DNA of 64,000 nt from Hormiphora californensis. Lineage: Eukaryota > Animalia > Ctenophora. The position numbers and the translations under genes were made by a program. Below, piece by piece: positions 1 to 64,000 of the stretch. The stretch's first letter is position 1, and the number at the start of each line of letters is the position of its first letter. The notes under the pieces are model-generated. The model made no database searches. It had not been told where the DNA came from and saw nothing but the letters and a program-made list of their open reading frames with translations. Location: assembly GCA_020137815.1 (NCBI GenBank), contig CM035356.1, positions 6,572,001 to 6,636,000 of the forward strand, read 5' to 3'.

Positions 1-2721
1 AAAACTTTTCCTCCCCTTTACTGCTTGGCAGGTAAATCTTCGGATGCCACTTCTTGGACCCGAGGAACGGGTTTGAAACCCACAGAATGGTACTGCTCTC
101 CCTTCCAGGGACGACTCTAACAAGTGCAATGCCGCTAATGTGCACATAATCATGGACACGGTGGGCTATCTTGGCCTCCTGGATGGCTTTCTGGGTGAAA
201 GTTCCTGCAGGGAAATCATGGAGAAACCCGAATTGGTAGAGCATGGTCTCGATCTCTGTGATGTCGGCACAAGGGATGTCAATGTCAATGGGAGCCCGGA
301 AGGGAGCCACTTCGGGGGGCATTCGGTCCGGTTTTTGGCCCATTTCGGGGGAATCAAATGGTTTCAGGGGCACTTGGATCAGTTGGAACTTGGCTTTGTC
401 TGCCTTGCTCCTCCACCGGGATAAGTATGATCCTTCAATCAGTTGAGCGGTGGCCCTATCCCACTCAATAGTCATCCCAAAGGCGTGCTGGACCTTATAA
501 CAGGAATCAAAATTAACGATAAAAAACTCGTTCCTCTCAATTTCCTTCTCGACACTTTCAATTTCCAAGGGACACCCCAAAATGGGTTCAAAATCGGCAA
601 ATCTAGCCGGGGTATCCGGGGTGGCAACCTCAAACGGTTCCCTCAAATTCGCAACCGGTGATTCACTACCGCTCTTACTGGCAGTCCGGATATAGTAGAA
701 ATAGAATCCATCCACAAACAGTGGCGCTTGTCCCCCTTGTGTGTCTGCTAGTTCCACAATTATCCTCTGATCGAGGAGGGTCTGGCAGAATTTGATGGCG
801 TGGCTGTGGTCCATCATATCAACACGAGATCTCATCACAAACTCAACTAACCACGCTCCCAGGAACGTGTTGGGTGGTAACACTGGGTATTGGTTCTGCC
901 CTGTCACATGCTGCTTGCCTGTTTTTACAAACCTCATCCCATTCTCTACCGTCACCGTATCTCTAAATTCCTCAAGCTCATTCTTACTCTGGGATATCAG
1001 TTCAGTTGATTTGGTTTTGCTGAACAAACTCATGAACCGTTTGCCCTCCTTCTCCTGGTCACTTTTCACCTGTTCCTCTTCAGAGAACCGATGGGAGAAA
1101 GAGAATCGCTCTGTTTCCACTAGAGTGCCAGTCCGAGGTCTACTGAAATCATCGGGAAGGGGCGAGTTGGGGGCAGATTCCGTTTGAGATAGGCCCAGGG
1201 AGAGACGGTTAGTTGTCTCCCACACGTTTGTCTCGCTGTGTTTCAGGTTGTTGAGTGCAAACAGAATGTTGTAGAATGTATTAGCAATTTCACGATCTGT
1301 AAAGTCGGGGTTGGCCACATTATGATCGCTCTTTCGAAAGAACACATCAGGTCGAGGAACTAGAATGTAGCGTGATTGCCATGGTCTCAGGGTGGAATAA
1401 CTATCGTTTTCAAGATCTTGTGGCCGGTAATCATCGAAATTATCCTTATCCATTAGGGTGACAATCCAATTGTCGAACAAATTCCACTTTTCATCACGCA
1501 TCCAGTCGCGAGTTCGCCGTTCTGAGCGGCACTGAAGCAAGCCCCTTAAACCGTGATTCAGGGCCCCCAAAAAGGGGCTCAAACAATACTTGTAATGCAA
1601 CTTGGACATCTGCCCCTTTTTCTCCGGTTTACTGATTTTAACCTGGATTGGTCCGTGTATGGGGTCCGTTAGATCGATCTCATGATACATGTACCCCTGA
1701 CTAACTGTAACAGTGCTCTTCTTCTGGTGTCTCTTAAGGACCACCTGGAATCCCCTACTGAGTCTCTGCATGACAATCTCCCGTTTTATCATGTTCAAAT
1801 CCACCCGGCTGTTGGAGTTGAGGCCGATCAGGGTGTACGGGGTCTCCCGGCACTTGTCCCGCTGCCTTGGATCCGGGTAGTAGTCAGTTGTGCAGGGGAA
1901 ACAGGCAGGGGTGATGAGACTTTGCCAGTCCATTGTGTTATCTGATGTTGTATCTTGTTCTACTCTCAAACTCATGGACAAACCATGCCATGCACCGATG
2001 GAGGGAAAGACATGAGCCCACCTTCGTCTACTGTTTGTAGCTGGCCGAGGTAGCTCTGATGGTCTGAATGGGTTGGTCTCTGGTTGGGGATGGTTATGTG
2101 CAGCCCTCCTCCTACTGCCCCCACCCGGTCCGTGGTGTTCCAGACCCAGGGTTCCCCCGATCGAATTAGATTGTCCTGTTTCAATATCACTGGAAAGACT
2201 GTTCGGTGCCTCCTCACTAGGTCCATGATGATGGTGGTGGTGATCATCACCACACCCCGCAAAATTGTGGTGATAACTGGGTGCCACGGTGAATAAATTG
2301 TTATCATACACATCACACAGTTCAGCTAGTTTCCGCTGGGTGCATTCCTCGAGGTTGTCTGGGAAGTAGTCGGCTGCGTTGTGGAAGGGGATGATGGTGG
2401 GGGAGGGGTTGGAGGTGAGCCCGGAGATGGGGATGAATTTGTCAGTGTTCGGGTGTACTGAGTAGAAATGGACATTCATCCAGTGGGGTACCTGCAAATA
2501 TATAGTGTGTCACAATTACCTGGAGAGGATAGAGAGTGTAAAAATAGTGGGGGAGAGGATATAAAGGGGTAAATGTATCGGTCCGGTAAATCGAGGGTAG
2601 GGTAAATCGAGGTTACGGTAAATCGAGGTTCGACTGTATCAAAAAAGAGAAAGTCATATGATAGGATTTAAAAAATTTGATTTCTATTCGTTTCTAAACG
2701 AACCTGGAACTTGTCATACAT
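1..2721 (-). CDS. DEPDC5: Partial duplicate of the DEPDC5 3' region (large terminal exon, preceding intron, ~18 nt of the previous exon); runs off the left edge
   Basis: Aligns to 4633-7339 (offset ~4632) at roughly 95% identity by eye, with mostly synonymous differences. The frame is open through ...GPSEEAPNSLSSDIE..., and identity stops abruptly at 2721. Confidence 0.85.
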
Positions 2722-3060
2722 CGACAGAGAGAGAGGGAGTGAGAAATATATTTAAAGTGAGAAATATATTTAAAGTATCAGGCTGGTTTGTCAACATAAT
2801 TATGCATTGGCGGTACCACGCAGTAAAACGTTTTCAATATCATACATAGAGCCGGGATGCCGCGTCTGTTCCTGATCTATTCAACTGGTCTAGTTACATT
2901 GAATAGTGCTGCAGACCATAATACAGTGCCCACAAGCAGTAGAAGAAGTTCAAGCTAATCAATTAAAACTAACGTTAAACATTTAATATTAAATACTTCG
3001 CAAGTATAGTGGGAATTCAAGTTATAAACCAACCATATATTGCATCGAAATTGTACAAAC

Positions 3061-4259
3061 CTATCATTTGGTGATGCAATCGAGGTTCCCTTTTCTGCAT
3101 TTCTTCATCGCTAAAGTAACTTCCTTTTTCCAGTAACTCCTGTAACTTACAATACCTCCTGTTCCCTACCACTGGAGAGAGAGAAGAACACGTTACAGGG
3201 CGCAGTGAAATAGCAAGCCCCTCAGAATCCTTATAACTTCCTGTCGAGGGACAGAGCTGCTACCAAGTACACACTGTGTTTGGGATCAATTAGAAACGGC
3301 ATGTTAATGATGGGTTATTATTAGAATTATATCATCTGTAGCATATCACAGATCGTATAATTCTTCTAGAAACACTAAACCTTTTTTTGCCTAGTAGCTA
3401 GATCCCCTTTCGCGCAAACAACAACAAGACAAACCTCTCTTGTGGGGTGCTCCTCTTTTAATTCTCTTCCAGTTAAAATAGTATTCCGCTATAGGGGAGC
3501 CTTCATGAAATAATACCCTGTGCTTTGCCTGTGCAGAAATATTTTATCGTGAGTAATTTAAAACTATAACTTTAGGAGTGGTGAAATCATCAAAGAGCTT
3601 GGTATCACCAACCAACCAACCAACCAATCAACTGACTATCGCGAACGAAACAATCATACTTTAATATTTTAACAAGGTATAATTACATCAGTAAAGTTCT
3701 TGAATTGGAATAGAAACCTTGCAGGTCTCGTCGTCAAAAGTTCCTCAAGGTGCTTTATTTTATCTTCACGACTCGGATCTGGTTCATCTCTCTGTAGAGA
3801 ACTGGGTGATGATTTGGGTAATTGAAATTGGATTTGGGTTGAGCTTGCCTTATTGTTCGACCATCTCTCTCCGCGCCCCGGATGGTTTGATTGTAACTTA
3901 GAACATAAAATGGTATGGGAATAAGAGTTATTGGTACCCCGTTAATATTGTTGTTCATTCAATATTCGTGGGATGAACTACAGTTTGTATGTCACCAAGA
4001 CAACGATTTCTAATGGAATTGGTGGCGGTATATTACTGATCACTTTTCCCTCACCATAACTCCTCCCTGCATAAAACGTGAACTAATCTGGTCCAATCAC
4101 AGCGTTCGCCCTACCTGTTACCTGTGGGGTTCACGCCCATGGCAACCGCTCTAATCAAATCAAAACAAAGTCTGTTACCTGGGTTGAAATGATGGTTATG
4201 TCTTTATCTGCTATTATCCGTGCAAATAAGTTCTCTTTTAGGCTACACGCATCAGCCAT
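3061..4259 (-). CDS. CCDC97: CCDC97 (DUF2052)-like gene, 5' exons only
   Basis: Hand-translated exons: ~4180-4259 MADACSLKREL(I)ARIIADKDITIISTQ (requires removing one base near 4226); ~3682-3792 RDEPDPSREDKIKHLEELLTTRPARFLFQF; ~3061-3170 VGNRRYCKLQELLEKGSYFSDEEMQKREPRLHHQMIG, which matches the CCDC97 NRRY...G.YFS.E.M..R.P motif. Confidence 0.7.
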
Positions 4260-4525
4260 CTTGAGCTAGAGACATTATGATGAGATGTGTTTAGTTAGTA
4301 GGGTACTATAATGTCAAACGTAGAAAAACGAATTCTAAACCCACGAAAATCACAAAATTAAAAACATACAGACAAATAGCAATCGGCATATAATTACCAT
4401 GTGACACTCAAATTTGGTCTACCGAACCGTCATACTGACATAACGTTGTGAGACATTGAATTGTTCACAATTTCACAGTGTCAAGCGACTCAAGTGAGAC
4501 ATACAATGTCTCAAATGTCTCTAAC

Positions 4526-7500
4526 TTAGAAAACAGCAAGGGGATCCACAGTTGGATCAGCATCTTCAATCCCAAAATACATCTTCCTATGTTCCTTGAA
4601 TCTATGTAGCAGATCTTCAAACGAACTCTGACAAAACTTTTCCTCCCCTTTACTGCTTGGCAGGTAAATCTTCGGATGCCACTTCTTGGACCCCAGGAAC
4701 GGATTTGAAACCCACAGAATGGTACTGCTATCCTTCCCAGGGACGACTCTAACAAGTGCAATGCCGCTAATGTGCACATAGTCGTGGACACGGTGAGCTA
4801 TCTTGGCCTCCTGGATGGCTTTCTGGGTGAAAGTTCCTGCGGGGAAATCATGGAGAAACCCGAATTGGTAGAGCATGGTCTCGATCTCTGTGATGTCGGC
4901 ACAAGGGATGTCAATGTCAATGGGAGCCCGGAAGGGAGCCACTTCGGGGGGCATTCGGTCTGGTTTTTGGCCCATTTCGGGGGAATCAAATGGTTTCAGG
5001 GGTACTTGGATCAGTTGGAACTTAGCTTTGTCTGCCTTGCTCCTCCACCGGGATAAGTATGATCCTTCAATAAGTTGAGCGGTGGCTCTATCCCATTCAA
5101 TAGTCATTCCAAAGGCGTGCTGGACCTTATAACAGGAATCAAAATTAACGATAAAAAACTCGTTCCTCTCAATTTCCTTCTCGACACTTTCAATTTCCAA
5201 GGGACACCCCAAAATGGGTTCAAAATCGGCAAATCTAGCCGGGGTATCCGGGGTAGCAACTTCAAAGGGTTCCCTCAAATTTGCAACCGGTGATTCACTA
5301 CCGCTTTTACTGGCAGTCCGAATATAGTAGAAGTAAAATCCATCCACAAATAGTGGCGCTTGTCCCCCTTGTGTGTCTGCAAGTTCCACAATTATCCTCT
5401 GATCAAGGAGGGTCTGGCAGAATTTGATGGCGTGGCTGTGGTCCATCATATCAACACGAGACCTCATCACAAACTCAACTAACCACGCTCCCAGGAACGT
5501 GTTGGGTGGTAACACTGGGTACTGGTTCTGCCCTGTCACATGCTGCTTTCCTGTTTTTACAAACCGCATCCCATTTTCTACCGTCACCGTATCTCTAAAT
5601 TCCTCAAGCTCGTTCTTGCTCTGTGATATCAGTTCAGTCGATTTGGTTTTGCTGAACAAACTCATGAACCGTTTACCCTCTTTCTCCTGGTCACTTTTCA
5701 CCTGTTCATCTTCAGAGAACCGGTGGGAGAAAGAGAATCGCTCTGTTTCCACTAAAGTACCAGTCCTAGGTCTACTGAAATCATCGGGAAGGGGCGAGTT
5801 GGGGGCGGATTCCGTTTGCGATAGGCCCAGGGAGAGACGATTAGTCGTCTCCCACACGTTTGTCTCGCTGTGTTTCAGGTTGTTGAGTGCAAACAGAATG
5901 TTGTAGAATGTATTAGCAATTTCACGATCTGTAAAGTCGGGGTTCGCCACATTATGATCGCTCCTTCGAAAGAATACATCAGGTCGAGGAACGAGAATGT
6001 AGCGTGATTGCCATGGTCTCAGGGTGGAATAACTATCGTTTTCAAGATCTTGAGGCCGGTAATCGTCGAAGTTATCCTTATCCATTAGGGTGACAATCCA
6101 ATTGTCGAACAAATTCCACTTTTCATCACGCATCCAGTCGCGAGTTCGCCGTTCTGAGCGGCACTGAAGCAGGCCCCTTAAACCGTGATTGAGGGCCCCC
6201 AAAAAGGGGCTCAAACAATACTTGTAATGTAACTTGGACATCTGCCCCTTTTTCTCCGGTTTACTGATTTTAACCTGGATTGGTCCGTGTATGGGATCCG
6301 TTAGATCGATCTCATGGTACATGTACCCCTGACTAACCGTAACAGTGCTCTTCTTCTGGTGTCTCTTGAGGACCACCTGAAATCCCCTACTGAGTCTCTG
6401 CATGACAATCTCCCGTTTTATCATGTTCAGGTCCACCCGGCTGTTGGAGTTGAGACCGATCAGGGTGTACGGGGTCTCCCGACACTTGTCTCGCTGCCTT
6501 GGGTCGGGGTAGTAGTCAGTTGTGCAGGGGAAACAGGCAGGGGTGATTAGACTTTGCCAGTCCATTGTATTATCTGATGTTGTATCTTGTTCTACTCTCA
6601 AACTCATGGACAAACCATGCCATGCACCGATGGAGGGAAAGACATGAGCCCACCTCCGTCTACTGTTTGTAGCTGGCCGAGGTAGCTCCGATGGTCTGAA
6701 TGGGTTGGTCTCTGGTTGGGGATGGTTATGTGCTGCCCTTCTCCTACTGCTCCCACCCGGTCCGTGGTGTTCCAGACCCAGGGTTCCCCCGATCGAGTTA
6801 GATTGACCTGTTTCAATGTCACTGGAGAGACTGTTTCGGTGCTTCCTCACTAGGACCATGATGATGGTGGTGGTGATCATCACCACAGCCTGCAAAGTTG
6901 TGGTGATAACTGGGTGCCACGGTGAATAAATTGTTATCATACACATCACAGAGCTCAGCTAGTTTCCGCTGAGTGCATTCCTCGAGGTTATCAGGGAAGT
7001 AGTCAGCTGCGTTGTGGAAGGGGATGATGGTGGGGGAGGGGTTGGAGGTGAGCCCGGAGATGGGGATGAATTTGTCAGTGTTCGGGTGTACTGAGTAGAA
7101 GTGGACATTCATCCAGTGGGGTACCTGGAAATACAGTGTGTCACAATTAACATGGTACCTGGAGAGGATAGAGAGTGTAAAAATAGTGGGGGAGAGGACA
7201 AAGGGGTAAATGTATCGGTCCGGTAAATCTCGAGGGTAAGGTAAATAAAGGTTAGACTGTATCAAAAAAGAGAAAGTCTTATGATTTAAAAAATGTGATT
7301 TCTATTCGTTTCTATACGAACCTGGAACTTGTCATACATTCTCTCCTCCTTTTTCCTCTGAACATTGAACACGAACAGTGGAGTGGCATGAAGGGGTTTA
7401 CTACCCAGACAAATCACATCAGCACCAACACCCAAATCTTGGACTCTGTGTTTGGTGAGGGATGCCAGTTCTCTGTCCACGTAGAATACTCCTGAACCTG

Positions 7501-10500
7501 CTGTTACTACCACTATCTGCTGTCCAGTACGGTAGTGGACTCTATCCTGGTGGGGGTGAGGGGGTGAGAGGAGGGGGTGAGGGGAGGGGGTGAAGGGTGA
7601 ACCTGCTGTTACTACCACTATCTGCTGTCCGGTACGGTAGTGGACTCTGTCCTGGTGGGGGTGAGGGGGTGAGGACGTGAGGAGGGAGGGTGGGGTGAGG
7701 GGAGGGGTGCTGTTACTACCACTACCTGCTGTCCAGTACGGTAGTGGACTCTGTCCTAGGTGAGGGGGAGGGGGTGAGGGGAGGGGTGAGGGGAAGGGTG
7801 AGGGCGTGATCCTGGCTGGGGTGAGGGGAAGGGTGAGGAGAGGGTTAGGAGAGGGGTAAGGAGGGGTTTGAGGAGGGAGCCGGGAGGAGAATTTATTATA
7901 TCGGAGATGATTGATGATGTCATATCAAATCACGTGTCACAAGTGATGACATACATTGTAGTGGTTGTTGTACTGATCAAGGGCAAGGTTTATACACTCA
8001 AGGAAACTTCCCTCCGCACTCGTAGACACTTCCATATTGTGTGACTTGTTCAACTGATCCAGTATTATTCCCAGCTTGTTAAATCTAAAGTGAGGGGAAT
8101 AATATGTTGAATTCCTTATCATTTCTCAGGCAAATGTTAAGTTTTTTTTAAAGATTTGTCATATAATAGTTGCTGAAACCAAGTAAAACTTCAAAACTTA
8201 TACATGTCAGTACGTTTGTTCAATGTTCCACTCACCGTTTGCCTTTTCTCGACCCTGTCTCACCCCCTCCTGCCTGGCCCGATATATAGGAGGATTTCAG
8301 GAACCGACCGACACAAGTAAACAACCAATCAGAACTCGTTATTTAGGTCACATGACTGGTCATCAGCCAATCAGGGACCAGTATTTCCTGATTCGGTCGG
8401 TTCCTGGTTTGAACAACTCACCGTCTCTTCATAATGGTAATTATGGGTTTAACGTCTGTTATGTTTCCTCCGTCGCACACAACATCGTAAATATCCAAGA
8501 AGGGTCGATCATACTGATCTTTCTGTGGAGAGATGGGATGGAATCTATTGAGTGTTATTTAACTCTTTTCAACCTTCAAAGTTTTGGGATTTCAGGGCCG
8601 GGAACTATAGTCTTGTTATGAGGGGTTACCAAGATTGAACAGTATTATTCTGGTGCAATCATGGTACTTGTTACAGTCGGACCCCGATTTACCGGAACCT
8701 CGATTTACCGGGAGGGTAAACTTCCCCCGATATAGGAACCGGGCACCCCGATTTACCGGGCAAAGCGCTTTCCCCCGAGCATCCCGGTAAATCGGGGTCT
8801 GACTGTATATTGTTCTACTTCCCTTCACACAGGGGAAAGAGCTGGTCAAAGACGTATTACTTGATCTACCGAACCCTCGCATAACAGTGTTACATGACCT
8901 ACACAAAGTATACCTGTATCATGTGTTTGTACTCTTCCGGATAATTCCCCTCCTCACAAAAAAGTCGAGTAAAGAATATTATTTGAAGATCATGGTTTGC
9001 CTTTGTACTCTCCCACTTCTCAAACAGCGTCTTGACAAACTGATACACCACCTTTTCCCAGTTTTCCCAGTTTTCCACCCCTTCGTAGTCGTTCTCCCAC
9101 ATTTCTTTTCCAATCTGAGTGTGAGACTTCAGTTTAAAATACTATCTCGCCCTTTTAGTGAATGATTTTAAAACATTCACACTGGAAAATCTTAAAACAT
9201 TAAAACCTGAATGATTTTAAAACATGCACCTGGAAGAAGAGTTGAGTGTAGGATGATAGGGACCGGAATGTAAAGAGAGTATCCTCATCAATATATCCTG
9301 ATGTCACCATTACGTCACGTCGACCTGGCTGGTGACACGGATTATCCGTGCATGAAGTTGATGATGACGATGCTGGCAGCAGTTGGGTAGTTGAATCTGC
9401 TGTCTTGTACAGCGCTTTAACCTGAACAATAATTGTTGTGAGGAATGACTATCAGGACCCAGGAATCCAACATTCGGAAGTTCCCCCAGAAAGTTGCTGC
9501 CACGGTTATCCAGGTTTTGGAAAAAAAGAAAGAAAAGTGGTAGTTGTTACCAGGAACCGACCGAACCAAGTAAACAGCCAATCAGAACTCGTTATACAGG
9601 TCACGTGACTGGTTATCAGCCAATCAGGGACCAGTATTTCCTGATTCGGTCGATTCATGGTTGTTACCTGGACGGTTATACCGCTGAACACCATGTGCTT
9701 CTTGTGATGGGTGCACGTCCCCCAGAAGTTCCTTCGCAACCTCCACATGTCCCCTCTACTCACATACTGATCTGACACTGACACCTAGAGGTGGGAGGAT
9801 TAGGACTCCCCTCTACTCTCCCCTCTACTCTGACACTGATACCTATAACAGGTGGGGGTGTGATCTGACACTGACACCTAGAGGTGGGAGGGTTAGGACT
9901 CCGTCTTGGAGAGAGTAAGGAGGGGTGAGGGGACTGGGGAGGGGTGAAGCTGATAGAGATGATACTGATCTGTACCTAGAATAGAGGAGTGAGATGGAAT
10001 CCCAGCAATCCAAACATAATACAATTTGGGGAGCTGATTTGTCTAGAAACCAGCGGGCTGCCTTACGCAGAGTGTGAACAATACAAGAGCTCATCATGGA
10101 GACTGTATCATTTACAAATTAACGCTAATCACCTCAACATGGCGAAGTTTGCAGTCTTTAGGTTCAACAACTTCCACAGTCACCTCCTCGTTCGATCGGA
10201 AATCTGACAAGTTCGTGTTCACGCTTAATCCATAGCCCTTTAGACGGTGGTCCTCAGGCTCGAAGATCCCAGTTACCTACAATAACGAAGGAATGATTTG
10301 ATGAATGTAAAGCGAACTTTGAAATTTCAAGACAATAATAATTTCGTTGAGATAACAGGACCGTTCTCAGGATATACGGTTCATTTAATACCTTCACATA
10401 AACATAAAGTACAGGGTTGGGTTTACTCGTTATTTTTATCAATGTGTCCAAAGGTGCTGGAATCTTTTCAGGATTCAACAACACAGTATCTTGAACAGCC

Positions 10501-10653
10501 GCCTGAATAGAAAAACGGTTTTAGAATTTGTTTATCATGCTAGCTGTGGAGATCCCTTTAGCAACTCATTACTTACCGCCCTAAAATTAATGTCCCACTA
10601 TCTCTTTTACTCACCGAGCTTGCACAGTGAATTTTGCATTCCCATTTCTTCAT
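4526..10653 (-). CDS. DEPDC5: GATOR1 subunit DEPDC5/IML1, multi-exon; one frameshift at ~6835
   Basis: Approximate exons 10614-10653 (MKKWECKIH), 10392-10501, 10133-10203, 9668-9783 (DQYVSRGDMWRL), 9229-9325 (SGYIDEDTLFTFRSLS), 8914-9114, 8422-8518, 7955-8084 (GSFLECINLAL), 7322-7548 (RTGQQIVVVTAGSGVFYVD...PLHATPLF), 4526-7124 (PHWMN, NPFRPS, RRRWAHVFP, DWQSLITPACFP, QRLSRGFQ, DEP domain, YVHISG). Small exons may be missed. Confidence 0.9.
7497..7758 (-). repeat. Three tandem copies (~105 bp) of an intron end plus exon start of DEPDC5
   Basis: ctgttactaccacta.ctgctgtcc.gtacggtagtggactct.tcct occurs three times, separated by G-rich tracts. Confidence 0.85.
8298..8406 (+). mobile_element. ~109-bp MITE, family A (CAGGAACCGACCG termini), hAT-like
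   Basis: TIR caggaaccgaccga/tcggtcggttcctg; one of 7 copies in the window. Confidence 0.9.
8674..8805. mobile_element. TA-flanked MITE (CAGTCGGACCCCGATTTA termini), Tc1/pogo-like
   Basis: ta|cagtcggaccccgatttaccgg ... ccggtaaatcggggtctgactg|ta; related fragments near 2580-2638, 44960-45036 and 48237-48260. Confidence 0.85.
9551..9659 (+). mobile_element. MITE family A with 8-bp TSD
   Basis: Flanked on both sides by gttgttac. Confidence 0.9.
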
Positions 10654-10786
10654 TTCTTCTTCGTTTTTTGCAACTTTCTACATCTTTATGAAATCTATTG
10701 CTCCTAATGAAATGACTTTAGAATACATCTGGTCCACTTAGACAAAAGACGATTTCAACACGGCTCTGGTTGGATAAAACGACCAC

Positions 10787-10909
10787 TAAAGTCCGTTTCA
10801 AGCGACTTGACCCGTAATTCTTGGAATTTGGCGCATTGCGCGTGTATTTACAAAGGGGAAATCCTGAATTTCCAGGAATCTCAGGTCAAGTCGTTTGAAA
10901 CGCACTTTA
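10787..10909. mobile_element. MITE (TAAAGTSCGTTTCAA termini)
   Basis: Inverted termini; a second, inverted copy lies at 58790-58937. Confidence 0.8.
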
Positions 10910-10912
10910 AAG

Positions 10913-11058
10913 TCCATTTTTTTTCAACTGTTCACCCAAAAACTGAAATTTAATAAAAATTAGAATTTGGGTGGCGCGCGCTACACGTTAACATGTGATA
11001 AACGCGCAAAACAATTCCGCGCACGACTTTGGGGGGTGAACAGTTGAAAAAAAATGGA
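10913..11058. mobile_element. MITE (tccattttttttcaactgttcaccc termini)
   Basis: Inverted termini; a second copy lies at ~62375-62518. Confidence 0.75.
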
Positions 11059-11351
11059 GTATAAAGCTACGAAAAAATTTGGCAAACGTTGCGCGGGATA
11101 AGGCAGCGCTTTTCAACGAAAAAATCAAAAAAGTATGCAAAAAAACAAAGTTCTTGCCAAACAAATTTTTCAATTCAAGTTTTTATTTTACGAATACAAG
11201 CGCGCCGCATGAAATGCCTCGTTTCAATTTAAATTGTCGCGCGTTACAAACAAATACACCGTGGAATATCGTGAAAGGAAACAGCTTCCAAATTTTGAAC
11301 CTTTCGTTTTTTTTAAAAGTGTTGATTTTTTCTTCTTTCGTTGTACATTAT

Positions 11352-14300
11352 CAGGGGCTGATAGTGAGACCGCAGAATCTGTCGTGTGCTGCGCACAAAA
11401 GACTAGCAAATTTGAGTGGGTTGTACGGAAAAGCTTGCTGAGAGAGCAAATAACGGAATTTTTCCAAATTTTTTTCACTGTGGGATTCACAAGACCGTCA
11501 CCTACAGCCCAGTGAAATCCCCGTGAAAAACGGTTAATTACAAGGTTCGCAGTGATCAAAACCGTAAACAACTTCATTTTTCAGTTTTCTTCATTTTTGA
11601 GAGGGTAGAGCTCTTTACCACACTGTCACTCAAAATTGAGATAGAAAATCGAAAAAAATCGTCAAGTGTGTATCTCAAAATTGTCCATTCTTTCGATTCC
11701 CGGGTTTTTTGAAACTCCTAGGGCAAGCGTCTAGGGTGCAACCTCAAAAAACTTTGAAAACACCGTTTTTTTGAGCGCCGGATGAATTCTGCGGTCTCAC
11801 TCAAAGTCACGTGACTTAGGACTAATTAGGCAAGTGAGAGCTGGGTTGTGAGACCGCAGAATGTGTTGTAATTCGTATATTCATATGAATCTCTCTCTTT
11901 CCCTCTCTTCAACACCACATTCTCTCCTTTTTGAGTGTAGAAACACACCAAGGGGGGGGGGGGGAAGTCTTTGGCCTTTCCTCGATCGAGTTGATCAGAA
12001 AGAGAAGAAAGGGGAGTTGGGCAGAATGGGAAGGGAGAGTGCGGAGGGGGGCAAGTGGCTGTAAAAAGGAAAAAATAGTCAAAGCTTTCATCAGTGCATA
12101 GCTCTACGCTATAGCTCTATCACGTCTGCCGCTCTCTCACGCACGCGCGCGCGCGAGCGAGAGCTGGCTAGAGCGTAGAAAGCAGCTAGAGCGAGCGCGA
12201 GCGAGATATACCGCAGCGACGCGCTCTCTCTGATTCTATCTCTCATCTGTTCTAGTCTCGCGATTAAATCTTAAGGCTGTAAAAAGCCTGGGATATCTCC
12301 TCGACAACCTACGTTGTTTTTTCTACGTTGTTATTGAAAGAGGAGCGGAGAGAGAGAGAGAGAGAGGGAGAGTTGACGACGAAGACGCTAGAGAGGATCC
12401 GGTGAGAGACGAGTGATTGCAGCATGATCATGAGGAGCAAGATGCCGAGAGTGTCGGCGATGTAGAGAGAGAGGCGAGAGAGAGCCGATACTGGTTACCC
12501 ACACGTTGGACCAGGACGAAGAGATTCGTAGTAAAGAGAGATGACGATGTTGAGCAGATGGTGCGGGAGAGAGAGTTTGGTGAGGATGTAGAACCTATGA
12601 TATTCTGACGAGAGAAGAGAGAGAGAGAATTCAGAGAGGAGCGTTACGCCTACGTAATGCTTAGGCATGGAAGATGAAGTGACTGAAGAGATGAGCAGCA
12701 CCTGACTTGTTCACCAGAGAGAGACACCTGCGGAGGAGATGTATCTGAGCGGTGATGAGCAGAGAGTTCGAGAGTTGGAATCGAGACTGATGAATAAACT
12801 ATGCGGAGATCGGAGAGCGCAGATGGATTCCTCTCCGCTCATGTCGTCTATCGATCCGTTAAGGCAGAGATCCCCTGATTTCAGTTCGGATTTGTGATCT
12901 CGACGGGAGAGACTTGATTGAGCCCCGTGCTGCTATTAGTCGGAGAGCATGACGTTTTGTAGGAGACTGGAGGACGGAAGAGTTGGATTGTTCGATTCGA
13001 TTGCCGCACTGGCATGGAGAGGCATGGATGAGCACTTGGAAAGGGACGATGAGAGACTAAGATGTCTGGGATCTTTCTCTGATCTTTCTTTGAAGCGACT
13101 GCCCTGGCTCAGAGTAGACGAGAGAGGTACCGACGGACCCGGATGAGAGTAACCGAAGCGAGAGGTTAGGGAGACAGTTATGACGAGAGATTAGGAGTAT
13201 GGAGAGATACAGAGTCGCTTGAGCGATGGACGACACGCCGGAGATTCGCACGGAGTGAGCTGATTGATTCTCCCCGGGAGACGTCCCCTTTTCTGAGACT
13301 TGGACCCTTTGTGAAGACCTTGAGAGCCTAGACATCGGAGTGACGATGTCCACTGACACTAGGAGACGTTTTAGCGAGAGCAGACGTCTAGTTGTTCTTG
13401 GAGACGAGGCCGAGATTGACTGAGAGAGGCCCGATGAGGAGTATGACAGGGAGAGATCCTACATCTATTTCGAAGATCTTGAGGAGAGATGACGTGGATT
13501 GAGAGAGAGAGAGGGAGCGAGGATTGGAAAGCGAGAGGGAGAGAACTCTTGACGACCGACTGAGAGATGTGAGTGCAAGACTGGCTGAGAGAGAGAATTC
13601 AAGAGAGAACGAGAGAACGGACGATGAGAGAGAGAAGAGAGAGATAGCTAGCGGAGAAGAGGTGAGGAGGAGGATGAGAGAGAGATCGGAAGATGGGGAG
13701 AGAAGGAGAGAGGGAGGGAGGGGAAGAGAGAAGAGGATTGGAGGAGAATGAAGAAGTGCTGACAATATAGTGTATGTGCACTTGCGTCTCCTTCGCTCGG
13801 TTATTTATAATAACACGGTGCCACAGTAGCTGGATGCTTAGTGGCTAACAGTAATCCTACCAAACCAAACAGAGTAGGAGCGAGAGATCATAGCTTTCGA
13901 AGAGGGTGAGCAGAAATGGAGATTTGAGATGAGTGGAGGGGGAATGAGAGATGGGAGTGGGGGAATCGGGATATAAATAACGACTAAGAAGAGATATAGG
14001 TTACTCGTATTATAGGTATGGGATGTTATATTCTGAGTGATCCTCAGAAATTGTACTCATTTATGGTCCACCCAAGTGTTATACCATCTTACTTCGAGGT
14101 TGATGATTAGAAATAAGAGATGAATCTTGCCACATTCGTCTAGGAAAACATGACACGGTGCTGAGAAGTTCAACATAGCGTGGAACTCATTCTCGCTAAT
14201 GGGCAGTTAGTTATATCAACCTTTGGGCATCTCGCACCGACCCACCCCTCTGTTCTGTACAGGGTTTGGACGCTACACACAGCCAAACTCAAGCTCCTTC

Positions 14301-16082
14301 TCTTTCTTTATCCTTTGGTGATCTCAACTAGATGAGAGAGAACCCCCCTAAATAAAAGAAACAATTAAAAGGACAAGTATGAAATAAAAAACGAAAGACT
14401 AAAGAAAAAAAAAAAAAGGGAAGAGGAGAGAAGAGGCTAGGTCTCACGCTCATTAGGTTGAGCAAAGCTCTTTAGGGCCTAATCCGCAGATTCTACTACT
14501 GGTAGAGTTTGGATGTTATGAAACCCCCTTAGCATACGACAGAGTTTAATAAAGCAGAATAGTGTCATGTCGATCTGGTGTATGTAGCTAGGAAAGGATG
14601 GAGCTCTAGTCTGCATGAACTTTACCGATAGTAGATTGATGAGTATATCACTATGCCAAGCTTGGTGTAAGAGCCTCTCAGACAGTAAGAGCAGATGGTC
14701 CTCACCATATACGCGAGAAGGCGGCCGACTGTAGATGATGAGTAGGAACGAGAGATGTAATAGCTAGATGAGCGGGTTACTTAGAGAGAGAGGAGGCGGG
14801 AATGGATGAGAGAAGAGAGACGAGGGCCAGAGAGAGAAAGAGCGAGCGAGAGAGAAAGAGAGGGAAGAGAGAAGAGAGAGAGAGGGGAGACTATAGCTAG
14901 GATTTTCTCGACGCGAGCTGCGCTCGCTCTCTCTCAATCTAGCTAAGACGCGATCTCATCGACTATGATATCTCTAGCGAGCGCTCTCGCTTCTCTTTTG
15001 CCTCTCCTGTATCTCTCTTCTATCATCTCTTACTCTCCTTTCTCTCTCCACTCTCTCTCACGCTCTCACTCTCGCTCTCGCTCTCTCTCTCTCTCTCTCT
15101 CTCTACTCTCGCTCTATTTCAAATTAAAAAATAAAGAAAAAACAAAGAGGATTCAGAGATATGCCCAGGCTTTTTCCGCCTTATGATTTATCCGAGAGAC
15201 TAGGAAAAGAGATAGGCGAGAGGAGAGGAAAGATTGAGAAGGAGAGTGAGAGAGGAGACGGAGAGGAGGAGAGAGGAGAGAGAAGAGAAGAGAGAGGGGA
15301 AAAAGGGGGAAGAGAGGGAGAGAAAAAGGGGAAAAGAGGAGAGGAGAGAGAGTTGAGAGGAAGGGGGAGAGAGAGAGGAGAGAGGGGGAGAGATAGGAGG
15401 GGATGAAAGTTTTTTGACTATTTTTTCATTTTACAGCCATCCCCAGCACTCCCCCCGTTTCGATAAAATCGATCGGGAAAAAGGCCCAAAAAGATTCCCC
15501 CCCCCCCCCCCTTGGTGTTTTACATAAAAAAGGAGAAAATGGGTGTTGAAGGAGGGAAAGGGGAAAATTAATATGAATATAGAATTACAACACATTTGGG
15601 TCCACAACCCAGCTCTACTGCCTAATTGTCCTAAGCAGTGATTTTAGGGCCGCAGAATTCCCGGCCCCTAAAAAAAAACGGTTTTTTTTTTCAAAGTTTT
15701 TAGGTTTGCACCCTAGAGGGTTGCCCTAGGAGTTTAAAAAAACCCCGGGAATGAAAAAAAGGAAAATTTTGAGATACACACTTGAGATTTTTTCGATTTT
15801 ATCTCAATTTGAGGACGGGGGAAGAGCTTCCCCTCTCAAAAATGAAAAAAAAACAAAAAATGAAGTTTTTTCGGTTTTTGTACTGCAAACCTTGAAATAA
15901 CCCGTTTTTCACGGGGATTTCACTGGGCTGTAGGTGACGGTCTTGTGAATCCCACAGTGAAAAAAATTTGGAAAATTCCGTTATTTGCTCTCTCAGCAAG
16001 CTTTTCCGTACAACCCACTCAAATTTGCTAGTCTTTTGTGCGCAGCACACGACAGATTCTGCGGTCTCACTATCAGCCCCTG
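11352..16082. mobile_element. 4.7-kb DNA transposon with ~1-kb inverted arms, inserted into the (TAA)n tail of the SL-capped retroposon
   Basis: attat|caggggctgatagtgagaccgcagaatc ... gattctgcggtctcactatcagcccctg|attat. Arms are alignable to ~12330/~15120 (mirror ORFs 11234-11515 and 15799-16050). The interior is degraded and GA-rich. Confidence 0.9.
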
Positions 16083-16114
<32 letters not shown>

Positions 16115-16220
16115 TAAAATGTATACATTACATATACTGCCCCTTTTTTGTGGGCAAAACGGATAGCCATTAATAAGTCCCATTAGAAGTCTCTTCAGTG
16201 CACATGTCACTGATTAGAAG

Positions 16221-17243
16221 TCAGCCACATTTAATTACCCCCCTGCTAACCCAATATCGTCCATTCGGATTGTCTCGCCTCAGTCCTTTCACTGTATCAA
16301 CGAGAGTTTTCCGTTCTCGCTGTTCCTCCGGTGTTAGGTCGGGGGAAAGAAACACCGAGGAAAATTTCTCTGAATCCCGGAGCTGCTTTGCTTTCCTGAG
16401 AAGCTGCAACAAGGTTTCCCTCCTTTCAAGGGTAACGATTACTGGTCTTGGTCGGTTATCAGTCTTTTCGCCGACTCGCTTTGTGGAAGTTATGACTGGT
16501 TTTTCATTCAGCTCTGTAAAAATATCTCGAACTTCATGCTCAGTGGTTCTTGCAGTAGTTTCTAGTAGCCCAAACAAAACCAAATTCAGCTTTCGATCAG
16601 GAGTTGCTTCTTCTGTTGTACTTGTGGGAAGGGGCACTGACGCTTTCTTCCATGCTGCTTGGAGGCGGGATGGTGCAATAGCCGCTGAGCAGTTCTGGAC
16701 AAGTACTTTGGAGTAGCCCTGCAATTGCTTCTGAACAGACTCCGACACCGAATTGAGTTTCTGACCTTGTACTTCAATCAAACTTTTTTGTGCTTCAATC
16801 AGCTTCTCTTGTAACTCAATCCTTGATACCCGATGTTTATCAACCTCTTCCTTGAATGAGCCAAGCTCTTTTTGTACCTCCTTGAGTTTCCGATTACACT
16901 CCTCTAGTTCCCGACGTTCTTTCATACGGACAGTTTCATCGTTATTTTTCATACATAGTCCAGCTTCCCTCGCTATCAGAAGAATATGACGGCAGAGGTT
17001 CTTGGTGAAGGCCATGAACTGATGTCCATTATAATTTTTTAAAGCGTAGTCTACTGGCAGTGATCGACTGGAATCCAAGAATAACATCCGCAGCTCTTCA
17101 TCCACCTGATGGTGACTCGGTTTGGTTCCATTCCTGATTAACAAAACGTCTCTTACTGCATAACGAAGTAGTTCCATCACCGAGGGATCAACACATTTCA
17201 GTGGATCGGCATCTGCATCAGAGGTATTGAGTTTCTCCGTCAT
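16221..17243 (-). CDS. LINE ORF1p-like protein (coiled coil + L1/Transposase_22-type RRM-CTD)
   Basis: RKLNLVLFGLLE, RVG...RPRPVIVTL and VFLSPDLTPEEQRERK motifs after a coiled coil; homologous to 59757-60713. Confidence 0.85.
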   Translation of the reverse strand: MTEKLNTSDADADPLKCVDPSVMELLRYAVRDVLLIRNGTKPSHHQVDEELRMLFLDSSRSLPVDYALKNYNGHQFMAFTKNLCRHILLIAREAGLCMKNNDETVRMKERRELEECNRKLKEVQKELGSFKEEVDKHRVSRIELQEKLIEAQKSLIEVQGQKLNSVSESVQKQLQGYSKVLVQNCSAAIAPSRLQAAWKKASVPLPTSTTEEATPDRKLNLVLFGLLETTARTTEHEVRDIFTELNEKPVITSTKRVGEKTDNRPRPVIVTLERRETLLQLLRKAKQLRDSEKFSSVFLSPDLTPEEQRERKTLVDTVKGLRRDNPNGRYWVSRGVIKCG

Positions 17244-17290
17244 AACTTCTTCCTGCCCCTACGGGCGGTCTCAACATCCTGAGGACATAT

Positions 17291-17327
17291 CTCAAATTAA
17301 TTTGTTTAAAGTAGTGTTGAAAAGTTT
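17291..17327 (-). other. Genomic copy of a spliced-leader-like exon
   Basis: aaacttttcaacactactttaaacaaattaatttgag, identical to 59664-59700. It matches my recollection of the ctenophore SL and is not followed by a GT donor. Confidence 0.8.
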
Positions 17328-17744
17328 CGTTGTACAGCGGGTCCGAGACCCACTTTTCGGATGGAAGAAAGGAAGAAATTGCTTAAATTATCTGATTCTT
17401 GACGAGATTTGCAGAAATCGAAGTTTTGAGCGTACGCCTTGAAAAGAACCAACACACGACTGACCACAGAGCTGTCCTCAGAGGGTCCGGACCCAGTTCA
17501 CGCCCTACATTTAAAAGCTTGGCGTGACAGATGCAAAGTAGAAAAATGAGAATATGAATAAGATTTATTGCGAAGGGTAGACGGAAATCTGAGAGAAAAA
17601 GAATAAACCTATTTTTCAGAAGGACGATTTTTTTAAAGTTTCTAGCAGCCCTTAATTCGTATTTATAAATGTATCTCTTATTTGATTTTCCAGAAGATGG
17701 TATAAGAAATTTTACGCTCGGTGATTTGAAAGCAGTTTGCCGTC

Positions 17745-25635
<7,891 letters not shown>

Positions 25636-26580
25636 GCGAGAGGGGGACGTTCTTGTTGTTTTTTGTCGTGCAATGTAACAGACATGATGTATGGGGTCTT
25701 CTTTTGTTGTGTCGTTTTTTACCACTTGAATTTACTCCGGAATTGGACTGTATTGTGTGTAGTAGTAGGACAGAAGAAGAGAAGGATTCTATAGATTAGG
25801 AATGGGCCAGAGCAGTATATCAGAATAGGGGGAGAGCGTGTGAGTGAGTGAGTGAGTGAGTGAGTGAGTGAGTGAGTGAGTGAGTGAGAGTGTGAGTGAG
25901 TGAGTGAGTGAGTGAGTGAGTGAGTGAGAGTGTGAGTGAGTGAGTGAGAGTTTGAGTGAGTGAGAGTGTGAGTGAGATAGATGGAGAGAGGGAGAGAGAG
26001 GGAGAAAGTTTATTTGTATCATCTAAACAGTGAGTGAGACTGAGTGAGTGACCGAAAGAGATAGAAAGAGAGGGACAGAGAATGATACCAATTGTTTGTC
26101 TACACTTTGTACTGTCTAATTTAAATTGTTTCTACCCAAGGAATATACCGACTTTTACAGATTTAGAAAACTTTAAATTAGTTTAAAAACATATCAAATG
26201 GCTTGAAAATTCAAATAATATTGCCCACATTTCACTAACATAACGTTACTTCGATTTATTCTCAAATAAATATAATAACACACATTTGTGCTTTACAAAT
26301 ACGCTTCACACTCAAACAGTGATACAAATCACAATCGTTTACTGTCAGAGCATTGGCCTGGCCCTATTCCCATTTCTTCAGAACTGCGGTCAGATCACTG
26401 GCCTGACAGATCGTTTATTAAACACACGAAAAACAAAAAACAATACAAAGACAAAGATATTCAAAAATAGTTGCTCGAATGATAAAATTATTAAATTCAC
26501 CAAGTCTTTATTTTCTTTGTAACACAACTCTCTTTGAAGTTCATTTAATGAGCTAGAGAAAGGTTTGCGAGCATCCATCA

Positions 26581-29500
26581 GTACTGGTTACTGTTCGTGT
26601 GATTGTCCGCTCTCCAGTGGGTTCCACTATTGTCCCTGTCTAGGGAGAAGTATTATTAGTGGGTTGTCATGGTGAAATTTGGGTACCATGTTGGTTATAT
26701 ATGTGGTAACCATGGTAACTATGGAGTATGGTGTCATATTATGGAACAACACATTGGACGGTCTAACTGCAGGCCCACTCACCCGGCACTGAGTTATTGA
26801 GCTGGTGTCCAGGTCTACTGTTGCCAAGGCAGCCACAGCAGGCGGAGGGCCCACCCCACCGTAGCTGCTGCTCCCTCCTGACGGGGCTGTCATCGCTACC
26901 AGGTTCTCCGATGCGTTAACCCGCTTCACCCTGTACGGGGGGGGGGGGGTGACACGTAACACTTTGTAACACTTTGTAACATGTGCAGAAAACTTTTTGT
27001 GCACGTTACATGTTACAAAGTGTTACAAAGTGTTACAAAGTGTTACAAAGTGTTACAAAATGTTACAAAGTGTTACAAAATGTTACAAAGTGTTACAAAA
27101 TGGGCATTTTTTGCAACATTTTGCAACATTTTGCAACATTTTGTAACACTTTGTAACACTTTGTAACACTTTGTAACGCTTGTAACACTTTGTAACATGT
27201 GCAGAAAATATTTTGTGCACGTTACATGTTACAAAGTGTTACAAAGTGTTACGTGTCACCCCCCCCTGTACGGGGGGATGTTGTGTTCGGAGATTTGGAA
27301 AACTTTTTCGAGGACGGGTAGATTTAGGACTAAGGGGGGGGGGGTCGGGGCGCTATTCACTCAACCTTCCTCCTTACTCAATAAGGTGTACCGGGACAAC
27401 TATCAGGCCAATGCTCTCACAGCGGGGGGGGGGGGGGGTTGGTATTGAGTAAGTAAGGGGTGGAGAGGAGAGAGACCACTTAATCAACAAGGAAGGGAGG
27501 TGTTGTTATACCTGAAGAGGGTTGTAACCTCATTGTCCTTCTCAAGCAATCTATTCTGGTGTACTGTCGATTGAGTCTGAAATTGTAAAACACATTACCA
27601 AAAGTAGGGAAATGATCGGGGGAATATAAAAATGCCAGATCAATTGTGTTTGGCTTTTAAATACTAATAGTTTTGACTTGGAATCTTCAAACTATACCTG
27701 ATTAGTAAGATTGGTAACTTTGCTCCTCTCTGCCTCACTCGGTCTATAAACTTGACGAAGGGTGTTGGGGTTGAAATGATACGAGTGGGCCGCGTTCCTC
27801 CGACACCTACAGGAGGAGATATGTGAATTATAAACACCCGTTAATTATGTGACTGAAATCACTAATATTCGATCTGTTTGCGCCAGACCCCGTTTTGATT
27901 CTCAAGGGTCGGCGCCTCCAGACATGTCATGAACGGATTCCAAGCTGTCTGGCGCCGCCAGACAGATTCTCAGGCTCTATCACTGAGAAATCCTGCCAAT
28001 TCTTACTTGTATATGACACATCCGATGATAAAGATAAAGATAAAGATGCCGATAGCAGCTAGAATCCAGGCCACTAAGTAGACAGCGCTGGCAACCGCCT
28101 CTGTGTGCTCAGTCAGGGCTAGGGGAAGAAGAAGGGTTAGAAAAAGGAACTGTGCTTTTGGTGGTAGATGATCGTATAGCGTTATTAACAAGTATAGCGG
28201 AGAATCTCAGGAGTTAGAGGGGAACAAGCCATGCGATATGCTCAACAAAAAAAAGTAAAATAAATTCTTCAAAAAGTATACCAGTTGTTGCGGAGATGTT
28301 TCCCAGTTCAGTTTTCAGCATCACCTCCACAGTAACCGTGTCATCTGTACCAGGTATACCTGCATAATAGGGCAGGACATGTTAGATAGATGGTGCATTG
28401 AATCATGCAAGGTCCTTGATCTACCGAACCCTCACGGGGCAGGACAAATTAGCAAGAGGACAGAGCTTGCATTGCTCTCTCACATATTCGAGGGTTAGAC
28501 AAGACTGCGGAACAGTAATGTAATGTTAGTATGACAATTACAAGACCAAGCTGGAGAGGAATAGCCATTGAAATTTCACGCTTACGAGCTCTAGTATTCT
28601 GCGACGTAGGGAACTATACTTGTATACGTGTAATAAAATGAGTCCCTAATGTGTGTGTGTGTGTGTGTTTTGCACCGCCCGTCATTCCTCCCACTTTACT
28701 GCCCCACAATGGTCGGCAGACAACCTATATTAATATCACTCTTCGCCACCGTCCCCCACACGTAGGGATAGTGTTGATGTTGTTCCGGTTTGGGTCCTGG
28801 TATTTTGTCGAGCAAGCTCAACATTTCCCTCGAACCTTCGCCGGCATCACAAGAAGAGTATTTGATACAGTGAATCTAATAGTAGACTGACATACCTATA
28901 TTGTCAGGACAATGGATGGAATTTACCTGTCTCACAGACTGGTCTCTGGTTACTACTGCTCCAAGGAGCTGTAGAGGTAGGTGGGTTGCCGGATATGACA
29001 ATACCGTGGGTTCACCATCTAATCGGTGACGGCTGAAATATCTTATCACACCTCAGGTCTTGGGTCAAAACCGCTAGCAGTACTTATCAGCATGCAACCT
29101 GGGGGTCCGGACAGCTAATTTCTTAGCAAGCACAGATAAGCATGAAAACGCTTATGTAAACTCTGGTGAGCATTTGGCAAATTATCGACTCCCAGGGGTT
29201 GCACTTTTGCGGGGTAATTACTTGCCATACGGCGGAGGTGGCCATTTGTTTGGCCCAGACCTGCCCTACCACTCTTGGGTCCCTTATTGCGTTGTTATAG
29301 AAGAAAAATCCCCCATAAGTAGCGTTGCCCTATAGTTTGCCACTTGTTCCAGGTCGGGATAGTTAGGGATGGTTTAATCGAATAGGTTACTTTTGGCTAT
29401 TAGTTTGGAGAATATTACCAAATCAAGTGTGTTGCTTGATCTGTTTGTTAGTGAGGAGGATTGTTCTAGATATATTGCAAAGGTAGTATGTGGCAAAAAT

Positions 29501-32500
29501 TTGGGCAGAGGTTCCCCAGGGGAATAACCCCTATTTTTGCGAGAGAAGGTAACCTCCGTCCGACCAATATGGGATGTTGGACAGGAGGGCTGTTTTAAAG
29601 GCTACAGCTGCCGGGTGATTACAAATCATGGGTTGCCATAATTGAGGGAGGCTAGTTCTCTGGCGTAGAATTTACCCCCATAATTAAATGGGAGACAGCC
29701 GAAGGGTCATCAGGCATGCCTAGTAGGCAGAGGCCCTCGGTGATTACAAATCATGGGTTGCCATGTGTAACAAGGTTACTGGCTGGGGTGAGATTATCAG
29801 TTCAACCGGGATCCTCACTAAGACTCAGCCCGACGACCGACCGACAAACGATCGATCAACGACTGATATCAATCGTCAACCAACCGCTCATCAATCGACC
29901 GCCGAAACAAATCCCAGCAGGGACCAGCCGCACTGCAAGAGCTCGGTGCCATAGTTGAGTTCGGCAAGGTCTCTGGCAAAGTTTACTCCCCAAGATTGGG
30001 GAGAGAGCCGGTGTGATTTGACCGTAATCACTGGACCATCAGCCAACCAGGTCCACGGCAACGGGACTGAGCTCGAAGAACTCAGCTGGCACGAAGAACC
30101 TGAGTTCCCCCCGCTGAGTCCCTAATGTAAATACCAGGAACCGACCGTCACAAGTAAACAACCAATCAGAACTCGATATTTTGGTCACGTGAATGGTTAT
30201 CAGCCAATCAGGGACCAGTATTTCCTGATTCGGTCGGTTCCTGCTAACATACCTGTAAAGTTGTAGAAGGCAAACATGTCATCAGTTTTTGTTGTAAATG
30301 TAACGTTCCCACTAGTCACCTTGACTAAAAAACACCCTGGTTTCATCACCTAAATGGCAAGGTGTGTAAGTTATCGACCATTACCAACTTATAATAAACC
30401 ATCCTCAAATCCTTGCCAAAAAGTTACGCAAGTCGCAAACCGACCTTATCCCGTCCTATTAAACAAACCTTACCCTGCCAGGTGAATGCTCTGGCAAAAC
30501 AAACCTTATTGTTTGGTTGGAACACATTCTCCCAGTTCACTTCAACATAGTCCTTGCTGACACTACGTATTGTGACATTTCCAATTATCTCTGGGGCTGC
30601 AGGGAGAGAGTAGTTAGCTATCTTGCGCCGCCGACCCCATCTGAGCGCACTGTCGCGCGCTCAGATTTGAGAATCAAATTGGGGTATGGGCGCCGCCATA
30701 CAGGTTAGAGGTTTAGGAGGGAGTCAGGGATAGAAAGAAAGTGTCGTCAGATTTAGGAAAGGACAGAGATAGGGATAGAAAAATACGAGGTTGTATTTAC
30801 TCGACATGTTCCCAAATCTGTCGGCTCTCGTACGAGCATGGCAAGTTTGTTTACCTTTCCCAGGCGTAGAGACTATCTTTTCTTCTTTGATGGTCGTCGT
30901 ATAGAACACATAAAGGTACCTGAAAAGGGTAGAATTGCTAGAGAAGGAAATTGTTGCCTTGTTCGACCCTCCTTCCCCGAATAAAATAAAATAAAAAGAG
31001 TTTGAACAAAACAAGGAAATTGATGGAAAGGAGGCACGTGAAAGCAGCTGGCAGCTCAGCTGCCCAATCTGATTTCTAGTTTATCGATTGTTAGAGAAGC
31101 AAATTTTTCACCAAGGACCAAGGTCTTACTTGGAGAAGTGTTCAATGGTATCGTTATGGAAGAGAGTGTTCCGTTCCATCAGCTTAGTATTGACTCTCCT
31201 AGGTCTTCCAATTGTGTTACAGCTGTTCATCTCGCAATGGGCACGAAGCAACAGACCTATCATAGCAGGAAGGGTTATTATTATAGCTAGAGCTGGAATA
31301 TACACCTGCTGACACGGACTAAAGACTATCTTTCTCTCTCTCTCTTTTTCTCCCTCTTTATGGCCCTAATGCTGCATTAATGCATCGTAACCCATTGTTT
31401 CACTCACGACTCTCTCCCTTGAGTGCAAATTTAACACCAAGAAAGGCTTCGCTAAAAGCCTTTCTACCTGCAAGCTATCTACCCACTCTCTACTTAACAC
31501 TTGGAAATATATGGAGCTATTAGCCTACTACGAGTAAAGAACACGTTTCCTCCCCATTTTGTTGTCTTCAAAATATTCCTCTCAGTTGTTTTAGTTCTCG
31601 ACCCTCTCTTACCATGCCCCGGTAAACATTACCCTCAGTTTACTATAACAAGCGAGAGAGGACTACTCATATTCGGCATGCGACTCAACTTAGTTTTGTC
31701 ATCCTATTTATCTGTGCGGCGGCGCCATACCCCATTTGACAGTGCGCTCAGATGGGGTCGCAGCGCCAGACAGCTCATTATCATTATGTTATCTCATTCA
31801 CACACCAGTGCTGAGAGAACTACCACCCAGAACTATGTATTACGTGTACTACAACTGTTTACAGTAAACATGGGACTTGTCACCCAGAACTATGTGTATT
31901 ACGTGTGGGAGTATGGACGGTTCCACTGTGCCTCTTCTCCAGGTGTATATCATCTGATACATGGATTATCATCGTGAGGTTTAGGTCAGCTCCAACCCTG
32001 GTGTAGAAGGTCACCTCACTCCTCTTGTCCTTCTCAAACTCTGTTAGATTGTAACCTGCCGGGGAAATGGTGTTTCAGAGGTGGGATGGGGGGGGGGGTG
32101 GTGGTGATTCAGTTAGCTTATAACCTGGGGAGAGGTGAAATGGTGAATCAAACCTCTATTTACCATGTACCTCGATTGCATTTATCATTCCCCCAAAGAC
32201 TCCAGTAAATCGAGGTTTGACTCTTTTATGATTATGTAGTAATCAGCCACGCAGACAGGGTAGGTAGGGAGATTGGAGAAACATATATACGGTAAAACAT
32301 AATTTCAACCAGGAAGAATATATATTGAGATTTCTCAGAAATATTCTTTCTCATTTTCTCTCCACTCACTCGTCTGCACAGACCCTGCCCACACCACTTT
32401 AATTTTTATTCAACAAACACGTGTGACCACGCCTTCTGCGTGACTAAATCAGACATATTTAATTTGATAAACTAGGGGTCGATTGTTTTTACAAATTTTG

Positions 32501-32852
32501 AAGACTTCTTAGGAAGTCAGAGGTACAGCAGTGGTTTGTGACTTTATGTTTACTAAAAGTGGTCTGATTTGTTTTCAATTACATACTTCGTCGAGAGCCA
32601 AGAATTCAAATTGTTTGACTTCATGTAATTATTATGCATGGCATCTCTCTCCCATCTCTCTCCAGTCTTCATCTCAGTAATTTTATCTCTCTATCTCTCT
32701 ATCCTCTCTCTTTCTCACTCTCGCTCTTTTACCGCATTCTCAATTATTTCTTTGACATTTCCTTCTTCATTTCTAAGAAGAACAGATCAAGAACCGTATA
32801 AGTTGAGAATGAGCCCAGAAGGAACTAGAAAAAAAATGGAAAAGAGAGAGAG

Positions 32853-32941
<89 letters not shown>

Positions 32942-34850
32942 GAGAGAAAGAGGGACAGAGTGTGAAAGGTAGAGAGAATGAAAATACTAGAGAAAAAGAG
33001 ACAATGAGCTGGGAGAGAGTGATTGAAATTAGGAGAAAGAGCAACAGAAGAAGCCAAGAAGAACAAATCAGATTATAATTTCCAGTCATTATTTAAAATT
33101 CGCGGTAATTTTCACCGCACTAGGCTTAATGAGAGAAATATATGTGCCGGGGGAAGGGATCACATACAAAAGGCCCAAGAATAGAGATCATGGCTGGATA
33201 TTTCAAAGAATTTAAAAAGATGAGAGGGTGAACTGCAGAAAAAAAGTATGCTGCCATTCCCTCTCTTTATCTCTCTCTCTATCTCTATCCCTCCCAATTC
33301 AAATAATTACCTAGGTAACTTTGCGGTAAGGGCGTTACTCTGCTGTGGTCAGACACATGGTCTTCTGATGAATTCCTCGAATGATGGTGGGCTGTTGTCG
33401 CTATCTGTACCACCCGTTACTACTGTCTCATTTCCAGATTTCGTTGTTGTCTGCTCAGGTACTGTCGTTAGTCATCTCCCCCGGTGGTGTCCTTGTTGGT
33501 TCAGCCTGGTTTGTAATTGTGGACTTGTTGTTCCGGGGTTCAGTGGTTGCCTTGCTTACTTTAGCAGCTGTTGTTGTTTTCCCTGCTGCTTCTGTGACAG
33601 GTCCAGTCACATTGGATTTCGCTGTTGATGCGTCTGTAACAGGCCCTGTTACATTGGATTTCCCTGCTGCTTCTGTGACAGGTCCTGTTACATTTCGTTC
33701 TGGGACTGTAACAGCTGTTACATTGACGTGTGACGATGTTGCGTTTGTTACAAAACTTGTCACATTTGCATAGGTTACTACTCTGCCGTTATCTGTTTTG
33801 GCAGCGGTTGTGTTATCTGGTTGACTGGTGGTTGAGTTTTGGGTATCTGGCTGGGTGGTGGTTGAGTTTTGGGTATCTGGTTTAGTTGTAACCACTTTCG
33901 TTGCAGTTGTGGTTTCATTGGAGGCTTGTGTGTCGGTTATTGTCACGGGTTTCCTCGTAGTGCGGGTAGTTGAATTCCTTTGAGGGGCAGTTGTTTTCTG
34001 TTCAGGCCGGGGAGGAGCAGTGGTTTTAGGAGGGGTGGTGATTTGGGGAGTGGTGACTTGGACATCAGGGGCAGTTGTTGGTGCAGTACATGGCTCGTAG
34101 TTTTGTAGAGCGTTGCAACTTGAACAGTCTCCAGAACAACTGAAATGATGAAGATGTTTTAGTTTTTGATAAACGATGATCTTTTAACATTTCTACAGAT
34201 AATCGATATAGTTGCAGGAGCACCGATAAAGACAGGCAGAGATCAGAGAATCATTAAATGAGGAAGTTCGATTGACGTACGTTCTTTTCAGCAAAAAAAA
34301 ACATATTTTTCGACATTGCCTCTCTCTCTAGGTTGTTTGCTCATTCTATCTAGATCCTTTATCTTACCTTGCAGAAAATGTCACATCGTACACTGTTGCA
34401 ACCGAGAAGAGTTCTATTTTAGTTACACCCTCCAAATCCAGGGAGATGGAATGTCTTTTCTCGTCGTCGTAAAAGCGGTGTGAGTTGTGCCTGAGAAATT
34501 GAAAAGTACGTTTTAGGCCAAAAAAGGGATAAAGAAAGTAAACCGCCCTACCGCCAAACAAATCTTTGTAGAAAAGGGGTGTCCATGGCTATCAAAGAAG
34601 TTTAAAACGAGGTGACGAAAACTTAACTACTTTGGCTGATTCAACCGAGTACAAGTTCTATTTTTTCAAAGAGCTGGTAGAGTTCTGTCTAAATCTCCTA
34701 GTACCTTGGTTCCACGGGAATATTGATTCGGGTAGCTCCATTAACTAGGATGTACTTGGAAAAGTCAGTGCCATTAAACCAGGGTACCCGTGCTCCTTCA
34801 TAAAATACTTCATCCATCTTTCCACTGATCGTCAGCCACGCTTTGTTGAC
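26581..34850 (-). CDS. Single-pass membrane protein with a Thr-rich mucin-like stalk; 5' end undetermined; apparent indels
   Basis: GT-AG exons at ~34704-34850, 34368-34490, 33311-34139 (CSGDCSSC, then T/P-rich with many NxT sites), 31905-32055, 30253-30349, 28282-28360, 28006-28118 (TM: AVYLVAWILAAIGIFIFIFIIGCVIYK), 27698-27806, 27512-27577 and 26745-26930. Confidence 0.6.
26940..27265. mobile_element. Foldback MITE built of 10-bp tgttacaaag repeats, ~9-bp TSD
   Basis: ctgtacggg|gggggtgacacgtaacac ... gtgttacgtgtcaccccc|ctgtacggg. The exact boundary is blurred by G/C runs. Confidence 0.8.
30135..30243 (+). mobile_element. MITE family A
   Basis: Full copy with both TIRs. Confidence 0.88.
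30616..31775. mobile_element. ~1.15-kb TIR element with a degraded interior
   Basis: gaccccatctgagcgcactgtc...ggggtatgggcgccgcc versus ggcggcgccatacccc...gacagtgcgctcagatggggtc; related termini at ~44612-44755 and ~27875-27966. Confidence 0.7.
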
Positions 34851-35792
34851 CTGGCGGGAAATGAGAGAATATTATGTTGGGAATGAGGAGATGTGGAGGG
34901 GTTCAGGCGTGACTTTTGCTTGTATAATAAGAGCGAGAGAGAGTTTTAGGCGTGACTTGTGAGAGAGAAACAAACATCATGGCTTGTTTTTATCGAGTCA
35001 GGTGACAGCCCGTGCAGTGGCCTGCAACTTCTGATCAGATTTGAAACCCACCACACACGCGTGCAATATAGCCTACTAGCGAGATAACACATACCAGCTA
35101 GTACAGAGCTGGGTACGTGGCATTATATACCACGCCTATATCATGGGTCCAGCTAATTTGAAATTCTGAAGAACTTTTGACTACCCAGTTTGAATTCTGC
35201 ATTCTCCTTCGTTGTTCTGCATACCACACGGGTGTTGACGCATAAACCCCCGGACCCTGTTGACGTGGAATGTCATACCATATACTACCCTCAATTGCAT
35301 GCAGTGATAAGCAGCACTTTAAATTAGATTTACTAGATAGCCTATACGATAGCCTATACGAGTAGCTTGTTCTGCTTGTGTTCAACTACTAACATATTTC
35401 GTCAAGATGATTCTTTAATTTGCGTATGCTCTTTTGTGATCGTCTACAGGTGTGACGTGTGAAGCCCCCCCCCCCCCGTATGAACTGTCATGTTTCTTAA
35501 AATCTTGATATGATATATGAGGTGGGAAGAAAGGTATAATAGGAGATGTTGTATCACTAGAAATTGTAAAGACATGTCTAGACTAAAAGATATTGCAGAG
35601 AATATATGAGAAAGAAAGAAAAACTCATTTCCCTACAGTATCAGTATTATGTGACTGTCAACTTCAGAACTGAAGCAGCTTGCATTGTTCTATTGAATCT
35701 CAAAGTGCGTGACACTCGCGTGATCAACTCTATTATTTGGACCCTTTTGTTTCACTTTGAATCAGCTACTTCTTTCTCTTTTTGTCTTGACA

Positions 35793-35833
<41 letters not shown>

Positions 35834-36003
35834 TGTATTAATAGGAAGAAAGAAAGAGGGAGAGAGACAGACAGGCAAAGATGGATATCGGAGCTGAATT
35901 GTCATGTCTGTGTGTGTGTGCTTTATTAAAAAGTGAGAAACCTGCATGATTGTCAAAAACCAATCAAAATGATCATGCATCACTTCACCCTACCACTAAG
36001 TTA

Positions 36004-36134
36004 TAGCGGCATCACTTCACCGCCCAGTCGCGAATTTAGCGGCATCACTTCACCGCCCAGTCGCGAATTTAGCGGCATCACTTCACCCAGTCGCGAATTT
36101 AGCGGCATCATTTCACCGCCCAGTCGAGCGGCAT
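36004..36134 (+). repeat. 33-bp minisatellite, ~4 copies
   Basis: tagcggcatcacttcaccgcccagtcgcgaatt is repeated without spacers. Confidence 0.9.
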
Positions 36135-36797
36135 TCTCAGTTAGGATAGTATACTGTCACGTTGTAGCTTGTACGTTGTTCTAGAGATTTCTGTATGTGT
36201 TTATAATACACACGTACAAACACAGACGATGCTTGTTTACATGTGTATTGAACTTCCTATTCTAAAATTCCGAAATCCAAGAAAAAACCGGCCCAGAAGT
36301 TTTGAACTCTTTGGCACCCGTTCAAACTATTGTCACATACAATGTGGCGGGGTTCCTGTAATAAAATTATTTAGTTAGAGTCTCTCACACATGCATGTTT
36401 TCATAAGTCAATCAGTCGACCCAAGCCCAATTAAATATAGTGGATGTTGCCAACTCCTACCTCTCCTTCTTAACCGAGCTCTCTCTCTCTGCTTCTGGCA
36501 CGTTTAAATAATCACTGTCTCCATCGATTATATTAATTGATATATATCGATTGCAACAGATCGTGCAGATTTCAAAAGTGGCCTGATGATTCTCTAGGAA
36601 GTCATTGATCGTATAATTCCAAATTACCTCGATATAGGATCGGGCGTTTATTTCCTTCGGCGTTCTTCTACAACTTGTCCTATTTCTGATCTACGATTTT
36701 TGCTTGAATATTATTTCATACTGCCCTCTAGGTTATGTATGTACATTGTATAGTGTACAGCGTACACTGTGTACAGTGAATAATGTACAGTGTACAG

Positions 36798-37616
36798 TAG
36801 GGTGTGCTAAGTGAAAATTTTGTCGACTTGGCCAATAGGTTAAGGGTAGATATGAAACTATGGACAATTGTCTACTAAATCCTGAAAACGGAATTGAGGT
36901 AGTGTATGTCAATTACGTGGGCCAGGCGATTAAAAAACTTTACTTTTTTACCGAAAAAAGGAAAATATGTGTGTTTTACACCAGTGTTTGGCATGTTCTT
37001 GATATCAACTTTTTATAGACAGGGTCGTGTTCAGCGGTTTGATACCGATCAGAATGGATGTGTATCATGAAAGTTAACCAAAGTTCATTTTTGACCTGAA
37101 AATGTTCATTTTGGACCAAAAATGTTCATTTTTGACTAAAAATGTTCATTTTGGTCATTTTCTTCGATTTTGAGAGCTTTTTCATGAACGGGATCGTGTT
37201 CAGCAGGTCAAAATTAGTCGGTTACAACCGGAATTTGCATTCCGACAAATAAAATCTCAAAAAGTTAAAATTCGTCTCCACTAACACTGCAAAGTAGGAA
37301 AATGTGCAAGAAAAAAAGATGAAAAAAAAATGTTTCATTATAAAATGGAGTTCTGAAGGTGCAGACTGGAAATAATGGTTGTACTGAGTCTCATGAGGCG
37401 ATTCATATGTGTGGTTTTTTCGAAATAACGCCCCAAAAAACATTTTTTGATATGAATATGCCCATATATGGGCATATATCGGCCCACGTAATTGGGCCAG
37501 GGTAGGACTAAAATTTTTTTACCAAATGTTTTAGAATGATCGTAGGAACTCATTCTAGGGGTAAACTATGTGAAAATTGGATTTGATTTATGAGTTGGAA
37601 AAAATAGCACACCCTG
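36798..37616. mobile_element. ~820-bp non-autonomous TIR element
   Basis: tacag|tagggtgtgcta ... tagcacaccctg|tacag (5-bp TSD, or TA TSD with a small insertion). Confidence 0.65.
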
Positions 37617-37639
37617 TACAGTGAATATTGTACATTGTA

Positions 37640-38266
37640 CTGGGTGTTCATTTTGGATCTTTACAAGCGTTGGCCTTCACCCAGAAAAAAGTTGACAAGA
37701 TCAGGTCATGAAACTTCATACTTGGACCATTCTATACCCTCATTCAAGGTTACTGGGGGTTTTGGAGCTCTAGCACCCCGGGAAGTGTGGTTTTGGCATC
37801 AAAACTACCGGAAGGAATTTTTTGCTGGTGCTGACACTTTGCTAAAATGTTTTTTGGGTATTTTCTATGTCAATCCTAAAGTTTCATGGAGATTGGATGT
37901 GTTTTTCGGACTCAAAATTTCGATAAAAGTGGCTGGAAAGGCTCAAAAACGGCTCAAAAACGGCTAAAATTGAGTCTTTCCAGCCACTTTTTGAGTCTGA
38001 AAAACACATCCAATCTCTATGAAACTTTAGGATTGACATAGAAAATACCCAAAAAACATTTTAGCAAAGTCTCAGCACCAGCAAAAAATTCCTTCCGGTA
38101 GTTTTGATGCCAAAAACATACTTCCAAGGGTGCTAGAGCTCCAAAACCCCCAGGAACCTTGAATGAGGGTATAGAATAGTCCAAGTATGAAGTTTCATGA
38201 CCTAATCTTGTCAACTTTTTTCTGGGTGAAGCCCAACGCTTGTAAAGATCCAAAATGAACACCGTG
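37640..38266. mobile_element. TA-flanked foldback MITE with ~300-bp arms
   Basis: ta|ctgggtgttcattttggatc ... gatccaaaatgaacaccgtg|ta; mirror ORFs 37635-37967 and 38017-38361. Confidence 0.88.
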
Positions 38267-39274
38267 TACACTCTCCGTTTAATCTTGTATGTGGCAACAC
38301 ATTTCAGAAGTTCCCCTGAACCAGAACTCTTTCCCATGCCACCTCGTCTTGTCTGGTTCACATGCAGCTACACGACCTCGCTCTTTTGTCCCACACCACT
38401 ATTTTAACTGTTACAATATAGCCAGCTCTGTGTCCCACGACGTACGTCAATTTGATCTGCGTCGTGTGTGTTCGATATATAGGTCCGTGAAATATTGACA
38501 GTTTTATGAAGTGTGTAGCAGCTCAGCACATGGTACGTCTTATTATTACCAGATATATTTCAATATATACTGGGCTTTATACGAGCATACTGCTCCAGCT
38601 AAATAACCCTGCGGTTAAATCTGATTTGGAATACCTATTAGCTATATTAATTCCGGGAAGTTTCAGAATTCCTAATATACTGTCTGTTCTAGACCACACC
38701 GCCTGATAAAAAGACAGAATGTCTGACCCAATGTATAATGCTATTTTTGATTTTCTCTCGCAATCAATAATTCAGTTAATTATTATCAACGGTAGTTTAC
38801 TATTACACTGAGTGTTCTCATGATAGGTACCTGGTACAACAATTAAAAAGGGCTTGGTATAGCTCCTAAATACTTAAAGTCAACTTCTGCACTGAGAAAT
38901 ATGCAAACGAGAGTTGTCTATTGAATTAGAGCCATTCGAAGACACATACTGCTAATGGCAATGCGTGCGGTTAAGCATTTATTCTTTTCGAATTCAGTCA
39001 TTGTTTCATATACAATATGCAGCAATATTTTGCTAACTATATTGATAAGTATATTAGTTATGAGGTGCAAGTTTTACAATAATGAATACAATGACACTGT
39101 CTGTATAGATAAAAGATGCTACGTATTCGCACTTTACATATTGTTGAGTAAAGGCCGGTGGAGCAAGTTGTTGTATTGAGGATCAGTAGTTTGTTATGTT
39201 CTAACCCTCCCTTTACATTTGTAAAGGGGCTCGCGAAACAGGGTCTAGCTACTGCTAGGCAATCATTATTATAG

Positions 39275-39534
39275 TAAGGGGAAACTCTAACTGAATGCAC
39301 GCGCAGTAATGGCAGCCCATCAACTGGAAAACTCTCACTGATAATGGGAGCCATCACTCTGGGCGCGCCAGGATTTGCCACAAATTTTGCCAAAAAAAGG
39401 CTTTTACGTAGCGTGCGATGACAAACACACGAACATGGCCGCGCATTCTGTCCATCATTCCTTCCATCCAATTAGAGTTTTACCAGTGATGGGACGCCAT
39501 TACTGCGTGTGCATTCAGTTAGAGTTTCCCCTAA
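39275..39534. mobile_element. MITE (AGGGGAAACTCTA termini)
   Basis: ggggaaactctaactgaatgcac.cgcagtaatggc and its inverse; a related element lies at 61319-61546. Confidence 0.8.
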
Positions 39535-39544
39535 TGTAAGAACG

Positions 39545-39720
39545 TTCTACTTTTTTTCTATGTCACTCGACTTTTGGGCTGTGCCGCTCTACTTTTTTCT
39601 ATGTCGCTCCACTTTTGGGCTATGACGCTCTACTTTTTTCTATGTCGCTCGAATTTTGGGCTATGACGCTCTACTTTTTTCTATGTCGCTCCACTTTTGA
39701 ACTGTGACGCTCTACTTTTG
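39545..39720 (+). repeat. 41-bp tandem repeat, ~4 copies
   Basis: ctctacttttttctatgtcgctc.acttttgggctatgacg is repeated. Confidence 0.85.
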
Positions 39721-41484
39721 TCCGAAACGTTGTCAGAAGCTTGCCCATATATGGTGCTGGGCCGCTTAGCCCCAAACGTCCTTACATTACTACTCAAGTC
39801 GTACAATATAATAGGTAATTACCGCGGCCCGCAATAGCTACTCAGGTGACTCATTCATTCACAGTACATTCCCCGATAGACCCCTCCCTTTTTATTGGCC
39901 CACGCAGTAATAAGGTTTGAAGCTTTTGAGTCGCCTGACACTGTGTCTGCGCATGAACAATTCAATGAAGCTTGATGGGTATTCTATAGAATGATCTACC
40001 AGATATTACAGTTGTGTCTTATTATCATCCAATCAGTTTGTAAATCTCATTCTGTACAATCAATGATTGCAATATCTCTACCTTCATTTCCTACACTGTT
40101 GAATTTCTTTATCGATTCCAATATATCAGCTGTACATTCGTCTTCAACATAGCTTCTTCTCTCCATATCCCTGCTATTAGCTCTCTCTGTTATTCTTTCT
40201 CTGATCTCTCCCTCTCTCTGCCCTTCATTTCCTTTTCTCTCTCTGCCCTTCCTTTCATTTTCTAGATCCATCACCATGCCTACATCTTTATTATTACTGT
40301 CTTTGCAGCTCAATTCCTATTATATTCCCCTGTCTTTGCAGCTCTTCCTATTATATTCCCCTGCAATCTGCATTGTCTAGACACGCAATCCTAAAGATCT
40401 CTTAGATCTCGTTTTAAACAGCTCGTAGTACACTAAATAAAAGTAAAGTACATACTGCTGTAGTAATGGACGCATGTGTAAAGCAAAGCATAATCAGTTT
40501 CATCTCCAGACTCCATCCTCATAAAATTTCACATCCCATTCCCATGATTTCTTTTGATGATTTGTAATTTGAAGACTCAATCCAGTTTGGTTGCAGGGTA
40601 CACAAATCAATTATATTACGACCGTTTTAATATTTAAACCGGCGCGAGCCCTAAAATACTGAATCAAGATTCCGCCTAATCGCGATTATAAACATCATTA
40701 CATGCTCATATAATTATACCGAAGCAAAATTGCAATCCTAAATTAGAATTCTCTCTATCTCTCATTGCTTTCTGTCTCTAGCCTCGGGATTTTTAATTTA
40801 GTTTATTCCGTTTTAACAACCCTCACTCACGTGCTTTCCTGTTTTCAGCAACTCCCTAATTTACCTTCTGCTTTACTTCTAATCACTCGGGGGCAATAAA
40901 AGAAAGCTAAAAATCTCTAACTCGACATAATTTAACATTTTCCTGTTCTAAAAATCGCAGTTCCTTACAATTTGCAGGGTGATCTCTCTCCTAGAAACGA
41001 TCTCAAATCAGCTCCTACCAAAGTCTACTCCAATCAATCTCTCTTAATGGTCTTCTAAATTTAGAAACCAAGATACCTCTTGTCTATTTTTAGCTCCTCC
41101 CTCTTTATAATACCCAATCTCCCATGTCTCTAATATATTGTACAACAATAGGTCTACGTCACGCACCCTCCTCTTGTATATGCTCTCAACTATCTCAGTA
41201 GCCCATCTGGCTCTCACCATCTATCATTATATCGCTCTCTACTCTCCGTCCCTGTGTGTCTTTGTTTTACTGTCTACTTAAGCTGTCTCGCTATGGACGT
41301 CACACACTACTTGTAAATATACAAACACTCTCTCTTCCGCCCTCTACTAGCTCCTTTCAGTTTTGTATCTCTCTCCTTGTGCAAGGAACTTGTTCTCTCT
41401 TTTAGTAGGAGACCGCACCCCCGTACCATGATATAAAGTGTTTACGTAGCGTGCCTAACAACATACACATGGTCGTGAGAGACA

Positions 41485-41726
<242 letters not shown>

Positions 41727-42090
41727 TGATTACGCTTTAGGCTTGTTAGTATGTTGTAACAACATTTCTTTTATTTCTTGAAGATGATATATATGCCCAT
41801 TTGTCAACTAATTATCCTCCCTGCCTTCCCTCTTTTTCTAGCAAGCTTATCTTTACATAACTTGTAGCATACGGCCTCAAGCAACGAATCTAATATGGCT
41901 TGTTTTGTTATAACCTCAGTTGACAACTTGCAGAATATTAACTCCTTACTTTCTATAGCTAATATGGGTCGCAGACTATATAATATTCTCTTAACCTACT
42001 ATGATAACAGAGCCTTGATCGCTACGGGTAATGTCGTACGCAAACGTATGTGACCTCCCTCCCGTGAGGATCATTTCTTGTTCGCCGAGA

Positions 42091-42130
<40 letters not shown>

Positions 42131-43643
42131 TAGGTTGCCAAGAAAAGTATAATTAGGGTACAATTAGGGTTTATTAGGACTAATTCTTAGCCTACATAAT
42201 TAGGTCACAAAATCATTACAGTGAGTTGGTGTGATAGAGAGAAGGGAGAGAAGGGGGAGAGAGAAGGGAGAGAGAAAGTAGAGAATGTAGAGAATGGAGA
42301 GAAGGCCGGAGAGATAGGAAAGAAGAAGAGCTGCAATTATATAGACTCCATCTTTCCTCATCTCTTACTACTATTTTTGTACAAATTAATGCATTTCCAC
42401 AGCTCCCGGTAGACTCCAATGTTTGTGTGTGTGTGTGTGCTGTAAACGCTTTCCGCGACAGTTTTACATGAGTTACATCATTTGTAAAAACCCCCATGTG
42501 TTGTCTTCCCTCTTACTCAACAACCCATGTGTGTGTTGTGTAACCTCTTTACAGATTGATCATGTGAATTGTGAAGTAGATGAAACATCTGTCATCTCTT
42601 GCTGCTGGGGCAGAGTATGAGGGCTTTATCTCCCTGATCACCCCTTCCCTCTATTAAAAGTGTCGTCATTTTGAGCTTGCTACAAGTCTTCAAAGCAATT
42701 TGTTACCGCGAATAATGCAAGATCTTCAACAATTAGCCATTCTTAAAGGGTAGCTCTATATATTGTATGACGTAAACCACTTTTGTTGATTTCCAAAACC
42801 ACACTTTTGAACCTAAGTGTGAATTATTCATGACAGAGCTCCTTACGGCCTAGTGGTGTATAATATAACAGACACACACACACACACACACACATATTCA
42901 TGATATTGCATTGTCTTATATAAGACTGTCCTCTCCGCACCGGACCGTGAGAGAAGTGTGCGAGATAAAAACAAAACTTGCACCACACCTGTTACAACCA
43001 CTACTTCACAGTTCTGCGGTTTTCCACTTACAATATTTTTTGCGTAAAATAGCTGCCACATTTTTAATTATTAACCGTTGCAATACTGCCGTGTGTACTA
43101 TAATTGATACTTTAATTCATATGGCTAATTAGAGAGCTCGTTAACATAACTTGGCAATAGCTCATCATGTAATATATATCTCAGTGATTCAAAGATAATG
43201 TGAAGTCACGTAGGGGGAAATGCTGGGATAATTACTCACTCTTTGTCTTTTAATTATTTTCATCTAAATGCCTTTACTGTCTTCAATTCTTAATTCTCAT
43301 TGTATTTTGTTGGTTTCTTCCTGAGCCTCATACAAACAAAAAGAGTTGGTATCCTACCGAGGCGGAGGTGGATTCTACTGATTCCTATACGACTAAGTGG
43401 GACAGTAACTGGGAAACCCATCCCGTTAACAAGTCATCCTTTCCCTTGCTCAACGACTCTATTAGTTCACGCTTTACAAGCATCATGATAGCACCATATT
43501 AGCTCATCTTATTATTTGCACCCCGCGAGAGAATCTGCAGCTCAGAGAGAGACAAATTGATCACCAACATTCCCCTGCTAGTGACAGGTGTCCATGTCTA
43601 ATAGCACAACCCCACCCCTTGACTTAAATGATTTGTAAGGAAC

Positions 43644-43869
43644 TAAAGTCGGATTTTTTGAAACTGTCACCCCCCTGGAGTTTTCAAATTTCTTTAAATG
43701 ACCATAAGTCCGGTTCCTGATGAGATAGAGACTTGAAATTTGGAGGTTACGAAGATCTTGCTAAGTTCTTCCGAACCTCCAAATTTCAAGTCGCTATCTT
43801 ATCAGGAACCGGAGATATGACAAATTTTGTTATTTCAGGGGGGTGACAGTTTCAAAAAATCCGACTTTA
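43644..43869. mobile_element. MITE with TAAAGTCGGA termini and an internal hairpin
   Basis: taaagtcggattttttgaaactgtcaccccc / gggggtgacagtttcaaaaaatccgacttta. Confidence 0.85.
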
Positions 43870-44324
43870 CGTGAAGAATATTACCTGATATAGTATTACC
43901 TAATATTGTATTTGTAACGCGTTTTCAAAAAACAGATAATATTTTTAGACTGTTGGAGTTTCATATTGGAACTTACTTTATTCAGTCGAAAATACTTCCG
44001 CTCCCCCCCCCCCCCCAATTGTATTGCTTGGCCTAGAATTGGCCCCAATGCGCTTACTAGCGCTGTGATATTCTTGCATTTCCACAGTTTCACAGTTTCC
44101 ATAATCCATATTGTGCTCAATTTGATATTTTATTTTAGTCTACCCCAGTTCAAAAACATCAATAACTTAGTACACTTCCCAGTTCAAAGGCCTATTATAT
44201 CGACTTGTAACCTCCTGTTATTCCCTGTTATTATTTGTTTTGTTCAAACCCGGGGCGCGGGGAAACAGGGTCTAAGTTATTACCCAGTTATTATCTACCC
44301 ACCCAATATATTGTAGCCCAAACC

Positions 44325-46369
44325 ATGAACACCAGTACGAAGATCGTTGGAAATGATGTGTTGCCACACCAGCTGAGGGCATGTATCTCAATTTACCTGA
44401 TATTCACTGTTATCTACTGCTTCTTAGCGAATGCCATGATCACAGGTATGTCTTGGTAACGAAGTTACCCTTGCCAGTGCGTGAGGCGGCCTCTTTAGAG
44501 GGGCTATTTCGTAATAGAATATCATAATCTTTGGGGGGGGGGGGGGAATTGAAACTGGTTTCTGTCCAGTATTCTAGCTGACTTTTGCAGTCCATCTCTG
44601 ATTGACTGACTTGCGGCTCCGACCCGATCTGAGCGCACTGTCAAACCTTGTAATGTTTTAACCCTCCTTTACATTTGTCAAAGTTTCGCTGTACAGGGCA
44701 CGGTGAAACAGGGTCGAGCAAGGAAAGTCAAAACGGGGTCTGGCGGCGATAGACCTACTATTATACATCTTTCTAACTCAAAGTTTCCTTTCAGATTACC
44801 TAAGAAAAGCTCGGCGTGTATTTCGTGATCTTGATTCGGTGTCCCTGACGCTATTGGACCACTTGGCCCTCTCAGATGTGCTCTACCAACTACTAAGGAT
44901 ATGCCCAATGGCAATAACTTCCATTGCGGGTAGGTGTAATAATTCAGGCGGGCCCCGATATATTGTACCGGGTACCCTGATTTACCGGGCAAACCCCTTT
45001 CCCCCGAGTATCCCGGTAAATCGGGGTCCAACTGTAGTATAGTTGAGGGATCTAATTTGGTACTCATTTGATGATCGGGGTCGTGTATTTGTGGAGTCAG
45101 GGGGGTGTGGGGGAGGTGGTTCAGTGGGTGTGGGATAAAAATTGGGCTTTGTGGTATTTTAGTCTGGCAGTAAACAAGTGCAGTGCTCCAAATTTCGAAC
45201 AGATAAGGGCAAATTTGATTTGGGTCGGATGAGTCATGTGAGATAAAACATCCATCAAAACTGGTTTGAAAAACACCTGATCACGTGTACAGTGCAGTAC
45301 ACTCTGAAAATTCTAGAAATTTGAGGATGGTTTGTTCAGTAATGATATCAGAGCAAAAACCGAAAATATTGGGTTTGACAGGGAATTGAACCAGGGACCT
45401 TCAGAGAGACATGCTAGAAGCTATACCACTTAGCTACTATAAAGTCCAACCCCATACAAAATTAGTAATATCAACGTCTATCCCAGGACGATGGTTGCTA
45501 GGAGACACAGTGTGCTTCCTGAACAGTATTGTCAAATATGCTCCAGTCACCGCTTCACTTTACTTTATCTTTGTACTAATCCTTATCCAGGTGAGATACT
45601 ATAGTTCGGATTTCCCCTTCAACTTATTTTTTCAATTAATCCTCTCAATGGTTCTCTCAATTCATTTCAATATTCTTTGATTCTTTGTAAGTCAACTCGT
45701 ATCTCTCTTATCTTCCTCCTCTTATTATGATTATCACAGTCATACCCCAGTCATATCATGTTATTGTACCCTAACCCAAAACCTCCCCAGATTGGACGGG
45801 TTGGCCGCTCGGAAGAGTTTATCTACACCCGCAGCACAGGAACACTCGGCCGGCAGATCTCCCTCGCTCTCTGGCTCCTTTCCTGCCTCTCTTCAGTTCT
45901 CCTGGTGTCCTACAGAATCCCCTACACCTACACCCCATGGTCGATGGGATGTGAGAACGAGATGACGACATCCCTAGAACTCGGCACTCTCACAACCACA
46001 TACCTCATCCCAATCGCCCTCCTCTCCCTCGCTGTGTGTGTCCTGGTTTTCCAGTGTTGTCTGTGCTGCCCAAACAGCTTTGATGCACGTGCAATTCTTG
46101 TCGTTGAGCTGGCTATCCTCTACATTACAACCACGGCGCCCTCCCTGACTGTCAGGCTGCTGAGGTTTTATAGGGTTCTACCGGCGTGGACGGGGGTGTT
46201 GGAGAGTCTCACCTACACTCTGTTCATCATAATTCGACCCATGTTGTTCCTGTCTCCTGACCTCAAGGAACATCTGGTCAGATCGGTGTGGGGTCGGAGG
46301 GGAGGTGCCGTGGGGTCGGTTCACGGGGAGTACAAGGTGCTTAGTGAGCCTACTTTATCCAAGGTTTGA
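44325..46369 (+). CDS. Divergent rhodopsin-like 7TM GPCR, 4 exons
   Basis: Exons 44325-44445, 44795-44929 (LDSVSLTLLDHLALSDVL), 45487-45590 (RWLLGDTVC) and 45791-46369. Phases are compatible and seven hydrophobic segments are present. Confidence 0.8.
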
Positions 46370-46594
46370 AGCCCCTGGGGGAGACACTTCCGTGAGAAAC
46401 GAACAAGCTGCGTGAAATGATGAATGGTTCACCAGGATGATAAAATGATGACGTCATATAATGGCCCAGACGATGACGTCATATATGACCCAGAAAGAGT
46501 TGCCAGAATCACCAGGACAAATGTTCTAATCCTCCTCGGAGAGAGGGTCGAACACGGCAAGGGACAACAATATGTCAGTCAGTATGCACTGGGC

Positions 46595-46703
46595 CAGGAA
46601 CCGACCGAAACAAGTAAACAACCAATCAGAACTCGTTATTTAGGTCACGTGACTGGTTATCAGCCAATCAGGGACCAGTATTTCCTGATTCGGTCGGTTC
46701 CTG
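46595..46703 (+). mobile_element. MITE family A with 8-bp TSD
   Basis: Flanked by cactgggc. Confidence 0.9.
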
Positions 46704-46902
46704 CACTGGGCTAAAGAACGGACTATAATTCATTACGTGTGAACTGGACAAGATAGAAATTTGTGTACAGGGAGCCCGATTAATTTATGTTTTGAGAATT
46801 GCTAAAACCTTTTTAATATTTCACCAAGAAACAGTTTTCTCGATTTTTTGACCCCCATGAGCACATTTACCAATCCTCCGGATTACAATCCAGTACCCAG
46901 TC

Positions 46903-49900
46903 ACTCACGAGCTCCATAAGTGTCGACAAAATTCATTTTGTAATAGTTCCTTGTGGGTTTTGCTATAGTTTCTTGTGGGGTTATCCCAGGCACCCCCTAG
47001 TATTATACAGAAGAACCGGACCCTGAACCCATGAAACACCTACCGAGAGAGAAGCCTTACATAGTTAACTGTGAGCCATCAACAAGGCTCCAAAAAGCAC
47101 CAACTGCTCTCACCAACCAACCAACCTACCGAGAGAGGAATGGTGGGGGTCGAGATGGAATGTTGAACGGTGACGAGGCGTTGTGAAATCGTGGCTGAGA
47201 GGGATTCTCCCATCATCCAATCGTAGCAATTGTCTCTCAGTCTTACTGGGTAGTCTTCACTGCACTGACACTCCAGACTGAATTGGGATAAGAAGGGATG
47301 GAGAAAGGGAGGGGTGGGGGTAGAGACGGTATATGAGAGAATACTAAAAAATAACAGTTAGAATCTATGTAACCTTTATAATCAATGATAACAAGATAAG
47401 ACTAATATCTCTCATGAATATAGTGTATCTTTACCTTGCGTTGTGGATATACGATGAATTTATAATTGTAAACGCCCCAGGGTTAATAAACGTCATCCTC
47501 ATATTGTCCATATCCAGAGAATTATTCTTGATCCTCTGCGTGTAGCCGTTACCATCGTTCAACAATATGACCGTTTTATCGATCATCAGATAGGACGGAC
47601 TCGCATTTCTTCTCCCGCTTATCTGAGGGGAGGAAGGGCGCGCGTGCTGTAAGGATGAACTTGTGACTTAGTGCAGTCGTCGCGCGTTACGTCGAATGAA
47701 TCACTCAAACTGGGATTTTATGTTCACGATTTCATTAATTCCTTGGTTGACGAACTACTATCTAGGAGTTGTGCAACATGAGGTTTCTGGTGTCATCACC
47801 CCTTCCCACAACTACTGAATGAGCCAAGTTAGTGAAAATACAGTTACGGAATGACTGAAGTACTTCATTTGAGTGAACAATATTACGCAAAGAATGGAAT
47901 TTAAAAACACCCCCTTTGAGCTCGGGGCACTTGCCAGTGTTATGAACATACCTTGAAAAGTTCCTGCTTGTTACCAGTCTCATTCAGTTCATAGACATGC
48001 GTTTCTTCTGGAGTTGAGTCCATGAATAGAAACCCTGTTTGAGCTTCACTCTCCATCAGAAGTAGCGATTCATGCCTCCTGGAATAATATATAAGGGTTC
48101 ATCAGGTCAGGAGCGGAGATCTATTCTCTGTTTTATTAATCTTCTCCCCCATGAGAGACCGGTATATATTGATATTGTTATCTAATTTAATTTTAACCCC
48201 CTTTTGAAAAAAGATCTAATATCTATTCTCTATTTCCCGGTAAATCGGGGTCCGACTGTACTTGATTTTACAGGGTAAAAGAACTAACCTGTCAATTTTA
48301 ATAGTGAATCTGTTACTGCCTTTCAAACATGGATCGATCGCTGAAATAATGAGTTAACGTTTAGACTTAGTTAACGAATAACGTTTAAATTTTAGTTAAC
48401 GTTTAGTATTTAGTTAACGTTTAAAATTTAGTTAACGTTTAGTATTTAGTTAACGTTTAGTATTTAGTTAACGTTTAGTATTTAGTTAACGTTTAGGATT
48501 TAGTTAACGTTTAGTATTTAGGATTTAGTTAAAGTTTAGTATTTAGTTAACGTTTAGAATTTAGTTAACGTTTAGTAGGGTAGCGACTGGCTATTTGAAA
48601 CAGTTTTTCACTTTTTTCCCTTGCCTGCCCACAAATCAAGTCGAACCCAAATTTTTTTGATCTTGTGTTACCGAGACAGTCCCTGGGTAGTTTTTGGGGT
48701 GGTTGGAGATGTCTCATTTTGGCTTCCGGGGCCAGGGTCACGTGATATCTATCCAAATTTGGTGTTTCAGTTAGCCCGCCTCGGTCTGCTAATTTGAAAC
48801 ACCCGTATCTCCCTCAATTTCTCCACGAAACCGAAATTTTTGACATGGAATAGTTAGAAAAGGGTTGTGCAGAGCCATTCCATGTCTGAAATCTGAATTT
48901 GGTTGAAATAATGAGTTAACGTTTAGACTTAGTTAACGAATAACGTTTAAATTTTAGTTAACGTTTAGTATTTAGTTAACGTTTAAAATTTAGTTAACGT
49001 TTAGTATTTAGTTAACGTTTAGTATTTAGTTAACGTTTAGTATTTAGTTAACGTTTAGGATTTAGTTAACGTTTAGTATTTAGGATTTAGTTAAAGTTTA
49101 GTATTTAGTTAACGTTTAGAATTTAGTTAACGTTTAGTAGGGTAGCGACTGGCTATTTGAAACAGTTTTTCACTTTTTTCCCTTGCCTGCCCACAAATCA
49201 AGTCGAACCCAAATTTTTTTGATCTTGTGTTACCGAGACAGTCCCTGGGTAGTTTTTGGGGTGGTTGGAGATGTCTCATTTTGGCTTCCGGGGCCAGGGT
49301 CACGTGATATCTATCCAAATTTGGTGTTTCAGTTAGCCCGCCTCGGTCTGCTAATTTGAAACACCCGTATCTCCCTCAATTTCTCCACGAAACCGAAATT
49401 TTTGACATGGAATAGTTAGAAAAGGGTTGTGCAGAGCCATTCCATGTCTGAAATCTGAATTTGGTTGCATGTGCTTGGTGCAGTTAATGTTTCCAAAAAG
49501 TGTTTCAAATAGCCAGGAAAACGGTTTTTGCCCCAAATTCGGCCAATTTTTGGCGGAAATGGCTTAAATCATAATTCATATCCTCCCTATGCTCAAAATG
49601 AACATCAAAAATTTCCAACAGCGGATTTGGAGAAAAGTGTTTCAAATAGCCCTCCTCAGTGTTTCAAATTACCAGAATCGCTTGCCCTGCAGATCATAAC
49701 ATATCGGAAACCACTGAACCCGACTAATTTCGATTTGAATCACGTAAGCAACTTTTCCAATCCGTCTGAGGCCGATTAAGTGCCCTAATTGAGTATAATT
49801 GGGTCCAATTGACCTTAATTGCTCAATTAAGGTACTTTCCCGACCTCTGAGGGATTGGAAAGGCTGCTTACGTGATTCAGCGTATCAAAATTAGTCGGAA

Positions 49901-52900
49901 AAGTGCCCTCACATAAGAATAAATCATTTCCCGGTGAAAAGTTGTAAATGGGGTCATTAAGACCCAATTATGCTTAATTAGAACACTTTTCCGATCTGAG
50001 ACGGAGCCCAGAGGTTTAAAAAAGCTATTTATAATTATATTTAATTTTCTCAATTTTCATTTTTTGAAATAAAAAGGAAATCTTTGAATTTTTTATTTAA
50101 ACACAAGGATTGTTTCTATTCCAGAATTTAAAATAACGGCATGTCTACCAACTGTTTGCTAGGCATCTCCCAAGACAAGCTACTACATACGCGGCACTGC
50201 GTTTCAAATAGCCAGTGGCTACCCTATTTAGTTAATATTTAGTATTTAGTTAACGTTTAGTATTTAGTTAACGTTTAGGATTTAGTTAACATTTAGTATT
50301 TAGTTAATGTTTAGTATTTAGTGAACGTTTAGTATTTAGTATGATTCCAGGGTTGCAGTTGGTAAAGAAATTACCCCTACCTTGCGGGCACGCTAGAACA
50401 TGCCTTAGTCTACGAGGGGTTTGGTAACCAAGGGTTGTAGTTGGTCATTGGAAAGTTCATGGGTAAACTCTGGTTTTGTATGAGCAGATCAAGGTATAAC
50501 CCGACAAGGGCAGGATGGGGGATTAATAATGATCCTAAAACTCCGAAATGCAGTTCTCACGTGATCTACCGAACCCTCACAGAGCCACACCAGGAACCGA
50601 CCGAATTAGAAATACTAGTCCCTGATTGGCTGATAACCAGTCACGTGACCTAAATTACGAGTTCTGGTTGGTTGTTTACTTGTGTCGGTCGGTTCCTGGA
50701 GCGCACTGTGAGTCACACAAGTTCTCACCTTCTCTTCCACCTTCCTCCCACTTTTCTTCGTTCGGTGTACACTGCAAAACACTACTTGATGGAAATCTAC
50801 AACTCTCCCCACACCTCTCTTCTCCTTCACAAATCAGTCTCGTCGTAACCTGATGGGGGGACGAGGGGGGTTCATATATTAATGGGCGGTGAGATAGATA
50901 TTACAGAGTAAGAAACAAAAAAGTCTGGCAGTATATAACTTGATCTGCTGAACCCTCACATACAGGGTCTGTCACCAGTGTCGCATCGTTTTGAAATTCT
51001 CCGCACAAACGACTAGCACAAAATGACAACATGCAAAGAATTGCTTGCTGCTCAGTTTGTTTTTATGTTAGCGACTTGAAACAAAAACCATCGTTTAGAG
51101 AATTTAATTGTCTATGTCTAGGTGAAAACTAGACGAAAAATGAGCAAGTTCAGGTGAAACTAGAGAAATCTAAAAAGTGACCTCAAAAAAACGTCTTTTC
51201 GACCAAATATTTTGAAATCGCCATAGCTCTGGAAGTAGGGCTGATCTCAAAAATCGGTGAAGAGTAGGTCGAACAGTTTTGTCTGAATTTTCACGTAGTA
51301 CCGGTTTTAACCTGATAGGACCAACCACCAATGAGCCTACCTCAAAAAACTTTGAAACAACCTGATTTTTTCAAAATTTCGCTCTTCCCGAGAATTTTGG
51401 AAAAGTGTCGCATCATTTTCGCGATTTTAATGCGACACTTTCCCCCTGCATATAAATGCATGTATCTCTCTTCCCCTCTAGTTTCTACGCCACGATCTCA
51501 CTTTTCTAGTGTATCTAGGAGGTTACATTCACTGGGGAGGGGGGGGGGGGGGGCTGCGCTTTTTGGTTGTGCTGCTGTAGAATATCTGGCCAGAAATTGG
51601 CTAAATATGCAACTAATTGATATCAAATCAAAAATCACTCTACCCGACTAATTTCGATACGCTGAATCACGTGAGCAACTTTTTAAAGCCCTCAGAGGTC
51701 GATAAAGTGCTATAATTGGGCATAATTGGGTCTAATTGACCGAAATTACAACTTTTCTCCTGGAAACGCTATCATGACAAATTTAGGCGCTTACCCCACT
51801 AATTTCGATACCCTGATTTACATGAGTATCTTTTCTAAGCTCGAAATTGTGGATAAAGTGCTCTAAATGAGCATGATTGTGTATAATTGAGCAATATAAT
51901 TACGACTTTTCCCTGTAAAGTTCACTTGGATTTTGGAGATGCACCCTATAGCTATGTATACATAACAGGAAATAATTGTAATTATTTTGATCAATTAGAC
52001 CCAGTTATACTCAATTAGGGAATTGGCTCCGCCACTTAGAGCTTAGAATAGTTAATTCATTCGAATAGTTAATTCATTCGAATCAGCGTATCCAAATTAT
52101 TGGGGAAGGTGCCCTCATACGGATTTATTTGTAAATTTTTTTGGAAAGAATTGTAATTTCAATCAATTAGACCCAATTAGAGCACCCACCACTAAGATGT
52201 AGATGCCCTGCTAATATGAATCAGGGTATCAAAATCAATGGGGAAGTGTCTTCAAAGGAAGTAAACGTGTTTACAGGGAAAAGTTATAATTATGTTAGCC
52301 AATTAGACCCAATTATGTCCAATTAGTGCATTCTATCCACCATTGATAAAAGATGCTCATGTGAATCAGGGTATCCAAATCAGTGGGGTTAGTGCCTAAA
52401 TTTGTCATAATAGCGTTTCCAGGACGAAGTTGTAATTTCGTCAATTAGACCAATTATGCCGATTACGTACGATAATGCCTTTGGTCAGTTTTGCCTTCAC
52501 TCTAAATTACCTAATTAGAATCAAAGGAAAGGCAAAACTGACCCAAGGCAAAACTGTCAACACCTGGGGTAAACCGCAGTTTTGCCTTCGATAAATATAT
52601 CGAAGGCAAAACTGCGGTTTACCCCAGATATTGACAGTTTTGCCTTTACTTGGACATGTGATATGATTCTGGGACGCCTTATTAGCAGTGGGAGACAATA
52701 CGGGATATGAACCATGTGATTCGGGGAAGCTTATTAGCAGTGTGAGACGATACGAGATATAGAACATGATTCGGGGAAGCCTAAAGAGTGTTAGACGGTA
52801 TATGAGACACGATTCGGGAAAGGTTTCTATCGCTATGACCCTATCCCCTTCTCTGTGTCGCTCTGTCTGAAGAAGAAAATACTCCAGTGGGAAACTCCCA

Positions 52901-55900
52901 GATATCCCACCGAAGAGCACGCCCGTCATGCAGGACGCCACTACCAAAACACCACCACGGGAGGTAGACCAGATGACGGCCCAGATGACGGGTCCACCGA
53001 CGGAAGAGTGGGCTAGCACCGGACAGATCATGACTCTGGAGAAGAGTATACTTCAGCTGAGATCAGAGACAGACAGAAACACGGCGTGTGTAGATGCAAT
53101 CCTCGAGAAGGAGGACACTCTCGGAAGCGAGATTGATAGGATCAAACGTGATTCACAGTGGTCATCCGACATAATTGCCATATCTCGACGTGAACTTCGA
53201 CGAGAAATTCAACGAGAACTAGCAGTTCAGTTATGAACGCCTGTTGAAATTTGCCGTGCATTCGTAGTGAGAGCGACGTAAAGACTAACGAGAGAGAAGA
53301 ATGCGTGGGCACCGTTAGATGAACCGCCCACATCACGTATCTGGGCATCCGATCCAACCGATTAGCATACTGAATGAGACATGAGATCTCCTCTAATCGT
53401 TGTAACAAGCCGTTAGATGAACCGCCTCTATCACGTATCCGAGCCTGGCAACTGATTAGCATACTGAACGAGACATGCGAGCTTACACCGATTAGAGGAG
53501 CTCTCATGTCTAATCAGGTACCGATTGAAGGTATTATCGGTGTTTTAAAACTCATATTGCCCTCAGGATCACGTTACAACAATGCCTCCACAGTATAGAT
53601 AATTGGGTAAAGGCAAAAGCGTCAAAACACCGATAATGCCTGCACCAAGGCATTATCGGTGTTTTGACGCTTTTGCCTTTACCCAATTATCTATGCTGTT
53701 ACTCCCCAAAGGCATTATTGCTCAAAGGCATTATCGTATGCTACCATTATGCCCAATTAGAGCACTTTATCGACCTCTGAGGGCTTTAAAAAGTTGCTCA
53801 CGTGATTCAGCGTATCGAAATTAGTCGGGTAGAGTGATTTTTGATTTGATATCAATTAGTTGCATATTTAGCCAATTTCTGGCCAGATATTCTACAGCAG
53901 CACAACCAAAAAGTGCAGCCCCCCCCCCTCCTCAGTGAATGTAACCTCCTAGATACACTAGAAAAGTGAGATCGTGGCGTAGAAACTAGAGAGGAAGAGA
54001 GATACATGCATTTATATGCAGGGGGAAAGTGTCGTATTAAAATCGCGAAAATGATGCGACACTTTTCCAAAATTCTCGGGAAGAGCGAAATTTTGAAAAA
54101 ATCAGGTTGTTTCAAAGTTTTTTGAGGTAGGCTCATTGGTGGTTGGTCCTATCAGGTTAAAACCGGTACTACGTGAAAATTCAGACAAAACTGTTCGACC
54201 TACTCTTCACCGATTTTTGAGATCAGCCCTACTTCCAGAGCTATGGCGATTTCAAAATATTTGGTCGAAAAGACGTTTTTTTGAGGTCACTTTTTAGATT
54301 TCTCTAGTTTCACCTGAACTTGCTCATTTTTCGTCTAGTTTTCACCTAGACATAGACGATTAAATTCTCTAAACGATGGTTTTTGTTTCAAGTCGCTAAC
54401 ATAAAAACAAACTGAGCAGCAAGCAATTCTTTGCATGTTGTCATTTTGTGCTAGTCGTTTGTGCGGAGAATTTCAAAACGATGCGACACTGGTGACAGAC
54501 CCTGACATAGTGTGCTCGTCATTTTATTTCCCCGCCCGGGTGAATGCCGGATGCCTTTTGCAAAAAGGCATAGGGGTTTAGAATTCGACAAGTTTACATA
54601 CTAGTGAAGTGTCACGCTTTTTTTGTCCCGTGACGTAACCCATCCATAGCAACCATCCAGTGCGGAGTGCTCAAAATATCATTTGAAATACTTCACACAC
54701 GCTCTAATCCAAATTTTCCACGAAGGCGACGCCCGCAAAGTTATTACAGTGCTGAAATGACACACTTTCATTAGAACGTGCAGCCCGGCGCCACGCGCCC
54801 CTTCCTCTTTGCAATTCATAACGTTCATCGTTCGTCATGTGTTCGTCATTACAATTGCGCTCTGGTATTGTCATTGATTACATGAGGTCAGTTGAGTGGA
54901 GATCACATAGACTAGAAAAAGAGCCTAAAAAGGCAGCTCATCACCTGCACTGTTCTGTCTCACCTTTCAGAACCTCATTAGGTCATGGGTGATGGGATGC
55001 AGTTAGGAGTGTCACATGCCAATGGCGGGGAAATACAGTACTATGGATACATAGTGCAAATATTCTTGTTATGGAACAAAATGCGGTGTGAGCCACACAA
55101 TATCAAATATACAATACAACTTGAGTCAATATTATAACTTGAGACAATTTAACTTGAGTCAAGTACAGTCGGACCCCGATTTAGGGGCCCCCGATTTAGT
55201 GGCACCCCGATTTAGGGACAGGATTTTTTTCCCCCAAAAATTTTTTGAATTTTTTTGTGAAATTTTTTGTGAGAATTTTTTCAAAATTTTTCAAAAAAAT
55301 ACCAGCCACGTCCGAATCGTGTTTCGAATCAGTGAATCTTATCGCATGTCCTGCTGCTAATTAGGACGGTTCGGAACGAACCGATACGTGATCCCCATGG
55401 GGCCATTGAATCGGGGGGGGGGGGGGGGGGGGGGGGGGTTCCCATGGTATACTTTGGTATACTTTGGTATACTTTGGCATATGGAAAATTCCAAAAAAAT
55501 ATGTGGAAGGTACCAAAGTATACCAAAGTATACCATATCTTTTTAATAGCTTTACGTACTTTAAAGTGTTAATTTACAATAATTAAGGCTTTAAAACAGT
55601 TTGTATAAACTTTCTTAACTCATAAACTTGAGGTTAACTAGGCTAAATTTGCTAATTTCATGGAATCGAGGAAACTTATTTTGCCTATGAAATGATGAGT
55701 CACAAAACTGGGGTTTGACACATTGGGACTCATTTGAGTGCGATAAAAAACTTTTTAAAAAGTCAAGAAAAAGTTCAAATAGTATTTGGTAAAGTCTCTA
55801 AAAATTTTTCAAAAATTGCCTCAACCGGGAATTGAACCCCTGGCCACTGAGTGGCCAGCCTTGTGCACTAGCCGGATGATGTAACATACGTAAAAATCAG

Positions 55901-56841
55901 TTTAATAAGCTTTATATTACCAATTTAGAACGAAATAAGGATGTAGTTTTACAAATTTAGTCAATTATTTTATCTTATCGCTTAAATTTTACCTTTTTCA
56001 AAATTTGTATGGTATACTTTGGTATACCTTGGTATATTTTGGTATACTTTGGTATACTTTGGTATATGGAAAATCGCTGAAAAAGTTGTGGAAAGTGCCT
56101 AAGTATACCAAAGTATACCATGGGAACCCCCCCATTGAATCACAAGTTCACCAAGCGTCAAAATTTTGATTCGATGGGGATCACGTTTCGATTCGTTCCG
56201 AACCGTCTAATTAGCAGCAGGACATGCGATAAGATGCACCGATTCGAAACACGATTCGAACGTGGCTGGTATACCTTTAAAAATTTTTAAAACTTTTTTT
56301 GCAAAATTTTACAGTACGATTGTCAATGCTTTGATCGGTGCTCCCCATAAATTTTGAGAGAAAAAGTTATTTTAAAATTTTGATACTTCCTCACCCGCTT
56401 AGGGTGCCCCGATTCGGCATGGTATCACGTATCGGTTCGTTTCGAATCCGCTAATTAGACAGGACATCCAGTAAGCTGCACCGATTCGAAACACAAATCG
56501 GACGGGTTGGTATAACTTAGAAAATTTTTCACATTTTTTTGAAAAAAAAACTGTTTTATATTTTTCTATTTCTAATCAGAAATGATGATGTCATCAGTAC
56601 ATGAATATTGCATATAACAGTTAGAGGTGTCTTTAGTCTTAATAATATAGCATTTTGGGCATAAAATCGGTTTTTATGGGCCAAATATGGCTCACCCCGA
56701 TTTAGTGGACACCCCGATTTAGTGGACAAGACCCTTTCCCCCGAGGGTGTCCCTAAATCGGGGTCCGACTGTACTTACGTTTGGCTTTATAATGAACTCA
56801 CTTCTCACACTCTGTACCACCAAAAAGAGGACATGAAGCAT
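46903..56841 (-). CDS. Putative secreted/extracellular Cys-containing protein (incomplete model)
   Basis: Signal-peptide-like first exon MLHVLFLVVQSVRSEF (56779-56841, gtaagt donor); open GT-AG exons at ~50729-50849, 48289-48340, 47952-48078, 47435-47622 and 47129-47277. Linkage into a single gene is inferred. Confidence 0.45.
48342..49466 (+). repeat. Apparently perfect 562-bp tandem duplication (18-bp tttagttaacgtttagta minisatellite plus left end of a TIR element)
   Basis: Identical ORFs 48565-48756 and 49127-49318; offset 562. Confidence 0.9.
49140..50224. mobile_element. TA-flanked TIR element inserted in the 18-bp minisatellite
   Basis: ta|gggtagcgactggctatttgaaac ... gtttcaaatagccagtggctaccc|ta; the minisatellite resumes at 50225. 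Confidence 0.8.
50591..50698 (-). mobile_element. MITE family A
   Basis: Reverse-orientation copy. Confidence 0.85.
50963..54504. mobile_element. 3.5-kb DNA transposon, ~770-bp near-perfect arms, 5-bp TSD
   Basis: acata|cagggtctgtcaccagtgtcgcatcg ... cgatgcgacactggtgacagaccctg|acata; mirror ORFs 51331-51651 and 53852-54136. Confidence 0.92.
52464..53742. mobile_element. Nested TIR element with internal palindromes and a short coiled-coil ORF (52928-53236)
   Basis: tacggataatgcctttg ... caaaggcattatcgta termini; the host repeat attatgcc lies on both sides. Confidence 0.6.
55166..56771. mobile_element. TA-flanked CAGTCGGACCCCGATTTA element with nested inverted repeats
   Basis: ta|cagtcggaccccgatttaggg ... 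ccctaaatcggggtccgactg|ta; internal IR pairs at ~55300-55400/56175-56270 and ~55437-55535/56010-56133. Confidence 0.8.
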
Positions 56842-58349
56842 TCTGAAATGTGTGAACTATTCTGTAACAGTAAATCAAGGGGGGGCAGGATGAGTCGAGG
56901 TGGAAAGAAGAAACATAGTCATTGAATGGTAAAAATATTTTATAATAAAATATTGGAATGGGCAAGAACATTTTGTAAAAATATGATAATTTTTGAAGTT
57001 TTCACGGTGAAAACTTCAAAAAATATCATATTTTTACAAAATGTTCTTGCCCCCCCCCCAGAGTGGCGTGTAAGTTTTTATTTGCGTGTCGGAAACTTGT
57101 CGGAAGCTTGTTTTGGCTCTCACGTCTTTGTTTCTTGACCAATTTCGTCAAACAAAACTTTTACGGACTCACAAAATTATGCTCATTCCGGTGGGCGCCG
57201 TTACGATCTGGGTGTTTGGTGGCCTGTTTACAGGTGCGTGCTGCCAAAACAGTTGATTCACTAAAATGGCCATAACCGCCAAACCACTCAACCATTTTGG
57301 CTAATTCAAAGTTTATCTGGTAGGGATTGTCAAGGCCTAACCCCAACCCAAACCCTAACCCTAAAAACCGTTTGTCAGCACTCACGAAACACCCAGATTT
57401 TAACGCTGGCCCTTTCCGGTGATATGCGGCTTTTTGCCGAAAAGTGAGAGCAAATGGGGGCTGTCACGCGCAAATACGACGTCTCGTGTGAAAAAGGGGA
57501 TGACAACTTGAAAAAAGTTTGGCGGGATAAGGCAGCGCTTTTCAAGAAAAAAGTTAAGTTTAAGTTTAAGTTTAAGTTTAATCACTATTTATCACAAAGT
57601 CAATATAAAAATATTAAAACCTTGTCCCGCTCTTACACCAAACATATTTAATATAAATAGATATAAAAAATAAGCTACAAGGCTGATGTGAAAGCACCAG
57701 CGGTTACCTAAAGCGGGTTAAGCTAGTTCACGATACAATGAGGCAGATAACATCAGCATAAACTGCACAATTAAATAACTGAGATACAACGGCTTTTGAA
57801 AAAGTGCACAAACAAACCAACACAGCCCGCAGACAAACAAAACGAACAAACAAACGACCAAACAAATAAATAAGCAAACAAACAAACAAGTAAGTTAACA
57901 CTAAACAGACAGGCAAACAAGAAAGTTAACAAACAAGCATACATACAAACAAACAAACAAACAAAAGAACAGTCCAGTAAATAAATAAACAAACAGGTAC
58001 AAGTGAACATCAAAATAATAACAACAGACATAATATCAGATGAGACACACACGGTTAATAGGTAATAATAGAGTTCAGCATCACGAATAGTTTATTGTCC
58101 ATACATGGCATAGTTTTTTATCGGTAAAAACGTTAAAACGGTATGTATGGATCTTCTTTCTTCTTTCGTTTCTCCCTTTAGACTCAGTCAATCTGGAACC
58201 TCATCTACTCAGACTCTACACAAACTCGTAGGCCAAGATACACTTAAAACAGAAAAAACACACTAAGAACCTAAAATTCTCACTACTCTGGCTTGGATGA
58301 TCCCTCTACTAAGTCTCATGAAGATGTAGGAGGACAGGGAAATGGGAAA

Positions 58350-58775
58350 TGTAGCAGGTTAAGGAGGGAGCAGCAGGTTAGGGAGGAAGCAGCAGTGCAG
58401 GTTAAGGAGGATGTAGCAGGTTAAGGAGGGAGCAGCAGGTTGAGGAGGATGTAGCAGGTTTCAGGAGGGAGCAGCAGTGCAGGTTAAGGAGGGAGCAGCA
58501 GTGCAGGGTAAGGAGGGAGCAGCAGGTTAAGGAGGGAGCAGGAGGTTTCAGGAGGGAGCAGGAATGCAGGTTAAGGAGGATGTAGCAGGTTAAGGAGGAT
58601 GTAGCAGGTTAAGGAGGGAGCAGCAGGTTGAGGAGGGAGCAGCAGGTTAGGGAGGGAGCAGCAGGTTAAGGAGGGAGCAGCAGGTTAGGGAGGAAGCAGC
58701 AGTGCAGGTTAAGGAGGGAGCAGCAGTGCAGGTTAAGGAAGGAGCAGCAGGTTAAGGAGGATGTAGCAGGTTAAG
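58350..58775 (+). repeat. 19/25-bp minisatellite gcaggttaaggagggagca(gcagt)
   Basis: About 20 tandem units. Confidence 0.9.
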
Positions 58776-58789
58776 GTTAAGTCTGACTT

Positions 58790-58937
58790 TAAAGTGCGTT
58801 TCAAACGACTTGACCTGAGATTCCTGGAAATTCAGGATTTCCCCTTTGTAAATAATATAAAATATAAATTTAAAATATAAAATATAAATTTTACACGCGC
58901 AATGCGCCAAATTCCAAGTCGCTTGAAACGGACTTTA
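58790..58937. mobile_element. MITE, inverted copy of 10787-10909
   Basis: Same termini, with an AT-rich internal insertion. Confidence 0.8.
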
Positions 58938-59663
58938 AAAAAACTTTGGGCGCGTTCATTAAAATAATCTTCGAAAATTGGGACATGGACCGGCGCGCGG
59001 TAACTGCTGCGCGTTTATAATTTAAAAAAAACCGCCGAATCCATTTATTTCATTTCACAGCGGCGCTTATTCAAACTGACGGAGCGCGCAGAGCACCCTG
59101 TCGCTAAGGACTTTCACTGCGCTGACAAGCGCTTAGAAAATCATTTTGAATATCCATTTTGAATTTGCAGACTCTACAGTCGCGTGAAGGATGTTCATGT
59201 CAGAGACTTTGAATTTCAATAGGGTATTAGGGTATACCAATTATCAGGAACAGGAGATCAAGGTGACCATTTGAAAGTACGAAGTGACGAAGTGTACGAT
59301 GGTCGATGGTTTTGTTGTCAGGTACGTGTACTGAGGTACGGGGGTGGGCTTCGTCGCGCTCTACATACGTTTTTTTACAGGGGATTGCGCAACGTGCTCA
59401 CATGGTTTTGAGACAATTCAGCATAAAAACCTGGAATGTTTAGAAAGTACCCTCCCCCCCCCCCAGAGATCAGAATGAGGTGAAGACTGCAGATATTATG
59501 GTAAAAGAAGACGTGTGAAGGACAAGATATATATTACACCTGCCCTGATTAACACACACAGTGATTGTTGTTAGGGGGTGTCAACTGACAATCATGGTAA
59601 GTAGTAATCAGGGAGAGTTGTGTGACTTGCTACTTACGCAACCTGGGTCTTTATTGTTTTTTC

Positions 59664-60868
59664 AAACTTTTCAACACTACTTTAAACAAATTAATTTGAG
59701 CAGGAAGATGAATCCGATGTAACAGCCCCGAAGGGCAGAAAAACGAAACGTTGATAATGTCGGAAGCGAAGTACGAGGGCGATAACCCTATGATAAAACG
59801 ATTAGAAGAGACGGTGGATGACTTTGTTTCTGAAGTTTACCTGTTGAATTCGGACAACACGACGAGCATCACACCAGATGAGTTTACTCAATGTTATAGA
59901 TCGATTCAAGCTGCTCCCGATTCAATGTTAACCAACGACAGCTTAGCTTCGCCTAGCAAGCACTGGGGTTCGTACTTTAGACATTGTCTCAAGGACCGAA
60001 CTACGAGTGAAATAATCGAGGCTACTTCGCGTATTTTTCTCTCTAGTATGAAACTTGCCCGAGCAACAATGAACAATTTTGAAACGGTTATCAGTGTGGA
60101 AAACCTCGAGAAACAGCTGCGTGAATGTAAAGAAGAACTTGACCGCCATCGGGTTAACGTAATCGAGCTTCAGCAAACGGTTATCAACCACCAGAAGCAA
60201 CAACTCAGTACAGTGACAGCATCGGTGCAGAAGGTGAAAGCCTACTCTACTGTGCTAGCACAGAATTGTGCTGCAACCTCCCCCAAAGTGGGAAAACCAC
60301 TACCAGTGAATCATCCTACTCCCGTCCAACAGCCCGGAAGAGAGAAGAACATGGTTGTGTTTGGTCTCCCAGAAACAACCGATAGAGTAGCTAAAACTAC
60401 TTTAGACGAACTTTTTGAGGAATTAAATGAGAAACCGAAAGTGACTACGATGAAACGCATCGGCGAAAGAAATGAGAAGCGCCCTAGACCGCTCTTAGTA
60501 TCCCTGGAGAAGAGAGCGACTCTCCTCGCACTCCTCAGAAAGGCACGAAACCTCAAAGACTCCAAACAGTTTTCGGCTGTTTATCTCTCTCCGGATCTTA
60601 CGCCCTCTGAACTGAAAGAGCAAAAAGCTCTAAGGTCCACTTTGAAGCGGATACGATCAGAAGATCCTGACGGCTGCTACTTCATCCGTAATAATCTTAT
60701 CCAAGTGGGATAGTTCCCCACTAACTCACCGTTATCAGAGAACCGTGCTAGGAGCAGGCAGTCTACTGCAGTCCCTTTCAAATTAAGGAAAACGAGTTGT
60801 CTGTATACAAACTGTGTCAGTGCGGGATATAAACTGTCATTTTTATTATTATTATTATTTATTATTGT
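59664..60868 (+). mobile_element. SL-capped LINE-derived element 2 (ORF1 plus a stub of ORF2)
   Basis: 37-nt SL-like motif at 59664-59700, intronless ORF1, in-frame CLYTNCVSAGYK after the stop, (TTA)n run at 60842-60866, and a possible TSD ttattgt (59651-59657 / 60862-60868). Confidence 0.8.
59757..60713 (+). CDS. LINE ORF1p-like protein
   Basis: First in-frame ATG at 59757; REKNMVVFGLPE, RIG...RPRPLLVSL and VYLSPDLTPSE motifs; C-terminal ~200 aa clearly homologous to 16221-17243. Confidence 0.85.
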   Translation: MSEAKYEGDNPMIKRLEETVDDFVSEVYLLNSDNTTSITPDEFTQCYRSIQAAPDSMLTNDSLASPSKHWGSYFRHCLKDRTTSEIIEATSRIFLSSMKLARATMNNFETVISVENLEKQLRECKEELDRHRVNVIELQQTVINHQKQQLSTVTASVQKVKAYSTVLAQNCAATSPKVGKPLPVNHPTPVQQPGREKNMVVFGLPETTDRVAKTTLDELFEELNEKPKVTTMKRIGERNEKRPRPLLVSLEKRATLLALLRKARNLKDSKQFSAVYLSPDLTPSELKEQKALRSTLKRIRSEDPDGCYFIRNNLIQVG

Positions 60869-61318
60869 ATAGGAAACTGCTGTGTCTTTCTTTTTCGATC
60901 GTCCCCACTCCCCGTGCTAACATTTAATTTGTTATTACAGTTGTTTGAGCGTTAATAGGATAAATAACATCGAATTGTGCATATGCCAAGTACCTCGTAG
61001 GCTGTTTTTTATCAAACTTTTCAGCAATTAATTTGTCTTTTAGCCATCATAAGGGTATTTTGCTGATTAGTCTCCTTCTCTTTCTTTAAAAAAAAAGACT
61101 TTTTTACTACTAACTAACACGGCCAAGGCAGCTTAGTGCTTGTAGTGAGCAAACAGTTTTCAATAAACAGTTTCTGTCCAAAAAGAGCTGCACAAAATAT
61201 TGAAATTAGATGTTTCAGACGAGAGTCCGACACTTTTCAATACTTTCATTTACAGCGAAACCCTTGCACCAGCTACGTTTAGTCGTCGAATACCGTTTTC
61301 CCACTTTAACATGCACCA

Positions 61319-61546
61319 CTGTAAGGGGAAACTCTAGCTTCATGAATCAAGATGGAGCTCGTCACTGAGAGTATGCGACCATGACTGTGTGTCTGTCATC
61401 GCGTGCTACGTAATAGCCTGTTTTACGAGCGGAATGGGGTAAATCCTGGCACATTCCCAGTGATGAGCTCCATCATGAAGTAGAGTTTTGGCAATTATGA
61501 ACCATCGTTATTGCACATTCATCCAGCTAGAGTTTCCCCTTACAGT
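61319..61546. mobile_element. MITE (CTGTAAGGGGAAACTCTAGC termini)
   Basis: Perfect terminal IR plus an internal IR gatggagctc.tcactg. Confidence 0.8.
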
Positions 61547-62018
61547 AGTTAAAAATAGCTCTGTACAGCGTGATAAAATATCTTCAAAGCTGGTCTATTG
61601 AGCCTCAGAGTTCATTCATCGACCCATATCATTGCGTTACTGATCGAGTTGTCCAACTCTCTTTAACTGCACGTCCTTGCAGCTGCTCTCCTCCCGCGTT
61701 CAACCCATCACTTCAGCCGTCCTGCCCCCCCCCCCCCAGTTGTTCTATTATTAAATTGAATGAAAAGCAATCTCTACTCATCAGTTCGATTAATGAGCGA
61801 TTTTCGGCCAATCAAAAACGCACCACTCCTGTCACGTGATGCGGTGTGAACCAATGAAAAGCCAGCATTTGGTCAGGTGATCAAAAAGGGGCAATAACTC
61901 TCCACTGACCATGTGAACCAAAAACTAATGAATAGTAAAACTCGGTGCCCCCTCTTGTTGGAACTTTCTCTCTTTCTTTCTCTCTTTCTCTCTTTCTTTC
62001 TCTCTCTCTCTCTCTCTC

Positions 62019-62238
<220 letters not shown>

Positions 62239-63121
62239 TTTGTAGAGTGGCTATTACCGTGTAGTGTATGACAGCATGTTTCTAGTTTTCGTTACAGTTT
62301 GATCAATTTCATATCTTTCTTCGGAAAATTGCATGGTTACTTGGTGTATTCCACCAGGACACGGCGAGATAAAGTCCTTTTTTTTCAACTGTTCCCCCAA
62401 AAACTGAAATTTCATGAAATTTAGAATTTTTGCGGCGGGCGCTACACGTTAACATGTGGTAAACGCACAAAACAATTCCGTGCACGACTTTGGGGGGTGA
62501 ACAGTTGAAAAAAATGGAGTATATTCACGGATCACAATCGATACAATAGTACCTGACTGGTCACAGTGAGCCGCACACTTATCTCCAGTACCGTTTGATA
62601 GTTAAAATGAGAAGACAGCTTCTTCGTATTATACTTCTAGATAATATGATTCGTGGAATATCATAATGAAATATCGGAGATAGCATAGTCAAAGGCAAAG
62701 CCTGTTGTAGTTCCTGGCCACTCCTCTATCTTCCCCTCTCTCTCTTTCTTTTCCTGTCTACCTCCCCATCTCTCTTCTTTTCCTGTGACCTATCTCACTT
62801 CTCACTGAAAGAAATGACTATTCAATATTTCTCATACCGGTTCAATATTAGATATTGCATGCCTGTATAACAATCCATAGCTTGTTTTGCTAGCTACAGT
62901 TTTTGATCGCCTAAATATAATGTTAATGTGTCTGTTTTTTGAGGTAGATTTACTTCTAGCCCTCTTGTTAGATATCTTCAAATCCCCTCTCTTTTTCCCC
63001 ATGACAGCATCATAAAAAGGCATGACTGGGTGCAGTCCAACAAGAGAGGTTCTGGCCACACGAATGTTTCCACTTTGCTCCCAGTCAATAACTGTAATTC
63101 TCATTTGGGTAGGTCTTTTTG

Positions 63122-63223
63122 CAGGAACCGACCGACAAAGTAAACAACCAACGCATTATTTAGGTCACGTGACTGGTTATCAGCCAATCAGGGACCAGCA
63201 TTTCCTGATTCGGTCGATTCCTG
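63122..63223 (+). mobile_element. MITE family A with 8-bp TSD
   Basis: Flanked by tctttttg. Confidence 0.88.
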
Positions 63224-63561
63224 TCTTTTTGCTTAGAACTTTATTATCAACAGTAAACACCGCCGAATTTAGAACTGCATGGCGGATACGCAAACCAACA
63301 ATTTCTATTTCCATCCTTTGGAGACGAAAAGCTCCCTGTCGTTAACAAGTGTATCAGGGAGTTTGTTACTGTTGTTAACTATGACACGGTGCACCAGAAG
63401 AGTCGTCAGCCAAAACTAAAAAATGCTCAAAAAACGACTTGGGAGTCACCCAGGTTCAGGAAAGTCTCCTGGATCACACCCAAGTGGATTTTTTTTTTAT
63501 TTTTTAGTTTGGGTTGATGGCCCCGGTCGATGACTCTTCTGATGATGATGCACCCTTTCAG

Positions 63562-64000
63562 GTTTTCAACTTGATGGCCTTGAAGGTATTGACGACCCGA
63601 GAAAAGACTCGAAATGTCAACAACCTGTTTTACATAAACCTAGCTATTTGTGACATGCTAGTCGGTCTCACAACAGGTGAGAGATACTACAGATATTGTT
63701 AAGTTAAGAACAAGATATATATGATGTACAAAGTAATACAAAATATAATAATTGTTTACTTAAGTTTCATGCGTTCACAATCGTCAGAACGTAGGTAGTT
63801 TTTGTAGGGAGGATGATATTTTTAGTGGTCCGCGGGGAGTGATCCTTTCTAAACTAAGTTCTTTATTACTTGGTCTTTGTCCCTGACCCTGCAAGTTTGA
63901 ACTTATATCCCACTGTTATACAAGTTCTATATATATTTTCAAACAGGTCCCACGACGTTTATAGTTCAGATCTGTAACTCCTGGATTTTCGGTCAAACAA
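63562..64000 (+). CDS. Rhodopsin-family GPCR, partial (TM1-ECL1), continuing off the right edge
   Basis: Exon 63562-63676 VFNLMALKVL...NNLFYINLAICDMLVG and exon from 63947 PTTFIVQICNSWIFGQT; possible first exon from ATG 63279. Confidence 0.75.

Follow-up and report, generated by a model that had tools for sequence, protein, structure and literature searches.

Each round of reverse transcription leaves a non-LTR element with the task of restoring a 5' end that bears a promoter. Known ways of doing so are to carry an internal promoter, to insert into transcribed arrays, or to be released from co-transcripts by a ribozyme. NeSL and SLACS/CRE/CZAR, which are autonomous, encode a reverse transcriptase (RT) together with a restriction-like endonuclease and insert into spliced-leader (SL) RNA genes. 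Like them, the elements that we describe here, from a 64-kb stretch of DNA of the ctenophore Hormiphora californensis (hereafter the window), are non-LTR elements associated with SL sequence. An SL-gene-targeting LINE is nevertheless ruled out, as the SL lies within target-site duplications (TSDs) at unrelated single-copy sites and no RT is present.

ORF1-present, bipartite non-autonomous LINEs are represented by HAL1 (L1 clade), HeT-A (Jockey) and Ag-Sponge (CR1), according to PMC5786205. They resemble the ctenophore elements in having one ORF1-type protein, no RT, a LINE-type 3' end, and mobilization in trans. Those three retain the parent LINE's 5' region, however, whereas the ctenophore elements begin with a host SL and a leader of ~20-56 nt. 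Further, the ctenophore elements vary in head type within a family and differ in 3'UTR between close relatives. They do not fit HAL1 proper either, as they start with the host SL where HAL1 has an L1 5'UTR promoter, and their tails are something other than poly(A).

Leader-bearing sequences have also been reported in other genomes. SL-bearing LINE and LTR loci of parasitic flatworms (PMC12582326) are similar in that the host SL is found on retroelement RNA and genomic copies carry the leader; they are mentioned in passing, as a filtered-out class with partial leaders. For Hydra, trans-spliced TE transcripts are given as a share of reads (~30%; PMC12220107). The parts of these two accounts at hand describe neither a family nor an ORF1-only unit, and no TSD, polymorphism, or replication cycle. 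In dinoflagellate retrogenes, the SL likewise marks reverse-transcribed, trans-spliced RNA in the genome, but these are host genes and can gather tandem relic SLs (PMC6050394); the ctenophore elements have a retroelement protein as cargo, simple-repeat tails, and a single head in 5/5 leaders. An SL-bearing host retrogene is very improbable, the cargo being ORF1-like and the tails simple repeats. In ctenophores themselves, the genomes of Hormiphora and Mnemiopsis are reported to contain 718 and 491 copies of the leader, respectively, which are discussed mainly as a read-mapping problem (PMC8527503). In our literature search, we came across no published family constructed in this way; Repbase may already contain such families, and Derelle et al. 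2010 or the supplements of PMC8527503 may list the second leader discussed below or such elements.

Results

Element 1 lies in the ~1.1-kb intergenic gap between two head-to-head host genes, in the sense orientation relative to the DEPDC5-like gene. Its parts and neighbors are as follows.

11336..17336, minus strand: element 1, whole unit, interrupted by a nested transposon (11352-16082)
17325..17336, minus strand: 5' TSD copy, 12 bp, the last 3 nt common with the SL
17291..17327, minus strand: SL, last 37 of 44 nt, 5'-truncated
17244..17290, minus strand: leader, 47 nt, containing a 5-codon upstream ORF
16221..17243, minus strand: ORF1-like protein, intact, 340 aa
16083..16220, minus strand: 3'UTR (~110 nt) and (TAA)n tail (16110-16083)
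11352..16082, no strand assigned: nested multi-copy TIR DNA transposon in the element 1 tail, ends CAGGGG/CCCCTG
11336..11351, minus strand: remaining tail (resumes 11351-11347) and 3' TSD copy (11347-11336)
4529..10653, minus strand: DEPDC5/IML1-like host gene (Pfam IML1, DEP, DEPDC5_CTD), downstream of element 1 on the same strand; candidate start codon read by eye
17745..18189, plus strand: start of a UBE3A-like host gene (AZUL domain), head-to-head with DEPDC5; candidate start codon read by eye

The original prediction held that a TSD is revealed once the nested transposon is excised, and the 12-bp repeat, the tail, and the transposon are all where it placed them. Within the 64 kb there are exactly two copies of the 12-mer TGTACAACGAAA, beginning at minus-strand positions 17336 and 11347. 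Its last 3 nt (ttt) overlap the SL, as had also been proposed, making the duplication 12 bp, or 9; the T at its start is shared with the tail. The likelihood of an exact match by chance in a 20-base stretch at a predicted end is ~2e-6 (8e-5 for the 9-mer). In run X1 as well as in X3, one unitig reads across the SL/flank junction, and both runs thus carry the filled 5' junction. The nested transposon has TIRs of 128 nt at 97% (88% over 451 nt) and a target duplication of 2 or 5 bp, and its interior is GA-rich and probably error-laden. There was no Rfam match in 16000-17800.

The window contains a second SL-capped, ORF1-only element (59658-60868), which had not been predicted.

59651..59657, plus strand: 5' TSD copy, 7 bp
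59660..59700, plus strand: SL, the 41 3'-terminal of 44 nt, with two additional T upstream (59658-59659)
59701..59756, plus strand: leader, 56 nt, containing a 4-codon upstream ORF
59757..60713, plus strand: ORF1-like protein, 318 aa
60714..60868, plus strand: 3'UTR, (TTA)n tail (~60839-60861), and 3' TSD copy (60862-60868)

Its SL copy is exact over 41 nt. The protein is 46% identical to that of element 1 over 222 aa (42% over a global alignment), and no BLAST match was found between the UTRs of the two elements. A contig from another sample (X3) spans the empty site of element 2, with a single copy of the 7-bp duplication and no SL. This contig (record 18) has no differences to 59498-59657 and then to 60872-61300; the 3 letters between the aligned blocks equal the count of 60869-60871. 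The insertion is therefore polymorphic, one animal carrying it and another lacking it, and the empty site sets the mobile unit at 1.2 kb. A tblastn search with 193 proteins found no further ORF1 copies in the window.

The region between the TSDs holds one ORF and no ORF2 or RT, in agreement with the predicted lack of an RT. Searches of 74 + 69 + 76 stop-to-stop frames, a set that includes some but not all short frames, gave no match to RT families. Among longer forms, we found no ORF1-ORF2 fusion, only a chimeric gene model (P0012), which is weak evidence.

The protein of element 1 is predicted to comprise a helical N-terminus, a long coiled coil, an RRM (~217-300), and a CTD (~305-340). In Foldseek searches with both models, the top 10 matches were all human L1 ORF1p (best E values, 1.9e-5 and 1.4e-6), and the predicted RRM aligns to that of human L1 ORF1p with a Z of 10.4 and an rmsd of 2.5 over 84 residues. 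The ORF is thus predicted to fold like human L1 ORF1p (PDB 2YKO, 2W7A, 2LDY), to which it is akin in fold and in the order of coiled coil, RRM, and CTD; it differs in its extra helical N-terminal part, an identity of ~20%, and the lack of a profile match. Transposase_22 was found neither with the query nor, for 60 aligned proteins, within the 25 most widely shared of 84 listed families; PDB sequence searches returned no L1 ORF1p, and in Pfam the ORF and its relatives matched nothing beyond coiled-coil noise. The earlier description of the ORF as LINE-ORF1-like holds at the level of fold only, no sequence profile having matched. In Pleurobrachia (P.) bachei, a gene model fuses a related ORF1 to PSF3. 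A single 38-residue match in prokaryote genomes (L004) was rejected as chance.

The 37-mer of element 1, taken from the outset for the ctenophore SL, agrees at every position with the final 37 nt of the 44-nt leader published for H. californensis (PMC8527503), a match that places it on host mRNAs. In a probable same-species RNA run (X24), 611 contigs fall on the SL, and those listed run on into diverse sequences. The SL is 37/37 identical between families 1 and 2 (those of elements 1 and 2) despite saturated synonymous sites. The integrated SLs lie inside the TSDs without a GT after them, and inspection of 5/5 leaders by eye revealed no tandem or relic SL. Searches of prokaryote genomes returned no SL match, and viral contigs had neither a relative nor an SL match.

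A third family, represented by L001, has a different SL-like head; L001 may be from another ctenophore species. The end of this second head, a putative SL, also occurs directly before the TTGAG leading into the family-2 leader, in one contig each of X1 and X3, seen as loose ends at 59696. It is absent from the window. The presence of two SL-like heads on the family-2 leader suggests that a spliced leader was likely added more than once, and agrees with a 5' end supplied by trans-splicing. Head type does not track the ORF1 tree: in an 8-row tree, placement of the three rows with the Hormiphora-type SL as one clade was rejected (AU p 0.00015).

Both families are multi-copy, with unitig depths in X1, which may be the window's own source, 9-26 times that of the flanks: 400-785 versus 46.8 for family 1, and 615-1231 versus 46.7 for family 2. 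These ratios are rough, and summed read depths were not used for copy number; two loci were seen with their flanks. In X7, depth is found solely in bins inside the element. The multi-copy nature of the family had been anticipated, and together with the polymorphic insertion of element 2 it speaks against a one-off retrocopy. Related clusters number 677 at E < 1e-10, and the diverged subfamilies are 60-96% identical to element 1. ORF1 is under purifying selection, as judged by dN/dS values of 0.19 (element 2 versus L002) and 0.15 (L001 versus L003). Between element 2 and L002, SL plus leader are identical at 82/85 positions, whereas 45% of synonymous sites differ. The family-2 leader is thus more conserved than its ORF, and a cis-element may reside there.

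Among the six nearest clusters, 55/57 members are on contigs of < 2 kb (maximum, 2548), whereas in the more distant P0196 cluster, 5/11 members are on contigs of 5.9-6.8 kb. L001 and L003 have ORF1s that are 84% identical, yet their 3'UTRs and tails are unrelated; from 60745 onward, the family-2 3'UTR is common to another element (2 contigs, X3). Each family has its own simple-repeat tail in place of poly(A): (TAA)n in element 1 and (TTA)n in element 2. Marks of target-primed reverse transcription are present, namely the simple-repeat 3' tail and TSDs of variable length (12 or 9 bp; 7 bp).

The integrated SL ends in the triplet GAG, not YAG, and is a poor acceptor; trans-splice acceptors in flatworms are UUNYAG (PMC12582326). 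In family 2, a CAG 3 nt after the SL end should compete with it. We rejected the AG-free run as evidence for an acceptor, as a 40-nt AG-free run precedes 8% of the AGs in the window. In X24, no contigs fell on the family-2 ORF, and the share of family-1 words was 0.00. One contig (59687-60247, depth 6) was found in X8, a metatranscriptome whose contigs may be DNA. No outron-bearing form of either family is among the loose ends listed; a further 90 and 132 rows lie beyond the two listings, and masters with an ordinary outron may exist.

Discussion

In this report, we found multi-copy units composed of SL, leader, an ORF with a predicted ORF1 fold, a 3'UTR, and a simple-repeat tail. We think it probable that they are non-autonomous, moved by the RT of a full-length LINE, and derived from RNA trans-spliced by the host. 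They are likely ORF1-only non-autonomous retroposons of the HAL1/HeT-A/Ag-Sponge type whose RNA is trans-spliced. The original prediction of a non-autonomous, host-trans-spliced retroposon is strengthened by the SL, the fold, the absence of an RT, the TSD, the copy number, and the empty site; the trans-splicing itself retains the standing of a probable reading.

A different reading is that trans-spliced RNA from promoter- and outron-bearing loci, be they ORF1-only masters or full-length LINEs that give rise to an ORF1-only RNA, is retroposed into SL-capped copies that do not replicate any further. Such dead ends would account just as well for SL identity and for the finding of both SL types on a single leader, and ordinary YAG acceptors would suffice for them. 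Further, ORF expression was not seen in X24, another element has the family-2 3'UTR from 60745, and the same origin was proposed for 597 flatworm loci (PMC12582326). We nonetheless regard this explanation as unlikely. Purifying selection across many diverged subfamilies (60-96% to element 1) would call for copies able to become masters; the nearest clusters are almost only on unit-length contigs, the loose ends listed include no outron-bearing form, and the tails are family-specific repeats instead of poly(A).

Less likely still, the SL, the 47-56-nt leader, or both could be an inherited internal promoter resembling that of a SINE, with trans-splicing occasional or ancient. This arrangement would require no GAG acceptor, and the SL has been suggested as a promoter for dinoflagellate retrogenes (PMC6050394). 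The 82/85 identity of SL plus leader, set against the 45% synonymous difference, also indicates that the leader is constrained. Yet two heads occur on one leader, head type is independent of the ORF1 tree, and both copies in the window are 5'-truncated, with 37 and 41 of the 44 nt left; a fixed head would be worn away by such losses. Finally, we consider it very improbable that the units were retroposed from an ORF1-derived gene family domesticated by the host. The intact ORFs and the purifying selection on them are in keeping with such an origin, as are the SL-bearing retrogenes of dinoflagellates (PMC6050394), but tails that are not poly(A), 9-26-fold copies per subfamily with one polymorphic insertion, 677 related clusters at E < 1e-10, and the unrelated 3'UTRs and tails of L001 and L003 despite 84% identical ORF1s all argue against it.

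Our preferred reading, host trans-splicing of a LINE-dependent retroposon, can be cast as a cycle of three steps. In the first, ORF1p would coat its own RNA and co-assemble with the proteins of a partner LINE, which would copy the RNA from its tail by target-primed reverse transcription; we place high confidence in this step. We are also confident, if somewhat less so, that the SL is added repeatedly by trans-splicing and was not acquired in one old capture. In the third step, an SL-bearing copy lying sense to a host transcript would be read through, and a fresh SL would be swapped in for the integrated one at the same junction; 5' truncation would be repaired and a promoter would be unnecessary. 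This step is the weakest of the three, and we offer it tentatively, as slightly more apt to be wrong than right. Broader and more speculative yet is the idea of a promoterless, ORF1-only lineage whose 5' end and cap would be restored in each cycle by the host's trans-spliceosome, acting at the terminal AG of the integrated leader and so mending 5' truncation, while 3' tails would be swapped to exploit different LINE RTs; such elements would account for much of the hundreds of unexplained genomic SL copies in ctenophores.

The presence of such elements has practical implications, as ctenophore gene models absorb them; the ORF1-PSF3 fusion in P. bachei serves as a warning. SL-capped elements also offer an explanation for the 718 Hormiphora and 491 Mnemiopsis leader copies (PMC8527503). 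If the proposed cycle is true, host trans-splicing would represent a further solution to the 5'-end problem of non-LTR elements, and these compact, recently active families make that solution directly testable.

Two elements headed by the spliced leader

All of the parts that the original prediction named in element 1 were found where it had placed them. The 37-mer that it took for the ctenophore spliced leader (SL) is identical to the 3'-terminal 37 nt of the H. californensis leader, which is 44 nt long and, according to PMC8527503, stands on 56% of Iso-Seq reads and has 718 genomic occurrences. A search of the window returned another exact SL copy, beyond the one first noted, at the head of element 2. 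The features are:

2-2509, minus: long frame matching DEP and DEPDC5_CTD
4529-6958, minus: long frame matching DEP and DEPDC5_CTD
10776-11066: inverted repeats separating element 1 from DEPDC5, in two small pairs (54 nt and 33 nt)
11336-17336, minus: element 1 (family 1), with SL 37-mer, 47-nt leader, 340-aa ORF and (TAA)n tail
11352-16082: nested TIR transposon, multi-copy, CAGGGG ends, flanks AT or ATAAT
17244-17290, minus: element 1 leader
59651-60868, plus: element 2 (family 2), with SL at 59664, 56-nt leader, 318-aa ORF, 3'UTR and (TTA)n tail
59701-59756, plus: element 2 leader
63508-63699, plus: weak 7tm_1 match (E 4e-5), ~2.6 kb past element 2 on the same strand

The 12-mer put forward as the target-site duplication of element 1 has only two exact occurrences in the window, both at the predicted ends; the chance of such a match is ~2e-6 per 20-base window at a predicted end. 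The nested transposon has long terminal inverted repeats and lies within the (TAA)n tail; in its interior, which looks error-laden, GA/CT makes up 40% of dinucleotides vs 25%. An assembly artefact at the 5' junction of element 1 is ruled out, because X1 and X3 each have unitigs that contain the filled junction, and these sequencing runs differ in sample and study code (X1 possibly shares its source with the window). Given the transposon in its tail and a Leu at residue 227, where all contigs aligned there have Pro, element 1 may be inactive. The two DEP/DEPDC5_CTD frames are either a tandem duplicate of the 3' part of DEPDC5 or an assembly duplication, and the inverted-repeat pairs are possible MITEs.

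For element 2, the empty site was recovered: a 1003-nt X3 unitig matches 59498-59657 and then 60872-61300 without a difference, with three letters counted between, and holds the 7-bp duplication in single copy. In X1, one unitig's alignment ends at 59657 with 23 more letters beyond, and the right-flank unitig starts 10 letters ahead of 60872, a geometry that fits a heterozygous site. X3 also contains an internally deleted copy (one contig, omitting 201 nt that straddle the end of the family-2 ORF, 60535-60737) and two contigs that carry the family-2 3'UTR from 60745 onward with different letters upstream, candidates for a partner LINE or a sister family.

The protein and its relatives

The two ORFs are 46% identical across 222 residues, and nucleotide BLAST between the elements found no match outside the SL. 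The proposed likeness to LINE ORF1 held by fold but not by profile: profile searches assigned the element ORF to no named family, and a PDB sequence search gave no match. Foldseek was run with AlphaFold predictions of mean pLDDT 61.8 and 84.3, and for each of the two models the ten best matches are human L1 ORF1p. The RRM aligns on the central domain of ORF1p with Z 10.4 and an rmsd of 2.5 over 84 residues, generic RRMs scoring lower (8.8), and alignments with ORF1p trimer chains reach into the CTD. Judged by these models, the protein should work like ORF1p, a likeness that does not fix the LINE clade.

The insertion family that had been expected exists. In X1, single-unitig depth is 400-785 for family 1 (flank 46.8) and 615-1231 for family 2 (flank 46.7), so that by this rough measure both stand ~9-26-fold over flank; in run X7, depth is limited to the element itself. 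Eleven clusters stand at 47-96% identity, and a profile search retrieved 677 clusters at E < 1e-10; 101 of 147 newly listed proteins have 250-360 aa. The two closest pairs have dN/dS of 0.19 and 0.15. Silent changes account for 17 of the 35 and 19 of the 32 ORF variant sites listed, where the share of silent sites is 23%, and none is a stop (5 and 8 rows outside the ORFs being left out, and 72 and 19 rows lying beyond those listed). Nearly all members of the six nearest clusters (55/57) lie on contigs < 2 kb. A more distant cluster at 30% identity (P0196) has 5 of 11 members on contigs of 5.9-6.8 kb, the size of a full LINE, and is a candidate for autonomous LINEs with a homologous ORF1. One P. 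bachei gene model contains a piece of the ORF, 80% identical, which with the leader match marks the host as a pleurobrachiid ctenophore. The P. bachei models P0012 and P0197 join ORF1-like sequence to PSF3 and a PDZ domain, respectively, and are probably annotation chimeras.

Source of the 5' end

Three JGI contigs, L001, L002 and L003, each encode an ORF1 relative. L002 belongs to family 2 and begins with 26 nt of element 2's SL; over SL and leader the two match at 82 of 85 positions, while synonymous sites differ by 45%. L001 represents a third family, placed with family 2 in the ORF1 tree, and its head is SL-like but different, sharing the start and last five bases with the SL; L003 retains only the last three bases of its head. 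The end of the second head stands directly before 59696 in one contig each of X1 and X3, which would place this head before the leader of family 2 in the present species as well. A single clade of the three first-head rows was rejected (p 0.00015; 8 rows, labels fixed beforehand). At each place, 16-23 contigs of the DNA runs diverge from the SL into varied sequence on both sides, and no GT consensus was found downstream of the SL in these contigs; together, these facts point to many dispersed SL-headed insertions. Because the SL is identical across families saturated at synonymous sites, and its type changes within a family, repeated host trans-splicing, as originally predicted, would best explain its source. 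L001 and L003 share 84% of ORF1, yet their 3'UTRs are unrelated and their tail units differ (L001 1029-1252, L003 978-1186), which suggests that 3' ends have been exchanged between partner LINEs.

An integrated copy might be expressed anew by read-through. For element 1 this is plausible, since it lies sense to the DEPDC5-like gene, in the ~1.1-kb gap that separates this gene from a UBE3A-like gene arranged head-to-head with it. A fresh SL would then supplant the integrated one at its own terminal AG, a replacement in place that predicts a single head with no relic, as found in five of five leaders. We hold this self-renewing acceptor to be a tentative reading, somewhat short of an even chance. 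Several facts speak against it: the last triplet of the SL is GAG, with a CAG three bases further in family 2, and the AG-free run before the SL end is common and hence poor acceptor evidence. GAG acceptors are rare in general. In X24, a probable same-species RNA run, the SL is on 611 contigs with no ORF coverage; in the metatranscriptome X8, one contig connects the SL end with the family-2 ORF, but it is possibly DNA. Source copies may instead be masters with an ordinary outron, or the conserved leader may house an internal promoter. In several SL-headed X24 and X8 contigs the match continues past the SL into the leader of family 2, for at most 10-12 bases, which may be alignment extension. 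Both leaders carry a tiny upstream ORF, and both contain CAGGAAGA, a purine-rich 8-mer that may act as a splicing enhancer.

Comparison with known elements

NeSL and SLACS/CRE are LINEs that target SL genes. HAL1, HeT-A and Ag-Sponge are ORF1-only LINE derivatives (PMC5786205). In Hydra, ~30% of TE reads bear an SL (PMC12220107), dinoflagellate retrogenes have relic SLs (PMC6050394), and in a flatworm study 597 loci where partial leaders adjoin LTR/LINE elements were filtered out, with the proposal that trans-spliced retrotransposon RNA had integrated (PMC12582326). The available sections of PMC7986045, PMC8557442, PMC4824033, PMC12460157, PMC4233971 and PMC2770079 hold nothing on such elements, and full-text searches, at the level of listings and abstract openings, turned up no SL-headed ORF1-only family. 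The elements detailed here are real, recently mobile, ORF1-only non-autonomous retroposons, and they differ from the ORF1-only retroposons already known in having the host's spliced leader as their 5' end.
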